Source: Hydrotalea sp.
Lineage (GTDB): Bacteria; Pseudomonadota; Alphaproteobacteria; JASGCL01
Reading direction: 5' to 3'
DNA: 57,073 nt
NCBI GenBank assembly: GCA_030054115.1
Contig: JASGCL010000007.1
Coordinates: forward strand, 1 to 57,073
Both the position numbers and the translations under genes were made by a program. The notes below the pieces were generated by a model. The model had not been told where the DNA came from. It was given only the letters and a program-made list of their open reading frames with translations, and searched no databases. Below are positions 1-57,073 of the stretch, in pieces. Position 1 is the stretch's first letter, and the number at the start of each line of letters is the position of its first letter.

Positions 1-94
1 TCATCTTTATTGGTATGTTTTTTCAATAGCACGAATGGCGCGGCGTTGCAAGGGGGGGGTACGCAGGCGATAAAAAGAAAAACTAGAGCTTATG

Positions 95-123
95 TTGTAT
101 TCTATGGCGAATCACTTCATAAT
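95..123 (+). promoter_or_regulatory. sigma70-like promoter candidate P1 (TTGTAT-17 nt-CATAAT) upstream of small ORF 212..361
   Basis: TTGTAT at 95..100, a 17-nt spacer and CATAAT at 118..123. The spacer ends with GAATCACTT (109..117). Confidence 0.3.
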
Positions 124-211
124 ACTATACTTTTATTTTAGATGAGAATCTAGAATAAAAACTAAAGGGACATTTTATTAACAAACTATATAGAGAAAGG
201 AGGTGAGAAAC

Positions 212-361
212 ATGTTAACTACAAATTATAACAAACCTAAAAAAAGCTATGTGCATTGTATAAAATACAATCCATTAGCAAAACGGCCAGCAGATGCAAA
301 AAATCTTGAATCATCTCAAGATGTAGTAGCAGTGGCTAAACGAAAAGAAGAAGATAAATAA
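212..361 (+). CDS. small hypothetical protein (49 aa), below the ORF-track length cutoff
   Basis: The ATG at 212 is preceded by a near-perfect Shine-Dalgarno AAAGGAGGTGA (197..207). My translation is MLTTNYNKPKKSYVHCIKYNPLAKRPADAKNLESSQDVVAVAKRKEEDK, with TAA at 359..361. A rho-independent terminator follows. I recognise no family. Confidence 0.35.
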   Translation: MLTTNYNKPKKSYVHCIKYNPLAKRPADAKNLESSQDVVAVAKRKEEDK

Positions 362-434
362 TCTTCTACGATTCATTCTGAGCCCATAATAATATCCGAC
401 TAAGGTTATTGTTTGAGGAAATGGGTTTCAGGAA

Positions 435-474
435 AAAGGTGGCCAGCGATTCTGCTGGCCACCTTTCTTTTTTT
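435..474 (+). terminator. rho-independent terminator
   Basis: Perfect 13-bp stem AAAGGTGGCCAGC (435..447) / GCTGGCCACCTTT (454..466) with a 6-nt loop, followed by CTTTTTTT (467..474). Confidence 0.6.
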
Positions 475-489
475 AAAGAAGTTTTTAAT

Positions 490-518
490 TTGACAATGGT
501 ATAAAAAGAAAATACAAT
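490..518 (+). promoter_or_regulatory. near-consensus sigma70 promoter P2 (TTGACA-17 nt-TACAAT)
   Basis: TTGACA at 490..495, a 17-nt spacer and TACAAT at 513..518. The ATG at 524 lies only 5 nt after the -10 hexamer, with no Shine-Dalgarno, so the mRNA would be leaderless or nearly so. Confidence 0.45.
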
Positions 519-523
519 TGGGC

Positions 524-799
524 ATGTATATTTCTGCCAAAAAATTATTAGAAATGGGCGATAAAATAAATGATTATCGCCTCGATTCAAGTTTGTTTTT
601 GCTTGAGCCCCACGAATATGATTATGACCTTTATTTACAAAAAGCCGTAAAAGAAAAAGACGGCTCAATAACCCTTATCACCGAGGAAGGTTTGGATTTT
701 GCTTTTGACCCTGAGCGCGAGGTTTGTGTTCGCGTCGATAGAAGCGATGGATATGTAGCTAGGTTAAATAAATTAGCAGACCTTAATAGCGACCATTAA
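524..799 (+). CDS. hypothetical protein (91 aa from ATG 524; the ORF track starts at TTG 518)
   Basis: Open frame directly downstream of the consensus promoter and convergent with the methyltransferase gene. I recognise no motif and no obvious HTH. Confidence 0.4.
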   Translation: MYISAKKLLEMGDKINDYRLDSSLFLLEPHEYDYDLYLQKAVKEKDGSITLITEEGLDFAFDPEREVCVRVDRSDGYVARLNKLADLNSDH

Positions 800-801
800 G
801 T

Positions 802-1638
802 TTATATCAGCCAACCCGCCTCTTGCTTATATTCATCCATGTCTAATTGTTGCTGGCGTTGTTGTAACGGCAATTTATATTCGTCTTTAATTTTTCCGTC
901 ATTGGCCAATCGGTCAAGAATCATTTCGTAATATTCTTCGTTCAATTCACAAGAAATAAATTGTCGTAATAATTTTTTGCAAAGCACCAATTCGGAGCCG
1001 CTACCGCCAAACAAAATAAAAACCTTATCCTGTTCTTTGGTGCAGGATTTTATAAGCATTTCAACCAAGGGCAAGGGAATTTGGCAGGCGTGAAATGTTT
1101 TATCCTTTGAAACATTTTTAACAAGGTCGTAATAAAACCATGAATAGGGCATGCGGCCCAAATGGCCATCTTGAATCCTTTGTTGGATTCTTTTGTCATT
1201 TGGGTTTTGATAAGGGACGGCAATTGCGTCTTTGTAAAAATTATTATTTTTGCTTTTGGTGGCGTGCAAGATAGAACGATGCGCCGTCGTCAAGCGGCGC
1301 GGCGTATGGCCAACATTGGTGTTGTAAACCCAAACATAATCTTGCACGTCGTAGGCATTGTCGTCTAAAAATTTTACGCGCAGGTGGGCATTCTGCTTTG
1401 GGTAATTCATCATAAATAAATTGCCGGTTGGTTTTAACACGCGCAGGGATTCGCGGGTTAGTTCGATATACCACTCAATATATTCATCCCACTTTTTGGT
1501 ATAATCACTGCCGTGGTAATTGATGCCAACATTATAATCGGGGTCGCCGTAAACCAAGTCGAGCGATTCATCGGGCAGGCTTTTTAAAACCTTAATTACA
1601 TCGTCATTAAAAACGCGGTTAAAAGATAAATTTTGCAT
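802..1638 (-). CDS. beta-class N6-adenine/N4-cytosine DNA methyltransferase (N6_N4_Mtase type)
   Basis: Motif IV-like DPDY sits at the N-terminus (GDPDYNVG, nt 1534..1545). The AdoMet-binding motif I-like FGGSGS lies near the C-terminus, which is the beta-class circular permutation. The gene is directly downstream of a PD-(D/E)XK candidate. Confidence 0.85.
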   Translation of the reverse strand: MQNLSFNRVFNDDVIKVLKSLPDESLDLVYGDPDYNVGINYHGSDYTKKWDEYIEWYIELTRESLRVLKPTGNLFMMNYPKQNAHLRVKFLDDNAYDVQDYVWVYNTNVGHTPRRLTTAHRSILHATKSKNNNFYKDAIAVPYQNPNDKRIQQRIQDGHLGRMPYSWFYYDLVKNVSKDKTFHACQIPLPLVEMLIKSCTKEQDKVFILFGGSGSELVLCKKLLRQFISCELNEEYYEMILDRLANDGKIKDEYKLPLQQRQQQLDMDEYKQEAGWLI

Positions 1639-1643
1639 GATGG

Positions 1644-2453
1644 TTATTCGTGGATAAGATGATAGCTTGCTGATTTAATAAATTCTATTGAGCCCATGTC
1701 TTCTGGATTTTTAAAACGATAACACCACAAGTTGAGAATATTTGAAAGCTTGTCTTTGCGCGTAAGATAAACTGCGTAGATTTCTTTTAACGAACCATTT
1801 ACTTTCTCATCCTTCCTCGCTTGATGATAATAGTAGCAAGGATTAAATAATTGATAAATAGAGAAGTCTATCGGCGTGCCATTTTTGGCTTCAAACACCG
1901 CGACCACCCCTTGATATTCAATGGTTAAATCAATTTCCATCTGTAAGGATTTTTTTGTTTCAACCAATTGGTTATTTATTAAATAAGACATTTGGTATTT
2001 TGTCCGATGCGGAAAATAAGTCTTTGGTCTTTTTTTAATATCGGGATGATTAACATCGCAATTTTCACCAAAAACAAAATGGTGCAAAATCCTTTGATTG
2101 TTGGCAACCGATAACAGATTGCTTTCGCTTGTATTGTAATTATTTAACAAACTTTTTTGATATGGCCATTGGATTTGGTCATTTGTTAGTTCAAACGTAT
2201 GATATAAGTTATTTATACCATATACGAATTGATGATAGCCGCCCCCTAGATGAATCAATCCATAATTCATCTCCCGTAAAATAGGTGGCAATTTAGTTGA
2301 CGAATCTATTTTCGTGACGTCAAATTGATTGCTAAATGTTCCTTGAGAAATTTTTTTAACATCATCGTTATGAAAGACAAAATCGCCTTTCTTTTTACAA
2401 TCAGTAAATAATATCTCAATGATTTGTTTTTTGCTTAATTTTTTCTTAATCAT
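1644..2453 (-). CDS. putative type II restriction endonuclease (PD-(D/E)XK candidate), cognate to the methyltransferase
   Basis: It lies 5 nt upstream of the methyltransferase on the same strand. The segment EIDLTIEYQGVVAVFEAKNG fits D-x13-E-x-K. A strong Shine-Dalgarno AAGGAGGG (2459..2466) precedes it and the DNA is AT-rich. Specificity is unknown. Confidence 0.55.
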   Translation of the reverse strand: MIKKKLSKKQIIEILFTDCKKKGDFVFHNDDVKKISQGTFSNQFDVTKIDSSTKLPPILREMNYGLIHLGGGYHQFVYGINNLYHTFELTNDQIQWPYQKSLLNNYNTSESNLLSVANNQRILHHFVFGENCDVNHPDIKKRPKTYFPHRTKYQMSYLINNQLVETKKSLQMEIDLTIEYQGVVAVFEAKNGTPIDFSIYQLFNPCYYYHQARKDEKVNGSLKEIYAVYLTRKDKLSNILNLWCYRFKNPEDMGSIEFIKSASYHLIHE

Positions 2454-2471
2454 AACTACCCTCCTTTTTCT

Positions 2472-2500
2472 AAATTAAAGTGATTCTTTTTATACGACAA
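2472..2500 (-). promoter_or_regulatory. promoter candidate P3 for the R-M operon (TTGTCG-17 nt-TAATTT)
   Basis: The minus strand reads TTGTCGTATAAAAAGAATCACTTTAATTT. It shares GTATAAAAAGAA with P2 and GAATCACTT with P1. Confidence 0.35.
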
Positions 2501-2576
2501 GTTTTAATTTAGGAGATAGTTGCATGCGCGTGGTTTGCCGCGCGAAATAAATAAAGAATCATGCTACATTTGTGGC

Positions 2577-3962
2577 ATGGTTAAGCAACCCCTGCCCGAT
2601 TTGTTTTCTATCATGGCGCCGACGCCGCGCGCCGGGCCCGACGCGCCGCGCTCAACCACAATAATGAATGACGCAACGCATGCCGCAACGAATGACGCAT
2701 CAGACAAGGCGGCCACCCGCGCCGCCGCAAACCCCGCCCCCAATGATTCGCCCGAACCGGTCGGGGTTATTTCGGCGCGGTTGAAATCGGCCATCGAACA
2801 GCAATTCGACCATGTGCGGGTGGTGGGCGAAATTTCCAGTTTTAAGCAAGCCCCGTCTGGCCATGGGTATTTTAATTTGAAAGACCCCGATGAAAAAGAA
2901 AAATCGGTGCTGAATTGTTTTTTGTTGAAACATAAATTTTCTTACTTGCCGTTCAAACCGGTCGAGGGCATGATGGTAGTGGCCACCGGAAAAATCAGCA
3001 CCTACGCCGCGCGGTCGAATTACCAATTATTCATCGACCGATTGGAATTGGCCGGCACCGGCAATTTGTTACAAATTTTGGCCGAACGCAAACAAAAACT
3101 ATTGGCCGAGGGTTTGTTCGACGCCGCGCGGAAAAAGCCCCTGCCGCCATTTCCCAAAACCATCGGCGTTATCACATCGCCGACCGGCGCGGTGATACGC
3201 GACATCATCCACCGCGTTACCGCGCGATTCCCCTGCCACGTTTTGCTTTACCCCGTGTTGGTCCAGGGCGAGGGCGCACCGGCCGATGTGTGCCGCGCCA
3301 TTGCCGCGATGAATCAATTGTCGGCGGGCGACGAACAATTCCCCCGCCCCGACGTGTTGATTATCGCGCGTGGTGGCGGCGCGTTAGAGGATTTATGGAC
3401 GTTCAACGAGGAAGCCGTGGTGCGTGCCGTCGCGGCCAGCACCATCCCCACTATTTCGGCCATCGGCCATGAAACCGACACCACCCTTATCGATTTTGCG
3501 GCCGACATGCGCGCCCCCACCCCGACCGCCGCGGCGGAAATCGCCCTGCCATTTTTATTGACCGATGTCTTGCAACAATTAAGCGACAGCCAAGCGCAAA
3601 TCGCCCGCGTCAGCCAACGCATGATAAACCAGTTTGAAAAAAACCTTGCCCATTGGCGGGCACGTATTTTATCCCCCGCCAATATCATTGCGCAAAAAAC
3701 CACCGCGTTAAATGTTGCGACCAACGATTTGCGGCAATGGCAAAAATATTTTTTTGCCGAACGCGGCGAAAAAATGGCAACCCTTGGCCGGTTATTGGAA
3801 TCGCTGTCTTATAAAAAAACATTGCAACGCGGTTACAGCATCGCGCGGCAACAGGGGGAAATTGTGTCGCGCAAATCGGCCATTGCGCCGCACCAATCGG
3901 TCGCGTTGGAATTTGCCGACGGCGAAATTAACTTGCCGCCAGCAACATCAAAAAGCGAATGA
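2577..3962 (+). CDS. xseA: exodeoxyribonuclease VII large subunit
   Basis: The OB-fold N-terminal region (RVVGEISSFKQAPSGHGYFNLKD) and the catalytic region (IARGGGALEDLWTFNEE, IGHETDTTL) are typical of XseA. The start is uncertain: TTG 2520, ATG 2577 or a later ATG. A low-complexity N-terminal extension is present. Confidence 0.9.
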   Translation: MVKQPLPDLFSIMAPTPRAGPDAPRSTTIMNDATHAATNDASDKAATRAAANPAPNDSPEPVGVISARLKSAIEQQFDHVRVVGEISSFKQAPSGHGYFNLKDPDEKEKSVLNCFLLKHKFSYLPFKPVEGMMVVATGKISTYAARSNYQLFIDRLELAGTGNLLQILAERKQKLLAEGLFDAARKKPLPPFPKTIGVITSPTGAVIRDIIHRVTARFPCHVLLYPVLVQGEGAPADVCRAIAAMNQLSAGDEQFPRPDVLIIARGGGALEDLWTFNEEAVVRAVAASTIPTISAIGHETDTTLIDFAADMRAPTPTAAAEIALPFLLTDVLQQLSDSQAQIARVSQRMINQFEKNLAHWRARILSPANIIAQKTTALNVATNDLRQWQKYFFAERGEKMATLGRLLESLSYKKTLQRGYSIARQQGEIVSRKSAIAPHQSVALEFADGEINLPPATSKSE

Positions 3963-3993
3963 GGCTTTAAGCGCGGACGCCAAGCGGCCGACA

Positions 3994-4224
3994 TTAAGCG
4001 TCGGGCAAGGCGTTGAAACGTTTTTCGGCGTCGACCATGAATTTGGCGCGTTCTTCATCGGTCGCATTTTGCATACGCTCGCGCAGAATTATATGCCCAG
4101 CATCGCCATTGTTGCACATTGCCATAACATGGGCACGCATGTTTTGCCCGATTTCGGCGAATGAATTGCCGGTGATAACGGTGTCGCACGCGCCGCCCAT
4201 TTCTTTGCACATTACTTTTTTCAT
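3994..4224 (-). CDS. DUF1059-like small metal-binding protein, copy 1
   Basis: The N-terminus MKKVMCKEMGGACDTVITGNSFAEI...H fits the MKxxxCxdxGxxCd...H pattern of DUF1059. It shares the C-terminal KRFNALPDA with copy 2. Confidence 0.6.
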   Translation of the reverse strand: MKKVMCKEMGGACDTVITGNSFAEIGQNMRAHVMAMCNNGDAGHIILRERMQNATDEERAKFMVDAEKRFNALPDA

Positions 4225-4425
4225 GATTTTTACCTCTTCATAAAATAGTTAGGTTGGTTTGTTGCTTCATTCTATCGCAAGTTGCTTCCATCGCGCAACA
4301 ACAAAATTATTGCGCGTTGGAATTTGCCGACGGCGAGATTACCCGCGCCGTCACCATCAACATTAAAAAGCAAATAAAGCCCAGATAAAGTCCAGATAAA
4401 GCCCGGGCAAAGCCAACCCGAACCC

Positions 4426-4656
4426 TTAGGCGTCGGGTAAGGCGTTGAAGCGTTTTTCGATACCCGCCAAAAATTCGGCGCGGTATTCGGCGGTCACGTT
4501 GTCCATGCTGTCGCGTAGCGCTATGTGGGCGGCATCACCCTTGTCGCACATTTCCTTAAGGTGGGCATGCATCGCCTTGCCCATTTCGCTGAAGGAGTTA
4601 GCGCTGAGGGGGGCGTCGCAAACGCCACCCATTTCTTTGCAATGTGTTTTCTTCAT
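4426..4656 (-). CDS. DUF1059-like small metal-binding protein, copy 2
   Basis: Paralog of 3994..4224 (MKKTHCKEMGGVCDAPLSANSFSEM...KRFNALPDA). Confidence 0.6.
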   Translation of the reverse strand: MKKTHCKEMGGVCDAPLSANSFSEMGKAMHAHLKEMCDKGDAAHIALRDSMDNVTAEYRAEFLAGIEKRFNALPDA

Positions 4657-4812
4657 TTTTTCTTTTCTCTTTATAAAGTTGTTACAGGTTTATGGTTTGT
4701 CACGTTATTTTATCGCGAGGTTGCAGTTCACATCAAGGACAAATGTAATTATTTTTATTATTTTTTTAACCATGTCTTGCGCGGCACATGGAAAAAGGGT
4801 AAAAAAAAAATC

Positions 4813-5889
4813 ATGAGGTGTTTTTTACCATTGTTGGGCATGGGCCGTGCCATAATTTTTGCGATATTTGTCATAACCCAGCCCTCATCGCTCCATGCCC
4901 AAACTGGTGCAGAAACCAAGGCAACGCCCACCGCCGCACCCAATAACAGCGACAGCATCGCCGATAAGGGGATAAAATCGGTTGCCGACCAGGCCATCAC
5001 CCCGCCGGATTTTTTTCTGCGCGGCCAATTGCAACAGGGTGGATTCCTTATCGGCAAATTGCCCGATGTCAGCCGCGATAACCCGGGGGAAAAAATTGTC
5101 GCCGTTATTTATGGCGACCGGCATCTTACCCTGTCGCCGCCCATCAACCCCGCCACCGGCGCGGGCGACAAGCCTGCCTCTAATTCGGCCACCAAATCGG
5201 CCGCCAAATCAGCCAATGCTAGCACCAACGACGCGCGGGAATTTTTTATTGCCTTCGACCGAGAAGACCCAGCCGACCAACAAATAACCTTCGTCCTCAG
5301 CAATGGCAAAAAAATAACCGAAACATTTAAAATTAAACAATCGGTTTATGATATTCAACATGTCAACGGCGTCATGAACAAATATGTCAACCCCGACGCG
5401 GAACAAATCGACCTGATTAAAAAACAAAACGAGATGGTGGTTGCCCTACGCAAAACCAGCGATGAGACAAATTTTTCGCCGCTGGCGCAATTTATTTGGC
5501 CGGCCGAGGGGGAAATCAGCGGCATTTTCGGCAGTCAACGCGTGCTGAATGGCGAAGCGCGCAACCCCCATTACGGCGTCGACCTGGCGTTAAAAATTGG
5601 CACGCCGGTGCGCGCGCCACAAAGCGGTAAAATAATATTGGCGCAGAAATTTTTTCTGTCGGGCAACACCATGGTTATCGACCATGGCATCGGCGTGCAA
5701 TCGGTTTTCATGCACCTCGATAGTTTTAAGGTTAAGGAGGGCGATGTCGTGAAGCAAGGCCAATTGGTCGCGACATCGGGCAACACCGGCCGCACCACCG
5801 GCCCGCACTTGCATTGGCAGGTCAATTGGTATAGAAAAAAATTTAACGCGCAGTTTTTACCAAAAAATCAAAAGGTCGCAAAAAACTAA
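4813..5889 (+). CDS. M23 family metallopeptidase (secreted)
   Basis: HYGVDLA (HxxxD) and GPHLHW (HxH) motifs are present, and the N-terminus is signal-like (MRCFLPLLGMGRAIIFAIFVITQPSSLHA). I set the start at ATG 4813. The longer track ORF from 4525 runs antisense through the DUF1059 gene. Confidence 0.85.
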   Translation: MRCFLPLLGMGRAIIFAIFVITQPSSLHAQTGAETKATPTAAPNNSDSIADKGIKSVADQAITPPDFFLRGQLQQGGFLIGKLPDVSRDNPGEKIVAVIYGDRHLTLSPPINPATGAGDKPASNSATKSAAKSANASTNDAREFFIAFDREDPADQQITFVLSNGKKITETFKIKQSVYDIQHVNGVMNKYVNPDAEQIDLIKKQNEMVVALRKTSDETNFSPLAQFIWPAEGEISGIFGSQRVLNGEARNPHYGVDLALKIGTPVRAPQSGKIILAQKFFLSGNTMVIDHGIGVQSVFMHLDSFKVKEGDVVKQGQLVATSGNTGRTTGPHLHWQVNWYRKKFNAQFLPKNQKVAKN

Positions 5890-5891
5890 TC

Positions 5892-6659
5892 ATGCTTATT
5901 ATCCTGTCGCCCGCCAAAAAATTACAATCGCCAAAAAAATCGACAGCGCAACCCTTAACCAGCCCGATGTTTTTTTCATCGGCGATGGCTATTGTCGATT
6001 TGTTGCAACAAAAAAAACCTGCCGAATTAAAAAAATTCTTGCGCGACGCAATGGATATTTCCGATAAATTGGTCGAGGAAAATTTTGCAAGATTTTTGAA
6101 TTTTAAAAAAGACAACACCATCGGCACGCCGGCGGCCTTGACCTTTGCCGGCGATACGTTCCAAGGGTTGAAGCCCGAGCAATGGAGCGCGACGGAAGAA
6201 AAAATCGCCAGTCAACATCTGTTCATTCTTTCGGGGCTTTATGGTTTGTTGCGGCCGTTTGATATTATTCAACCTTACCGCATGGAAATGGGAATCGAGC
6301 TAGCACTTGACGGCCACAAAAACCTTTATGAATTTTGGCGGGCACACATCACCGATGTTTTGCAAACCGAGCGTGAGCTCATTGTTAATTGCGCGTCGAA
6401 CGAATATGCGTCTGTCATTGACCAAAAAAAATTAAACGCGCCGTTTTTGACGATTGATTTTAAAATGGCAAAGCAGAACAAATTACAAAGCCCCGGCATG
6501 GTGATAAAAAATTTTCGTGGCCAGATGGCATCGGCCTTGATAAAAAAAATGGCGCGCGGCGCGCGCATCACCCCCGATGTTATCAAAAACACGCCGGTCG
6601 CGGGTTATGAATTTTCAGCAAACGCTTCGACCGACGCGGTTTTTTGTTTTGTGAAATAA
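5892..6659 (+). CDS. yaaA: peroxide stress protein YaaA (UPF0246/DUF328)
   Basis: MLIILSPAKKL..., SGLYGLLRPFDIIQPYRMEMG and NCASNEY closely parallel E. coli YaaA. Confidence 0.9.
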   Translation: MLIILSPAKKLQSPKKSTAQPLTSPMFFSSAMAIVDLLQQKKPAELKKFLRDAMDISDKLVEENFARFLNFKKDNTIGTPAALTFAGDTFQGLKPEQWSATEEKIASQHLFILSGLYGLLRPFDIIQPYRMEMGIELALDGHKNLYEFWRAHITDVLQTERELIVNCASNEYASVIDQKKLNAPFLTIDFKMAKQNKLQSPGMVIKNFRGQMASALIKKMARGARITPDVIKNTPVAGYEFSANASTDAVFCFVK

Positions 6660-6713
6660 TACGTCTATAGCCGGCCGATTTGACAGACTTCGCGCAATGT
6701 AATAAAAGTAATC

Positions 6714-7370
6714 ATGAGCTTTCTTTCCGACCCCGAATTTTATCACGTTGTCTATTTAAGTTTTTGGGTTGCCTTTTATAGTATATTTTTTGCCTTCGTG
6801 CTTGGCTTTCCCTTTGGCTTGCTCATCGGCATGAATAGTTTCCGCCTGAAAAAACTAACCCTGCTGGCGGTCAGCAGTTTCCTCGCCTTCCCCTCGGTGG
6901 TGGTTGGTTTGTTGGTGTTTTTGTTATTGTCGCAAGTCGGGCCGCTCGGCGGGCTCGATTTGCTTTTCACCCCAACCGGCATGGTCATTGCCCAGGGGTT
7001 GCTGGTTTTGCCATTCGTGATATTCACCAGCCAGCAACAGATAAACCAAGTTTACGACCGTTACCGCCCGTTGTTTAAATCGTTAAAAAAAAGCAAATGG
7101 CTTTCGGCCATGACGATTATTTACGAGGGGCGGATTCAAATCCTCACCATGCTGGCCAATGGTTTTGCCCGCGCCCTGTCGGCCATTGGCGCGGTGATGA
7201 TCGTCGGCGGCAACATCAGTGGCCAAACGCGGCTCCTCACCACCGATATTTCGTTGCAAATCAGCCAGGGGAATTTTGCCCTCGCCCTTGCACTGGGTGC
7301 GATATTGCTGGCTATCTCGCTTATCATCAACACCGTGGTTTTTTTATTACAAGATGCGATTAGAAATTAA
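6714..7370 (+). CDS. ABC transporter permease (TupB-like, tungstate/anion-type)
   Basis: Multi-pass membrane protein. SAIGAVMIVGGNISGQTRLLTTDI resembles the TupB-type permease signature. The stop overlaps the downstream ATPase start by 17 nt. Confidence 0.65.
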   Translation: MSFLSDPEFYHVVYLSFWVAFYSIFFAFVLGFPFGLLIGMNSFRLKKLTLLAVSSFLAFPSVVVGLLVFLLLSQVGPLGGLDLLFTPTGMVIAQGLLVLPFVIFTSQQQINQVYDRYRPLFKSLKKSKWLSAMTIIYEGRIQILTMLANGFARALSAIGAVMIVGGNISGQTRLLTTDISLQISQGNFALALALGAILLAISLIINTVVFLLQDAIRN

Positions 7371-8061
7371 ACACCTGTCATTGGAGCTAGGCGGTCAAGT
7401 TATTTTTAACGACCTGAATGCCACCCTGCCGGTCAAGGACTGCCTGTTTTTGCTGGGGCCAAATGGCGCGGGCAAAACCGTTCTGCTAAATATATTGGAT
7501 GGGCTTATCAAACCACGCACCGGCACCGTTCATGTCGCGCCGCGCGCACGGCATGTCAGTTTTGTTTTCCAGCGTCCGGTTTTTTTAAAACGCACCGTGT
7601 GGCAAAATCTGGTTTTTCCCTTAAGCAATTCTTGGCAACGGATGTTGGGGCACGGCCTGACGCCGGCCGAGCGCGAACGCGCCGAACAATTGCTCATTGA
7701 TTACAACCTGACCGCGCTACGCAACAACCAAGCCAACGCCTTGTCGGGTGGGCAACAACAACGTCTTGCCATGGCGCGCGCCCTTATCACCCGGCCGCAA
7801 TTGTTGTTGATGGATGAACCGACCGCGCACCTTGACCATGAATCGACCGCACAATTTGAAAACTTGACGCGCCACGAATTGGCAAATGGGATAAAGGTTA
7901 TTTTTGTCAGCCACGATTTGAACCAGGCAAAACGCCTGGCCGACGATATTGCCCTGATGCACAATGGCAAAATTGTCGTTTGCCAACGCAACCGCGATTT
8001 CTTTACACAGCCAAAAAACGAATTGCAAAAAAAGTTCTTGTCTGGTAATTTGCTTTTCTAA
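7354..8061 (+). CDS. ABC transporter ATP-binding protein (partner of the 6714..7370 permease)
   Basis: Walker A GPNGAGKT, signature LSGGQQQR and Walker B LLLMDEPT are present. I chose ATG 7354 rather than the track start at 7219. Confidence 0.8.
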   Translation: MRLEIKHLSLELGGQVIFNDLNATLPVKDCLFLLGPNGAGKTVLLNILDGLIKPRTGTVHVAPRARHVSFVFQRPVFLKRTVWQNLVFPLSNSWQRMLGHGLTPAERERAEQLLIDYNLTALRNNQANALSGGQQQRLAMARALITRPQLLLMDEPTAHLDHESTAQFENLTRHELANGIKVIFVSHDLNQAKRLADDIALMHNGKIVVCQRNRDFFTQPKNELQKKFLSGNLLF

Positions 8062-8735
8062 TGAAAAAAATTCTACCCTTGGCGGTGCTGGTGTTGGCCT
8101 CGCTTATTGGCTTTTACCTTATCAACCATTATGGTTTGTCGTTGCAATTGTTGCAGGCGCAAAAAGAAACCATCAACAATTTTATCGATGGTAATTTTTT
8201 ATTGGCCACTGTTGGGTTTTTGTTATTATACGCCTTGGTTGTCGCCTTAAGCCTGCCGATTGCCAGTTTGCTGACATTATCATCGGGTTTTTTCTTTGGC
8301 ACGTGGCTGGGCGGGTCGCTGACCGTGCTGGGCGCAACCATCGGCGCGACGATTATTTTTTGGGTCGCCAAGACGTCCTTGGGCGAATCGTTGCGGCAAA
8401 AGGCCAAAAAATCAAAGGGCATTTATAACAACATCGCGTCGGAGATTGAGGCCAACCAATGGTCGGGCATGTTGTTTTTGCGGCTGATTCCGGCCTTTCC
8501 TTTTTTCTTGGTGAATATTGTGCCGGCATTTTTTAATGTCTCAACCCTGGTGTTTTTTATCACCACCTTGGTTGGTATTGCGCCGGCCAGTTTCATCTAC
8601 GCCAACATCGGCACGCAATTGGGGAGCATCTCGTCGCTGTCGGGTTTGGTATCGCCCAATATATTGCTGGCCTTCACCGGTTTGGGCTTGCTGGCGTTGT
8701 TGCCGGTGGTGGTAAAAAAAATCCGCAGAAAATAA
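8061..8735 (+). CDS. TVP38/TMEM64 (DedA/SNARE-associated) family membrane protein
   Basis: Polytopic membrane protein with the characteristic segment LSSGFFFGTWLGGSLTVLGATIGATIIFWVAKT. Confidence 0.7.
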   Translation: MKKILPLAVLVLASLIGFYLINHYGLSLQLLQAQKETINNFIDGNFLLATVGFLLLYALVVALSLPIASLLTLSSGFFFGTWLGGSLTVLGATIGATIIFWVAKTSLGESLRQKAKKSKGIYNNIASEIEANQWSGMLFLRLIPAFPFFLVNIVPAFFNVSTLVFFITTLVGIAPASFIYANIGTQLGSISSLSGLVSPNILLAFTGLGLLALLPVVVKKIRRK

Positions 8736-8767
8736 TTTTGCAAATATTTTTTGCAAATATTTTTTTA

Positions 8768-9361
8768 TTAGGCCAGTAGCTTTTTCAAATTGGCTTCTGC
8801 ATTATAACCATGGCGATGATATTCGCGCACGATGAAGGGAATGCTGGCATTGAGAAACTCCACCCGCTCGACCTCGGTAAAGTCTTTTTCATAATCAAGC
8901 GTAAGATAACATGGCGACTGCGGATTGCGCGATAAAATATGCTCGCCCAGCAATTCGCTGGCAAAAATAACATTGGCAAATCGATAGGCTAGGTCAATAG
9001 TTTCCGCGCCGCCGATAACGCTTGCCTGGTGGTCGCAAGCCTGCAAGGCCGCCCCCATATCATCAAACACGGCCGCGCCGTCGGGTGGATTTAAGTTTTT
9101 TTGCCGGCTGATGATAATATTTTTTCTGTGGGGCAATGGTTTCCGCGGCAGGCTGTCCCATGTTTTTCGCCCCATGATGATGGCGGGGGTGGCGATATTG
9201 CTCATAACCCGTGGTGCCATCGTCAATTTTTTAAAATTTTGCATATCCTCAGGCAAATGGTCCCACGGCAGGCAATTACCATCACCAATAATTTTTTTTC
9301 CATCATGCTGGGCAAAGGCAAATACCAACGAGACAAATGGCGAACCAAAGGCTTCGGTCAT
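8768..9361 (-). CDS. folA: dihydrofolate reductase
   Basis: IIGDGNCLPWDHLPEDMQNFKKLT, IIMGRKTWDSLPRKPLPHRKNIIISR and IGGAETI match DHFR motifs. The start ATG at 9361 overlaps the upstream stop as TAATG. Confidence 0.8.
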   Translation of the reverse strand: MTEAFGSPFVSLVFAFAQHDGKKIIGDGNCLPWDHLPEDMQNFKKLTMAPRVMSNIATPAIIMGRKTWDSLPRKPLPHRKNIIISRQKNLNPPDGAAVFDDMGAALQACDHQASVIGGAETIDLAYRFANVIFASELLGEHILSRNPQSPCYLTLDYEKDFTEVERVEFLNASIPFIVREYHRHGYNAEANLKKLLA

Positions 9362-9969
9362 TATTTTTTTGCCGGCGATGCTTCTTGCCGCGCGTCCGAT
9401 TTTCCCCATTCTTCTTGGTAATGTTTGACCACCGGTTGGTTTTCGTCAAAGCCGTAACAGCTGTTTACCAGCCGCGACAACCCCTTCGTATTATTGCTGT
9501 CGCGCAACCGCGCCGTAACAATGGTTTGATATGCCACCGTCGCCATTATCGGCAACATGTCGGTCAGGTGCGTGCAACCGGCAACGCCGTGAAATAATTC
9601 TTTTACCTTGCGCGAAAAACCGGCGGCAATTTGCACCCCGACCAATTTTTCAAAATAATTGGGGGTGATTTTATTGCAAATGCGATAGGGCGAGGCATTG
9701 GTAACCGCATGCGCCGATTTAATCGTCATGGTATCATCCAGCGTTAGGCGCAGGCGCATTTCATGCAATGGGTCGCCCGATTTTATGGTGCCGCGGTCAA
9801 AATTGTCAAAATCATAACCCTTGGTGTCTTTTAGCCAGGCCTCAATATCCCACAACCCATCGTCGCGTTTAAAACCGGCGGCCTCTATCCGGCGGGTGTG
9901 ATATAACTCGCGCCGCGTGGTAACCGCGGGCATGATATTGTCGGCTGTTGCGTTGTTTTTTTCTGTCAT
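9361..9969 (-). CDS. DUF2889 family protein
   Basis: HEMRLRLTLDD and GVAGCTHLTDMLP resemble the DUF2889 signature. The start is taken at ATG 9969 (MTEKNN...). Confidence 0.55.
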   Translation of the reverse strand: MTEKNNATADNIMPAVTTRRELYHTRRIEAAGFKRDDGLWDIEAWLKDTKGYDFDNFDRGTIKSGDPLHEMRLRLTLDDTMTIKSAHAVTNASPYRICNKITPNYFEKLVGVQIAAGFSRKVKELFHGVAGCTHLTDMLPIMATVAYQTIVTARLRDSNNTKGLSRLVNSCYGFDENQPVVKHYQEEWGKSDARQEASPAKK

Positions 9970-10053
9970 GATTTTTTCCCTATCGACGCATCGTATCATA
10001 AATTACGCGGCCAAGCAAACCTGCGCTAAACCTGTGCACCGCTAGGGCAAGGG

Positions 10054-11358
10054 CTACCTTACCAACAGCCCGCCAATTTTTCGCTTGGTCTTTTTTATTT
10101 TTATTTTTTTTATTTTTATTTTTTTAATCTGTTGTTTTTCCAACGCCAACACAACGAAGTGAAAGCCAAAGGCGGTGATGCCGACCCCAACCTCGGGGAC
10201 AATTTTTGCCTCGCGCAGTAACAGGCCGGCGATGGTGTTGACCCCTTCCTCCGGCAAATCCCAACCATATTCACGGTTAAGGTTGCGCACCGTGACGGTG
10301 CCCATGGCGACCACCGACCCGTCGTCCGTCTGCATCATTTCTTTTTTGGGTTGGCCGATGTTTTCGATATCACCGACAATTTCGCTCAAAATATCCTCCA
10401 ACGTTACCACGCCCTTAAAAACACCATATTCGTCTATGACAATTGCGAAATGATTGCCGACCTTGCGAAATGCCTGCAACTGATGCGCCAGGGTGGTTGA
10501 AATCGGCACGAACCATGGTTTGTCGGCCAATTTAATCAATTGTTTTTTGGTCAAACCATTTTGCCACAGGTTTTTTTTCAACACCTCCTTGGTGTGAAAA
10601 ACGCCGATGATTTTATCCGGGTCGTCTTGATACAATGGCAAATGGCCGTAACGTGATTGGCTAATCGCCGCCAGCATTTTTTTTAACGGCCAGGCGGTGG
10701 ATATCATCTCGACCGAGTTGCGATAGGTCATGGCACTATCCAACGCATTGTCGGCCAAATCGAGAATCGATTGCAACATCAATTTTTCATGTTTTTCGAC
10801 TGCATCGCTTTCTTCCTGCATTTCTATCACGCCGCGCAATTCGTCATCGCGTTCGCCGGCATGGTCTTTTTTTAAACGGAACAACCATATCACCGCACGG
10901 TTCATGCCCTCTATCAACCATGTTAATGGTCGGGTTATATAACTAACCACCACCAGGGGGTAAGCCAAGGACAAGACAATTTTGTTTGCCATGTAGACCG
11001 CGATGTTTTTGGGAATGATCTCGGTAAATATGACCATCACCGCCCCCATCGCGCTGGCGGCAATCGCCAACCCCCGGACGCCGAACATCGATGTCATGAA
11101 ATAGGTAAAATAAGATGCCAAAAAAATATTCAGCAGGTTGTTACAAAGCAACATCACGGTAATAAGCCGTTCTTTATTTTCTAATATACCAACCGCCAAT
11201 TTTGCCGCCGGTGATTTTTTATCGCGCGCGATAGACACCATGCGCGGCAAGGACGCCGCCGATATGGCCGTTTCCGCCGCCGAAAAAAATGCCGCCAATA
11301 TTAACAATACCCCGAGCAATAAAATTTGCGGCAAATAGGTAATAAAAACCTGCGTCAT
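10054..11358 (-). CDS. hemolysin-family / CNNM transporter (DUF21-CBS pair-CorC_HlyC), TlyC-like
   Basis: The N-terminal DUF21 region reads LAAFFSAAETAI, followed by a CBS region and a CorC-type C-terminal domain. The tail is an unusual KKIKIKKIKIKKTKRK. Confidence 0.85.
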   Translation of the reverse strand: MTQVFITYLPQILLLGVLLILAAFFSAAETAISAASLPRMVSIARDKKSPAAKLAVGILENKERLITVMLLCNNLLNIFLASYFTYFMTSMFGVRGLAIAASAMGAVMVIFTEIIPKNIAVYMANKIVLSLAYPLVVVSYITRPLTWLIEGMNRAVIWLFRLKKDHAGERDDELRGVIEMQEESDAVEKHEKLMLQSILDLADNALDSAMTYRNSVEMISTAWPLKKMLAAISQSRYGHLPLYQDDPDKIIGVFHTKEVLKKNLWQNGLTKKQLIKLADKPWFVPISTTLAHQLQAFRKVGNHFAIVIDEYGVFKGVVTLEDILSEIVGDIENIGQPKKEMMQTDDGSVVAMGTVTVRNLNREYGWDLPEEGVNTIAGLLLREAKIVPEVGVGITAFGFHFVVLALEKQQIKKIKIKKIKIKKTKRKIGGLLVR

Positions 11359-11670
11359 GCGCCTGTCCCATCCCCTTGCCGAATCTGGGTTATGGTTTGC
11401 CGCCGGCTGAATAATGGCGCGGGATTAAAAATAGCGATAGAAAAATAATGGGAAACGATAAATCGTCTCTGCTCAGGAACGGAATCAGGCATAATAGGTA
11501 TAAAAAATTCGGTATTTATAAATGATAAGTTGCAACCGATGTAGGATGATTATAAGGGAAAAATTATCGAAAATCAAGCATAAATGCAATCTTAAGAAAT
11601 GATTCATGCCGCGCAAATTCATGGCAATAATTTGTTGCAACAATTTATTAACCGGTGAATCGGTGTTATA

Positions 11671-12399
11671 ATGCAAACCATGCAATGGCAAGATGAAGGG
11701 TTTATCACCCGTGCGGTTATTTTTCACGAGCAGTCGCTACGGCTGTTTATCTTCACCCGCGACCATGGGCTTTACACCGGCATTCACCGCTACACCAAGA
11801 ACAAGGCAACCCGCCAGCAATTTCAACGCGGCAATTTGTTGCGCGCCACGTGGCACGCGCGGTTGGAGGATCACCTGGGCGAATGGCGCACCGAATTGCT
11901 CGCGCCATTTGGTGGCTATGCCCTTTCTTTTTCGGCAAAAAAATTACAGGCTTTTGAATCTGCCCTGGCCCTGCTCGCCAGTTTATTGCCCGAGCGTATG
12001 CCCATGCCGCAACTTTATGACGAGGCCGTTGCGTTGCTTCGCGCCTTCAGCGGTCGCAACAATGTGGTCGACGACCCCGATGATTACCTATCGGCCTATT
12101 GTCGGTTTGAATATCAACTGCTCGCCCATTTGGGTTATGGTTTCAGCCTGCACCATGGGCAGGAGGTTGTGTTGTTAAACCAAAACCGCGGCGACAATTT
12201 GGCGGCGGCACAATCGCGGGGCGAGCCCTTCCTCCCCCTGCCGCCATTTTTGCTCGACCCGCAATTGGCGGCGAGCGATAGTTGCAAGGCGCAGGCCCTG
12301 GCCCTGTCGGGATATTTTTTGGAACGGCTTTTTATCAGCGTGAAAAAAAACGGCCTGCCAACCATACGCCAACAATTGGCGGGCAAGGTCGCGGCGTAG
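11671..12399 (+). CDS. recO: DNA repair protein RecO
   Basis: MQWQDEGFITRAVIFHEQSLRLFIFTRDHGLY is a typical RecO OB-fold N-terminus, and the length is typical. Confidence 0.8.
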   Translation: MQTMQWQDEGFITRAVIFHEQSLRLFIFTRDHGLYTGIHRYTKNKATRQQFQRGNLLRATWHARLEDHLGEWRTELLAPFGGYALSFSAKKLQAFESALALLASLLPERMPMPQLYDEAVALLRAFSGRNNVVDDPDDYLSAYCRFEYQLLAHLGYGFSLHHGQEVVLLNQNRGDNLAAAQSRGEPFLPLPPFLLDPQLAASDSCKAQALALSGYFLERLFISVKKNGLPTIRQQLAGKVAA

Positions 12400-12441
12400 C
12401 GGCGCAACAGATTTTATTTTACCAATTGGTTATTTTGCTAT

Positions 12442-13596
12442 TTATTTTATCACGCTGGATAAAAAATCCTGCACCGCCGGCAAGGGGATTGTTTTATCTA
12501 TCGTCGCCTCGCCCAGCGATTTTAACAAGATGAAAACCAATTGCTGGTTGCTGACTTTTTTGTCATGTTGCATGTGGGCCAGCATCGCATCAACCGACCA
12601 TTCATAGGCTGGCAAATCTGACAATTTGGTTGGCAATTTGGCGCGTTGTAATAATTTTTCTAACCGTGCGCTGATGTTGTTTGTCTTGTCATTTGTCTTG
12701 CCCAGCGATTCCGAAAAACGCGCCGCCAGCATCATGCCGACCGCCACCGCCTGGCCATGCAGGACGCCATCTTCCCACAGGCGTTTGTATTGATATTCGG
12801 CCTCTATCGCGTGGGCAAATGTATGACCAAAATTCAGGAGCATACGGCGTGAACTTTCTTTCTCATCCTGCATCACGACCTCGGCCTTCATCTTGACCGA
12901 TTGTTCTATCGCGTGGCTGACGGTTGCGGGGTCGAGCGCGACCAGTTTTTCCATGTTAACCTCCAGCCATTGAAAAAAATCCTCGCTCATAATCGCGCCG
13001 TATTTTATAATTTCGGCGATGCCGGCACTGACCTCGGCCTGCGGCAAGGTTTTTAAAAAATCGATATCGGCCAGCACCAAGCTTGGTTGGTGAAACGCGC
13101 CGATTAAATTTTTGCCCATGTTGGAATTGATGCCGGTTTTGCCACCGACCGAGCTATCGACCATGGCGAGCAACGTCGTCGGCACCTGAATAAAATTGAT
13201 GCCGCGTAATAATGTCGCGGCGCAAAACCCCGCCAAATCCCCCACCACGCCGCCGCCGACCGCCAGCAACCACGATTGCCGTTCCAAGCCGCAGGCCAAT
13301 AGTTTTTCGCTTAAATCGGCATAACGGAGGAGCGACTTGCTTGCCTCCCCCGCGGTGACCAGCAATTGAACAATTGTTTTGTCGGGAAAATTATTGGCGA
13401 TATCGTCTTTAATTTTTTCGCCGTAATGATTGGTTAAGCCGACATCGATAACCAGCGGCAAGGTCGCGCCTTTTATTTTTTCGCGGTCGATGTAATCAAC
13501 CAAATTGGCCAGCAAGCCATGGCCGACAACGACATGGTAGGCATGAGTCCCGAATCTCAGCGGAATGGTAATTGGTTTGTTTAAAGAGTAGGACAA
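12442..13596 (-). CDS. aroB: 3-dehydroquinate synthase
   Basis: GGGVVGDLAGFCAATLLRGINFIQVPTTLLAMVDSSVGGKTGIN is present. The gene sits downstream of aroK, which is the canonical order. Confidence 0.92.
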   Translation of the reverse strand: MSYSLNKPITIPLRFGTHAYHVVVGHGLLANLVDYIDREKIKGATLPLVIDVGLTNHYGEKIKDDIANNFPDKTIVQLLVTAGEASKSLLRYADLSEKLLACGLERQSWLLAVGGGVVGDLAGFCAATLLRGINFIQVPTTLLAMVDSSVGGKTGINSNMGKNLIGAFHQPSLVLADIDFLKTLPQAEVSAGIAEIIKYGAIMSEDFFQWLEVNMEKLVALDPATVSHAIEQSVKMKAEVVMQDEKESSRRMLLNFGHTFAHAIEAEYQYKRLWEDGVLHGQAVAVGMMLAARFSESLGKTNDKTNNISARLEKLLQRAKLPTKLSDLPAYEWSVDAMLAHMQHDKKVSNQQLVFILLKSLGEATIDKTIPLPAVQDFLSSVIK

Positions 13597-13650
13597 ATGC
13601 GGTGAGACGGGGTTGAAGCGTTGCGTTGTTGGGTAAAAAATTTTGAAGGC

Positions 13651-14253
13651 TTATTCGCCTTTTACAGCTTCAGCTATACCATGTTTGATAAGGATAGACA
13701 ACAACCGCGACATATTCTTTTTTTTTGAACCGCCGCCCAGCGGGCCAAAGGGCAAAATAATATCCGCCGTCATGTATGTCGCGCGACGTGCGTTATAAAT
13801 TTCACGCAATTTCTTTCTGGGGTTTTTGTCCTTTAGCAATGGGCGGTCCTTGCCGTGGCGCACCCGCATCCACAATGCCCAAACCGGCGCGTCGATATAA
13901 ATCGTAACCACCTGCTGTTCGCGCAATAATTTTCGGATGGCGGGGTTGATAAACGACCCGCCACCGCCGGCGATAATTTTGTTGTTGTTTTTTTTATTTG
14001 CCGTGGTGCTAAGGATTTTTTTCATCACCGACAATTCTTTTTTGCGAAAATAATCCTGGCCCAGGGCGGGGTCGGTAAAAATATCGGTGATGGATTTCCC
14101 CTCCATCGCAATAATCACCTCATCGGTGTCGATAAAATCAACACCGATAGCCTCGGCCAGCAATTTGCCGACCTTGCTTTTGCCCGAACCCATCATCCCG
14201 ACCAGGAATACCGATGATTTCAAACGATAAGTATTTTTTTTAGCCGCCAACAT
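13651..14253 (-). CDS. aroK: shikimate kinase
   Basis: P-loop GMMGSGKSKVGKLLA followed by FIDTDEVI. Confidence 0.88.
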   Translation of the reverse strand: MLAAKKNTYRLKSSVFLVGMMGSGKSKVGKLLAEAIGVDFIDTDEVIIAMEGKSITDIFTDPALGQDYFRKKELSVMKKILSTTANKKNNNKIIAGGGGSFINPAIRKLLREQQVVTIYIDAPVWALWMRVRHGKDRPLLKDKNPRKKLREIYNARRATYMTADIILPFGPLGGGSKKKNMSRLLSILIKHGIAEAVKGE

Positions 14254-14400
14254 TTTTTAATTTTTTTCCCCCTAGCCTTTTTATATAATTTTTGCCTTTT
14301 CTTTTTGCTTGATTTTCGATGGGTTTTCAATCATAAAATCAGCCATAAGCAAGAATAAGCAGAAACAATCTATAAAATAATTATTGCCCGAAAGAATTAC

Positions 14401-15876
14401 ATGACCAACCACAACCTGCAACCACCAAAAAGTCACTTCGTCAATGGTGATTATATGGAAAGCACCGATAAAAGCGGCGCGTTCGATTCGCTTTACCCGA
14501 CGACCTTGGAAAAAATTGCCACCCTTTATAACGCTGACGACGCGGTTATCAACGCCGCCATTGCCGCCGGGGAAAAGGCCTTTGCCATTTGGGCCAACAC
14601 CCCTGCTTCTACCCGTGGCAAAATTTTACGCCGCGCCGCCGAATTAATAAGGGAGAACAACGACGAATTGGCGCGCATCGAAACGCTTGATACCGGTAAG
14701 GCAATCGCCGAAACCATCGTCGCCGATGCTTTATCCGGCGCGGATTGCTTGGATTATTTTGGCGGGATTATTCAAGGGCAAACGTCCGATTATATTCCGC
14801 TGGGCGATAATTTTGCCTACACCCGCCGCGAACCCTTGGGCATTTGCCTAGGCCTTGGGGCGTGGAATTACCCGATACAAATTGCCTGTTGGAAATCGGC
14901 ACCATGTTTGGCGACCGGCAATGTGATGATATTCAAACCGGCGTCGGTCACACCCTTGAGCGCGCTAAAATTGGCGGAGATTTATAAAAAAGCCGGCCTG
15001 CCCGATGGCGTGTTCCAAGTGTTGCAGGGCAATGGCGCTATCGCCGACAAATTGGTGCGCCATGAAAAAATTGCCAAGGTTTCGCTAACCGGTTCGGTCG
15101 CAACGGGGAAGAAGGTCATGGCCGCCGCGTCGGAGACATTAAAAAAAGTTACATTGGAGCTTGGCGGTAAATCACCGCTGATAGTTTTTGACAGCGCGAA
15201 TATCGACGCCGCGGTGTCGGGTGCGATTTTGGGAAATTTTTATTCGTCGGGGCAAATTTGTTCCAACGGCACGCGGGTGTTTGTGCAACGCGGGGTTTAT
15301 AAAGAATTCTTGGCCAGCTTAAAAACCCGCGCCGAAAAAATTATCCTGGGCGACCCATTGAACCCCAAAACCCATTTGGGGCCGGTGGTCAGCCAAACGC
15401 AATATGATAGTATTTTGCGTTATATCGATGTCGGTATCAAGGGTGGGGCGGCGTTATTAACCGGCGGCAAACCGGCGGTGGTGAAGAATTTCCCAAAGGG
15501 TTTATTCATTGCCCCGACGGTGTTTTACGATTGCACCGACGACATGACAATTTGTGTCGAGGAAATTTTTGGCCCGGTGATGTCGGTCTTGCCATTTGAT
15601 AGCGAAGAAGAAGTCATCGCCCGCGCCAACCATAGCACGATGGGGCTGTCGGGCGGCATATTCACCAATAATTTACAGCAGGGCCACCGCGTCGCCGCCA
15701 AGTTGGAAACTGGCACCATTTGGATAAATAATTTTAACATCACGCCGATTGAAATGCCGTTCGGCGGTTACAAGGAATCCGGCCTGGGCCGCGAAAATGC
15801 CAAGGCCGTGTTGGAAAGTTACACGCAAATCAAATCGGTTTATGTTGAAATGGGCGTGGCGAGCGCGCCATATTAA
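14401..15876 (+). CDS. betB: betaine-aldehyde dehydrogenase (aldehyde dehydrogenase family)
   Basis: The translation is close to E. coli BetB along its whole length as I recall it (YTRREPLGI..GAWNYPIQIA.WKSAP, ELGGKSP, EEIFGPVMS, YTQIKSVYVEM). Confidence 0.8.
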   Translation: MTNHNLQPPKSHFVNGDYMESTDKSGAFDSLYPTTLEKIATLYNADDAVINAAIAAGEKAFAIWANTPASTRGKILRRAAELIRENNDELARIETLDTGKAIAETIVADALSGADCLDYFGGIIQGQTSDYIPLGDNFAYTRREPLGICLGLGAWNYPIQIACWKSAPCLATGNVMIFKPASVTPLSALKLAEIYKKAGLPDGVFQVLQGNGAIADKLVRHEKIAKVSLTGSVATGKKVMAAASETLKKVTLELGGKSPLIVFDSANIDAAVSGAILGNFYSSGQICSNGTRVFVQRGVYKEFLASLKTRAEKIILGDPLNPKTHLGPVVSQTQYDSILRYIDVGIKGGAALLTGGKPAVVKNFPKGLFIAPTVFYDCTDDMTICVEEIFGPVMSVLPFDSEEEVIARANHSTMGLSGGIFTNNLQQGHRVAAKLETGTIWINNFNITPIEMPFGGYKESGLGRENAKAVLESYTQIKSVYVEMGVASAPY

Positions 15877-15918
15877 TTTTCTTTGTAATTTTTCTGGTAA
15901 GTTTTTTTATAACCATTG

Positions 15919-16644
15919 ATGACCAACATCACCCGCGAATTTTTATTGCGCCAAGACGAGGTAACTGGCGGTTATGGGCTTATCGAAAAAATAACCAGCG
16001 ATAAAAAAAACGCCGAGAAAAAAATAACTGAGAAAAAAATTATCACACCGCGCGGCCATTGGTTGGTTTTGCCGCAAAAAACCTTGGCCGACCATGTTGC
16101 CCGCGAATATGAAACATTGCCGATAGCCAAGCGATTTTTTGCGCCCCTTGCCATGACCATCATCGATAATGTTATGGCCAAACGCGCCGACCATGATTTC
16201 GCGTTTTTATCGTCGTTGCGCCACGACACAATTTTATTTGTCGATGATAACCACCAAGAATTAATGGCCTATTTAACATCGACCTGGCAACCATTGTGGC
16301 ATTGGGCGGCACAATATTTTGGCACCGCCCTACCGATTGTTTATGATTTGCAACCACCGCCCCTGTCGCCAACCATTAGCGATAAGGTTCAAAAAAATAT
16401 TGCCGCGTGGAATGATTGGCTGGCCGGTGCGGTGTTTTATTTGTCGGGGTTGTTGCAATCACCGCTCATCGCCATGTTTACGCTACAGCGTGATGTTCCG
16501 GCGGAGACGTTATTCGCCTACGCCTTTGCCGAGCAAGAATACCAAGCGAAAAAATGGGGCATCGACGCCGTGGCGCAGGCCAAAAAAAACGCCACCATCG
16601 CCGAAATTAACCAAACCCAAGCATTTATAAAATTGGTGCGGTAA
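15919..16644 (+). CDS. ATP12 family F1-ATPase assembly chaperone
   Basis: The pattern LPQKTLADHVAREYE...MTIIDN...DTILF...QPLWHW...EQEYQAKKWGID fits the ATP12 family common in alphaproteobacteria. Confidence 0.6.
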   Translation: MTNITREFLLRQDEVTGGYGLIEKITSDKKNAEKKITEKKIITPRGHWLVLPQKTLADHVAREYETLPIAKRFFAPLAMTIIDNVMAKRADHDFAFLSSLRHDTILFVDDNHQELMAYLTSTWQPLWHWAAQYFGTALPIVYDLQPPPLSPTISDKVQKNIAAWNDWLAGAVFYLSGLLQSPLIAMFTLQRDVPAETLFAYAFAEQEYQAKKWGIDAVAQAKKNATIAEINQTQAFIKLVR

Positions 16645-16656
16645 AAAATAATTACC

Positions 16657-17235
16657 TTATTTAGACCATTGCAAAAACCAAACATGGGCATTGCCGCGCC
16701 GGCGGTCATCAATAATTTTAAATTCTGGCGGGCAAGATAAATCTATCTTCGGTTTGGTTTGAATAATAAAAAATCCATTTTGCGCCAATAGTTTTTTTTC
16801 CGCCACGCCATTTATAATCGCCGCCAATAAATCATCGCGGTCATATGGCGGGTCGGCAAAAATAACCTCGCTCGGCATGAATTCGCTGGGGATAAAACCA
16901 AAAGCACCGGGGAGTTTTTGCGGCACAATGGTCGCGCCATTTTCGACGCGCAACCGCGCAATATTTTCTTTTATCGCCGCCACCGCATCGGGCTGGTGTT
17001 CTATCAATAATATTTTTTCGGCACCACGGCTCATGGCCTCCAACCCCAGCAACCCCGCGCCGGCGCAAATATCAATCACCCGCGCACCCGATAAATCGCG
17101 ACCCCATTTTTTATCGGTCAGCAACATGTCGAACATCATTTTTCGCGCCAACACGCCGGTCGGCCGCGTGCCCAGCCCCTCGGGCGTCTGCAACGTCCGT
17201 CCCTTAAAATTGCCGGAAAGAATCTTCACCGCCAT
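16657..17235 (-). CDS. rsmD: 16S rRNA (guanine966-N2)-methyltransferase
   Basis: ILSGNFKGRTLQTPEGLGTRPT, DICAGAGLLGLEA and FADPPY are present. Confidence 0.85.
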   Translation of the reverse strand: MAVKILSGNFKGRTLQTPEGLGTRPTGVLARKMMFDMLLTDKKWGRDLSGARVIDICAGAGLLGLEAMSRGAEKILLIEHQPDAVAAIKENIARLRVENGATIVPQKLPGAFGFIPSEFMPSEVIFADPPYDRDDLLAAIINGVAEKKLLAQNGFFIIQTKPKIDLSCPPEFKIIDDRRRGNAHVWFLQWSK

Positions 17236-17251
17236 GTTTTTTTTCCTCGCG

Positions 17252-18010
17252 TCAAGTTGTCATCGTCGTCGGTAGCGGCATTGTTTTTATCGCCGCGCTG
17301 GTTTCTTCATCCGTCGCGGGGCGCAGGACGCCGGGCGGCATGTTGCCGAGTATGAAACTGCCGTAACGCACGCGAATCAACCGCGACACCGGGTGACCTA
17401 GATATTCCATGATGCGTCTTATCTCGCGGTTTTTCCCCTCCAGCAATTCCATGTAAAGCCAACAATTTATTTTTTCCTTATCCTCAATTTTTGCCTTGAT
17501 GCCACGATAATGAAAATCATCTATCGTTATGCCACCAGCCAGTTTTTCCAATTCGGCCGGGTCGGGTTGGCCAAACACCCGCACGCGGTAACCGCGCATA
17601 ATTTCGCTCGACGGGTGCTCCCATTGGCGTTTAACCTCGCCATCGTTGGTCAGCAACAACAACCCCTCGCTATTGTAATCCAACCGGCCGATGGCCTTCA
17701 GGTTTTTTTTATCGGCCGGCAAAATATCGGCGATGCAGGCGCGTCCGCGGTCGTCGCTCATGCTGGTTATCATGCCGCGCGGTTTATGAAGCAGGTAAAA
17801 TTGCACCGGCTGTTTCGCCACCAACGGCGTGCCATCGACCATTATCTCATCGCCATCGCCCACCAAAAATGCCGGCGTGGTCAGCACCGCGCCGTTAACG
17901 GCAATGCGCCCCTGCAATATCATTTCCTCGGCCATGCGGCGCGACGCCACACCATGCCGCGATAATTTTTTGGCGATGCGCTCTTTTTTAATAATTGATT
18001 CTTCGCTCAT
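17252..18010 (-). CDS. rluB: pseudouridine synthase, RsuA/RluB family
   Basis: S4 domain (ERIAKKLSRHGVASRRMAEEMILQGRIAVNG) plus the catalytic IGRLDYNSEGLLLLTNDG. The ATG at 18010 overlaps the cbiB stop as ATGA. Confidence 0.8.
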   Translation of the reverse strand: MSEESIIKKERIAKKLSRHGVASRRMAEEMILQGRIAVNGAVLTTPAFLVGDGDEIMVDGTPLVAKQPVQFYLLHKPRGMITSMSDDRGRACIADILPADKKNLKAIGRLDYNSEGLLLLTNDGEVKRQWEHPSSEIMRGYRVRVFGQPDPAELEKLAGGITIDDFHYRGIKAKIEDKEKINCWLYMELLEGKNREIRRIMEYLGHPVSRLIRVRYGSFILGNMPPGVLRPATDEETSAAIKTMPLPTTMTT

Positions 18011-19089
18011 GCCACACCATAAAGCACCAAGGCCGATAACAACAGCAAAAAGGCAATGGCGGTTAAAATTAACCCACGCCAAATATCGCGCGCGCCCAAA
18101 TTGGCGCGGCCCAGCCCGATGGTGGTGGTTTTCACAATGCCGCCCGGGTAAACGCGCCGCCCACCCAGGGTTATCGCCATCAGGCCGGCCAAGGCGGCCT
18201 CCGGCCAGCCGCTGTTGGGTGATGAATGGTTGGGGGCGTGGCCGATGATGATGCCGATGGTTTTAAAAAACCGCCACGGCGCAAATAATAAACCGGCGCA
18301 CAAATAAAAAAACGCCGCCAAGCGCGCCGGCAAAAAATTTAACACATCGTCCAACCGCGCAGACGCCTTACCAAAATAAAAATATTGCTGGTTGGCGTAA
18401 CCAACCATGCTGTCGGCGGTGTTGACAATTTTATATAGCATCATGCCGGGCAGGCCGAATAAAAAATAAAAAAACATCGGCGCGACCACGCCGTCAGAAA
18501 AATTTTCGGACAGCGATTCCAACGCGGCACGGGCGACGCCGGCGCGGTCTAACTTTTTTGCATCGCGGCTGACAATTTTTTGCACTTGAGCTTGGCCAGC
18601 GGTAAGGTTTTTTTCTAAACCCCGCGCCACCGCCGCAACATGGATGAATAAACTGCCCCCCGCCAGCATGAATGCAACCATGATAACCTCCACCACCGCC
18701 GGCAGGGTGATAAAACATAAACCAACCGCCGGCGCAATGGCCAGGATAATATAAACAACCCCCGCCATAAATTGCCGCAGGTTAGCGCGCCTAGGATTAC
18801 CATGGTTGTTTTTTATTTTGGCTGGCGCGGCGCGATAAAGTATTTTTTCCAACAACAGCAACCACCAACCAATCACCATCACCGGGTGTAAAAAAAACTT
18901 GGCCAACATACGGTGCGTGCCCGCCCACCAATAAACCATGGCCAATAGCAATTCCAAACCACTACCAATGACCACCACCAACCCCGCCATACCACCCACC
19001 AAAAATAGCGGCGGCAAATGAAAAAAAGGCAAGGAAGACAACATAAGACAAGTATTTTTTAAGCGCGGATTCCAGCGGTTTTCCATCAA
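18007..19089 (-). CDS. cbiB: CobD/CbiB family adenosylcobinamide-phosphate synthase
   Basis: SENFSDGVVAPMFFYFLFGLPGMMLYKIVNTADSMVGY and NHSSPNSGWPEAALAG match the CbiB signature. The true start is possibly internal (M16 or M34). Confidence 0.8.
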   Translation of the reverse strand: MMENRWNPRLKNTCLMLSSLPFFHLPPLFLVGGMAGLVVVIGSGLELLLAMVYWWAGTHRMLAKFFLHPVMVIGWWLLLLEKILYRAAPAKIKNNHGNPRRANLRQFMAGVVYIILAIAPAVGLCFITLPAVVEVIMVAFMLAGGSLFIHVAAVARGLEKNLTAGQAQVQKIVSRDAKKLDRAGVARAALESLSENFSDGVVAPMFFYFLFGLPGMMLYKIVNTADSMVGYANQQYFYFGKASARLDDVLNFLPARLAAFFYLCAGLLFAPWRFFKTIGIIIGHAPNHSSPNSGWPEAALAGLMAITLGGRRVYPGGIVKTTTIGLGRANLGARDIWRGLILTAIAFLLLLSALVLYGVA

Positions 19090-19212
19090 GATTTTTGAGC
19101 GGTTTTGATAGAAAACCCAGTGATTTATTGCTATAGATTATTTTGACAAACCGCGCCATGGAAAAGCCCATAGAAAAGCCAATGTAAAAGCCAATAACGC
19201 CAACAATCCTGC

Positions 19213-20529
19213 ATGCAAAAAATCATCGCTTTTTTTAAAAAAATACCCCGCGCCTTACGGCTTGGCACTGCCGCGTCATTCATGGGGTTTGCATTTTACA
19301 TGGCCTTTCGCCTGTTGCGCGGCGGGCACAGCAAGCGCGGTATTATTTCTTTGACCTCGTGGTTTTCGATGCTCGGCATCATGCTGGGGGTTGGCGCATT
19401 AATTGTCGTCATGTCGATTATGAATGGTTTTCGCATCGAACTCATCGACCGGATATTGGGTATTTCATCGCATGTGCAGATTTATGAAAAACATGGCGAC
19501 TTGCTTGATAACACCGCGGGCAACGCCTTCACCGCCCTGCCCGGTATAATATCGGTCAGCGCGGTTAATGAATCCCAGGCGGTGTTGATTCGCGACCAAA
19601 CGGCCTCGGCATTACTGATTCGCAGTTTAAGCGGTCAAGATATTGTCAAACGCTCGGTGTTCCGTGATTCGCTCACGCCGGACAGCCTGCCGTGGAGAAG
19701 TTTTGACCGAGGGGACGGCGTTGTCATCGGTGCCGGCCTGGCCAATGCCTACAATATCGAAATCGGCGATAAAATAACGCTGGTGCCGCCTTACCTAACC
19801 GAATCGAAGGTTGGTCTCCTGCCAAATCCCAAAGAATATAAAGTCATCGGCATTTTCCATATCGGCATGAATGATTACGACCGCAACATTGTTTTCATGC
19901 CGCCGAAAATTGCCAGCGGTTTCATGCGCCAGGGCGATGGCCAGGTGCAAAAGCTGGAAATCATGATTCAAAAACCCGGCGAAAGCAAAGAATTTTTAAA
20001 AATGCTAAAACCAAAACTTGCCGATAACGAGGTCGCGCTCGATTGGCAAAGCAACAACGCGCAATTGGTGTCGAGCCTGAAGGTCGAAAGCAACGTGATG
20101 TTTTTAATCTTGACGATGATAATTATGGTTGCGGCCTTTAACGTCGTCTCCGGCCAATCGATGTTGGTGAAGGAAAAAAAATCGACCATCGCCATCGTCC
20201 GCGCGACCGGTGGCAGTCGTTGGCTGGTGATGACGATATTCCTCATCGCCGGCTCATCGCTCGGCATTATCGGCACGTGCCTTGGCACGTTATTCGGTGT
20301 GTTAATCGCCAGCCACGCCGAGGCCATCCGCCAATTTATACAAAAATTAAGCGGCACGCCAATTTTCAGCCCGGAGGTTTACTACCTCACCCAATTGCCG
20401 TCAAAAATTATTGTCTCGGATGTGATTCTTATCAATTGTTTGGCCCTGATGATTTCTATCCTCGCCGCCCTGTGGCCGGCCATCAACGCCAGCCGATTAC
20501 CACCCGCCGATATTTTGCGTCACGAATAA
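19213..20529 (+). CDS. lolC: lipoprotein-releasing ABC transporter permease LolC/LolE
   Basis: MacB/FtsX-type topology with a periplasmic domain and a C-terminal FtsX domain. It is directly followed by lolD. Confidence 0.85.
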   Translation: MQKIIAFFKKIPRALRLGTAASFMGFAFYMAFRLLRGGHSKRGIISLTSWFSMLGIMLGVGALIVVMSIMNGFRIELIDRILGISSHVQIYEKHGDLLDNTAGNAFTALPGIISVSAVNESQAVLIRDQTASALLIRSLSGQDIVKRSVFRDSLTPDSLPWRSFDRGDGVVIGAGLANAYNIEIGDKITLVPPYLTESKVGLLPNPKEYKVIGIFHIGMNDYDRNIVFMPPKIASGFMRQGDGQVQKLEIMIQKPGESKEFLKMLKPKLADNEVALDWQSNNAQLVSSLKVESNVMFLILTMIIMVAAFNVVSGQSMLVKEKKSTIAIVRATGGSRWLVMTIFLIAGSSLGIIGTCLGTLFGVLIASHAEAIRQFIQKLSGTPIFSPEVYYLTQLPSKIIVSDVILINCLALMISILAALWPAINASRLPPADILRHE

Positions 20530-20545
20530 TGGAAAAAAATAATAA

Positions 20546-21250
20546 ATGAGCCAGAATAAAAAAATGTCAGCCCCAACCATCCTAGAGGTAAAAAATTTAA
20601 ACCACGAGTTCTCGCTCGGCGGTGAAAAAATTTCGCTGTTCAAAAACCTCAACCTAAAATTAAAGGCCGGCGACGCGGTGGCGTTGCTCGGCGCGTCGGG
20701 CGCGGGGAAAACGACCCTGCTTAACCTGCTGGGGCTGATGGCCAATGTGCAAAGCGGTGCGATTTTGTTGCATGGTAAAAACACCAGCAATTTTAACGAA
20801 GCGGCCAAAAACAATTGGCGCGGCCACACCATCGGTTTTGTGTTTCAACATCATTATTTGATTGATGAATTGACCGCGCTGGAAAATGTCGCAATGCCGT
20901 TGCTGGTGCTGAAGAAAAAAAGAAGATTTGCCACCGACCGCGCCACCGCCCTGTTGCAACGGGTTGGGCTGGGCGCGCGATTGCGCCATTACCCGGCGCA
21001 ATTATCGGGCGGTGAACGGCAACGCGTCGCCCTGGCGCGGGCGTTGGTGCATGAACCAACATTGTTGTTGGCTGACGAGCCAACCGGTAACCTCGACCCC
21101 GAAAACGCCGACAAGGTTTTTAATATCCTGCTGAAGGAAATCGCCAGCCGCAACATGGCCGCTATCATTGCGACCCATGATTGGCAACGCGCCAAACAGC
21201 TTAAAAAACAATTATTGATTAAGGATAAAAAATTGCTCGGCGGCAATTAA
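20546..21250 (+). CDS. lolD: lipoprotein-releasing ABC transporter ATP-binding protein
   Basis: Walker A GASGAGKTT, LSGGERQRVALARAL and LLLADEPTGNLD are present. Confidence 0.85.
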   Translation: MSQNKKMSAPTILEVKNLNHEFSLGGEKISLFKNLNLKLKAGDAVALLGASGAGKTTLLNLLGLMANVQSGAILLHGKNTSNFNEAAKNNWRGHTIGFVFQHHYLIDELTALENVAMPLLVLKKKRRFATDRATALLQRVGLGARLRHYPAQLSGGERQRVALARALVHEPTLLLADEPTGNLDPENADKVFNILLKEIASRNMAAIIATHDWQRAKQLKKQLLIKDKKLLGGN

Positions 21251-21374
21251 GCAAAAAATTATCGCCCAAAAAGCCGCTGCGCTTTAGGCCAAGGTTGCCC
21301 CCGCAAAACCTCATTTCCATCGCAATTGTCGCTTTATTATGCCACTTGAATATGATATGGAAATAAGTTATCAA

Positions 21375-21461
21375 GCCCAGATGGCGGAATTGGTAGACGC
21401 GCAAGTTTCAGGTACTTGTGGTGGCAACATCGTGGAAGTTCGAGTCTTCTTCTGGGCACCA
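21375..21461 (+). tRNA. tRNA-Leu (anticodon CAG), CCA encoded
   Basis: Acceptor stem GCCCAGA/TCTGGGC. Anticodon stem CAAGT/ACTTG with loop TTCAGGT. There is a long variable arm, T-loop GGAAGTTCGAGTCTTCT and a 3' ACCA. Confidence 0.9.
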
Positions 21462-21520
21462 TAATGGACAATATCATCCAACCAGCAACAACATTTAAAC
21501 CCTAAGCTAAAAAAACTAAC

Positions 21521-22537
21521 ATGACCGACGTATTTTTTCCCGTTATCGACAGCCAACAGGGGCCCGAAAATGCCATCGACATCAGCGGGCTTTGCAAATC
21601 CTATAAAAAGCGCAAGGGCGCGCCCGAGGTCACTGCGCTGGATAATGTTTCGCTGAAAATAAAACGCGGCAGTATTTCCGCGCTCCTCGGCCCGAACGGC
21701 GCGGGGAAATCGACCCTTATCAATATCTTGGGCGGGCTGACAATGAAAACCTCGGGGTCGGTTAAAATATGGGGCATCGATATTGATAAGGACGCGCGCA
21801 ACGCCCGCGCCGCCATCGGCATTGTGCCGCAAGAATTAAACATCGACCCATTTTTTGTGCCCGACGAATTGTTGGAATTGCAAGCTGGCCTCTATGGCAT
21901 TAAGAAAAAAGACCGCCACACCATGGAAATTTTGGACATGGTGGGGCTCAAGGATAAGGCCAAAACCTACGCACGGAATTTATCGGGTGGCATGCGCCGC
22001 CGATTGCTGGTGGCCAAGGCGATGGTCCACAACCCACCAATTTTGGTGTTGGACGAACCAACCGCCGGCGTCGATATCGACCTGCGCCGCCAATTGTGGG
22101 ATAATGTGCGCGCCCTGAATAAAAACGGCGTGACGATTCTGCTCACCACTCATTATTTGGAGGAAGCCGAAGAATTATGCGACGACATTGCCATCATCGA
22201 TAAGGGGAAATTATTGGTGCATGAGAAAAAAGACATCTTGTTAAAAAAACTCGATGCAAAAAGCCTGCAATTTGTTTTGTCCGCGCCCTTACCGGCCGAG
22301 GCCGCTATTTTACAACAATTTTCTTGCCAACAAACCGCGACCGATGATGGTTTCCTGCTCAAGGTTTCCTATAAACCGAGCGACCATTCGGCGGGCGAAA
22401 TTGTTGATATTATCAAGAACCAACAACAGGTTGTGATAAAAGACATCACCAGCCAAGAATCAGATTTGGAGGATATCTTCCTGCAATTAACCAGGAAGGT
22501 TCCACCGCCATCATCCCCCGACCAACCGCAAGCATGA
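21521..22537 (+). CDS. ABC-2 type transporter ATP-binding protein (no adjacent permease)
   Basis: GPNGAGKST, LSGGMRRRL and ILVLDEPTAGVD are present. The stop overlaps the degP start as ATGA. Confidence 0.8.
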   Translation: MTDVFFPVIDSQQGPENAIDISGLCKSYKKRKGAPEVTALDNVSLKIKRGSISALLGPNGAGKSTLINILGGLTMKTSGSVKIWGIDIDKDARNARAAIGIVPQELNIDPFFVPDELLELQAGLYGIKKKDRHTMEILDMVGLKDKAKTYARNLSGGMRRRLLVAKAMVHNPPILVLDEPTAGVDIDLRRQLWDNVRALNKNGVTILLTTHYLEEAEELCDDIAIIDKGKLLVHEKKDILLKKLDAKSLQFVLSAPLPAEAAILQQFSCQQTATDDGFLLKVSYKPSDHSAGEIVDIIKNQQQVVIKDITSQESDLEDIFLQLTRKVPPPSSPDQPQA

Positions 22538-24147
22538 CGCAACAAAAAACCACTTCCCCGCGCCGCAACGCTGGCCAGCGATGCCTGATAAGCCTGATGC
22601 TGGTTGGTTTTTTTTATCTAGCTGGGATTTTTTTTTCTGCTGATTTTTTTGCACAACCCGCGATAGGGCAAACCGCAACCCCCGCGACCTCCCCCAGCAA
22701 CAAGACCCAACTGGCCAAAACATCGGGCTATGTGGGGAGCAATCGCATCCCCAACGATGAGGGCTTCGCCGATTTGGTGGCAAAATTATCACCCGCGGTG
22801 GTTAATATCAGAAGCCTGCAAACCGAGGTCATCAAGTCTGGCGATGCCGGCGTCCCCCCCGAATTGCAAGAGTTGTTTAAACATTTTGGCTACACCCCGC
22901 CCGACAATTATGACAAGAAAGGTGGCAAACCGCAAAAACGCACCATCGCCGGCATTGGCTCGGGGTTTTTAATATCGAAGGATGGTCTGGTCGTCACCAA
23001 TAACCATGTTATCCAAAACGCCAGCGAGGTTCGTGTTACCCTGTCGAACGACCGGAGCTATGTTGCTAAGGTTATCGGCCGAGATGACCGCACCGATGTT
23101 GCCTTGCTAAAAATTAACGGCACCAACCTGCCCCATGTGACATTTGGTAATTCTGACAAATTGCGGGTTGGCAATTGGGTTATCGCCATCGGTAACCCTA
23201 TCGGCCTGGGCGGGTCGGTATCGGTCGGCATTGTGTCGGCGCTGGGGCGCAATATCGGCGCCGGCCAATATGACGATTTTATCCAAACCGATGCCGCCAT
23301 CAACCGTGGCAATTCGGGCGGCCCGCTGTTTAATATCAAGGGCGAGGTGGTTGGCATCAACAGCATTATCTATTCCGAAACCGGCGGCAACATCGGCATC
23401 GGTTTTGCCATTCCCGCCAACCAAGCTATCGATGTTATCGAGCAAATAAAACGTTACGGCAGTCCACGCCGCAGTTGGCTGGGGGTCGCCCTGCAAGAGG
23501 TCGACGAGGACATGGCACAGCAATTTGGCCTAACCAACAGCCCGCGCGGCGCGTTGATTGTCGGCGTTGTCGATAAAAGCCCGGCCGCCACCGCTGGGCT
23601 TAAAATCGGCGACATCATTTTAAAAATCGATAACCAAGAGGTAAAAAAATCGCAAAACCTGCCACGAATTGTCGCCAGCGAAAAAAGCGGCAAGGCGGTC
23701 AACCTGACCATTTGGCGAAACAAGCAAATTGTCACCAAAAATATTGTGCTATCACTGCTCAACCGTAGCGACGATGATATCAACAAAAGTGCCATGACGG
23801 TATTTAAAAAGATTCAGGGCGGCGGTATAGTCATCGACAACCTCGGCTTTGCCATCAGAAATATTACCGACCAAGATCGTGCCATCTTATACCTCTCCAG
23901 CGATTTACCCGGCGTGCTTATCTCGGCCTTCACCAACGATGCCAATAAAAACAAGGGCGATAGCATCGCCAACGATGTCATGATTGGCACGCTGATTTTA
24001 TCAATCGATGGCCAAACCGCCAGCAATGCCGAATTGGCCGCCGCGCAATTAAAAAAACTTATCCTCAGCAAGAAACCCTTCCCAATGTTTATTTTTGTCC
24101 CGGGCAGTGGTTTTGCCCTGGTAAAAATTGACCCAACCCAAAATTAA
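22534..24147 (+). CDS. degP: Do/DegP/HtrA family periplasmic serine protease with two PDZ domains
   Basis: The catalytic triad contexts TNNHV, DVALLKI and GNSGGPLF are present. The N-terminus is signal-like and there are two PDZ-length C-terminal segments. Confidence 0.9.
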   Translation: MTQQKTTSPRRNAGQRCLISLMLVGFFYLAGIFFSADFFAQPAIGQTATPATSPSNKTQLAKTSGYVGSNRIPNDEGFADLVAKLSPAVVNIRSLQTEVIKSGDAGVPPELQELFKHFGYTPPDNYDKKGGKPQKRTIAGIGSGFLISKDGLVVTNNHVIQNASEVRVTLSNDRSYVAKVIGRDDRTDVALLKINGTNLPHVTFGNSDKLRVGNWVIAIGNPIGLGGSVSVGIVSALGRNIGAGQYDDFIQTDAAINRGNSGGPLFNIKGEVVGINSIIYSETGGNIGIGFAIPANQAIDVIEQIKRYGSPRRSWLGVALQEVDEDMAQQFGLTNSPRGALIVGVVDKSPAATAGLKIGDIILKIDNQEVKKSQNLPRIVASEKSGKAVNLTIWRNKQIVTKNIVLSLLNRSDDDINKSAMTVFKKIQGGGIVIDNLGFAIRNITDQDRAILYLSSDLPGVLISAFTNDANKNKGDSIANDVMIGTLILSIDGQTASNAELAAAQLKKLILSKKPFPMFIFVPGSGFALVKIDPTQN

Positions 24148-24150
24148 ATC

Positions 24151-25038
24151 ATGCTTAAAAAAATATTCTCCCTACCCCGCACCCTATTGTTATTGATGCT
24201 GTTGGCGTTTTTGCCGGCCTGCGCCAACGACACGCCACCACTCAACGGCGGCACGGCGGAGGATACCTACAACCTCGGCATCGGCCTTTATCGCGACGGC
24301 AATTTTGTCCAGGCCGCCAAAACCTTTGAAACCATCCCTTATAATTTCCCCTATTCCAAGGCGGTAAAGAATTCTTACATCATGGCGGCCTATAGTTATT
24401 ACCAAGCGCAAGACCAGGTCAATGCTGGTGCCTTGGTCGATGTTTTTTTAAGCCTTTACCCCAGCGACAACTTATCGTCCTACGCCCTTTACCTGCGCGG
24501 CATGTCCTATTTTGAGCAGATAGAAGACGCGCGCCGCGACCAATCGCTAACCGAGGAATCGCTAAAGAGCTTCAACCAACTAATTACCAGTTTCCCCAAC
24601 ACCATCTATGCCAAGGATGCCGCCAGCAAGCGCGGCCTTCTGCTTGACCAATTGGCCGCCAAGGAAATGAACGTCGGTCGGTTTTATTTAAATCGCGGCG
24701 AAAGCACCGCGGCCATCAACCGATTTAAAACCGTTATCGATAGTTATGGCCAAACCAGCGCGGTGCCCGAGGCCTTGGCGCGGCTGGTCGAAATCTACAC
24801 CATGGCGGGGGTAAAGGACGAGGCGCAACGTTACGCCGCCCTGTTGGGCAAAAATTACCCGGCCTCGCCCTGGTATCGTTATAGTTACGACCTGGTGATG
24901 AAAAATAAAAAAGCCACCCCACCGGCGACTCGCCCCGACAAGCCATTGGACAAAACCAAACCAAATAAAAAAATTATCACCCCACCCAGCACCTTACCCA
25001 CCAAGCCGTCCAACAGCCAAACGCCAGGCGCGCAGTAA
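24151..25038 (+). CDS. bamD: outer membrane protein assembly factor BamD (YfiO), lipoprotein
   Basis: Lipobox LAFLPAC is followed by TPR-like repeats with the typical BamD layout. A Pro/Thr/Lys-rich C-terminal tail is present. Confidence 0.8.
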   Translation: MLKKIFSLPRTLLLLMLLAFLPACANDTPPLNGGTAEDTYNLGIGLYRDGNFVQAAKTFETIPYNFPYSKAVKNSYIMAAYSYYQAQDQVNAGALVDVFLSLYPSDNLSSYALYLRGMSYFEQIEDARRDQSLTEESLKSFNQLITSFPNTIYAKDAASKRGLLLDQLAAKEMNVGRFYLNRGESTAAINRFKTVIDSYGQTSAVPEALARLVEIYTMAGVKDEAQRYAALLGKNYPASPWYRYSYDLVMKNKKATPPATRPDKPLDKTKPNKKIITPPSTLPTKPSNSQTPGAQ

Positions 25039-25176
25039 AATAAGGCGCGGGTGGGCGGCGATTCAAATCTTGCCCCAAAATTGCCACCAATTACCGATAA
25101 GAAAAAAGCAAAATTGGGGATTGAAGCCACCGCAAGAATCAGTATAACTATCGGCAATATAACCATCCGATAAACA

Positions 25177-26835
25177 ATGCTTAGAACCCTTACCATTCAA
25201 AACTTAGTCATCATCGACCAGGTTGATATCGATTTTCAATCTGGCCTGAATGTTTTGACCGGCGAAACCGGTGCCGGCAAATCCATTTTGTTGCAGGCCA
25301 TTATGATGGTGCTGGGGGAAAAAATCGAAAGCCGTATTATCCAGGCTGGCAAGGATTCATGCAACGTAACCGCCGAATTTTCATTTAACATCATTTCGCC
25401 CAACCTGAAAAACCTGGCCGAAACCCATGAATTCCCGCTGGATGAAAAAAGCAAGAACCTTACCATCCGCCGAACCCTGAAAAAAGATGGCAAAAGCAAA
25501 TGTTGGATAAATGACACGCTGGTCGGCATCACGGTGTTGCAACAATTGGCCGCCGAATTGGTCGAGATTGAGGCGCAGGGGCAAAGCCACCGCCTGACGC
25601 GGGTCGAAAGCCACCGCGATTTGCTGGATGATTACGGCAAACATAAAAAAATTCTCGACGCGCTGGCCGGCGATTATAAACATTGGCAAGATTTGCTGGG
25701 CGAAAAAACCACCTTGGAAAATGAAATAAAAAAATCAATCGCCGACCGCGAATACCTGCGCAACGCAAAAAAAGAATTGGAGGCATTGAACATCAACCCC
25801 GATGAGGTAAAAGAATTAGAAGAAAAACGCCGCGCCCTGCAATCGGCCGAAAAAACCATCGCCGCCTTGCAGGAAATCATCGGCTATTTTAACGACCGCA
25901 ACGGCATCATGGCCGAGGGGTTGAAGGTATCAAAATTATTGTCGCGCATGGCGGGCGATAAAAAAAACCTGAGTGCGGCGGCGGATGCGATGGACAGCGG
26001 CCTGACCCATTTGCAAACCGCGCAGGATTTATTGGAAAAAGAATTGAACGATGTCGCCAGCCCCGATTGGTCGTTGCCGGAGATTGAGGATAGGCTGTTC
26101 GCGCTGAAAGACATCGGTCGAAAATACCGCCGGCCGGTCGAGGATTTGGGAAATTATTTGGAAGAAATTAATAGCCAATTGGAGGGCAGTAACCAGCAAG
26201 CAAAAAAATTAGAAAATATCATGGCCGATATAAAAATTGCTGAAAAAAAATATTATGCCACCGCCGAAACCCTGACCGCGTCGCGCAAAAAATCCGCTAT
26301 CGATTTAACCGACCATGTCATGGCGGTCTTGCCCGATTTGAAATTGCCCCACGCCAGTTTTCACATCGATTTCTTGCCGCTTGATAACCCGTCGAACAAA
26401 GGTGTCGAGAAAATTCAATTTCTTTGCCAAACCAACCCGGGGCAGAATAAAGATTTACTTCACAAAATTGCCTCGGGCGGGGAATTGGCGCGGTTTTTAT
26501 TGGCTATCGAACAGGCGATTGGTGCCGGCGTCGATTGCCTGGTGTTTGACGAGGTCGATAGCGGGGTCGGCGGCGCAACCGCCGACGCGGTTGGAAAATT
26601 ATTATTAAAATTGAGCACGCAACAACAATGTTTTGTCATCACCCATTCGCCGCAGGTGGCGGCCATCGGCAAGCACCATTTCCGTGTTGAAAAAATAATA
26701 AACAAAGGCAAAACCACCTCGTCGGTAAAAAAACTAAACCCCGAGGAACGAGTCATGGAAATTGCCCGCATGCTGTCGGCCGAAAGCATCACCAAGGAGG
26801 CCGAAGCCCAAGCCAAACAATTGCTCGGCCGATAA
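25177..26835 (+). CDS. recN: DNA repair protein RecN
   Basis: SMC-like architecture: N-terminal Walker A GETGAGKS, a long coiled coil, C-terminal SGGELARFLLA and VFDEVDSGVGG. Confidence 0.9.
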   Translation: MLRTLTIQNLVIIDQVDIDFQSGLNVLTGETGAGKSILLQAIMMVLGEKIESRIIQAGKDSCNVTAEFSFNIISPNLKNLAETHEFPLDEKSKNLTIRRTLKKDGKSKCWINDTLVGITVLQQLAAELVEIEAQGQSHRLTRVESHRDLLDDYGKHKKILDALAGDYKHWQDLLGEKTTLENEIKKSIADREYLRNAKKELEALNINPDEVKELEEKRRALQSAEKTIAALQEIIGYFNDRNGIMAEGLKVSKLLSRMAGDKKNLSAAADAMDSGLTHLQTAQDLLEKELNDVASPDWSLPEIEDRLFALKDIGRKYRRPVEDLGNYLEEINSQLEGSNQQAKKLENIMADIKIAEKKYYATAETLTASRKKSAIDLTDHVMAVLPDLKLPHASFHIDFLPLDNPSNKGVEKIQFLCQTNPGQNKDLLHKIASGGELARFLLAIEQAIGAGVDCLVFDEVDSGVGGATADAVGKLLLKLSTQQQCFVITHSPQVAAIGKHHFRVEKIINKGKTTSSVKKLNPEERVMEIARMLSAESITKEAEAQAKQLLGR

Positions 26836-26877
26836 CACACGGCCGATAATTTTTTGCCCGATAATTTTTTGGCCAAA

Positions 26878-26914
26878 AAAAATCCCCCGTTGATAATATC
26901 AAGCGGGGGATTTT
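26878..26914. terminator. hairpin between convergent recN and the small basic ORF (candidate bidirectional terminator)
   Basis: The sequence AAAAATCCCCCGTTGATAATATCAAGCGGGGGATTTT has a GC-rich stem ATCCCCCG/CGGGGGAT, with an A-run on the 5' side and a T-run on the 3' side. Confidence 0.55.
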
Positions 26915-26934
26915 AATATCGTTTTTAGAAAAAA

Positions 26935-27093
26935 CTAACGACGTTTAGAAGTCTTCTTCTTAGAAGTTGTTTTCTTCTTAGAAGCCGTTTTTTTCATCGG
27001 TTTCTTCTTCGCGCCGGTTGAAGATTTTTTCTTCATCGGTTTTTTCTTCGCGCCAGTCATAGACATAAGACTGGACATGATTGATTTAGCCAT
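26935..27093 (-). CDS. small lysine-rich basic protein (52 aa), not in the ORF track
   Basis: My translation is MAKSIMSSLMSMTGAKKKPMKKKSSTGAKKKPMKKTASKKKTTSKKKTSKRR*. AAAGGAAA lies 7 nt upstream of the ATG. An internal 39-nt in-frame duplication is present (26995..27015 versus 27034..27054). A terminator hairpin lies downstream. Confidence 0.45.
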   Translation of the reverse strand: MAKSIMSSLMSMTGAKKKPMKKKSSTGAKKKPMKKTASKKKTTSKKKTSKRR

Positions 27094-27326
27094 GATAATT
27101 TTCCTTTCATGTTACTAAAAAGTTGTTATTGAGACTAGATTTCTGCAATTTTCTTGCCAAACATATTATTTTTTTTCATAAACAACATGCGTTAAAAATC
27201 AAAACCCTCCCTCAACGTTCGGCATTGCTGTAACATGATTCGCTCAATGTAAACAAGTTATTTTATAAATTAAAATTTCTGTCATTTACCGCAATAGTTT
27301 GATAAAAACAGGTCTATAACCAGCAA

Positions 27327-28664
27327 ATGACCAACCCCATGAAAATTTTACTTATTGGTTCTGGCGCGCGCGAACATGCCATGGCGCGCGTCATCGCCCT
27401 ATCCCCCCTATGCGACGAATTATGGGTCGCGCCCGGCAACCCCGGCATCGCCACCCTGAACCGCGACCACTCGGGTGCGGCACCAACCAACATCATCGCC
27501 ATTTCCGCCAACGACATTGCCGATTTGGTGGCCTTCGCGGTCGAGACAAAAATATCATTCGTTGTTTGCGGACCGGAGGATCCCCTGACCCTGGGCCTAT
27601 ACGATGCCATGACGGCGGCGGGCATTGCCTGCCTGGGCCCCAGCCGTGCCGCCGCGGCGTTGGAGGGGTCAAAAATCATGATGAAGGATCTGGCGCAACG
27701 CAACAACATACCCACCGCGCGTTACGAACATTTTACCGATGCCACCGCCGCCAACCAATTTGCAAAAAAATTATGGGATGAAACACACAAACCCATCGTG
27801 ATAAAAACCGACGGCCTGGCCGCCGGCAAGGGGGTGGTGATTGCCGAAACGCTCGCCGCCGCCGCCGCCACCATCGACGCCATATTGGTGCAAAAAAAAT
27901 TCGGGCCTGCGGGGGATGAAATTATCATCGAGGAATTTTTGACCGGCCAAGAATTATCCTATTTCGTCTTGAGCGACGGCACCAACGGCGTTTTCATGGG
28001 AACGGCCGAAGACCACAAACAGGCGTTCGATAATGACCAAGGGCCCAACACCGGCGGGATGGGCGCCTTCACCCCCAGCCCAATATTGAACGCCGCGTTG
28101 CAAGCGCAAATCGAACGCGACATTGTTGCCCCGACCATCGCCGGCATGAATTCCATCGGCGCGCCATATGTTGGGGTGTTGTTTTTCGGCCTGATGGTCG
28201 AGAACAACCACGCCACGTTGTTGGAAATAAACATCCGATTGGGCGACCCGGAGGCCGCCGTGGTGTTAGAAACCATGCAAACCGATTTGTTGATAGCAAT
28301 GATGTCGGCGCAGAAGCACGCGCTGGAGGATTTTTCCATCAAACATTGGCACAACCAACAGGGCCAACCGCAAACCGCCCTGGCGGTGGTGATGGCGGCC
28401 GAGGGTTACCCCGAGCAACCACAGAAAGGCCAAGAAATTACCTTGCCGACGTCATTACCCGATGGTTGTCGCCTACTCCACGCCGGCACCGCCCTTAACA
28501 GCGATGGAAAATTAATCGCGAGCGGCGGCCGCGTCTTGACGTTGGTTGCGACCGCCGATGATATACCGGCGGCGCGGGCAAAAATTTACGGCGCAATAAA
28601 AACCATAAACTTTCCCCGCAGTTTTTATCGGTCTGATATTGGCGCAAGAAAAAAACAAAAATAA
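27327..28664 (+). CDS. purD: phosphoribosylamine--glycine ligase
   Basis: ILLIGSGAREHAMA is followed by an ATP-grasp core (VIKTDGLAAGKGV, EEFLTGQELS, NIRLGDPE). Confidence 0.92.
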   Translation: MTNPMKILLIGSGAREHAMARVIALSPLCDELWVAPGNPGIATLNRDHSGAAPTNIIAISANDIADLVAFAVETKISFVVCGPEDPLTLGLYDAMTAAGIACLGPSRAAAALEGSKIMMKDLAQRNNIPTARYEHFTDATAANQFAKKLWDETHKPIVIKTDGLAAGKGVVIAETLAAAAATIDAILVQKKFGPAGDEIIIEEFLTGQELSYFVLSDGTNGVFMGTAEDHKQAFDNDQGPNTGGMGAFTPSPILNAALQAQIERDIVAPTIAGMNSIGAPYVGVLFFGLMVENNHATLLEINIRLGDPEAAVVLETMQTDLLIAMMSAQKHALEDFSIKHWHNQQGQPQTALAVVMAAEGYPEQPQKGQEITLPTSLPDGCRLLHAGTALNSDGKLIASGGRVLTLVATADDIPAARAKIYGAIKTINFPRSFYRSDIGARKKQK

Positions 28665-28689
28665 TTCACCCGTATTTGACCCTATCACC

Positions 28690-29247
28690 ATGGCGACCAT
28701 CCCCCTTAGTTTTTATCTTTTTCAACCGGCGGCGCGCGACCATGGTTTGGCGGCGATGTTGCAAAAACACCTGGCGCGCGACAAACGCGCCATGGTGATG
28801 GTTGACGACGCGCCATCAGCAAAAAAAATCGATGATATTTTATGGGACTATAGCCAGGACGAATTCTTGCCGCATGATATTATTCATCATGACGAAACCG
28901 ACCGCACGCAACCGGTTTTGATTATGCCGCTTGATAGCATCGCTAGCAACGGCGAAGAAAAAGTCGGCTTCAAAAATCACAACCAAGCCTCGGCGATTTT
29001 TTTTATGCCAAACCAATCCGGCGACATCACCACTATTTTAAAAACCGAGCCCCAGCTCAACCATGGTATCGAACAATGGCTGTTTTTATTTTCGCAACAT
29101 GACAATCACCACGAATCAATCATGGCAAAAATTTTTGCCATGGTTAGCAATGATGCCAAAAACTTTACCCTGACCCAATGGCAACAAACGGCAAAGGGCG
29201 GCTGGCAAGCTCAAAGTCAAAACCAAGCCCAGACTAGCGGGCAATAA
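28690..29247 (+). CDS. holC: DNA polymerase III chi subunit
   Basis: The N-terminus FYLFQ....LAAMLQKHLARDKRAMVMVDD...KIDDILWDYSQDEFLPH fits HolC. I set the start at ATG 28690. A Gln-rich C-terminal extension is present. Confidence 0.7.
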   Translation: MATIPLSFYLFQPAARDHGLAAMLQKHLARDKRAMVMVDDAPSAKKIDDILWDYSQDEFLPHDIIHHDETDRTQPVLIMPLDSIASNGEEKVGFKNHNQASAIFFMPNQSGDITTILKTEPQLNHGIEQWLFLFSQHDNHHESIMAKIFAMVSNDAKNFTLTQWQQTAKGGWQAQSQNQAQTSGQ

Positions 29248-29304
29248 TTTCGCGTAATAATTTTTTATGGGCTATCGCAGGCGGCTACCGCTTGCTTAAC
29301 CCCT

Positions 29305-30141
29305 CTACCCCTTGTTAAATTCCTTTAACAATTCGGCGGTTTTTTCCATGTCCTGGGCCATGCCGGTAATGTGGTAACCGGCGTCGACGTGAACCACCTC
29401 GCCACTGACGCCCGATGATAAATCGGACAATAGATAAAGGCCGGTGTTGCCGACATCGTCGATAGTTACATTGCGTTTCAGCGGGCTGTTGATTTCGTTC
29501 CATTTTAACATAAAACGAAAATCGCCAATCCCCGACGCGGCCAGGGTTTTTATCGGCCCGGCCGAAATGGCGTTAACGCGAATATTGCGCTTGCCCATAT
29601 CCATCGCCAAATATTTAACCGACGCCTCCAGCGCGGCCTTGGCCACACCCATCACATTGTAATGCGGCATGACGCGTTCGGCCCCGTAATAGGTCAAGGT
29701 AACCAATGACCCACCGTTCGGCATGATTTTATCAGCCCGTTGCGCCAGGGCGGTGAATGAATAGCAAGAAATATCCAAACTGCTGAGGAAGTTTTTGCGG
29801 CTGGTGGCGAGGTATTCGCCGGTCAATTCGTTTTTGTCGGAAAAGGCAATGGCATGCACCAAAAAATCTATCGTGCCAAATTTTTCTTTCACTTTGGTAA
29901 ACAGCTTGTCGATATCGGCGTCGTTGGTGACATCACATGGTTCCAAAAATGTCGAACCAATCGATTCGGCCAGCGGGCGAACGCGTTTTTCCAACACCTC
30001 CCCCTGGTAGGTGAAGCCCAAGGTCGCCCCCGCATTGTGCAACGCGCTGGCAATGCCCCAAGCGATCGATTTATCGTTGGCGACGCCAAGGATTAAGCCT
30101 TTTTTACCGGCCATTAATCCGGCGGTGTTTTTGTCTGTCAT
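29305..30141 (-). CDS. fabI: enoyl-[acyl-carrier-protein] reductase (NADH)
   Basis: [20 protein letters not shown] and the [12 protein letters not shown] (Y-x6-K) motif are present. Confidence 0.92.
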
Positions 30142-30246
30142 GTGATACTCCCAATAAAGAAATTTATAATATAGTTTTTTTTAGTATAAAGTAGTTATAG
30201 AGGTAAAAAAATTGTTTTTCAAGCCGCGATTGGCTATGGTAATTAT

Positions 30247-30900
30247 ATGAATAACGGCCCGCAAACTATAAACGCGCAACCCCTTGCATCCCAGCCGATT
30301 ATATCATTGGGTGACAAAAACCCGTTTGATATTTTTGCCGCCTGGTTCGCCGTCGCCAAAACAACCGAACCCAACGACCCGAATGCCATGGCCCTAAGCA
30401 CCGTTGACCGCGCCGGTCGCATCAGCAGTCGCATGGTGTTGCTGAAAGATTTTTCAAAAGAAGGTTTTGTCTTTTACACCAACAGCCAGAGCGATAAGGG
30501 CAATGCCCTGCGCGATAACCCGCGCGCCGCCCTGCTGTTCCATTGGAAATCCTTGCGCCAACAGATAAGGATAGAAGGCCATATCACCATGGTCAGCACC
30601 CAAGAAGCCGATGATTATTTTCATTCGCGACCGGTTGATAGCCAAATTGGTGCCTGGGCGTCGGCGCAATCACGGCCGATGGCGACGCCCGATGATTTAA
30701 AAAACAACCTTGCCAAATACAAAAAACAATTTGCCGATTTGCTGGGCGGCGGCAAAATCCCCCGCCCTGATTATTGGCTGGGTTATAGCCTGACCCCCGA
30801 ACGATTTGAATTTTGGCAAGACCAGCCCAATCGCCTGCATGACCGATTGGTTTTTATAAAACAGGGCGATGGTTTCCGCAGTGAGATTTTGTTTCCGTAA
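30247..30900 (+). CDS. pdxH: pyridoxamine 5'-phosphate oxidase
   Basis: RMVLLKDFSKEGFVFYTNSQSDKG, QIRIEG and RFEFWQDQPNRLHDR are present. Confidence 0.9.
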   Translation: MNNGPQTINAQPLASQPIISLGDKNPFDIFAAWFAVAKTTEPNDPNAMALSTVDRAGRISSRMVLLKDFSKEGFVFYTNSQSDKGNALRDNPRAALLFHWKSLRQQIRIEGHITMVSTQEADDYFHSRPVDSQIGAWASAQSRPMATPDDLKNNLAKYKKQFADLLGGGKIPRPDYWLGYSLTPERFEFWQDQPNRLHDRLVFIKQGDGFRSEILFP

Positions 30901-30913
30901 AAATAACATAAAA

Positions 30914-31483
30914 TTAATTATGTTTTCCCTTTTCGCCAGCAAGGGCGGAACGGGCAATCAAGGCGATAGCAATCGCCGATACCAACAACACGATGTGAAT
31001 GATAATTTGCCATATCAATAATCGGTCATCGATTTCATCGACGTTGATAAAACTGGTCAATAAATGAACCGCGGTAATGCTGACAATTGCCGTTGCCAAT
31101 TTGGTTTTTAACACCCATGCGCTAACATGCGACAACCAATCGGGTTGGTCTTTTTCATTTTCCAAATCCAACCGCGAAACAAATGTATCCCACCCGCCGA
31201 TAATAACAATAACCAGCAAATTCGATATCAGCACCGCATCGACCATGTTTAAAATAATCAACATTATCCCAAGCTCGCTCGAGTCACTGTTAAACCCGAC
31301 TTGGAACAAATGCCATAACTCTTTCAAAAAATGAAGCGCATAGAAAAACAACGCGGCGACCAACCCCATATAAATTGGCATTTGAAACCATCGACTAAAA
31401 AATATCAAATATTCCATTTTTTTTTCGATATTGCGCCATGGCTGTGGCCGCCGGGTTTTTGTTGGTTTGCTTGCTTTTTTCAT
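30914..31483 (-). CDS. YqhA family (UPF0114) membrane protein
   Basis: It aligns by eye with E. coli YqhA (SRW...PIYMGL, NMVDAVLISNLLVIVIIGGWDTFVSRLD, KLATAIVSITAVHLL). Confidence 0.75.
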   Translation of the reverse strand: MKKASKPTKTRRPQPWRNIEKKMEYLIFFSRWFQMPIYMGLVAALFFYALHFLKELWHLFQVGFNSDSSELGIMLIILNMVDAVLISNLLVIVIIGGWDTFVSRLDLENEKDQPDWLSHVSAWVLKTKLATAIVSITAVHLLTSFINVDEIDDRLLIWQIIIHIVLLVSAIAIALIARSALAGEKGKHN

Positions 31484-31597
31484 GTTAAAACCTCCTTATA
31501 ATATGATGGTGTGAAAGGATGCAGTTTATCAAAAAAAACATTGCGCGTCCAGTAAAACGCGCCTATAAAAAATAACAAGTTAGTGCCTTAAAAAAAT

Positions 31598-33358
31598 ATG
31601 AAGAGCCCTCTTAAAAAAGATATCATCCTTTTAAAAAAACTTTGGCGCGGTTATCTTTTTCATTATCGCTGGCATTACCCGTTGATTATCTTGCTGATGG
31701 TCATCACCGCCCTGTCGACCGCCGCCATCGCCAAATTGGTTGAACCGGCGATTGATAAGGGGCTGACGATGGCCGAACAACATGACCTGACTTATCTTTT
31801 CTGGTTGGGTGGCGGATTTTTTCTCACCTCGACATTGCGTGGCTTCGCCCTGCTGGGGCAAACGGTCTTGTTGCAACGTATCAGCACCAATGTCATCGAA
31901 TCGCTCCGCCGCGAAATTTTTTCTGCCCTGCAAACGCGCCCGCTCGAGCTCCTAACCAGCGAGGGCACATCGAAAGAAATATCGCGCTTCACCAACGATG
32001 TTAATATCGTCATCGGCAACCTGGGCAACCTGTTGGTCAATGTGGGCAAAGACTTCCCGACCTTTGTTTTTCTGATTGGTTTGCTTTTCACCTACAATTG
32101 GTTGATGACCCTGGCGATTGTCATTTTGTTTCCCTTGTTCGCCCTACCGGTCAGAATCCTCGGCCGGCGGATTCGCGAATTATCGCACCGCCAACAATTG
32201 CAATCGGGCGAAATGGTCGCCGTGTTGGACGATAGTTTAAAGGGCGCAAAACACGTGCGCGCCTACGGGTTGGAGGAATGGCAAAGGGCGCGCGTCAATC
32301 AATCCTTCGCCGACAACAGCCGCACCGCAAAAAAATCCAACCTGATGAAGGCCTGGTCGAATCCGTCGATGAATATCATCTTGGGCATTATTTATTTTAT
32401 GACACTGGCGATGGCGGGCTACAGCATCTCTCGCGGCTTGATGACCCAAGGGCAATTTACCGGCTACCTCTTCACCCTCATGCTGGCCTTCGCGCCGATT
32501 CGCGCCCTGGCCGGCGTTACCGCCAATATCAACGACGCCGCACCGGCGTTGGAGCGGATTTTTGAACTGGTGCAGGAAGAGGCCAAACGCCCCAAAGTAA
32601 CCGCCGGCAAAGAATTGGTCATCAACAATGGCACCATCGTTTTCGACAAAATAAGTTTTGCCTACCCCGATGGGCGCGAAATTTTTAAAAATTTTTCCTT
32701 GACCGTGCCGGGCGGCAAAACCGTTGCCCTGGTTGGCGCGTCGGGCGCGGGTAAATCAACCCTGATGAATCTTATCCCGCGGCTTTACCAATTAAGCGGT
32801 GGCAGGATTTTAATCGATGGCCAAGATATAAAAAATTGTTCGCTCGAATCGTTGCGCAAAAAAATCGCGCTGGTCAGCCAAGAACAAGGCCTGTTCGATG
32901 TCAGCATCCACGATAATATCTGGGTGGGTGATTTATCAGCCGATGAAGCCGCAATAAAAAAAGCCGCCACCCGGGCCGAGGCTGTCAATTTTATCAACCA
33001 CCTGCCCCACGGGTTTCGCACCCGCGCCGGTGAATTGGGCAACGCCCTGTCGGGTGGGCAAAAACAACGGGTCTCGCTGGCGCGCGCTTTTTTACGCGAC
33101 GCGCCGATTATTTTGTTGGACGAGGTCACCTCCGCGCTCGACGCCAAAACCGAAAAATCGTTACAAAAAACGTGGGAAGAATTGTTGCGCAACCGCACCG
33201 CCCTTATCATTGCGCACCGCCTGGCCACGGTGAAAAAAGCCGACATCATCTTGGTGCTTGATAAGGGGCAAATCCACGAGCAAGGCACCCACGATGAATT
33301 GATGAAGCGCAACGGGCTTTACGCCGAATTGGCGCGCGAACAATTGGTTGGCGAATAA
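31598..33358 (+). CDS. msbA: lipid A export ABC transporter permease/ATP-binding protein, MsbA-like
   Basis: A six-TM exporter domain is fused to an NBD (GASGAGKST, LSGGQKQRVSLARA, ILLDEVTSALD). It lies upstream of waaA-lpxK. Confidence 0.8.
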   Translation: MKSPLKKDIILLKKLWRGYLFHYRWHYPLIILLMVITALSTAAIAKLVEPAIDKGLTMAEQHDLTYLFWLGGGFFLTSTLRGFALLGQTVLLQRISTNVIESLRREIFSALQTRPLELLTSEGTSKEISRFTNDVNIVIGNLGNLLVNVGKDFPTFVFLIGLLFTYNWLMTLAIVILFPLFALPVRILGRRIRELSHRQQLQSGEMVAVLDDSLKGAKHVRAYGLEEWQRARVNQSFADNSRTAKKSNLMKAWSNPSMNIILGIIYFMTLAMAGYSISRGLMTQGQFTGYLFTLMLAFAPIRALAGVTANINDAAPALERIFELVQEEAKRPKVTAGKELVINNGTIVFDKISFAYPDGREIFKNFSLTVPGGKTVALVGASGAGKSTLMNLIPRLYQLSGGRILIDGQDIKNCSLESLRKKIALVSQEQGLFDVSIHDNIWVGDLSADEAAIKKAATRAEAVNFINHLPHGFRTRAGELGNALSGGQKQRVSLARAFLRDAPIILLDEVTSALDAKTEKSLQKTWEELLRNRTALIIAHRLATVKKADIILVLDKGQIHEQGTHDELMKRNGLYAELAREQLVGE

Positions 33359-33383
33359 ATAAAAAAATAAGAGTGAGGCGTAA

Positions 33384-34709
33384 ATGAAAAAAAAATACCA
33401 GCCGTTATTATTGTTCTACTACAATCTATGTTTGGTGGTCGATGTTTTTTTATTGCTGGTGTGGTTGGTGGTTGGCCTGACGCGCTGGCTATTGCGCGCC
33501 GAGGGCACGGCAATGATAAAAGAACGTTTCGGTTTTTGGCCACACCATCGCACATTGTTGCGCGCCATTGGCACGCGTAAAATCATCTGGCTTCATGCCC
33601 CATCGTTGGGTGAAACCCGCTCGGTGTTGCCCATCATCAGCAACCTAGAAAAAAATCACGGCGATATTTTTTTTATCATCACCTGCCAATCGCCATCGGC
33701 GCGGCTCGCCCTGGCAAGTTTCTTGCGCGACGCCCTGCCAAAAAATAATTTTTATCTGACCTTAAGCCCGTTTGATAATTTGTGGTTATTAAAAAATAAA
33801 TGGCGTGGGTTACGACCAAGGTTTTTTTTCTTGGCCGAATCTGATTTCTTGCCGCGCCGCGCCCTGTGGTTGGCGGTCAACCGCGTGCCAGCTGTCTTGT
33901 TAAATGGCCGGATGAGTAAGAAAAGTTTTTTTTTCTTCAACTTCATCATGCGCTGGACATGGGGGCGGGTTATCTTTCGCAACCTCGACGCCATCTGGGC
34001 GCAATCATCGACCGCGCAAAATTATTTGTCGCGTCTGTCCGACAAAAATATTTTTTATCACGGCAATTTAAAATTATTTAAAACCGCCGACACCCCGAAA
34101 AAAAACTTGGTGGCATTTTATAAACAGGCGATTCCGGCCGACAAACAACCTTTGTTATTTTCCTGCCTGCACCCTGGGGAGGAAAAAATGCTACTCGACC
34201 TTTATAAAAAATTTCCAGAATTAAAAAAATATTTTTTTGCCATCATCGTGCCGCGCCACCCGACACGCGCCGTTTGGCAAAAATCTTTTCATTTGCGTGC
34301 CGCGGCGGTTGGGTTGACGTCGCGCGATTTTCTGCTCGTCTCCTCCTTTGGTCATTTGGCCAGTCTTTATCACCTCTGCCCCTTGGTGTTGCTCGGTGGT
34401 TCGTGGGCGCGGCGCGGCGGCCATAACCCGAAGGAAGCCCTTGACCAGGGTTGTTGCCTATTGCACGGCCCGCATGTCGGCAACGCGGTTGATATTTACA
34501 CCGATACCGACGGGCGACGCATTACCTTCATGGTCGACGGGCTTGACGCCATTTATAAAAAAATTATTTGGTTCAAAAAATTATCATCGGCCGAACAACA
34601 GCAATTTGTCAGCCGCACCAAAAAATGGCAGGGCAACCAGCGCGACAACATCGCCACCATCAACAATATTATTGCACCCATGGTAAGCCGCGCGCTGAGG
34701 GATGATTGA
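33384..34709 (+). CDS. waaA: 3-deoxy-D-manno-octulosonic acid transferase
   Basis: WLHAPSLGETRSVLPII is the KdtA N-terminal signature. It overlaps the lpxK start by 8 nt. Confidence 0.85.
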   Translation: MKKKYQPLLLFYYNLCLVVDVFLLLVWLVVGLTRWLLRAEGTAMIKERFGFWPHHRTLLRAIGTRKIIWLHAPSLGETRSVLPIISNLEKNHGDIFFIITCQSPSARLALASFLRDALPKNNFYLTLSPFDNLWLLKNKWRGLRPRFFFLAESDFLPRRALWLAVNRVPAVLLNGRMSKKSFFFFNFIMRWTWGRVIFRNLDAIWAQSSTAQNYLSRLSDKNIFYHGNLKLFKTADTPKKNLVAFYKQAIPADKQPLLFSCLHPGEEKMLLDLYKKFPELKKYFFAIIVPRHPTRAVWQKSFHLRAAAVGLTSRDFLLVSSFGHLASLYHLCPLVLLGGSWARRGGHNPKEALDQGCCLLHGPHVGNAVDIYTDTDGRRITFMVDGLDAIYKKIIWFKKLSSAEQQQFVSRTKKWQGNQRDNIATINNIIAPMVSRALRDD

Positions 34710-36168
34710 CATGTTGCTATGGTGGCATCACCCGAAAAACCTATCCGCCGGCCAAAAAATTTTATTCTGGTCGGTATTGCCACTGTGGTGTTTTTTGCTT
34801 TGGCCGCTCGCTGTTTTATGGCAAATCTTGCGGCTGTTGCGGAAAATTTTTCAGACAATAGTTTTTCGTCAACCGGTAACCGACCTGCCGATTTTGTTGG
34901 TCGGCAATATCGTGGTCGGTGGTGGTGGAAAAACGCCGGTGGTGGCGATGCTCCATCGCTATTTTCCACGGTCGGTCACATTGGTCAAAAATTATAAGGC
35001 CGCTTGGCGATGGCCGTCACCCGCCGTCTTAATCGAAAAAAATAAAAAACTTGCCGGCGCGATGGATGAGGCGCAACTCCACGCGCTTGGCAATAGGTTT
35101 ACAACGCCCAGCTCCGGCGCCAGCGACGTCGTGTTGTGCAAAAATCGTCGCGCCGGTTTGCGCTTGATTGAAAAACTGCGGCAACAAAAAAAATACGAAC
35201 TCATCATCGCCGACGATGGGTTCGAGGATTATAGCTTCCGCCCGACCATCACCCTCCTCACCTGCCAGGCTGATTTTGGCTTGGGCAACGGCCTGCCCCT
35301 GCCGCTCGGGCCGCTCCGCCAACTATTGCCCTTGGTTGTCAATCGCCGCACGCGCCGGCCAGACGCTTGGTTGTGGTTGCGTGATAAATTTACCGCCGCC
35401 AACAATTTGCCAACCTCTATTGCCAATATGTCAGCACCAATTTTTTTATTAAAAAAAAATTACCGCGCGCCGTTCAGTAAAGGGACGCGGCTTGTCCCCT
35501 TCGCCGGCATCGCCCGGCCCGGGGCATTTTTCAACGGCGTCAAAAAACTTGGCGGCAAGGTGGTGGCGAGCAAAAAATTTATCGACCACTACCAATTTTC
35601 TGACCGCGATATAAAAAACTTAGAAAATTTAGCAACAAAACATCACGCGCAATTGATTACCACGCAAAAAGATTTCGTGCGCCTATCGCCCGATGTTGCA
35701 AAAAATATATTGACCATGCCGCTCAGCATCGACGGCGACCCAACTTTAATTGATTTTATTAAAAGGAAGTTGTATAATAATAATATGAAAAAAATAGAAA
35801 AAGATTGGAAAAAAATCTTACCAGCGGATGTGTATCACATCACCCGCGAAAAAGGGACCGAGCGTGCCTTCACCGGCAAATATAATGACCACCATGAAAA
35901 GGGGGTCTATCATTGCCGTTGCTGTGGTGCCGAGCTTTTTTCGGCCAGCGACAAATTCGATTCCGGCACCGGTTGGCCCAGTTTTACCAAACCGGCGAAG
36001 GACAAAATGGTGGCCGAGGAAGCCGATAATGGATTTTTTATGAAACGCACCGAGGTTTTGTGCAACGCCTGCGACGCACACCTTGGCCATGTCTTCCCCG
36101 ACGGGCCGGAACCAACCGGTTTGCGTTACTGCATCAATTCGGCGTCGCTTGATTTTAAGAAAAAATAA
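34702..36168 (+). CDS. lpxK: tetraacyldisaccharide 4'-kinase LpxK fused in frame to methionine-R-sulfoxide reductase MsrB
   Basis: LpxK P-loop VGNIVVGGGGKTPVV is in the N-terminal ~360 aa. The C-terminal 127 aa (from ATG 35785) form a complete MsrB, with CRCC and CNAC zinc motifs, GTGWPSF and RYCINS. The track shows no stop codon between the two parts. Confidence 0.8.
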   Translation: MIDMLLWWHHPKNLSAGQKILFWSVLPLWCFLLWPLAVLWQILRLLRKIFQTIVFRQPVTDLPILLVGNIVVGGGGKTPVVAMLHRYFPRSVTLVKNYKAAWRWPSPAVLIEKNKKLAGAMDEAQLHALGNRFTTPSSGASDVVLCKNRRAGLRLIEKLRQQKKYELIIADDGFEDYSFRPTITLLTCQADFGLGNGLPLPLGPLRQLLPLVVNRRTRRPDAWLWLRDKFTAANNLPTSIANMSAPIFLLKKNYRAPFSKGTRLVPFAGIARPGAFFNGVKKLGGKVVASKKFIDHYQFSDRDIKNLENLATKHHAQLITTQKDFVRLSPDVAKNILTMPLSIDGDPTLIDFIKRKLYNNNMKKIEKDWKKILPADVYHITREKGTERAFTGKYNDHHEKGVYHCRCCGAELFSASDKFDSGTGWPSFTKPAKDKMVAEEADNGFFMKRTEVLCNACDAHLGHVFPDGPEPTGLRYCINSASLDFKKK

Positions 36169-36183
36169 TCCTTGCGGATTTTT

Positions 36184-37161
36184 TTATTTGGCGAGCGGGT
36201 GTTTTTCCAACACTAGTTTTTTCTTTTGCGCCAAATCCAAATGGGTGTAAATTTCGGTGGTGGCGATGTGGCTGTGGCCCAATAACAATTGCAACGACCG
36301 CACGTCGGTGCCGCCCGCCAACAGATGACAGGCGAAGGCATGGCGCAACACATGGGGGCTGATATTTTTTTCGTCGAGGTTTGCGGCGCGCGCCAAGTCT
36401 TTTAGCAGTTGCGAAAATCGTTGCCGCGTTACATGACCCGATTCGCTGACCGCGCCGCGCCCGCCGGACGATGGAAACAAAAATGCCGATTCTTTATTTT
36501 TATCGCCGCGCGGCAAAAAAAATTCGCGCACCGCGAGGTAATCATCAACCGCCGTCACCGCCGATGAATTGATGATAACGAATCGCTCCTTTGCCCCCTT
36601 GCCCATGACGCGGATAATTTTTTTTTCCAGGTCGATGGCGGCAACCGGCAATGCCAACATTTCCGAAACGCGCAGGCCGGCGGCGTAAAGCAATTCGACC
36701 ATCGCCTTTAACCGCGCCTGTTCTTTTTTTTCTAAATTATCTATCGTCGCCAATAATTTTGCCGCATCATCGACCGACATGGTTTTGGGCAGGGCGCGTG
36801 GAATTTTTGGATTTTCAATTTCGGCAAATGGATTATCGGCGATATATTTTTCGCGCCACAAAAAATTATAAAATTGTCGCAGTGCCGATAATTTTCGCGC
36901 CTGACTGCTCTTGCCGATATTTTCCGCCGACACCAAATGGAGCAAATAATCGCTGGCGTCGCGAACCCCTACCTTACCCGGGGTTATTTTTTTTCGCTGA
37001 AGGTAAAATAAAAATTGCAGAAGGTCATCGCGGTAGGCGGCAAGGCTCAAGGCCGCCAAGCCCCGTTCGGCCGAATAGGTTTCCAAAAAATACACCAACC
37101 ATTCTTTATCCAGCGGCGGCAGGTCGCTGGCAATAATTTTTTGATTAAGGGTTTGCGCCAT
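36184..37161 (-). CDS. xerD: site-specific tyrosine recombinase XerD
   Basis: Typical Xer layout, with the C-terminal HVLRHAFACHLLAGGTDVRSLQLLLGHSHIATTEIYTH. Confidence 0.8.
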   Translation of the reverse strand: MAQTLNQKIIASDLPPLDKEWLVYFLETYSAERGLAALSLAAYRDDLLQFLFYLQRKKITPGKVGVRDASDYLLHLVSAENIGKSSQARKLSALRQFYNFLWREKYIADNPFAEIENPKIPRALPKTMSVDDAAKLLATIDNLEKKEQARLKAMVELLYAAGLRVSEMLALPVAAIDLEKKIIRVMGKGAKERFVIINSSAVTAVDDYLAVREFFLPRGDKNKESAFLFPSSGGRGAVSESGHVTRQRFSQLLKDLARAANLDEKNISPHVLRHAFACHLLAGGTDVRSLQLLLGHSHIATTEIYTHLDLAQKKKLVLEKHPLAK

Positions 37162-37208
37162 GGTTTCCTATCATGCAAAAACCTTTCCAGCGGGGTGCGA
37201 TGTCATGG

Positions 37209-39878
37209 CTAAAGCCGCAACAATACTTGCTTTGCGTCGTTCAGCAATTTTTGCTCGCCCTGTAAAATTACCAAGCGGTCGAGCAATTCTTTTTTTATTT
37301 CTTCCTTGGCGCGTTTCATAAATTCGGCGTTATCGGTTTTTTGTTTAGTAACCGCAACATCCTTATCCAATTGCGCCAATTTTTTATCCAACAAATTTTC
37401 CATCTTGGCCATGTCCAAATCATTGGGCAAGCCCATGCTAAAGGTTGCGCCCTGCACCGGTATAGCAATGATGTTTTTATTTTCTGGTTTTTTAATTTCT
37501 TCCAAACTAACCCTTCTCAAACCCGCCAGGGCGATAATCGAATCGGCCCAACTATCTTGTCCGCCCACCGTCACCGGCAAAATAATTTTTTCATCCAACT
37601 GCAACGTGGTGCGAAGCGACCGCGCCCGTTCAACCAATTCTTTAAACCGCCCAACATAATCATGCGCCGAACCATGGTCATATTTATTCTGCCACACCGG
37701 CCAAACTTGATTGCATAAAAAATCTTTATCGCCACTGGCAAAAAAATGCTGATAGATTTCTTCGCTAACAAATGGCATCGTCGCATGCATCGCAATCAAA
37801 ATCTGCCGCAGAACAAATAATAATGTGTCGGCGGTTTCTTGGTAATCGGCACGTTGCTTGTCTTGCAATATCGGCTTGACCATTTCCAAATACCAATCAC
37901 AAAATTCATGCCACACCAAATGATGCAATTCATTGGCGTAATAATCAAACCGATAATCGGCGAGATGTTGCTCGCATTGTTTTATCGCGCGCGCCAATTC
38001 CGCTACCATCCAACCATTGATGGGGTTATTCGTCGTCGGTGCTTCATCACCAACCTTTACCGCGCCAATTTCATCACCCAACAGCAGGCCGCAAAACCGC
38101 GCGCCATTCCACAATTTGGTAACGAAGTTGCGATAGCCACGCACACGCTCCATCGATAATTTAATATCGCGCCCGGGCGATGACAAGGCGGTCAATGAAA
38201 ACCGCACCGCGTCGGCACCAAATTCATTTATCAAATCCAACGGGTCGATGACATTGCCTTTTGATTTCGACATTTTTTGCCCTTTCTCGTCGCGCACCAG
38301 GGCATGCACGTAAACCGTGTCGAACGGAATCTCTTTCATGAAATACAAACCCATCATCACCATGCGCGCCACCCAGAAAAAAATAATATCAAAACCAGTA
38401 ACCAGCAAATTGGTCGGGTAATGTTTTTTTAACATCGGCGTTTCGTCGGGCCAACCCAATGTCGAAAACGGCCACAGGCCAGCTGAAAACCACGTATCCA
38501 GCACGTCATTGTCCTGCGTCAGCTTAGTTTTTTTTCCGTAATGCGCCGCCGCCAAATCCTCAGCACTTGCCAAATCCGCCGCGACAAAAATTTTTCCGTC
38601 ATCGGCGTAATAGGCCGGAATGCGGTGCCCCCACCAAAGTTGCCGCGAAATGCACCATGGCTCGATATTTTCCAACCACCGATAATAATCATTTTCCCAC
38701 GTCTCGGGGATGAATTTTACCTTACCCGATTTCACCACATCGAGTGCCGGCCCGGCCAAAACATCGGCCCTCAAAAACCATTGCTCGGTCAACAGATATT
38801 CCACCGGCACACCACCGCGGTCGCCATAGGGCACGGTGTGGGTTATATCCTCGACCTTTACCAACGCGTCGCCCAAATCCTTCACCATTTCTTTGCGCGC
38901 GGCAAAACGTTCCATGCCGCGATATTTTTCGGGAATATCATCGCTGGCCAGCAAATGACCGGTTTTATCAAAAATCTCAATGATGCCAAGTTTGTGTTTT
39001 TGATATAGCTTAAAATCATTCGGGTCAGATGACGGCGTAACCTTCAACGCGCCCGACCCGGCTGTGCGGTCGACCATTTCATCGGCGATGATAATTAATT
39101 CGCGCCCAGTTATCGGTTGCTTGATATGCTTGCCGATAAATTTTTGGTAACGTTCGTCGTCGGGGTGCACCGCCACCGCCGTGTCGCCCAACAATGTTTC
39201 GGGGCGCGTGGTGGCGATGGTGATGTCGTCGCCGCCGCCAACCAACGGGTAACGAATGTAATATAATTTGCCACGCACCGGTGTCGGCACAACCTCCAAA
39301 TCTGAAATGGCGGTTTCCATTTTTGGGTCCCAATTGACCATGCGCTTTGCCTTGTAAATTAACCCGTCGTTATAAAGTTGCACGAAGGCCTTGGTCACCG
39401 CCTTTGACAAGCCGGCGTCCATCGTGAAACGCTCGCTTTGCCAATCGGGGCTGGCGCCCAGGCGGCGCAATTGTTGGGTTATCATGCCGCCGGATTCTTC
39501 CTTCCACGCCCAGACCCGTTGCAAAAATTTTTCGCGCCCCAATTTATGGCGGTCGGTTTGTTCCAATGCCAATTTTTTTTCGACGACCTGTTGCGTCGCG
39601 ATAGACGCATGGTCGGTGCCGGGTTGCCAATGGGTTTCAAAATTCTTTAACCGGTGATACCGCACCATTATGTCCTGCAATGTGTTGTTCAAGGCATGAC
39701 CCATGTGCAACGACCCGGTAATATTCGGCGGCGGAATCATCACCGTATATGGTTTGGCATCGCTCAATTTTTTCAACGGGTTTTGCGCGCGGAACGCACC
39801 CGCCCCCTCCCACGCGGCGTATATTTTTTGCTCGGCGTTGGCGAAATCAAAATTCTTGTCTAAAATTTTTTTGTCCAT
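37209..39878 (-). CDS. valS: valine--tRNA ligase
   Basis: HIGH-type PPPNITGSLHMGHALN and KMSKS (KMSKSKGN) motifs, with a C-terminal coiled coil. Confidence 0.95.
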   Translation of the reverse strand: MDKKILDKNFDFANAEQKIYAAWEGAGAFRAQNPLKKLSDAKPYTVMIPPPNITGSLHMGHALNNTLQDIMVRYHRLKNFETHWQPGTDHASIATQQVVEKKLALEQTDRHKLGREKFLQRVWAWKEESGGMITQQLRRLGASPDWQSERFTMDAGLSKAVTKAFVQLYNDGLIYKAKRMVNWDPKMETAISDLEVVPTPVRGKLYYIRYPLVGGGDDITIATTRPETLLGDTAVAVHPDDERYQKFIGKHIKQPITGRELIIIADEMVDRTAGSGALKVTPSSDPNDFKLYQKHKLGIIEIFDKTGHLLASDDIPEKYRGMERFAARKEMVKDLGDALVKVEDITHTVPYGDRGGVPVEYLLTEQWFLRADVLAGPALDVVKSGKVKFIPETWENDYYRWLENIEPWCISRQLWWGHRIPAYYADDGKIFVAADLASAEDLAAAHYGKKTKLTQDNDVLDTWFSAGLWPFSTLGWPDETPMLKKHYPTNLLVTGFDIIFFWVARMVMMGLYFMKEIPFDTVYVHALVRDEKGQKMSKSKGNVIDPLDLINEFGADAVRFSLTALSSPGRDIKLSMERVRGYRNFVTKLWNGARFCGLLLGDEIGAVKVGDEAPTTNNPINGWMVAELARAIKQCEQHLADYRFDYYANELHHLVWHEFCDWYLEMVKPILQDKQRADYQETADTLLFVLRQILIAMHATMPFVSEEIYQHFFASGDKDFLCNQVWPVWQNKYDHGSAHDYVGRFKELVERARSLRTTLQLDEKIILPVTVGGQDSWADSIIALAGLRRVSLEEIKKPENKNIIAIPVQGATFSMGLPNDLDMAKMENLLDKKLAQLDKDVAVTKQKTDNAEFMKRAKEEIKKELLDRLVILQGEQKLLNDAKQVLLRL

Positions 39879-39921
39879 ATGTGGTATTGTCTAGCAACTT
39901 TTATTTTGCTAGGCAATCATT

Positions 39922-40812
39922 ATGACGACGGTTGCATTTTTGGGTTTGGGCATTATGGGTGGCAACATGGCGCGCCATGTCGCGGTTAAGGGCAATGCCG
40001 CCGGCATCACCGCCCTGAACATTTACAACCGCACCCCTGACAAGGCTAATAATTTGGCTAAGAGCGTCGCCGCCGAGGTCAGCAACTGCACCATCACCAT
40101 CGCGACGGACGTCGCATCGGCGGTAAAAAACGCCGACATCGTCCTCGCCTGTCTCGGCAATGATTCGTCGGTGCGGGCAATAACCCAGGTCGCCTTCCCC
40201 GCCATGAAATCGGGCGCGTTGTTCGTCGACCACACCACGGCCTCGGCCAGTTTGGCGAAGGATCTCTATGCCACCGCCAAAACCAAAAATTTATTTTTTT
40301 TAGACGCACCAGTTTCCGGCGGCCAAGCCGGCGCTGAAAAGGGGATATTGAGCATCATGGTCGGCGGCGATGAAGATGTTTTCAACCGCGCCCAACCGGT
40401 CATGGCCTGTTACGGCAAAATTATCGAACGCATCGGCGACAGCGGCGCGGGGCAATTGGCCAAGATGGTAAATCAAATCGCCATCGCCGGTTTGTTGCAG
40501 GGGTTATCGGAAGCGATTTTTTTGGGCGAACAATCCGGCATCGACATGACCAAGGTGTTAAAGGTCATCAGCGGTGGCGCGGCGCAAAGTTGGCAAATGG
40601 AAAACCGCGGTGCCACCATGTTAGAACGCAAATTTGATTTTGGTTTCCAGGTCAAATGGATGGTCAAGGATTTGTTGATATGTTTGGCCGAGGCAAAAAA
40701 TTTAAACATCGAATTACCCATAACCAAACAGGTCGAACAATTTTACGAAGAAATAAAATCATCGGGTGGCGAAACATTCGACACCAGCGCGCTCATCACG
40801 CGGCTCAAATAG
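39922..40812 (+). CDS. NAD(P)-dependent beta-hydroxyacid dehydrogenase (3-hydroxyisobutyrate dehydrogenase family)
   Basis: Rossmann motif VAFLGLGIMGGNMA, with the mid-domain DAPVSGGQAGAEKGILSIMVGG. Confidence 0.8.
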   Translation: MTTVAFLGLGIMGGNMARHVAVKGNAAGITALNIYNRTPDKANNLAKSVAAEVSNCTITIATDVASAVKNADIVLACLGNDSSVRAITQVAFPAMKSGALFVDHTTASASLAKDLYATAKTKNLFFLDAPVSGGQAGAEKGILSIMVGGDEDVFNRAQPVMACYGKIIERIGDSGAGQLAKMVNQIAIAGLLQGLSEAIFLGEQSGIDMTKVLKVISGGAAQSWQMENRGATMLERKFDFGFQVKWMVKDLLICLAEAKNLNIELPITKQVEQFYEEIKSSGGETFDTSALITRLK

Positions 40813-40813
40813 C

Positions 40814-41110
40814 AATTTATTGGATAAAAAAATCACTCCGCCAATAAATTTGCCCTACCGCTTCGCTACTTGAGGGCATTAAATTCGCCCTACCGCTTCG
40901 CTACTTGAGCGCGGCCGATAATCGTTGCGAATGGTTTGCGATATTGCTGAACGCAATATCGCTCGCAACGATTTCGAGAATGACGGGTAGAGGGGCGAGC
41001 GGCGCGGGCTTCGAGAATGACGGGTAGAGAGAGTCCGAACGGCGGAGTAAAAAACGACGGGGGATAGTGCGATGCCGTAATGCCTGTCGGCGTGCTTCAG
41101 CGCGCCGACG
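40814..41110. repeat. composite inverted/direct repeat element in the intergenic region downstream of rnpB
   Basis: Components: a 10-bp inverted repeat (40814..40823 / 40841..40850); two copies of GCCCTACCGCTTCGCTACTTGAG (40852..40874 and 40887..40909); a nested palindrome (outer stem 40921..40930 / 40963..40972, inner stem 40938..40947 / 40953..40962); two copies of TTCGAGAATGACGGGTAGAG (40973..40992 and 41010..41029); and a hairpin GTCGGCG/CGCCGAC at about 41086..41110. Confidence 0.6.
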
Positions 41111-41113
41111 GGA

Positions 41114-41493
41114 TAGAATCGTGGCCCATAAGCGGGGTTCTGTATTAGGCGATTATTCATCTGGTGATGGCGTTGCCACCATCATCTTGCGATCAACCCG
41201 GCCATCAACCCTTTCGGAACGGGGGTTATAACGATGACCCTATTTGATCTTGCTTGCCATTTGGTTTGTCTTTGCCCCCGTTATTACTAACGAAGCGGTG
41301 GGCTCTTACCCCACCTTTTCACCCTTACCATTTGCATGGCGGTTATTTTCTGTGACACTTTCACTAACATTGTCGTCGCCAACAACGCCGCCGCCGGTTA
41401 GGCGGAATGGATTCCAAAAATAAAGCCCCGACTTTCCTCAAAAAAAAATATTGTTACCAACGAATTTTTCTGCAATCGCCGGACCACGATTCT
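41114..41493 (-). ncRNA. rnpB: RNase P RNA, bacterial type A
   Basis: The minus strand contains the universally conserved GAGGAAAGTCGGGGC, GGTAAGGGTGAAAAGGTGGGGTAAGAGCCCACCGC and ACAGAACCCCGCTTAT. The P1 helix is AGAATCGTGGTCC (5', 41493..41481) paired with GGGCCACGATTCT (3', 41126..41114). The ends are accurate to a few nt. Confidence 0.88.
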
Positions 41494-41541
41494 GCCCCGA
41501 CATTATGCCAACCGCCGTTTTTTTACAAGGTCAATTTTTTT

Positions 41542-42204
41542 TTAGCGATTTGTAAACCGCAAGCCAAAGGCTTTTTTTAATGTCGCGGTGTCGACCATTG
41601 GGTCATACCCCATGGCCAATAATTGGTCGCGCGCTTTATCATCCGCCATGGTTAAAATATTGCGGTGTGGTGCCATGTCCTGCGCCAAATTTTCCACCAC
41701 CAGCCGTTGCCACGGAAATGTTGCCCCCGGGTCAATTTTGCGGTCGGGCGCAATGTCGCTGTGGCCGACGATGTTTTCCGGCGGCACGGAAAACTTGCCA
41801 CGCCAATGGTGGAGCAAGGCCATCAGGGATTCGATTTGCGCAATCGGGTAATCGGCAAGCTTGCCATTTTTGTCAGGGTAACGCACACCGCCATGTTGCA
41901 ATTCCACCCCCAGCGAATGGGGGTTCAGGTTGCGCGTGCCGCGCCAGTAACTTAAGCCGGCGTGCCAGGCGGTTTTGTCATCGGCAACCAGGCGATAGAT
42001 TTTCCCATCGCTATCTATCACCACGTGACTGCTTACTTTTTTTTGTGGGTCTTGCAAAATGCCAAAGGTTTCAGCCAAATTTTTTGTATCGGTGTAATGA
42101 ATAACAATGAAGCGCGGCGTTGCGTCTGCGCTATCTTCGCCCTTGTTATGTTCGCCTGCGCGCGCGCGCCAATTTGGTGATGGCGCGTCGATAAAATTAA
42201 TCAT
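41542..42204 (-). CDS. N-acetylmuramoyl-L-alanine amidase (AmpD/Amidase_2 family)
   Basis: FIVIHYTDT, AWHAGLSYWRG, SLGVEL and IVGHSDIAPDRKIDPG are present. Confidence 0.85.
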   Translation of the reverse strand: MINFIDAPSPNWRARAGEHNKGEDSADATPRFIVIHYTDTKNLAETFGILQDPQKKVSSHVVIDSDGKIYRLVADDKTAWHAGLSYWRGTRNLNPHSLGVELQHGGVRYPDKNGKLADYPIAQIESLMALLHHWRGKFSVPPENIVGHSDIAPDRKIDPGATFPWQRLVVENLAQDMAPHRNILTMADDKARDQLLAMGYDPMVDTATLKKAFGLRFTNR

Positions 42205-42265
42205 CTATCAAAATAAAAATGCAAAAATAATGACCGATAATTATCGGCGAGCATCGATGGGGGTA

Positions 42266-42763
42266 TTAACCCAAACGCGCCAATTCGCGCCGCATGACTT
42301 CCTTAACGATGGTTTCCAAATTATGGTCAACCCACGTTTTTAAATATGGCCGCACCGATTCGCGCACAATTTGTTCAATGGTAACACCGCCGCGACCCAT
42401 TGCCACGCCAACAACCCCATTGCCCAAACGGCGGTCTTGAATGGCTTGGCGCACTTGGTTGATGGCATCCTCCGACACGGCGCGCGCCCTGTCGCTGACG
42501 ATATTTGAACCATTCAACCATTCGTCGCCGATTAAATCTTGGTCATAATTTTGACCTGAGGCACGTGTGGCGGTGATGATTTCCTTAACGCAGTTATCGG
42601 CGTCGTTATCGGTCGCCCGCGGTTGTGGCATGCGGTCAGAAATATCAATCACCGAATCCATTTCGTTGCCCGGCCCGTCAACCAAGATAATTGGTTTGTC
42701 GTCGCCGATGTAATTTTCTTCTCGCCGGAAATACTGGGGGGCTTGGTTTTTAATATCGGTCAT
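42266..42763 (-). CDS. DUF2497 (PopZ C-terminal domain-like) protein
   Basis: The C-terminus TIEQIVRESVRPYLKTWVDHNLETIVKEVMRRELARL parallels the conserved PopZ/DUF2497 C-terminal helix. The N-terminal part is not conserved. Confidence 0.6.
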   Translation of the reverse strand: MTDIKNQAPQYFRREENYIGDDKPIILVDGPGNEMDSVIDISDRMPQPRATDNDADNCVKEIITATRASGQNYDQDLIGDEWLNGSNIVSDRARAVSEDAINQVRQAIQDRRLGNGVVGVAMGRGGVTIEQIVRESVRPYLKTWVDHNLETIVKEVMRRELARLG

Positions 42764-42883
42764 ATTCGCTTGGCTCCTTTGGCCATTTTTTAACGTGATG
42801 GGTGTTTTTATTTCGTTCTATTCTCGCAATACTTGTCCATTATAAGCAAAAATATAGCCTTTGGCAAGCGGAAAAATAACGGC

Positions 42884-44188
42884 CTACCCCAGCTTAAAAG
42901 CCGCGTGGAGTTTTTGCACCGCGCGCTTGGCGTCTTCCTCCCGCACCAGGACGCTGATTTTGATTTCGCTGGTCGAGATAGCATCAAGGTTGATTTTTTC
43001 ATCCGCCAGGGTATCAAACATGGTTTTGGCAACGCCGGGCGATGACCGCATGCCCACGCCGATGACCGAAACCTTCGCCACCTTATCATCGAACAAAATA
43101 TCGTCGTAACCAATCATCGCCTTATTTTTTTGCAATACATCCAAACCACGCTTTAAATCTTGGCGCGGCAGGGTAAAGGTAATATCGGCAAAATCATCTT
43201 CCTTTTCATGGTGCGACCCCGATTGAATAATCATATCGACGTTGATATTGGCCTCGGCCAAGCGACCAAAAATCGCCGCTGAAACGCCGGGCTTATTTTT
43301 AAGCTTATAAAGCGTTATCTTGGCTTCCTTATCATCCAACGCCACCGCGGTGATAATTTTTTCTTCGATTTTTTTATTCATGTTATCGCGTGCCAAATTT
43401 TTTTCATCCAGCACCATCGTGCCGTTGTTTTTATCGCCTGGTTCTACAAAACTCGACAAAACTTGTAAAGGCATTTTAAATTTCATCGCCAATTCCACCG
43501 AACGCGCATGCAAAACCTTTGACCCAAGCGACGCCATTTCGAGCATTTCCTCGTAGGCGACATTGTCCAATTTTTTTGCATTTGCCACCAACCGCGGGTC
43601 GGCGCGGTAAACACCATCGACGTCGGTGTAAATATCGCACCTTATGGCTTGCAACGCCACCGCCATCGCCACCGCCGATGTGTCGGAACCGCCACGGCCC
43701 AGCGTGGTGATGCGGCCAATGTCATTCGCCCCCTGGAAACCGGTGACCACCGCCACCTCGCCCTTTGCCATCGATTTTTTTATCGCTGTCACATCAATGT
43801 CAGTGATGCGCGCCATGCCATGGTTGTCGTTTGTTTTGACGGCGATTTGAAATCCTTGCCACGAACGCGCCGGCACCCCCATGGCGTTCAGGATAATCGC
43901 CATCAACCCCGCGCTAACATTCTCACCGCTGGCCAACACCGCATCATATTCGGCGGTGATATGCAGGTTCTTGTTATCTTCATCCGCGCTATTGACCAAC
44001 GCAACCAAGCGGTTTGTCTCCCCCGCCATGGCCGAGACGACGACGCAAATGCCGTAACCTTCCGCCGCGCCCGCTTGATAAAAATGCTTGATAATTTTGG
44101 CCGATGCCCTCATGCGGTCGACCCCGGCGACCGAGGTGCCACCGAATTTCATCACCAGGCTGTTTTTGCGGGGGCGTTCTTTTACCAT
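42884..44188 (-). CDS. lysC: aspartate kinase
   Basis: VMKFGGTSV, TLGRGGSDTSAVA and tandem C-terminal ACT domains are present. Confidence 0.92.
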   Translation of the reverse strand: MVKERPRKNSLVMKFGGTSVAGVDRMRASAKIIKHFYQAGAAEGYGICVVVSAMAGETNRLVALVNSADEDNKNLHITAEYDAVLASGENVSAGLMAIILNAMGVPARSWQGFQIAVKTNDNHGMARITDIDVTAIKKSMAKGEVAVVTGFQGANDIGRITTLGRGGSDTSAVAMAVALQAIRCDIYTDVDGVYRADPRLVANAKKLDNVAYEEMLEMASLGSKVLHARSVELAMKFKMPLQVLSSFVEPGDKNNGTMVLDEKNLARDNMNKKIEEKIITAVALDDKEAKITLYKLKNKPGVSAAIFGRLAEANINVDMIIQSGSHHEKEDDFADITFTLPRQDLKRGLDVLQKNKAMIGYDDILFDDKVAKVSVIGVGMRSSPGVAKTMFDTLADEKINLDAISTSEIKISVLVREEDAKRAVQKLHAAFKLG

Positions 44189-44387
44189 TTTTATTTATAA
44201 ATATAGTTGCGATATCAGGACGGAATTATAACAAAATTACAACGCTTTCATCCCATCGCGCAATGCAATGGACGATAAAATAATCAAGCACAAGGCGCGT
44301 GGCATTTCTAGCCACTCTCTCTTGATTATTCAAGCGAATTGTTGCAACAATGGGGGGCTAACCATTAGAAAATACTTAGGAAGACAG

Positions 44388-45239
44388 ATGAGCGAACAGA
44401 TGACAAAAGAAGCAAAAAATCGCACCACCGCCGAACAAGGTAACGAGTCGGCCAATCACGGCAACAGCCGGCGGCAGGATGAGATGAATAAATTCCAAAA
44501 AATGGCCGACCAATGGTGGGACCCCAATGGTGCCTTTCGCCCGCTTCACGAATTAAACCCGGTGCGTGTCGATTACATCTTGGCGCAATGGCGGCAACAT
44601 CAGGAGCAATTAAGCGCACAAAACGATAAGGCCGGCGACAAACCCAACCCCGCCGCCAACCATTCGCTGTCGGGCAAAAAAATTCTGGATGTTGGTTGCG
44701 GCGGTGGATTATTGGCAGTAGCATTAAACAACTTGGGCGGCGATATTACCGCCATCGACGCCGAGGAAACCACCATCGGCGTTGCCCGCGCCCACCAAGA
44801 AAAACATAAATTAAACGACCGATTAACATTTTCGCAGGCCAGCCCCGAGGATCTATTGCAGGATAAAAAAAACATTGCCGCCTTTGACCTGGTGCTGGCG
44901 ATGGAGGTTATCGAACATGTGGCGCACCCCGCCGATTTTGTCGCGACATTAAAAAAATTGGTTAAGCCAAACGGCCTGGTTATTTTTTCGACCATCAACC
45001 GCAACCCGCAATCTTTTTTATTGGCTATCATCGGCGCAGAATATGTGTTGAATCTGTTGCCGCGCGGCACGCACCAATATGAACAATTTGTTCGGCCGGA
45101 GGAGCTGAGTGGTTTTTGCCGCTCTGCCGGCCTGAAGCCCCGCGACGCCACTGGCTTGGTTTACAATCCGTTGCTGAAAACCGCGAAGCTTGCCAAACAT
45201 AACCTCAAGGTTAATTATTTTTTAACCGCCACGCTCTAA
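44388..45239 (+). CDS. ubiG: 3-demethylubiquinone-9 3-O-methyltransferase
   Basis: WWDPNGAFRPLHELNPVRVDYI and ILDVGCGGGLLA are present. I chose ATG 44388 because it has AGGAAG 5 nt upstream. A low-complexity insertion sits before the SAM motif. Confidence 0.85.
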   Translation: MSEQMTKEAKNRTTAEQGNESANHGNSRRQDEMNKFQKMADQWWDPNGAFRPLHELNPVRVDYILAQWRQHQEQLSAQNDKAGDKPNPAANHSLSGKKILDVGCGGGLLAVALNNLGGDITAIDAEETTIGVARAHQEKHKLNDRLTFSQASPEDLLQDKKNIAAFDLVLAMEVIEHVAHPADFVATLKKLVKPNGLVIFSTINRNPQSFLLAIIGAEYVLNLLPRGTHQYEQFVRPEELSGFCRSAGLKPRDATGLVYNPLLKTAKLAKHNLKVNYFLTATL

Positions 45240-45292
45240 AAAAAATAAATAGCAACAGGCTTGCCAGCAAACAAATCATATAACATTAACCG

Positions 45293-47662
45293 GTGGTCGC
45301 GATGAAACAAACCATCCAACCCAACACAGCTATTTTGTTGGCTATCGCGCCGGCGGTGTTTTTGGGCAGTGATACGTTGTTTGAACAGCTGGAACGGGTG
45401 GTTCTGACGCCCGATAATTTGTTCGACGCGCCGCTGGATAACCTGTTCGCGGGTGATGTGCTGGATAAATTTATAAAAAAAACCGCCGCGCCCGATAACG
45501 GCGCGCAATTTCCCTTGCCGTCTTTTTATGATTTTTTAACCCTTAGCCTATCGCACCTGCCCTACCTTGCGCCGCAACAATTGGTCGCCCTGCCGCAACG
45601 TTTTCCCTTGCCGCCAATAACCCAAGACAAAGCAACCAGCCGCAATAATAAAAAAAAATATCACCTTCTGCCCTTTCAAGAATCGCTTATCACGCGATGG
45701 TTGACGCCGCACCCGGCTGTCAACAAATTCTTAATCATCATGATGGCCGGGCTTATCATTCGCGCCTTCACCGCCATCGACCCGAAATCGATTATCGATG
45801 CCAAACCGCGCGCCGCGGTAACGCAATGGCGACGCCAAGCGATTGAACAATTGCGCCGCGTCGTCCAACAACGCATTGCCATGCCGCACCAATATTTATT
45901 GTTTGGCCGCGCCCATCAGATTTATCACTTAACCGCGCTCCACCAACAGCTCGCCCTCACCAACCTTGATAATTACGACCGTATCGAGGAATCACTCGCC
46001 GCATCGCATGGCCGGAAATTATCACCGCAGAAAATAAAAAACCTATTGCCGCATCGCTTGCCGGGCTCATTCTGGTTGCAAAAAAAACGCATCCATTATC
46101 ACCTGCTGGAATTGCAAACCCTGCCGCGCCAATTATGCCTGCCCCTGCCGTCGCCATTTTTAACCCTGGTCAATTTGGCCAGCCTGACCCATTGGTTAAT
46201 CAACGACACGGGCGAGGTGCCCGAACAAATTGTCCAAGACACCATCGACGATTGGCGGCAGGAATTATTAACTGCTATCGATGAAAAAAATCAAACGCGG
46301 CTTTATGACCATTACCCGGTGTATGGCGAGGTTTTGGAAAAAATTGACGGCCAATTAAAATCGATAAAAACCATAAAAATAAAAAAATCAAAGGCCGGTG
46401 CACCCAATTCACCACCGCGCGATAAAACGAACAATGATAAAACCATCCACCCCCTGACATTAAAGGATAACCGCTTTATTCTTTCGCTGGCCGGCGCCAA
46501 CGCCATCAAGCATAAAAAAGAAATAACCCACAACCCGCTCAACCTGATAACATATTTTCTCGGGTTTTTTACAACCCCGCCATCGCCATCATCTTATATT
46601 TTGCCGTGGCAGAAATCGGCCTTTGCCCTGCCGACCATCATAGGGGGAAAGCAAGCCTTGGCCAGCAATATCAGCAATCACTTGATGATGACGTTCGATG
46701 TTATCTTCAAAAAAAAATCCTTCATCGAATCGGGTGTTTGGCTGTCGCCCGAGCCACACAAAAAAAGATTATCAGCTCTGCTTGCCCTCCTGCCAAAAAT
46801 TGGCGCAAAAAATTGGACGAGCAATCTGGCAAAAAACATTTTGCGAAAACCCCGCCCGTCTCATTATTACATCGACAACAGCTTACAATTGGGCGGCAGT
46901 CCCCTTGCCCAACCAACGTCGCAAGCAACTGGCCAACCAACGGCTCGGCCAACGTTGCAACGAACCACCGCGTCGGCCAGCTATCTATTGCCGCGCCGCA
47001 TGACCTTGCGCAATCTTACAAATCCAATAAACCCGTTAAATCCCGGGGCATGGCGTTACATCCGCTGTCAGAAATTTTTATTACCGGCCGGCGATATGTT
47101 GTATAGCAAAAAAATTCTCAACCTGCCGCGCCGCCACGGCAACCGCACCATCAGCATCGAGCGACAACTTTTTATGCCGCGCCATAACCGCGACGCTGAC
47201 TCATCCTATGGCGGCGAAAAAAAGCCGCAGATTTATTTAAAAGCACAAGAAAAAATTATCGCCCCGGGCGGCATTGATTTTATGCTGTTGTTGCCGCTGT
47301 CGCCATCGATTAAGGCTTTCGGGCGGAGCGATTCGCTCATCCACGAATTGGAGCAACATTGGCAACGGCCGATGAAAAAAAACGACCTGCGGCCGCATGG
47401 CGGCGGCATTATCGAACCGCTCATCCCCCACGACAACCCCGATGATAATTTAAAAGATAAAATAGAATCCCTGCAGGAGGTTTTTTTGCAATCGCCCGAC
47501 AAACCGGGTGGCCGGTTGGTATCGCGCGGTGCAACATTGTCCCTGACCAAGGGGGTGTTCTTAAATGACTTTATGGAGGAACCCTGCCAGGTGATTATGC
47601 TGTCCGGCCAAACCACGCCGGGCGAGACCATCATCAATTGGGTGTTGGAATTGGTGGCGTAA
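45293..47662 (+). CDS. large hypothetical protein (789 aa; alternative ATG at 45302), no recognisable domain
   Basis: A long uninterrupted ORF with core-like base composition. It is Leu/Pro/Gln-rich, with a Lys-rich patch (IKTIKIKKSKAGAP) and a QPT-type low-complexity segment. I recognise no motifs. Confidence 0.6.
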   Translation: MVAMKQTIQPNTAILLAIAPAVFLGSDTLFEQLERVVLTPDNLFDAPLDNLFAGDVLDKFIKKTAAPDNGAQFPLPSFYDFLTLSLSHLPYLAPQQLVALPQRFPLPPITQDKATSRNNKKKYHLLPFQESLITRWLTPHPAVNKFLIIMMAGLIIRAFTAIDPKSIIDAKPRAAVTQWRRQAIEQLRRVVQQRIAMPHQYLLFGRAHQIYHLTALHQQLALTNLDNYDRIEESLAASHGRKLSPQKIKNLLPHRLPGSFWLQKKRIHYHLLELQTLPRQLCLPLPSPFLTLVNLASLTHWLINDTGEVPEQIVQDTIDDWRQELLTAIDEKNQTRLYDHYPVYGEVLEKIDGQLKSIKTIKIKKSKAGAPNSPPRDKTNNDKTIHPLTLKDNRFILSLAGANAIKHKKEITHNPLNLITYFLGFFTTPPSPSSYILPWQKSAFALPTIIGGKQALASNISNHLMMTFDVIFKKKSFIESGVWLSPEPHKKRLSALLALLPKIGAKNWTSNLAKNILRKPRPSHYYIDNSLQLGGSPLAQPTSQATGQPTARPTLQRTTASASYLLPRRMTLRNLTNPINPLNPGAWRYIRCQKFLLPAGDMLYSKKILNLPRRHGNRTISIERQLFMPRHNRDADSSYGGEKKPQIYLKAQEKIIAPGGIDFMLLLPLSPSIKAFGRSDSLIHELEQHWQRPMKKNDLRPHGGGIIEPLIPHDNPDDNLKDKIESLQEVFLQSPDKPGGRLVSRGATLSLTKGVFLNDFMEEPCQVIMLSGQTTPGETIINWVLELVA

Positions 47663-47670
47663 AATAATTT
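47658..47670. repeat. left copy of the 13-bp direct repeat CGTAAAATAATTT flanking island B
   Basis: An identical 13-mer occurs at 48764..48776. The left copy contains the stop codon of the 789-aa ORF. Confidence 0.7.
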
Positions 47671-48083
47671 TAGAAAATGATTCCTTGTTTTTGGTAAGTT
47701 AATTTTATAGCTGTTCTATGCGCAGGTATTATGTTTTGATGTGCAGGATTTTGTATTTTCTTATGTATATTAATTAAAATATTATTATCTTTAATTTGAC
47801 CTTTTTTTTCCCATAGCTTGATTTTATCAATATCAGAAACAAAAATTTGTTTAGAATTTACACAACAACGTTCCGCAAAACCAAAATCGCCTTGATTAAA
47901 TAATATACATTCTGGTTCAAAGTGTTGATGCTTATCGACTTGGGTTGTAGTGGTTATCAACAACCCTTTGTTAAATTTTTCTAAAATGCCAACAAAAATA
48001 AACCATCGAGCATATCCGCTGGACGGTGGCGAAACCAAGCGCATATCCAGCTCGCTAGGCTTTATAATTTCACCAACGAGCAT
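47670..48083 (-). CDS. unassigned 137-aa protein, candidate toxin partner of the Panacea-domain gene (possibly a MazF/PemK-like fold)
   Basis: Its ATG overlaps the upstream stop as TAATG, and the DNA is AT-rich. A by-eye alignment to the PemK/MazF pattern is possible (GEII..., hydrophobic strand, LLITTTTQ compared with the ITS motif, CVNSKQIFVSDIDKI, KGQI). This is an unverified inference. Confidence 0.45.
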   Translation of the reverse strand: MLVGEIIKPSELDMRLVSPPSSGYARWFIFVGILEKFNKGLLITTTTQVDKHQHFEPECILFNQGDFGFAERCCVNSKQIFVSDIDKIKLWEKKGQIKDNNILINIHKKIQNPAHQNIIPAHRTAIKLTYQKQGIIF

Positions 48084-48616
48084 TATCTTGTTTCTAAATA
48101 AGCGTAATAATTCTCTGGAACATCCTTTTCAAACTCATCAATATATTTCATTTGAGCGCGCTTCACCGCCGCACCTCGATTTTTCCATGCTTTAGACCAT
48201 GCTTTAATTTCTTCGTGAGCTACTTCTATGTAGCTTTCGGTAGCTTTCTTTTGAAGCAAGAACAGCCAGTTATCAATAATTTTTTGCTGGCTTTTTGAAA
48301 TATAATCCATGTCAGGCTCGCCTATATTTTCTATCAATTTTGAATCTTTATAACCGCTAATAACTTTATATTGATTTGTTCCATTATTAACTTTTATTTC
48401 ATCATATAAAGACGATGGAACGGGGCCATTTTGCAGGGCATAATAATCGCCAATATCAAGCGCAGGAACGCCAACCTCTCTAAGATGTTGAAAATCATAA
48501 AGAGCTAATAATTTATATAATTTCATTGAAGTAATATGCTCGTTATGTTGAGCCTTATACTCTTTTGCAATATAACAAATTATATTATTAAGGATAAATC
48601 TTTTATATTCGTTCAT
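48083..48616 (-). CDS. Panacea (DUF4065, SocA/GepA-like) domain protein, candidate antitoxin
   Basis: ITSMKLYKLLALYDFQHLREVGVPALDIGDYYALQNGPVPSSLYDEI fits the DUF4065 core pattern (KLqKLLY...w.hGPV.p.vY). It is the first gene of a two-gene overlapping pair. Confidence 0.6.
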   Translation of the reverse strand: MNEYKRFILNNIICYIAKEYKAQHNEHITSMKLYKLLALYDFQHLREVGVPALDIGDYYALQNGPVPSSLYDEIKVNNGTNQYKVISGYKDSKLIENIGEPDMDYISKSQQKIIDNWLFLLQKKATESYIEVAHEEIKAWSKAWKNRGAAVKRAQMKYIDEFEKDVPENYYAYLETR

Positions 48617-48644
48617 TTTTTTGTTCTATATAATAGTTAAATAT

Positions 48645-48659
48645 AGATATATTATATCT
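48645..48659. promoter_or_regulatory. perfect 15-bp palindrome AGATATATTATATCT upstream of the Panacea-domain gene (candidate operator)
   Basis: It lies 29-43 nt upstream of the start at 48616. On the minus strand it contains TATAAT. Confidence 0.3.
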
Positions 48660-48763
48660 TTTTATAGACAAATTCGTCTAAAAAAACAATAAAAATCCGA
48701 AAAAACACAATTTTTGTTAATAGCTGTATATTTTATATTATGACAGCCAGCAATTTTTTCATT

Positions 48764-48776
48764 CGTAAAATAATTT
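48764..48776. repeat. right copy of the 13-bp direct repeat CGTAAAATAATTT flanking island B
   Basis: Identical to 47658..47670. It overlaps the cysE stop codon (48775..48777). Confidence 0.7.
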
Positions 48777-49488
48777 ATTTTATTTTGCCTTCTAACTCGG
48801 CGATGCGTTTTTGCAATAGTTTTATTTCTTGCAACAATGGGTCGGCGCCGGCCGCGGTTGTGCTCGGCGTGCCATAGGCGGAGAAGGAATCTTTCTGCGC
48901 CCCTTTATCCGATAATTTTTCCACCACCTTGGCCGGAATGCCCACCACCGTGGTATATGGCGGCACGTCGCGCACCACCACCGCGTTGGCACCAACCCGC
49001 GCGCCCTGGCCCACCGTAATTGGCCCCAAAATCTGCGCCCCCGAACCGACGATAACATTATCGCCCAGCGTCGGGTGGCGTTTTTGGTTGCGTTGGGTTT
49101 CGGCATTAACCGACGGTGATACCCCGCCGAGTGTAACATCGTGATACAAGGTTACATCATCGCCAATTATCGCGGTTTCACCAATCACCACCCCCATGCC
49201 GTGGTCGATAAAAAACCTTTTGCCAATTTTTGCCGCCGGGTGGATTTCAATCCCACTCCAAATACGGACAAACAGCACAATTAATTTTGGCAAAAATTTT
49301 AAATGGCAACGCCACAACAGGTGGTTCAAGCGGTGCATCTTCACCGCATGGTAATTGTGGAACAGCAAGATAACCTCCAACCGGCCGCGCGCCGCCGGGT
49401 CGCGGGCGATAATACTATCGACCTCTTGGAACAGCCACCAAAGAAATTTTTTACGCGGTTTTTTTTCTGCGCTACGTGATTTTTTCAT
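48775..49488 (-). CDS. cysE: serine O-acetyltransferase
   Basis: Hexapeptide-repeat core IEIHPAAKIGKRFFIDHGMGVVIGETAIIGDDVTLYHDVTLGG. Confidence 0.9.
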   Translation of the reverse strand: MKKSRSAEKKPRKKFLWWLFQEVDSIIARDPAARGRLEVILLFHNYHAVKMHRLNHLLWRCHLKFLPKLIVLFVRIWSGIEIHPAAKIGKRFFIDHGMGVVIGETAIIGDDVTLYHDVTLGGVSPSVNAETQRNQKRHPTLGDNVIVGSGAQILGPITVGQGARVGANAVVVRDVPPYTTVVGIPAKVVEKLSDKGAQKDSFSAYGTPSTTAAGADPLLQEIKLLQKRIAELEGKIK

Positions 49489-49707
49489 CGCCGCACCATC
49501 CTTTTATATTATTGATTTCGTTACAAATCCTCGATTCATCCTGTAGCTTTATTACCGATTGAAAGCAATAGTAACAATCGCCTGCGATTCTCAACGCCTT
49601 ATGGTTGATTAAGCCGTAAATGCCAAAAGCTATAAAAAACCTTGCCAAAAAAATATGGCTATTCTATAACAAAAATCTGTAACGCAAGGAAGAAAGGTTA
49701 TCCCACC

Positions 49708-50445
49708 ATGTTAGAAGTTGTGATTTATGGGCCGGAGGGCCGATTGGAAGGTCGCTATATGCCGGGTTTGAAACTTGACTCGCCCTGCGCCGTGTTGTTT
49801 CACCCCAACCCCGAACAGGGCGGCACCATGAACAACAAGGTTATTTTTAACCTTTTCCATTGTTTTGTTAAGCAAGGCTTCCATGTGTTGCGTTTTAATT
49901 TTCGTGGTGTCGGCAAGTCCGAGGGCACCTTTGCCAAGGGCGAGGGCGAATTGACCGACGCCGCCGCGGTGCTGGATTGGATGCAACAGCACCACACCCA
50001 AAGTCGCCGTTTTTGGATAGCCGGTTTTTCGTTTGGCGCGTGGATCGCGCTCCAGCTTTTGATGCGCCGCCCCGAAATTTTTCGTTTTATCGCGGTCGCG
50101 CCACCGGTCAATCTTTATGATTTTTCGTTCCTTGCCCCCTGCCCGACCTCGGGTTTAATTTTGCAGGGCTCGGCCGATAGCATCGTCCCCTACCAAGACC
50201 AAGAAAAACTGGTCAGCAAATTACAAAGCCAAAAGGGTATCAACATTCAATATGAATTGGTGAAACGCGCCGACCATTTTTTCAGCAACAACATGGCGGC
50301 CTTGCAACGCCTCAGCAACCAATATATCGCCCAAGAAAACGCCATCGAGGAGGTTTTTGCCCCACCGCCCGATGTGATGGATAACGAGGACGATTATTAC
50401 GAACAACTCCATAAAGAAACCAGCGATAATGACGATGACGATTAA
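49708..50445 (+). CDS. alpha/beta hydrolase (COG2945-like)
   Basis: GPEGRLEGRY...FHPNPEQGGTMNNKV...RFNFRGVGKSEG and the nucleophile elbow GFSFGA are present. An acidic C-terminal tail follows. I set the start at ATG 49708, with AAGGAAGAAAGG upstream. Confidence 0.75.
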   Translation: MLEVVIYGPEGRLEGRYMPGLKLDSPCAVLFHPNPEQGGTMNNKVIFNLFHCFVKQGFHVLRFNFRGVGKSEGTFAKGEGELTDAAAVLDWMQQHHTQSRRFWIAGFSFGAWIALQLLMRRPEIFRFIAVAPPVNLYDFSFLAPCPTSGLILQGSADSIVPYQDQEKLVSKLQSQKGINIQYELVKRADHFFSNNMAALQRLSNQYIAQENAIEEVFAPPPDVMDNEDDYYEQLHKETSDNDDDD

Positions 50446-50603
50446 TATTGTCAGGCTTTCTACGGCGTCGCTATCCCCCTCCCCTGGCATGTTAACAACC
50501 ATGCGCATCGGCCATTACCAACCAGCCAAACATTATAACCAACTGACCTAGTGCAAAAAAAGCGCGCGGTTGTGTTTTGGCAAGAATCGCCGTAAACACC
50601 GCG

Positions 50604-53462
50604 ATGGATAAAAAATATAACATGAGCAAAAAAGAAAACGACAGCAACAAAGGCAAAACTGCCGACGGCAAGGATATTATCCCCTCGGTCGGCATGGGCG
50701 GCGGCATGGTGCAGGGGATTTCGCCCATCGCCCTGGGCGATGAAATGAAAAAAAGCTACATGGAATATGCTATGAGCGTGATTGTCGCCCGCGCCCTGCC
50801 CGATGTGCGCGATGGTTTAAAACCGGTGCACCGCCGTATTCTTTACGCCATGAATGAAAATGGTTACGATTGGTCAAAACCATTTCGCAAATCGGCGCGT
50901 ATCGTGGGGGAGGTCATGGGTAAATACCACCCGCACGGCGACCAATCGATTTATGATTCGATGGTGCGCATGGCGCAGGATTTCTCACTCCGCCTGCCGC
51001 TTATCGCCGGCCAGGGGAACTTCGGCTCGCTCGATGGTGACCCACCGGCGGCGATGCGCTATACCGAGGCACGGCTCGCCAAGTCGGCCGAAACATTGCT
51101 GACCGATATCGACAGCGACACGGTCGATTTCGGCACCAATTACGACGATTCAATGCCCGAACCGTTTGTTTTGCCGGCGCGGATTCCGAACCTGCTGGCC
51201 AATGGCGCGTCGGGCATCGCGGTGGGCATGGCGACCAATATCCCGCCGCATAATTTGGGCGAGCTGTTGCGTGCCCTTATCGCGCTGGTCAATAATCCGC
51301 AACTTTCTGACGATGAAATTAAAAAAATTGTCCCGGGCCCCGATTTCCCAACCGGCGGTTTGATTATGGGGCGCGAGGGCATCGACCAATCATTTGCCAC
51401 CGGTCGCGGTTCGATTAAAATGCGCGGCCGCGCCACGATTGAAACATTCGGCAAGGACCGCGAGATGATTGTCATCACCGAGGTGCCATACCAAGTCAAC
51501 AAGGCAACGATGATAGAAAAAATGGCCGAGCTGGTGCAGAATAAGGTCATCGAAGGGGTCAGCGACATCCGCGATGAATCTGACCGCACTGGCGTGCGCG
51601 TCGTATTGGAAATTAGAAAGGACGCCACGGCGCAGGTCATATTGCAACAGCTGTATAAATTTTCGCCGCTCGAAACCAGTTTTGGCGTCAACATGTTATC
51701 GCTGAACAATGGCCTGCCCGAAATGTTGCCAGTGCCGCGCGTCCTGCATCGGTTTGTCGAATTCCGTGATGAGGTTATCCAACGGCGTAGCCGGTTTTTG
51801 CTGGGCAAGGCGCGGGCGCGGGCGCATATCGTTGCCGGCCTTATCATCGCCACCGACAATATCGATGAAATGATTGCGATGATAAAATCATCGAAGGACG
51901 CCGAGGAAGCGCGGGTAAAAATGACAACCAAGCAATGGTCGGCCGACGCCGTGGTGCCATTTTTAAAATTGATAGACAAGGCCGATAAGAACCTCGCCGG
52001 CACAAAATACAAATTGAGCGACGAGCAGGCGCGCGCTATTCTTGACCTGCGCCTGCAACGCCTCACCGCGCTGGAAAAAGACAAATTGGGCAACGAGATG
52101 AAGGAATTGTCGGATAACATCAACGCCTATGAAAAACTATTGGCCGATGAAGCCGCGCGCCGTGCCGTAATGGTCAAGGAGTTTGAAGAATCGCTGGCGG
52201 CCTTCGCCACGCCGCGCCGCACCGCCATCGTCGCCAAGCAAGAGGATGTGGAAATAACCGACCTGATTGAGAAGGAAGACATGATGGTCAGCGTTACCTA
52301 CGGCGGTTACATCAAGCGCGTGCCGCTCGATTCCTATCGCACGCAAAAACGCGGCGGCAAGGGCAAAATGGGCATGACGACTAAGGAAGATGATTTCGTG
52401 TGGAAGGTTTTTGTCGCCGACACCCACACCGACATGCTGTTTTTTTCGTCGAGCGGTCGGTGCTACAAATTAAAAGTCTACGAAATCCCCGAGAGTTCGA
52501 TGGCCAGCAAGGGCAAGTCCTTGGTCAATATCTTGCCGTTGGCGGCGCGCGAACGCATCACCACGGTGCTCGCCCTGCCAACCGACAGCAAGGATTGGGA
52601 AGATAAATTCATGGTGTTTGCCACGGCGTCGGGTTATGCGCGGCGCAACCTGCTGTCGGATTTTGCCGACGAGCGCAAGGCCGGCAAGGTCGCAATGAAA
52701 TTGGACGACGGCGATAGTTTGGTTGGCGTGTTGATAGCCTCGGCCGAGCAAGATATTTTCCTCGCCACCGAACAATCATCGGCCATTCGCTTCCCGATTT
52801 CGCGGCAGAGCGAAGACGGCGATGAAAAGGGCGTGCGGGTTTTTTCTGGCCGTGCGTCCAACGGCGTAACGGCTATCAAATTAGCAAGCGGCGACCGCGT
52901 GGTGGCGATGGATATTATGAATCGCGGCGAAGAAGATTCCGAAAAACGCGATGGTTACTTGGCGGTTGCCAATGCCAAGGCGCGATTAAAGGACAAGGAT
53001 TACGCCGCGTCTGGGTCGGAGGATGCAACCCGCGACAAGGCCAAGGTGGCAGAATTCGATAAAACATTATTCAGCAAAATGGCGGCCGAGGAACAATTTG
53101 TCCTGACCATCAACGAGGCGGGGTTTGGCCAATTATGTTCGTCATATGATTACCGCACCACCAACCGCGGCGGCAAGGGTATCAGCAACATGGATAGCGG
53201 CAGTAAAATTATCGACGCCTTCCTTATCAGCCCGAAAGATGACGAGGTGATGATTGTTACCGACGGCGGGCAAACCATCCGTATCCACACCAAATCAATC
53301 CGCCGCGTGTCGCGCAACGCCAAGGGCGTGAAATTAGCTAGCCTGGACAGCGAACAAAAAATTGCCTCGGTCGCCCATATTAGTTATATTGGCGAAGAAG
53401 AAATTGAAAACGACAGCGACGATAAGGGCGACAACCAACCCAGCGCGAAGCCAACCGAATAA
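50604..53462 (+). CDS. gyrA: DNA gyrase subunit A
   Basis: [37 protein letters not shown] and the active-site [10 protein letters not shown] are present, followed by C-terminal beta-pinwheel repeats. The start is uncertain (TTG 50577, ATG 50604 or ATG 50622). Confidence 0.93.
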
Positions 53463-53479
53463 ACCAAGCCAACAGCAAG

Positions 53480-53974
53480 ATGAAAAAAGCGGTTTACCCC
53501 GGGACGTTCGACCCCATCACCCTGGGGCATCTGAATGTTTTGTCGCGCGCCACCAACCTGTGCGACAATTTAATCGTCGGCGTCGCCGGCCACAGCGGTA
53601 AGGCCACGATGTTTTCATTGGCCGAACGGGTGGCAATGGTCGAGGCATCGTTAAAAAAATTAGACCCAGCGGTGGTAAAAAAAATAACCGTGCAACCGGT
53701 CGATGGGTTGTTGATAGATTTCATGAAACGCGAGGGTGCCGGCGTTATTATTCGCGGCCTGCGCGCCATCAGCGATTTTGAATATGAATTTCAATTGGCC
53801 GAAATGAACGCGCGGTTGGATAAAAACATCGAAACCATTTTTTTAATGGCGGGCGAGGGCCACCATTTTATTTCATCGCAATTGGTCAAACAGGTTGCAT
53901 CCTTGGGCGGCAATATTGCGCCATTCGTCGGCCAAACCATCGCCGACATGATTAAGAAAAAGTTGCAGAAGTAG
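53480..53974 (+). CDS. coaD: phosphopantetheine adenylyltransferase
   Basis: AVYPGTFDPITLGH and RGLRAISDFEYEFQ are present. Confidence 0.92.
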   Translation: MKKAVYPGTFDPITLGHLNVLSRATNLCDNLIVGVAGHSGKATMFSLAERVAMVEASLKKLDPAVVKKITVQPVDGLLIDFMKREGAGVIIRGLRAISDFEYEFQLAEMNARLDKNIETIFLMAGEGHHFISSQLVKQVASLGGNIAPFVGQTIADMIKKKLQK

Positions 53975-53983
53975 TTTTTAAAA

Positions 53984-54397
53984 ATGAAAAAAATAATACA
54001 AAAAATAATAATTAATGCGCCATGCAACAACGTATGGCAAGCCGTGGTGGTAAAATCAAATTATAACAAATGGGCAAGTGCTTTTAAAGAGGGGAGCAGT
54101 TTTGAGGGGGATTTTGTTAAAGGCGCGACTATAAAATTTTTTTCTGAGCAAGATAACAACAACGAACCGAGTTATGCGCTAAAAAGCACCATCGCCGAAT
54201 GCAAGCCCAATGAATTTATTTCTATCCGCCATGACGAATGGGCGGGCGCGTATGAAAACTATAGTTTCAAAAAAATTACCGACCAGCAAACCGAATTCAT
54301 GCTTGAGCTGGATTGTTTGGAAGATTATTACGACATGATGAATAAAATGTGGGGCGAGGCCTTGCTAAAATTAAAATCAGTCGCCGAGGGTTTGTAA
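53984..54397 (+). CDS. SRPBCC (AHSA1/START-like) family protein
   Basis: The size and the N-terminal IIINAPCNNVWQAVV pattern are typical of SRPBCC proteins. Confidence 0.6.
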   Translation: MKKIIQKIIINAPCNNVWQAVVVKSNYNKWASAFKEGSSFEGDFVKGATIKFFSEQDNNNEPSYALKSTIAECKPNEFISIRHDEWAGAYENYSFKKITDQQTEFMLELDCLEDYYDMMNKMWGEALLKLKSVAEGL

Positions 54398-54400
54398 TCC

Positions 54401-55471
54401 TCAATTATTTTTTATAATCGTTGTTATTGTATCGGCAAAGCCCAACAGGTCGAACAACTCCATCATGTCGGGCGGTGGGGATTTTAAAAAATGCAATTCC
54501 TTGCCACCGCGCGGGTGGGTGAAACCCAATTCAAAGGCATGTAAACATTGGCGCGGAAAGCCCATCAACCCCATCGCCGTTGCGCCGGTGGTTTGTTTGC
54601 TGGGTTGCCGCGCCCGCCCGCCATATATCGCGTCGCCGACCAGCGGGTGTTTCAGGTAAGCCATGTGCGCGCGAATTTGGTGGGTGCGTCCGGTCATCAA
54701 CCGGCATTCCAATAATGAAACATCGTCGTCCTGCGCTAAAATCCTGTAGTGGGTTTCGGCAACGCGGCCGCCCTTTTCCACCGGCACAATTGTCATCTGC
54801 AATCGATTATTTTTATTGCGCCCCAGCGGTTGGTTGACAATGCCGATGTTGCCCGCCGTCGCCGGCAATGCCACCCGCCCCCAGGCCAGGGCGATGTAAC
54901 GCCGCCGAATATTCCGCGCCGTGAAATCGCGCGTTAATGATTGGTGCGCCATGTCGTTTTTGGCAATCACCATCAGGCCAGATGTGTCCTTATCCAACCG
55001 GTGCACAATGCCCGGGCGCATGACGCCGTTGATGCCAGACAGGTGTTTGCCGCAATGGTGGAGCAAGCCATGCACCAGCGTGCCGGTCCAATTGCCGATG
55101 CTGGGGTGCACGGTCAGGCCGGCCGGTTTGTTCAACACCAAAATATCTTTGTCTTCAAAAATAATATCGAAATCCATTGCCTCGGGCGTTAAATCCAATT
55201 GGCGCGGCGGCGGCACCACCAGGGTGATTCTATCGCCGGCCTTAATTTTTTGGTCGGGGTCGCGCGCCGGCGCGTCGTTCAACAATGTCGCGCCGTTTTT
55301 AATCCACCCTTGAATCTGGTTGCGGCTGACGCCGGCCATGTCGGGGTCGGTCACGGCCACGCCGACCAAAAACTTATCGAGCCGTTTTTGGCTGGGCGGC
55401 AATTTTTCCACCACGTAGTTTTTGGTAACGGCAACCTTGCTGGCGGCATTGTCTGGTTTGGTATCGGGCAT
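54401..55471 (-). CDS. rluD: RluA family 23S rRNA pseudouridine synthase (RluD-like)
   Basis: S4 domain (RLDKFLV) plus the catalytic HRLDKDTSGLMVIAKN and GRTHQIRAHMA. Confidence 0.88.
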   Translation of the reverse strand: MPDTKPDNAASKVAVTKNYVVEKLPPSQKRLDKFLVGVAVTDPDMAGVSRNQIQGWIKNGATLLNDAPARDPDQKIKAGDRITLVVPPPRQLDLTPEAMDFDIIFEDKDILVLNKPAGLTVHPSIGNWTGTLVHGLLHHCGKHLSGINGVMRPGIVHRLDKDTSGLMVIAKNDMAHQSLTRDFTARNIRRRYIALAWGRVALPATAGNIGIVNQPLGRNKNNRLQMTIVPVEKGGRVAETHYRILAQDDDVSLLECRLMTGRTHQIRAHMAYLKHPLVGDAIYGGRARQPSKQTTGATAMGLMGFPRQCLHAFELGFTHPRGGKELHFLKSPPPDMMELFDLLGFADTITTIIKNN

Positions 55472-55498
55472 GAAACCCTTATAGCATAGTTGCTATTT

Positions 55499-56989
55499 TT
55501 ATCTGCCATAGATTATTATGGGATCTACATGTTTTATAACATCTTCAGGCAAGCCCCAACTTTTATACATTGTCCTAATAAAGGCAATAAATATAATTTC
55601 GACTAAATTGCTAATATCTTTCTCGCTAATTATATTCTTATTTTTTTTATATTGCGCTCGACTTTTAGAACTGTTTGGGCTGTAATGAGAAAATAAATTT
55701 CTAACTTCTTTAATATAGCGTCCAATGTTTTCTAATTTTTTATCTTCAGAAATATTATTAAAATCCTGTAAATTATTTAAAATATTAATAAATTCTTTTG
55801 TTAAATCATCATCCCTTTTAAGTATTTTGCTAAAAAATATATTCGGGATATTTTTATCATCACCCTTCGATTTTTCCCAGTTCGATTTTTCCCACTGCTC
55901 AATTGCGGCAAAAAATAAAACTATCTCTTGGTAACATTTGTAAATGCTACCACCCTCAATATAATAATTGCTTATATGATTATATAAAACCTTTATAACA
56001 AGATTATAATCTTGTTCATAAAAATCCACCCATTGACTAAAAATTTTCTGAAAGTTTTCTTTCATATGTTTATTATCTAAAAAGTAATTATGCTGTCTTA
56101 TTTCTCCTTTTTTTATATCATTAATTATATTTTTAGAATTTGTGATATTAAAAATAACAGAGTATTTTTCTTTGTCATTATGTAGAATAATTTCTATAGG
56201 CCTAGATATTTTTAAAATTAAAAAAGTAAAAAAACTCCGCAAGTTAAATATTAATTCTTTGTATTCATCGAATGTCGCGGTTTCCTTTTCTAGAAATAAA
56301 TAGCAATGTTCTTCTTGCATAATATCAAGGCGGAATTCATTATGTTTGTCTAAAATTGGTATAATCGCATTTGCTAATTCATCCTTAAATTCTTCTTTTC
56401 CCACAAACTCTTGCTTTAAATTAATTTTAGAATAAGATTTGACTTTGCCAAAACCTCTTAAAAGCTCAATTTTAAAACCATTTGAGTTTATAGAAAAAAT
56501 TTGTTTCTCTAGATAGTGTGTTTTATGGGGCGCGTCTAAAAACGCCTTATCTAAATAAGCAAGATTAAATTGGCATTTCTGAAAGGATTGTTCTTTATCA
56601 ATATGTCCCCCAAATAAAATCGCATCACAAAAAATATATTCATTAAAAAGATAAACAATATTTTTAATAGATACGAGCGTAATCTTTAGTCCGTCCATAA
56701 AAGATGTATTGCCAAAAGTAAAAAGCGTACCGAACATCACATCAATATTAAATTGAAATGTATTTTCATTTTGGCTGACATAAGCAGATGTTCTACTAAA
56801 ATGATTGGATTTTTGATTGTTATGAATTTTATCATACAATTCTTTTATATGCGTTGGTTGTATTAACTCAAATCTAATACCTTTTTCAGGGTTATATTTT
56901 AGCAACCCAAAAAACTTTTTATCTTCCTTGTCGGGGAACCAGAACTCTCCCTTGCCCTCATAAGATTCTAAGGCGTTAAAATTTTGCAT
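55499..56989 (-). CDS. ApeA-like protein with a C-terminal HEPN (Rx4H) motif, candidate abortive-infection/defence RNase
   Basis: The N-terminus GKGEFWFPDKEDKKFFGLLKYNPEKGIRFEL matches the ApeA N-terminal-domain pattern as I recall it. The C-terminal RNLFSH motif (nt 55685..55702) fits HEPN R[N]xxxH. The gene is strongly AT-rich. I set the start at ATG 56989 rather than the track GTG at 57046. Confidence 0.55.
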   Translation of the reverse strand: MQNFNALESYEGKGEFWFPDKEDKKFFGLLKYNPEKGIRFELIQPTHIKELYDKIHNNQKSNHFSRTSAYVSQNENTFQFNIDVMFGTLFTFGNTSFMDGLKITLVSIKNIVYLFNEYIFCDAILFGGHIDKEQSFQKCQFNLAYLDKAFLDAPHKTHYLEKQIFSINSNGFKIELLRGFGKVKSYSKINLKQEFVGKEEFKDELANAIIPILDKHNEFRLDIMQEEHCYLFLEKETATFDEYKELIFNLRSFFTFLILKISRPIEIILHNDKEKYSVIFNITNSKNIINDIKKGEIRQHNYFLDNKHMKENFQKIFSQWVDFYEQDYNLVIKVLYNHISNYYIEGGSIYKCYQEIVLFFAAIEQWEKSNWEKSKGDDKNIPNIFFSKILKRDDDLTKEFINILNNLQDFNNISEDKKLENIGRYIKEVRNLFSHYSPNSSKSRAQYKKNKNIISEKDISNLVEIIFIAFIRTMYKSWGLPEDVIKHVDPIIIYGR

Positions 56990-56995
56990 TTTTAT

Positions 56996-57024
56996 AATAT
57001 AAAGAGATTCACTAATAGTAGCAA
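56996..57024 (-). promoter_or_regulatory. promoter candidate for the ApeA-like gene (TTGCTA-17 nt-TATATT)
   Basis: The minus strand reads TTGCTACTATTAGTGAATCTCTTTATATT, then 6 nt, then ATG. The spacer ends with GAATCTCTT (57002..57010). No Shine-Dalgarno is present, so the arrangement is leaderless-like. Confidence 0.35.
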
Positions 57025-57073
57025 TACCGGTTCCAGGCCACGGCACTTGATTTTCGGGTCAAGTTTGCTTATC

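What the first reader, a model, noticed from the sequence alone, without database searches (positions are those of the whole stretch)
47658..48776. AT-rich two-gene cassette: Panacea/DUF4065 antitoxin-like gene coupled to an unassigned 137-aa partner (candidate novel toxin-antitoxin or defence module)
Two overlapping genes on the minus strand (TAATG junction at 48083) sit in a visibly AT-rich 1.1-kb block. The block is wedged between the convergent 3' ends of two core-composition genes.

The upstream 177-aa product carries what I read as the Panacea (DUF4065, SocA/GepA) core. Panacea domains are known as promiscuous antitoxin modules that pair with many unrelated toxin families.

I cannot assign the downstream 137-aa protein to a family. 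It can be threaded by eye onto a MazF/PemK-like pattern, but that is weak. If it is not a known PanT family, the pair would be a new toxin class neutralised by a Panacea antitoxin.
Basis: partly seen in the sequence, partly recalled or inferred. Interest (0 to 1): 0.75.

Follow-up and report, generated by a model that had tools for sequence, protein, structure and literature searches.

The report
Inserted Panacea toxin-antitoxin cassette, orphan toxin
A 1.1-kb AT-rich piece of foreign DNA, slotted exactly between two housekeeping genes, carries a known type of toxin-antitoxin pair (a Panacea-domain antitoxin plus a small partner protein); the partner is almost unique in public databases but looks like a very diverged MazF-type RNA-cutting toxin, so this is a rare member of a known kind, not a new kind of system.

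Summary
Two minus-strand genes, 48083-48616 (177 aa) and 47670-48083 (137 aa), share an ATAATG junction. They sit in a block of 31% GC in a window of 48% GC, between convergent core genes. The 177-aa protein is a genuine Panacea/PF13274 protein (42.8 bits; cutoff 25.7).

The 137-aa protein matches no Pfam, NCBIfam or PHROGs family. Searches of 5.8 and 1.84 billion proteins found no relatives. One homolog (47% identical) turned up by gene context: it lies directly downstream of the only close PanA homolog (57% identical over the full-length alignment) on an unrelated metagenome contig. So the pairing is conserved.

A custom MazF/EndoA profile aligns residues 43-111 in register, including the strand that carries the catalytic Thr. 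Empirical p is about 0.001-0.005, which is suggestive and not proof. AlphaFold2 without an alignment failed (pLDDT 40-42). Panacea antitoxins paired with HHpred-only MazF-like toxins, in this gene order and with this overlap, are already published (Kurata 2022, clusters T5/T6).

New here: a perfect 13-nt direct repeat bounds the 1106-bp insert. In a sister sample, contig ends fall exactly on the repeat edges, which implies a coexisting empty-site allele.

Verdict: a PanAT-type toxin-antitoxin cassette with a rare PanT family; moderate-to-low interest.

The parts
48083..48616 (-). panA: 177-aa stand-alone Panacea-domain antitoxin candidate. It has no HTH, PAD1 or ZBD accessory domain. A 37-aa C-terminal tail lies beyond the Pfam match.
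   Evidence: PF13274 SocA_Panacea, E 1.1e-10, 42.8 bits against a cutoff of 25.7, residues 33-140. phrog_1281, E 7e-17. NCBIfam SocA equivalog scores only 31 bits against a cutoff of 190. 57% identical to the full-length L001:4941-5477 protein over the whole alignment; its shorter database call P0003 is 56% identical.
47670..48083 (-). panT: 137-aa toxin candidate. It is an orphan sequence family and possibly a very divergent MazF/PemK-fold RNase. Motifs invariant in both known members: R26-W, GLLITTTT (40-47), EPxCILF, GDFGF, CCxNxxQIF, DKIKxWxKKGxI.
   Evidence: No Pfam, NCBIfam or PHROGs hit. Only itself in 5.8 billion and 1.84 billion protein searches. 47% identical to the ORF downstream of the L001 panA. 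Custom MazF/EndoA HMM: 8.9 bits, residues 43-111; 1 of 2000 shuffles and 1 of 334 real-protein chunks reach it. hhalign P = 9e-4.
48617..48763 (-). 19%-GC leader carried by the cassette. The best promoter-like site is TAGACG-18 nt-TATAAT at 48680..48651. Two palindromes overlap it: TAGACgaatttGTCTA (48680..48665) and AGATATAaTATATCT (48659..48645).
   Evidence: The total count of promoter-like sites does not exceed shuffles (7 found, 6.1 expected), so function is inferred only.
47658..47670 (.). Left copy of the 13-nt perfect direct repeat CGTAAAATAATTT. It overlaps the stop codon of the 789-aa gene and contributes the first base of the panT stop codon.
   Evidence: the repeat finder family D3, spacing 1106 nt. 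0 of 2000 shuffles of the two junction zones give a shared 13-mer.
48764..48776 (.). Right copy of the 13-nt direct repeat. It overlaps the stop codon of the cysE-like gene.
   Evidence: The sister-sample contig L088 starts exactly at 48764, and L003 spans 47641-48793. Every end is 30 nt (k-1) anchored on a repeat edge.

Best explanation
The block is a horizontally acquired, self-contained PanAT-type (type II-like) toxin-antitoxin cassette of 1106 bp. It was inserted into what was a 6-nt spacer between the convergent stop codons of a cysE-like gene and a 789-aa gene. A 13-nt target sequence was duplicated, so both host genes stay intact.

The cassette brings its own AT-rich leader with a promoter-like site (inferred). 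panA and panT are translationally coupled through the ATAATG overlap (shown by sequence).

PanA is a stand-alone Panacea domain. It most likely neutralises PanT by direct protein-protein binding, as shown for other stand-alone PanAs (inferred from the literature).

PanT is most likely a highly diverged MazF/PemK-fold endoribonuclease that arrests translation when freed from PanA. I put the MazF fold at about 50%. I put the pair being a genuine toxin-antitoxin or abortive-infection module of the PanAT kind at about 75%.

The cassette appears to be present in some cells and absent in others of the source population. This is inferred from where assembly contigs break.
For: Antitoxin and pairing:
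- The Panacea domain scores above Pfam's curated cutoff.
- The gene order antitoxin then toxin with a 1-nt overlap matches the predominant PanAT layout. It also matches clusters T5/T6, the MazF-like PanTs, in Kurata 2022.
- The pair is conserved on an unrelated contig. In L001, panA 4941-5477 is followed after 6 nt by a panT homolog at 5484-5822. Identities are 57% and 47%, the flanks differ (Mrr-type nucleases, an alcohol dehydrogenase), and the N-termini align from the Met.
- 33-40% of the codons that encode identical residues differ synonymously, so the proteins are under constraint.

MazF link:
- I built an HMM from 63 real viral-contig EndoA homologs plus 6 reference MazF sequences. All 6 references are confirmed PF02452 members.
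- PanT scores 8.9 bits and the L001 PanT 4.9 bits. 1 and 9 of 2000 shuffles reach these scores. 1 and 3 of 334 real non-MazF chunks reach them.
- Both proteins align to the same profile columns, 47 to about 105. ITTTT falls on the strand that carries the catalytic Thr. FGFAERCCVNSKQIF falls on YGFERDSVILLEQIR. DKIKL falls on DKQRL.
- hhalign gives P = 9e-4, and 1 of 200 column shuffles reaches the score.
- BLASTP gives a colinear alignment of residues 6-100 with EndoA 2-98.
- The low-confidence AF2 strand order fits a small beta-barrel.

Insertion:
- GC is 0.31 in the cassette and 0.48 in the window.
- A perfect 13-nt direct repeat sits at both composition boundaries.
- Contigs from SRR23378605 end exactly k-1 = 30 nt across each repeat edge. 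This is what a de Bruijn graph branch gives when an empty-site allele is also present.
Against: - No toxicity or neutralisation data exist.
- PanT gives no hit to Pfam PemK_toxin even at E <= 10 and none to any PDB sequence.
- The first hhalign run, against a 6-sequence MazF alignment, was not significant (28 of 300 shuffles).
- The N-terminal 42 residues, where the catalytic Arg should lie, do not align to the profile. R26 is matched by eye only.
- The two PanT sequences are related, so their scores are not independent tests.
- AF2 gave pLDDT 40-42, and Foldseek found no MazF-like match.
- Three invariant cysteines (C59, C73, C74) have no MazF counterpart.
- Pair conservation rests on a single additional locus.
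- The empty-site allele is inferred from contig ends and was not observed.
Confidence: 0.6

Rival explanations
1. This is a PanAT module whose toxin has a truly new fold or mechanism. On this reading PanT is unrelated to MazF, and the weak profile similarity reflects convergent beta-strand patterns.
For: - No curated family or PDB sequence matches PanT.
- There are no relatives in 1.84 billion representative proteins.
- The MazF signal covers only residues 43-111 at 5-9 bits with an hhalign probability of 23%.
- The invariant CC and GDFGF motifs are not MazF features.
- 41 PanT clusters in Kurata 2022 also lack any assignment.
Against: - Three different null models (residue shuffles, column shuffles, real proteins) each put the MazF match at p of about 0.001-0.005 for a hypothesis stated in advance.
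- The alignment is colinear and places conserved PanT motifs on conserved MazF elements.
- The MazF fold is among the most frequent PanT and NetFlax toxin folds.
Confidence: 0.27
2. The pair is not a toxin-antitoxin system. It is a remnant or cargo of a phage or other mobile element, in which a GepA/Panacea-like protein sits next to a non-toxic small protein. Alternatively it is a decaying module that no longer functions.
For: - PanA's best family match outside Pfam is a phage protein family of unknown function (phrog_1281).
- About half of the DUF4065 proteins in Kurata 2022 are not in TA-like loci, and several predicted PanTs were not toxic in E. coli.
- The cassette is foreign DNA.
Against: - Both ORFs are intact in DNA rich in stop-codon triplets.
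- The pair and its tight coupling are kept at 47-57% identity in a different genomic context.
- No other phage genes lie nearby.
- tblastn against 50,697 phage genomes finds nothing for PanT.
Confidence: 0.1
3. This is a SocAB-like type VI system. On this reading PanA is not an inhibitor; it is a ClpXP adaptor that keeps PanT levels low by delivering it for degradation.
For: SocA is the founding Panacea protein. NCBIfam's SocA model gives a weak partial match (E 1.4e-7).
Against: - The score is 31 bits against a curated equivalog cutoff of 190.
- PanT matches nothing in NCBIfam. I did not check whether that library contains a SocB model.
- Every PanA tested in Kurata 2022 formed a stable complex with its toxin, which indicates direct neutralisation (abstract).
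Confidence: 0.03

Closest known systems
PanAT systems with EndoA/PemK/MazF-like PanT (toxin clusters T5 and T6 of Kurata et al. 2022, PNAS, PMC8832971; for example the validated Pseudomonas moraviensis PanAT)
   Same: - The antitoxin is a stand-alone Panacea domain with no N-terminal accessory domain.
- The order is antitoxin then toxin, with a -1/-4 overlap.
- The toxin is a small protein of about 110-140 aa with no hit in domain databases.
- The toxin's MazF relation shows only in profile-profile comparison.
- The system sits on the chromosome and is horizontally mobile.
   Different: - Those clusters reach HHpred probabilities above 99%. Here the best values are hhalign 23% and P of about 1e-3.
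- This PanT family has only two known members, carries invariant Cys-Cys and GDFGF motifs, and has a 25-aa C-terminal tail.
MazEF / PemIK (Kid-Kis) type II toxin-antitoxin systems (Pfam PF02452 toxins)
   Same: - The likely toxin fold and effect: an SH3-like barrel RNase that blocks translation.
- A bicistronic, translationally coupled operon with the antitoxin first.
   Different: - The antitoxin is a Panacea domain, not an AbrB/MazE-fold DNA-binding protein.
- No PF02452 match.
- The region holding the catalytic Arg does not align.
SocAB (Caulobacter crescentus, type VI toxin-antitoxin system)
   Same: The antitoxin belongs to the same Pfam family (SocA_Panacea).
   Different: - It is not a SocA ortholog (31 bits against a cutoff of 190).
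- The partner gives no NCBIfam match of any kind.
- The neutralisation mechanism probably differs.

Membership tests
PanAT (Panacea-containing toxin-antitoxin pairs, as defined by Kurata et al. 2022) | One partner carries the Panacea/DUF4065 domain (PF13274) | tested here: met
   42.8 bits against a gathering score of 25.7, E 1.1e-10, profile positions 1-112 of 113
PanAT (Panacea-containing toxin-antitoxin pairs, as defined by Kurata et al. 2022) | Two-gene locus with at most 100 nt between the genes, and no longer conserved operon | tested here: met
   1-nt overlap. The flanking genes are unrelated core genes, and one of them lies on the opposite strand. In L001 the spacer is 6 nt.
PanAT (Panacea-containing toxin-antitoxin pairs, as defined by Kurata et al. 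2022) | [quoted passage not shown] | tested here: met
   One further locus, the minimum. ENA scaffold L001 carries panA and panT homologs at 57% and 47% identity in a different neighbourhood. No third example was found in any collection.
PanAT (Panacea-containing toxin-antitoxin pairs, as defined by Kurata et al. 2022) | The toxin arrests growth, and the cognate PanA neutralises it and binds it | not testable with these tools
   Needs expression assays and pull-downs
MazF/PemK toxin family (PF02452; CcdB/PemK clan) | Significant sequence-profile match to the family | tested here: inconclusive
   Pfam hmmscan gives no hit at E <= 10. A custom 69-sequence EndoA/MazF HMM gives 8.9 and 4.9 bits, with empirical p of about 0.0005-0.005. 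hhalign gives probability 23%, P = 9e-4. An earlier run against a 6-sequence profile was not significant.
MazF/PemK toxin family (PF02452; CcdB/PemK clan) | SH3-like beta-barrel fold with a C-terminal helix | tested here: inconclusive
   Single-sequence AF2 gave pLDDT 40-42, and Foldseek found no meaningful match.
MazF/PemK toxin family (PF02452; CcdB/PemK clan) | Catalytic Arg on strand beta2 and Thr/Ser on strand beta3 (EndoA R25 and T48; from my own knowledge of the B. subtilis MazF structure) | tested here: inconclusive
   The profile column for T48 aligns with T46 of the invariant TTTT run in both homologs. R26 is invariant, but its region does not align to the profile.
SocA antitoxin (NCBIfam NF047745, equivalog) | Score at or above the curated equivalog cutoff | tested here: not met
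   31.3 bits against 190
Dsr1 / SIR2 defence proteins (PADLOC PDLC04166) | Reproducible match to the profile | tested here: not met
   14.4 bits over 58 of 1227 profile positions for the window PanT only. The L001 homolog gives no hit. I treat this as chance similarity.

The most novel reading that the evidence does not exclude
PanT founds a new toxin fold or mechanism. It would be a cysteine-containing small protein with invariant GLLITTTT, GDFGF and CCxNxxQIF motifs, neutralised by a stand-alone Panacea domain. The cassette would move by precise insertion and excision at a 13-nt repeat without encoding any recombinase. It would then be a minimal mobile toxin-antitoxin unit, caught while still polymorphic in a natural population.
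Probability: 0.25. Interest if true: 0.55.

Novelty: new member of a known kind. Interest (0 to 1): 0.33.

Why it matters
This adds one more partner to the Panacea antitoxin network, which is already known to be hyperpromiscuous. It is a very rare partner: two members among roughly 15 billion predicted proteins.

If PanT is a MazF derivative, it marks an extreme of sequence divergence for that fold. It could also help define what a stand-alone Panacea domain recognises.

The most useful by-product is the clean insertion anatomy. The 1106-bp cassette has 13-nt flanking repeats, and both neighbouring stop codons are preserved. Assembly evidence points to a coexisting empty site. Together these offer a natural case for studying how recombinase-less toxin-antitoxin cassettes enter and leave chromosomes.

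None of this changes current understanding of toxin-antitoxin biology.

Tried and rejected
Searches for PanT relatives that found nothing real:
- The word-indexed 5.8-billion-protein search, with the single sequence and with the 2-sequence profile, returned only the query itself.
- Exhaustive phmmer against 1.84 billion representatives gave two hits. Both are tandem-repeat, eukaryote-like proteins scored over 4-7 stretches, and I judge them spurious.
- PDB sequence searches found nothing useful.
- Scans of genome, metagenome and viral contigs found nothing. The single genome hit lies inside a 631-aa TPR/OmpA-type protein and was seeded by the pattern IDKIKLW; I judge it spurious.
- tblastn against plasmids and phages found nothing.
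- A DNA motif scan for GDFGFxxxCCxN in viral contigs found nothing.

Searches with the PanA profile:
- Scans of metagenome and viral contigs found nothing.
- The only annotated-collection hits are a Sinorhizobium replicon listed in the plasmid collection (29% identity) and a rodent-gut phage (24%).
- The Sinorhizobium locus has a 122-aa ORF downstream, overlapping by GTGA. By eye it looked like PanT, but it shows no significant similarity to PanT or to MazF, so I dropped it.

Structure:
- Two single-sequence AF2 runs, on the full-length protein and on residues 1-115, gave pLDDT 40 and 42.
- Foldseek on both models gave only noise.

Other leads dropped:
- The weak PADLOC Dsr1 hit was not reproduced by the homolog.
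- The upstream leaders of the two loci align poorly, and no better than AT-rich composition would explain. I therefore make no claim of a conserved operator.
- I looked for an empty-site contig through exact-protein look-ups of the neighbouring genes. Only the same organism in two sister runs is on record.
Full report
**1. The observation**

The window has two minus-strand ORFs, 48083..48616 (177 aa) and 47670..48083 (137 aa). Their junction reads AGATAATGCTC, so the TAA stop of the first gene and the ATG of the second share one base.

GC falls to 0.21-0.39 between about 47600 and 48800. It is about 0.45-0.59 on both sides. The cassette as a whole is 0.306 GC and the window 0.483.

- On the left, a 789-aa ORF on the + strand ends at 47662. 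It has no Pfam match.
- On the right, a hexapeptide-repeat acyltransferase (CysE-like) on the - strand ends at 48775.

The description is therefore accurate. In DNA of this composition, 137 and 177 stop-free codons have chance probabilities of 5e-6 and 1e-7.

**2. The upstream gene**

The 177-aa protein matches PF13274 (SocA_Panacea) over nearly the whole model: 42.8 bits against a gathering score of 25.7, E 1.1e-10. It also matches phage family phrog_1281 (E 7e-17).

It is not a SocA ortholog, because the NCBIfam equivalog scores 31 bits against a cutoff of 190. No accessory domain was detected, so it is a stand-alone PanA with a 37-residue C-terminal tail.

**3. The downstream gene is nearly unique**

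The 137-aa protein has no Pfam, NCBIfam or PHROGs match.

- The word-indexed search of 5.8 billion proteins returned only the protein itself. A 2-sequence profile did the same.
- Exhaustive phmmer over 1.84 billion cluster representatives returned the protein itself plus two tandem-repeat proteins. Those were scored over several weak stretches, and I regard them as spurious.
- PDB sequences, plasmids, phages, viral contigs, metagenome contigs and GTDB genomes gave nothing real.

**4. The pairing is conserved**

PanA has one close relative in the protein database, P0003 (56% identity). It lies on ENA metagenome scaffold L001.

- Extending that gene to the upstream in-frame ATG at L001:4941 gives an N-terminus that aligns with the window protein from the first Met.
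- Six bases after its stop codon, an ORF begins that runs off the contig end. Its 113 residues are 47% identical to the window's 137-aa protein, again from the first Met (E 2e-36).
- The neighbourhood is unrelated to the window's: two Mrr-type nuclease genes and an alcohol dehydrogenase.
- A third to two-fifths of the codons that encode identical residues differ synonymously.

This meets the published operational criteria for a PanAT locus (a Panacea partner, a gap of at most 100 nt, and conservation in at least two taxa), though only with the minimum number of examples.

**5. Is PanT a MazF-like protein?**

All six were then confirmed as PF02452 members. hhalign against the 2-sequence PanT alignment gave an in-register alignment but P = 0.014. 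A column-shuffle control was not significant (28 of 300).

*Deeper profile.* I fetched 80 real EndoA/MazF homologs from viral contigs and built a 69-sequence profile.

- With hmmsearch --max, PanT scores 8.9 bits and the L001 homolog 4.9 bits. 1 and 9 of 2000 composition-matched shuffles reach these values.
- Against real proteins cut into 137-residue chunks, 1 and 3 of 334 non-MazF chunks reach them.
- hhalign against the deeper alignment gives probability 23%, P = 9e-4 and score 25. One of 200 column shuffles reaches it, and the reversed query scores 14.9.

*What aligns.* Both homologs align to the same profile columns.

| PanT element | MazF/EndoA element |
|---|---|
| invariant ITTTT | "aaiTs" strand that carries the catalytic Thr of EndoA |
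| EPxCILF | "lPtHvel" |
| FGFAERCCVNSKQIF | YGFERDSVILLEQIR |
| DKIKLWEKKGQI | DKQRLTDKITHL |

*Other comparisons.*

- BLASTP against EndoA gives a colinear 22%-identity alignment over PanT 6-100, which is not significant on its own (E 0.35).
- Smith-Waterman z-scores reach 3.6-5.0 against one mycobacterial MazF and 4.0 against EndoA for the L001 homolog. They are near zero against E. coli MazF, Kid and CcdB.

*What does not fit.*

- The N-terminal 42 residues do not align to the profile. The match of the invariant R26 to the catalytic Arg is therefore by eye only.
- Structure prediction could not decide. Without an alignment, AF2 gave pLDDT 40 (full length) and 42 (residues 1-115), with an all-beta strand order compatible with a small barrel. 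Foldseek returned noise.

I put the MazF-fold reading at about 50%.

**6. What is already known**

Kurata et al. 2022 (PMC8832971) defined PanAT.

- They found 88 PanT clusters, 41 of them with no domain hit.
- Antitoxin-first order predominates (943 loci against 325).
- They validated PanTs from Pseudomonas moraviensis and Bifidobacterium ruminantium. Those have no CDD hit but look EndoA/PemK/MazF-like by HHpred, and they inhibit protein synthesis.
- Their Dataset S1 lists the MazF-like clusters T5 and T6 with PanAs lacking N-terminal domains, order A|T, and overlaps of -4 and -1. That is the layout seen here.

Ernits et al. 2023 (PMC10440598) showed that a stand-alone Panacea domain can neutralise its toxin by direct contact. 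They also found MazF/PemK among the commonest toxin folds in the network.

An unassignable PanT next to a PanA is therefore expected, not surprising.

**7. Anatomy of the insertion (new here)**

The longest perfect direct repeat in the region is CGTAAAATAATTT, at 47658-47670 and 48764-48776, spaced 1106 nt apart. It sits exactly at the two composition boundaries. No shared 13-mer appears in 2000 shuffles of the two junction zones.

Removing one repeat copy and the cassette would leave the two convergent stop codons 6 nt apart. The insertion therefore preserved both host genes.

The cassette encodes no recombinase, and I found no terminal inverted repeats.

In the sister run SRR23378605, the assembly breaks this locus into separate contigs.

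- One contig spans window 47641-48793.
- Another starts at 48764.
- Each of these three ends lies exactly 30 nt from an inner repeat edge, counted across the repeat. Thirty is k-1 for the k=31 de Bruijn assembly used by Logan (my own knowledge of that resource).
- A 13-nt repeat cannot by itself break a k=31 graph.

The simplest explanation is that the same sample also holds an allele that leaves the shared sequence exactly at the repeat edges. That would be the empty site. In SRR23378604 the contig runs straight through the cassette. This is an inference from contig coordinates; reads were not examined.

**8. Regulatory region**

The 147-nt leader is 19% GC. It holds the best sigma-70-like site of the region, TAGACG-18 nt-TATAAT at 48680..48651. 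Two palindromes overlap it.

The number of such sites does not exceed the shuffle expectation. The L001 leader aligns no better than its composition allows. I therefore treat the promoter as plausible and make no claim of an operator.

**9. Context**

The host looks like an alphaproteobacterium: a PopZ/DUF2497 gene is present, together with class A RNase P RNA.

The window holds two more AT-rich islands carrying defence-type genes.

- An ApeA-family gene at 55499..57046, at about 26% GC.
- A DNA methylase paired with a DUF6996/DUF6997 protein at 802..2453.

Small AT-rich accessory modules between core genes are therefore a recurring feature of this genome.

**10. Verdict**

The block is a PanAT-type toxin-antitoxin cassette acquired by horizontal transfer. 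Its toxin belongs to a sequence family with only two known members. That family is probably, but not provably, a very divergent MazF/PemK derivative. It is a new member of a known kind.

Interest is moderate to low. It is raised slightly by the rarity of PanT and by the unusually clean, apparently polymorphic, repeat-bounded insertion.

Noticed in passing
window 55499-57046 (- strand), AT-rich zone from about 55480 to the window end: A 515-aa protein with an ApeA N-terminal domain (PF18862, E 1.3e-15) lies in the most AT-rich part of the window (about 26% GC), next to a core rluD-like pseudouridine synthase gene. It is probably another horizontally acquired single-gene defence insert. Its right boundary lies beyond the window.
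   Followed up: partly
window 802-2453 (- strand): An AT-rich island (GC below 0.42) carries an N6/N4 DNA methylase (PF01555) followed by a DUF6996/DUF6997 protein. It is probably a restriction-modification pair, and it sits beside xseA (2520-3962).
   Followed up: partly
window 45293-47662 (+ strand): A 789-aa ORF of core-like composition has no Pfam match at all, and its sequence has Pro/Thr/Gln-rich stretches. Its stop codon lies inside the left copy of the 13-nt repeat.
   Followed up: no
L001 4324-4851: A second Panacea-like gene (44% identical to the window PanA) lies immediately upstream of the panA-panT pair. It has no toxin of its own and no Pfam hit on record. It could be an orphan or 'anti-addiction' antitoxin paralog. 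Two Mrr_cat nuclease genes lie nearby.
   Followed up: partly
L003 (= window 47641-48793) and L088 (= window 48764-50945), Logan run SRR23378605: The contig ends fall exactly 30 nt across the edges of the 13-nt repeat. This implies an assembly-graph branch there, and so a coexisting allele without the cassette, or with different content at that site.
   Followed up: partly
L005 2303-3399 (Sinorhizobium sp. M103, record pM103a in the plasmid collection, 3.5 Mb): An unannotated Panacea-like gene (29% identical to the window PanA) has a 122-aa ORF downstream that overlaps it by GTGA. That ORF has no family match and no detectable similarity to the window PanT. It may be another unassigned PanAT pair.
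   Followed up: partly
L006 2501-2878 (bajarodcaudo virus 4, PQ006095.1): A stretch with weak Panacea-like similarity (24% identity) lies in an unannotated gap of a phage genome, just upstream of a 255-aa hypothetical protein whose weak profile hits suggest a membrane protein.
   Followed up: no
window 48645-48680: Two perfect palindromes, TAGACgaatttGTCTA and AGATATAaTATATCT, overlap the -35 and -10 hexamers of the cassette's best promoter-like site, although this PanA has no recognisable DNA-binding domain.
   Followed up: no
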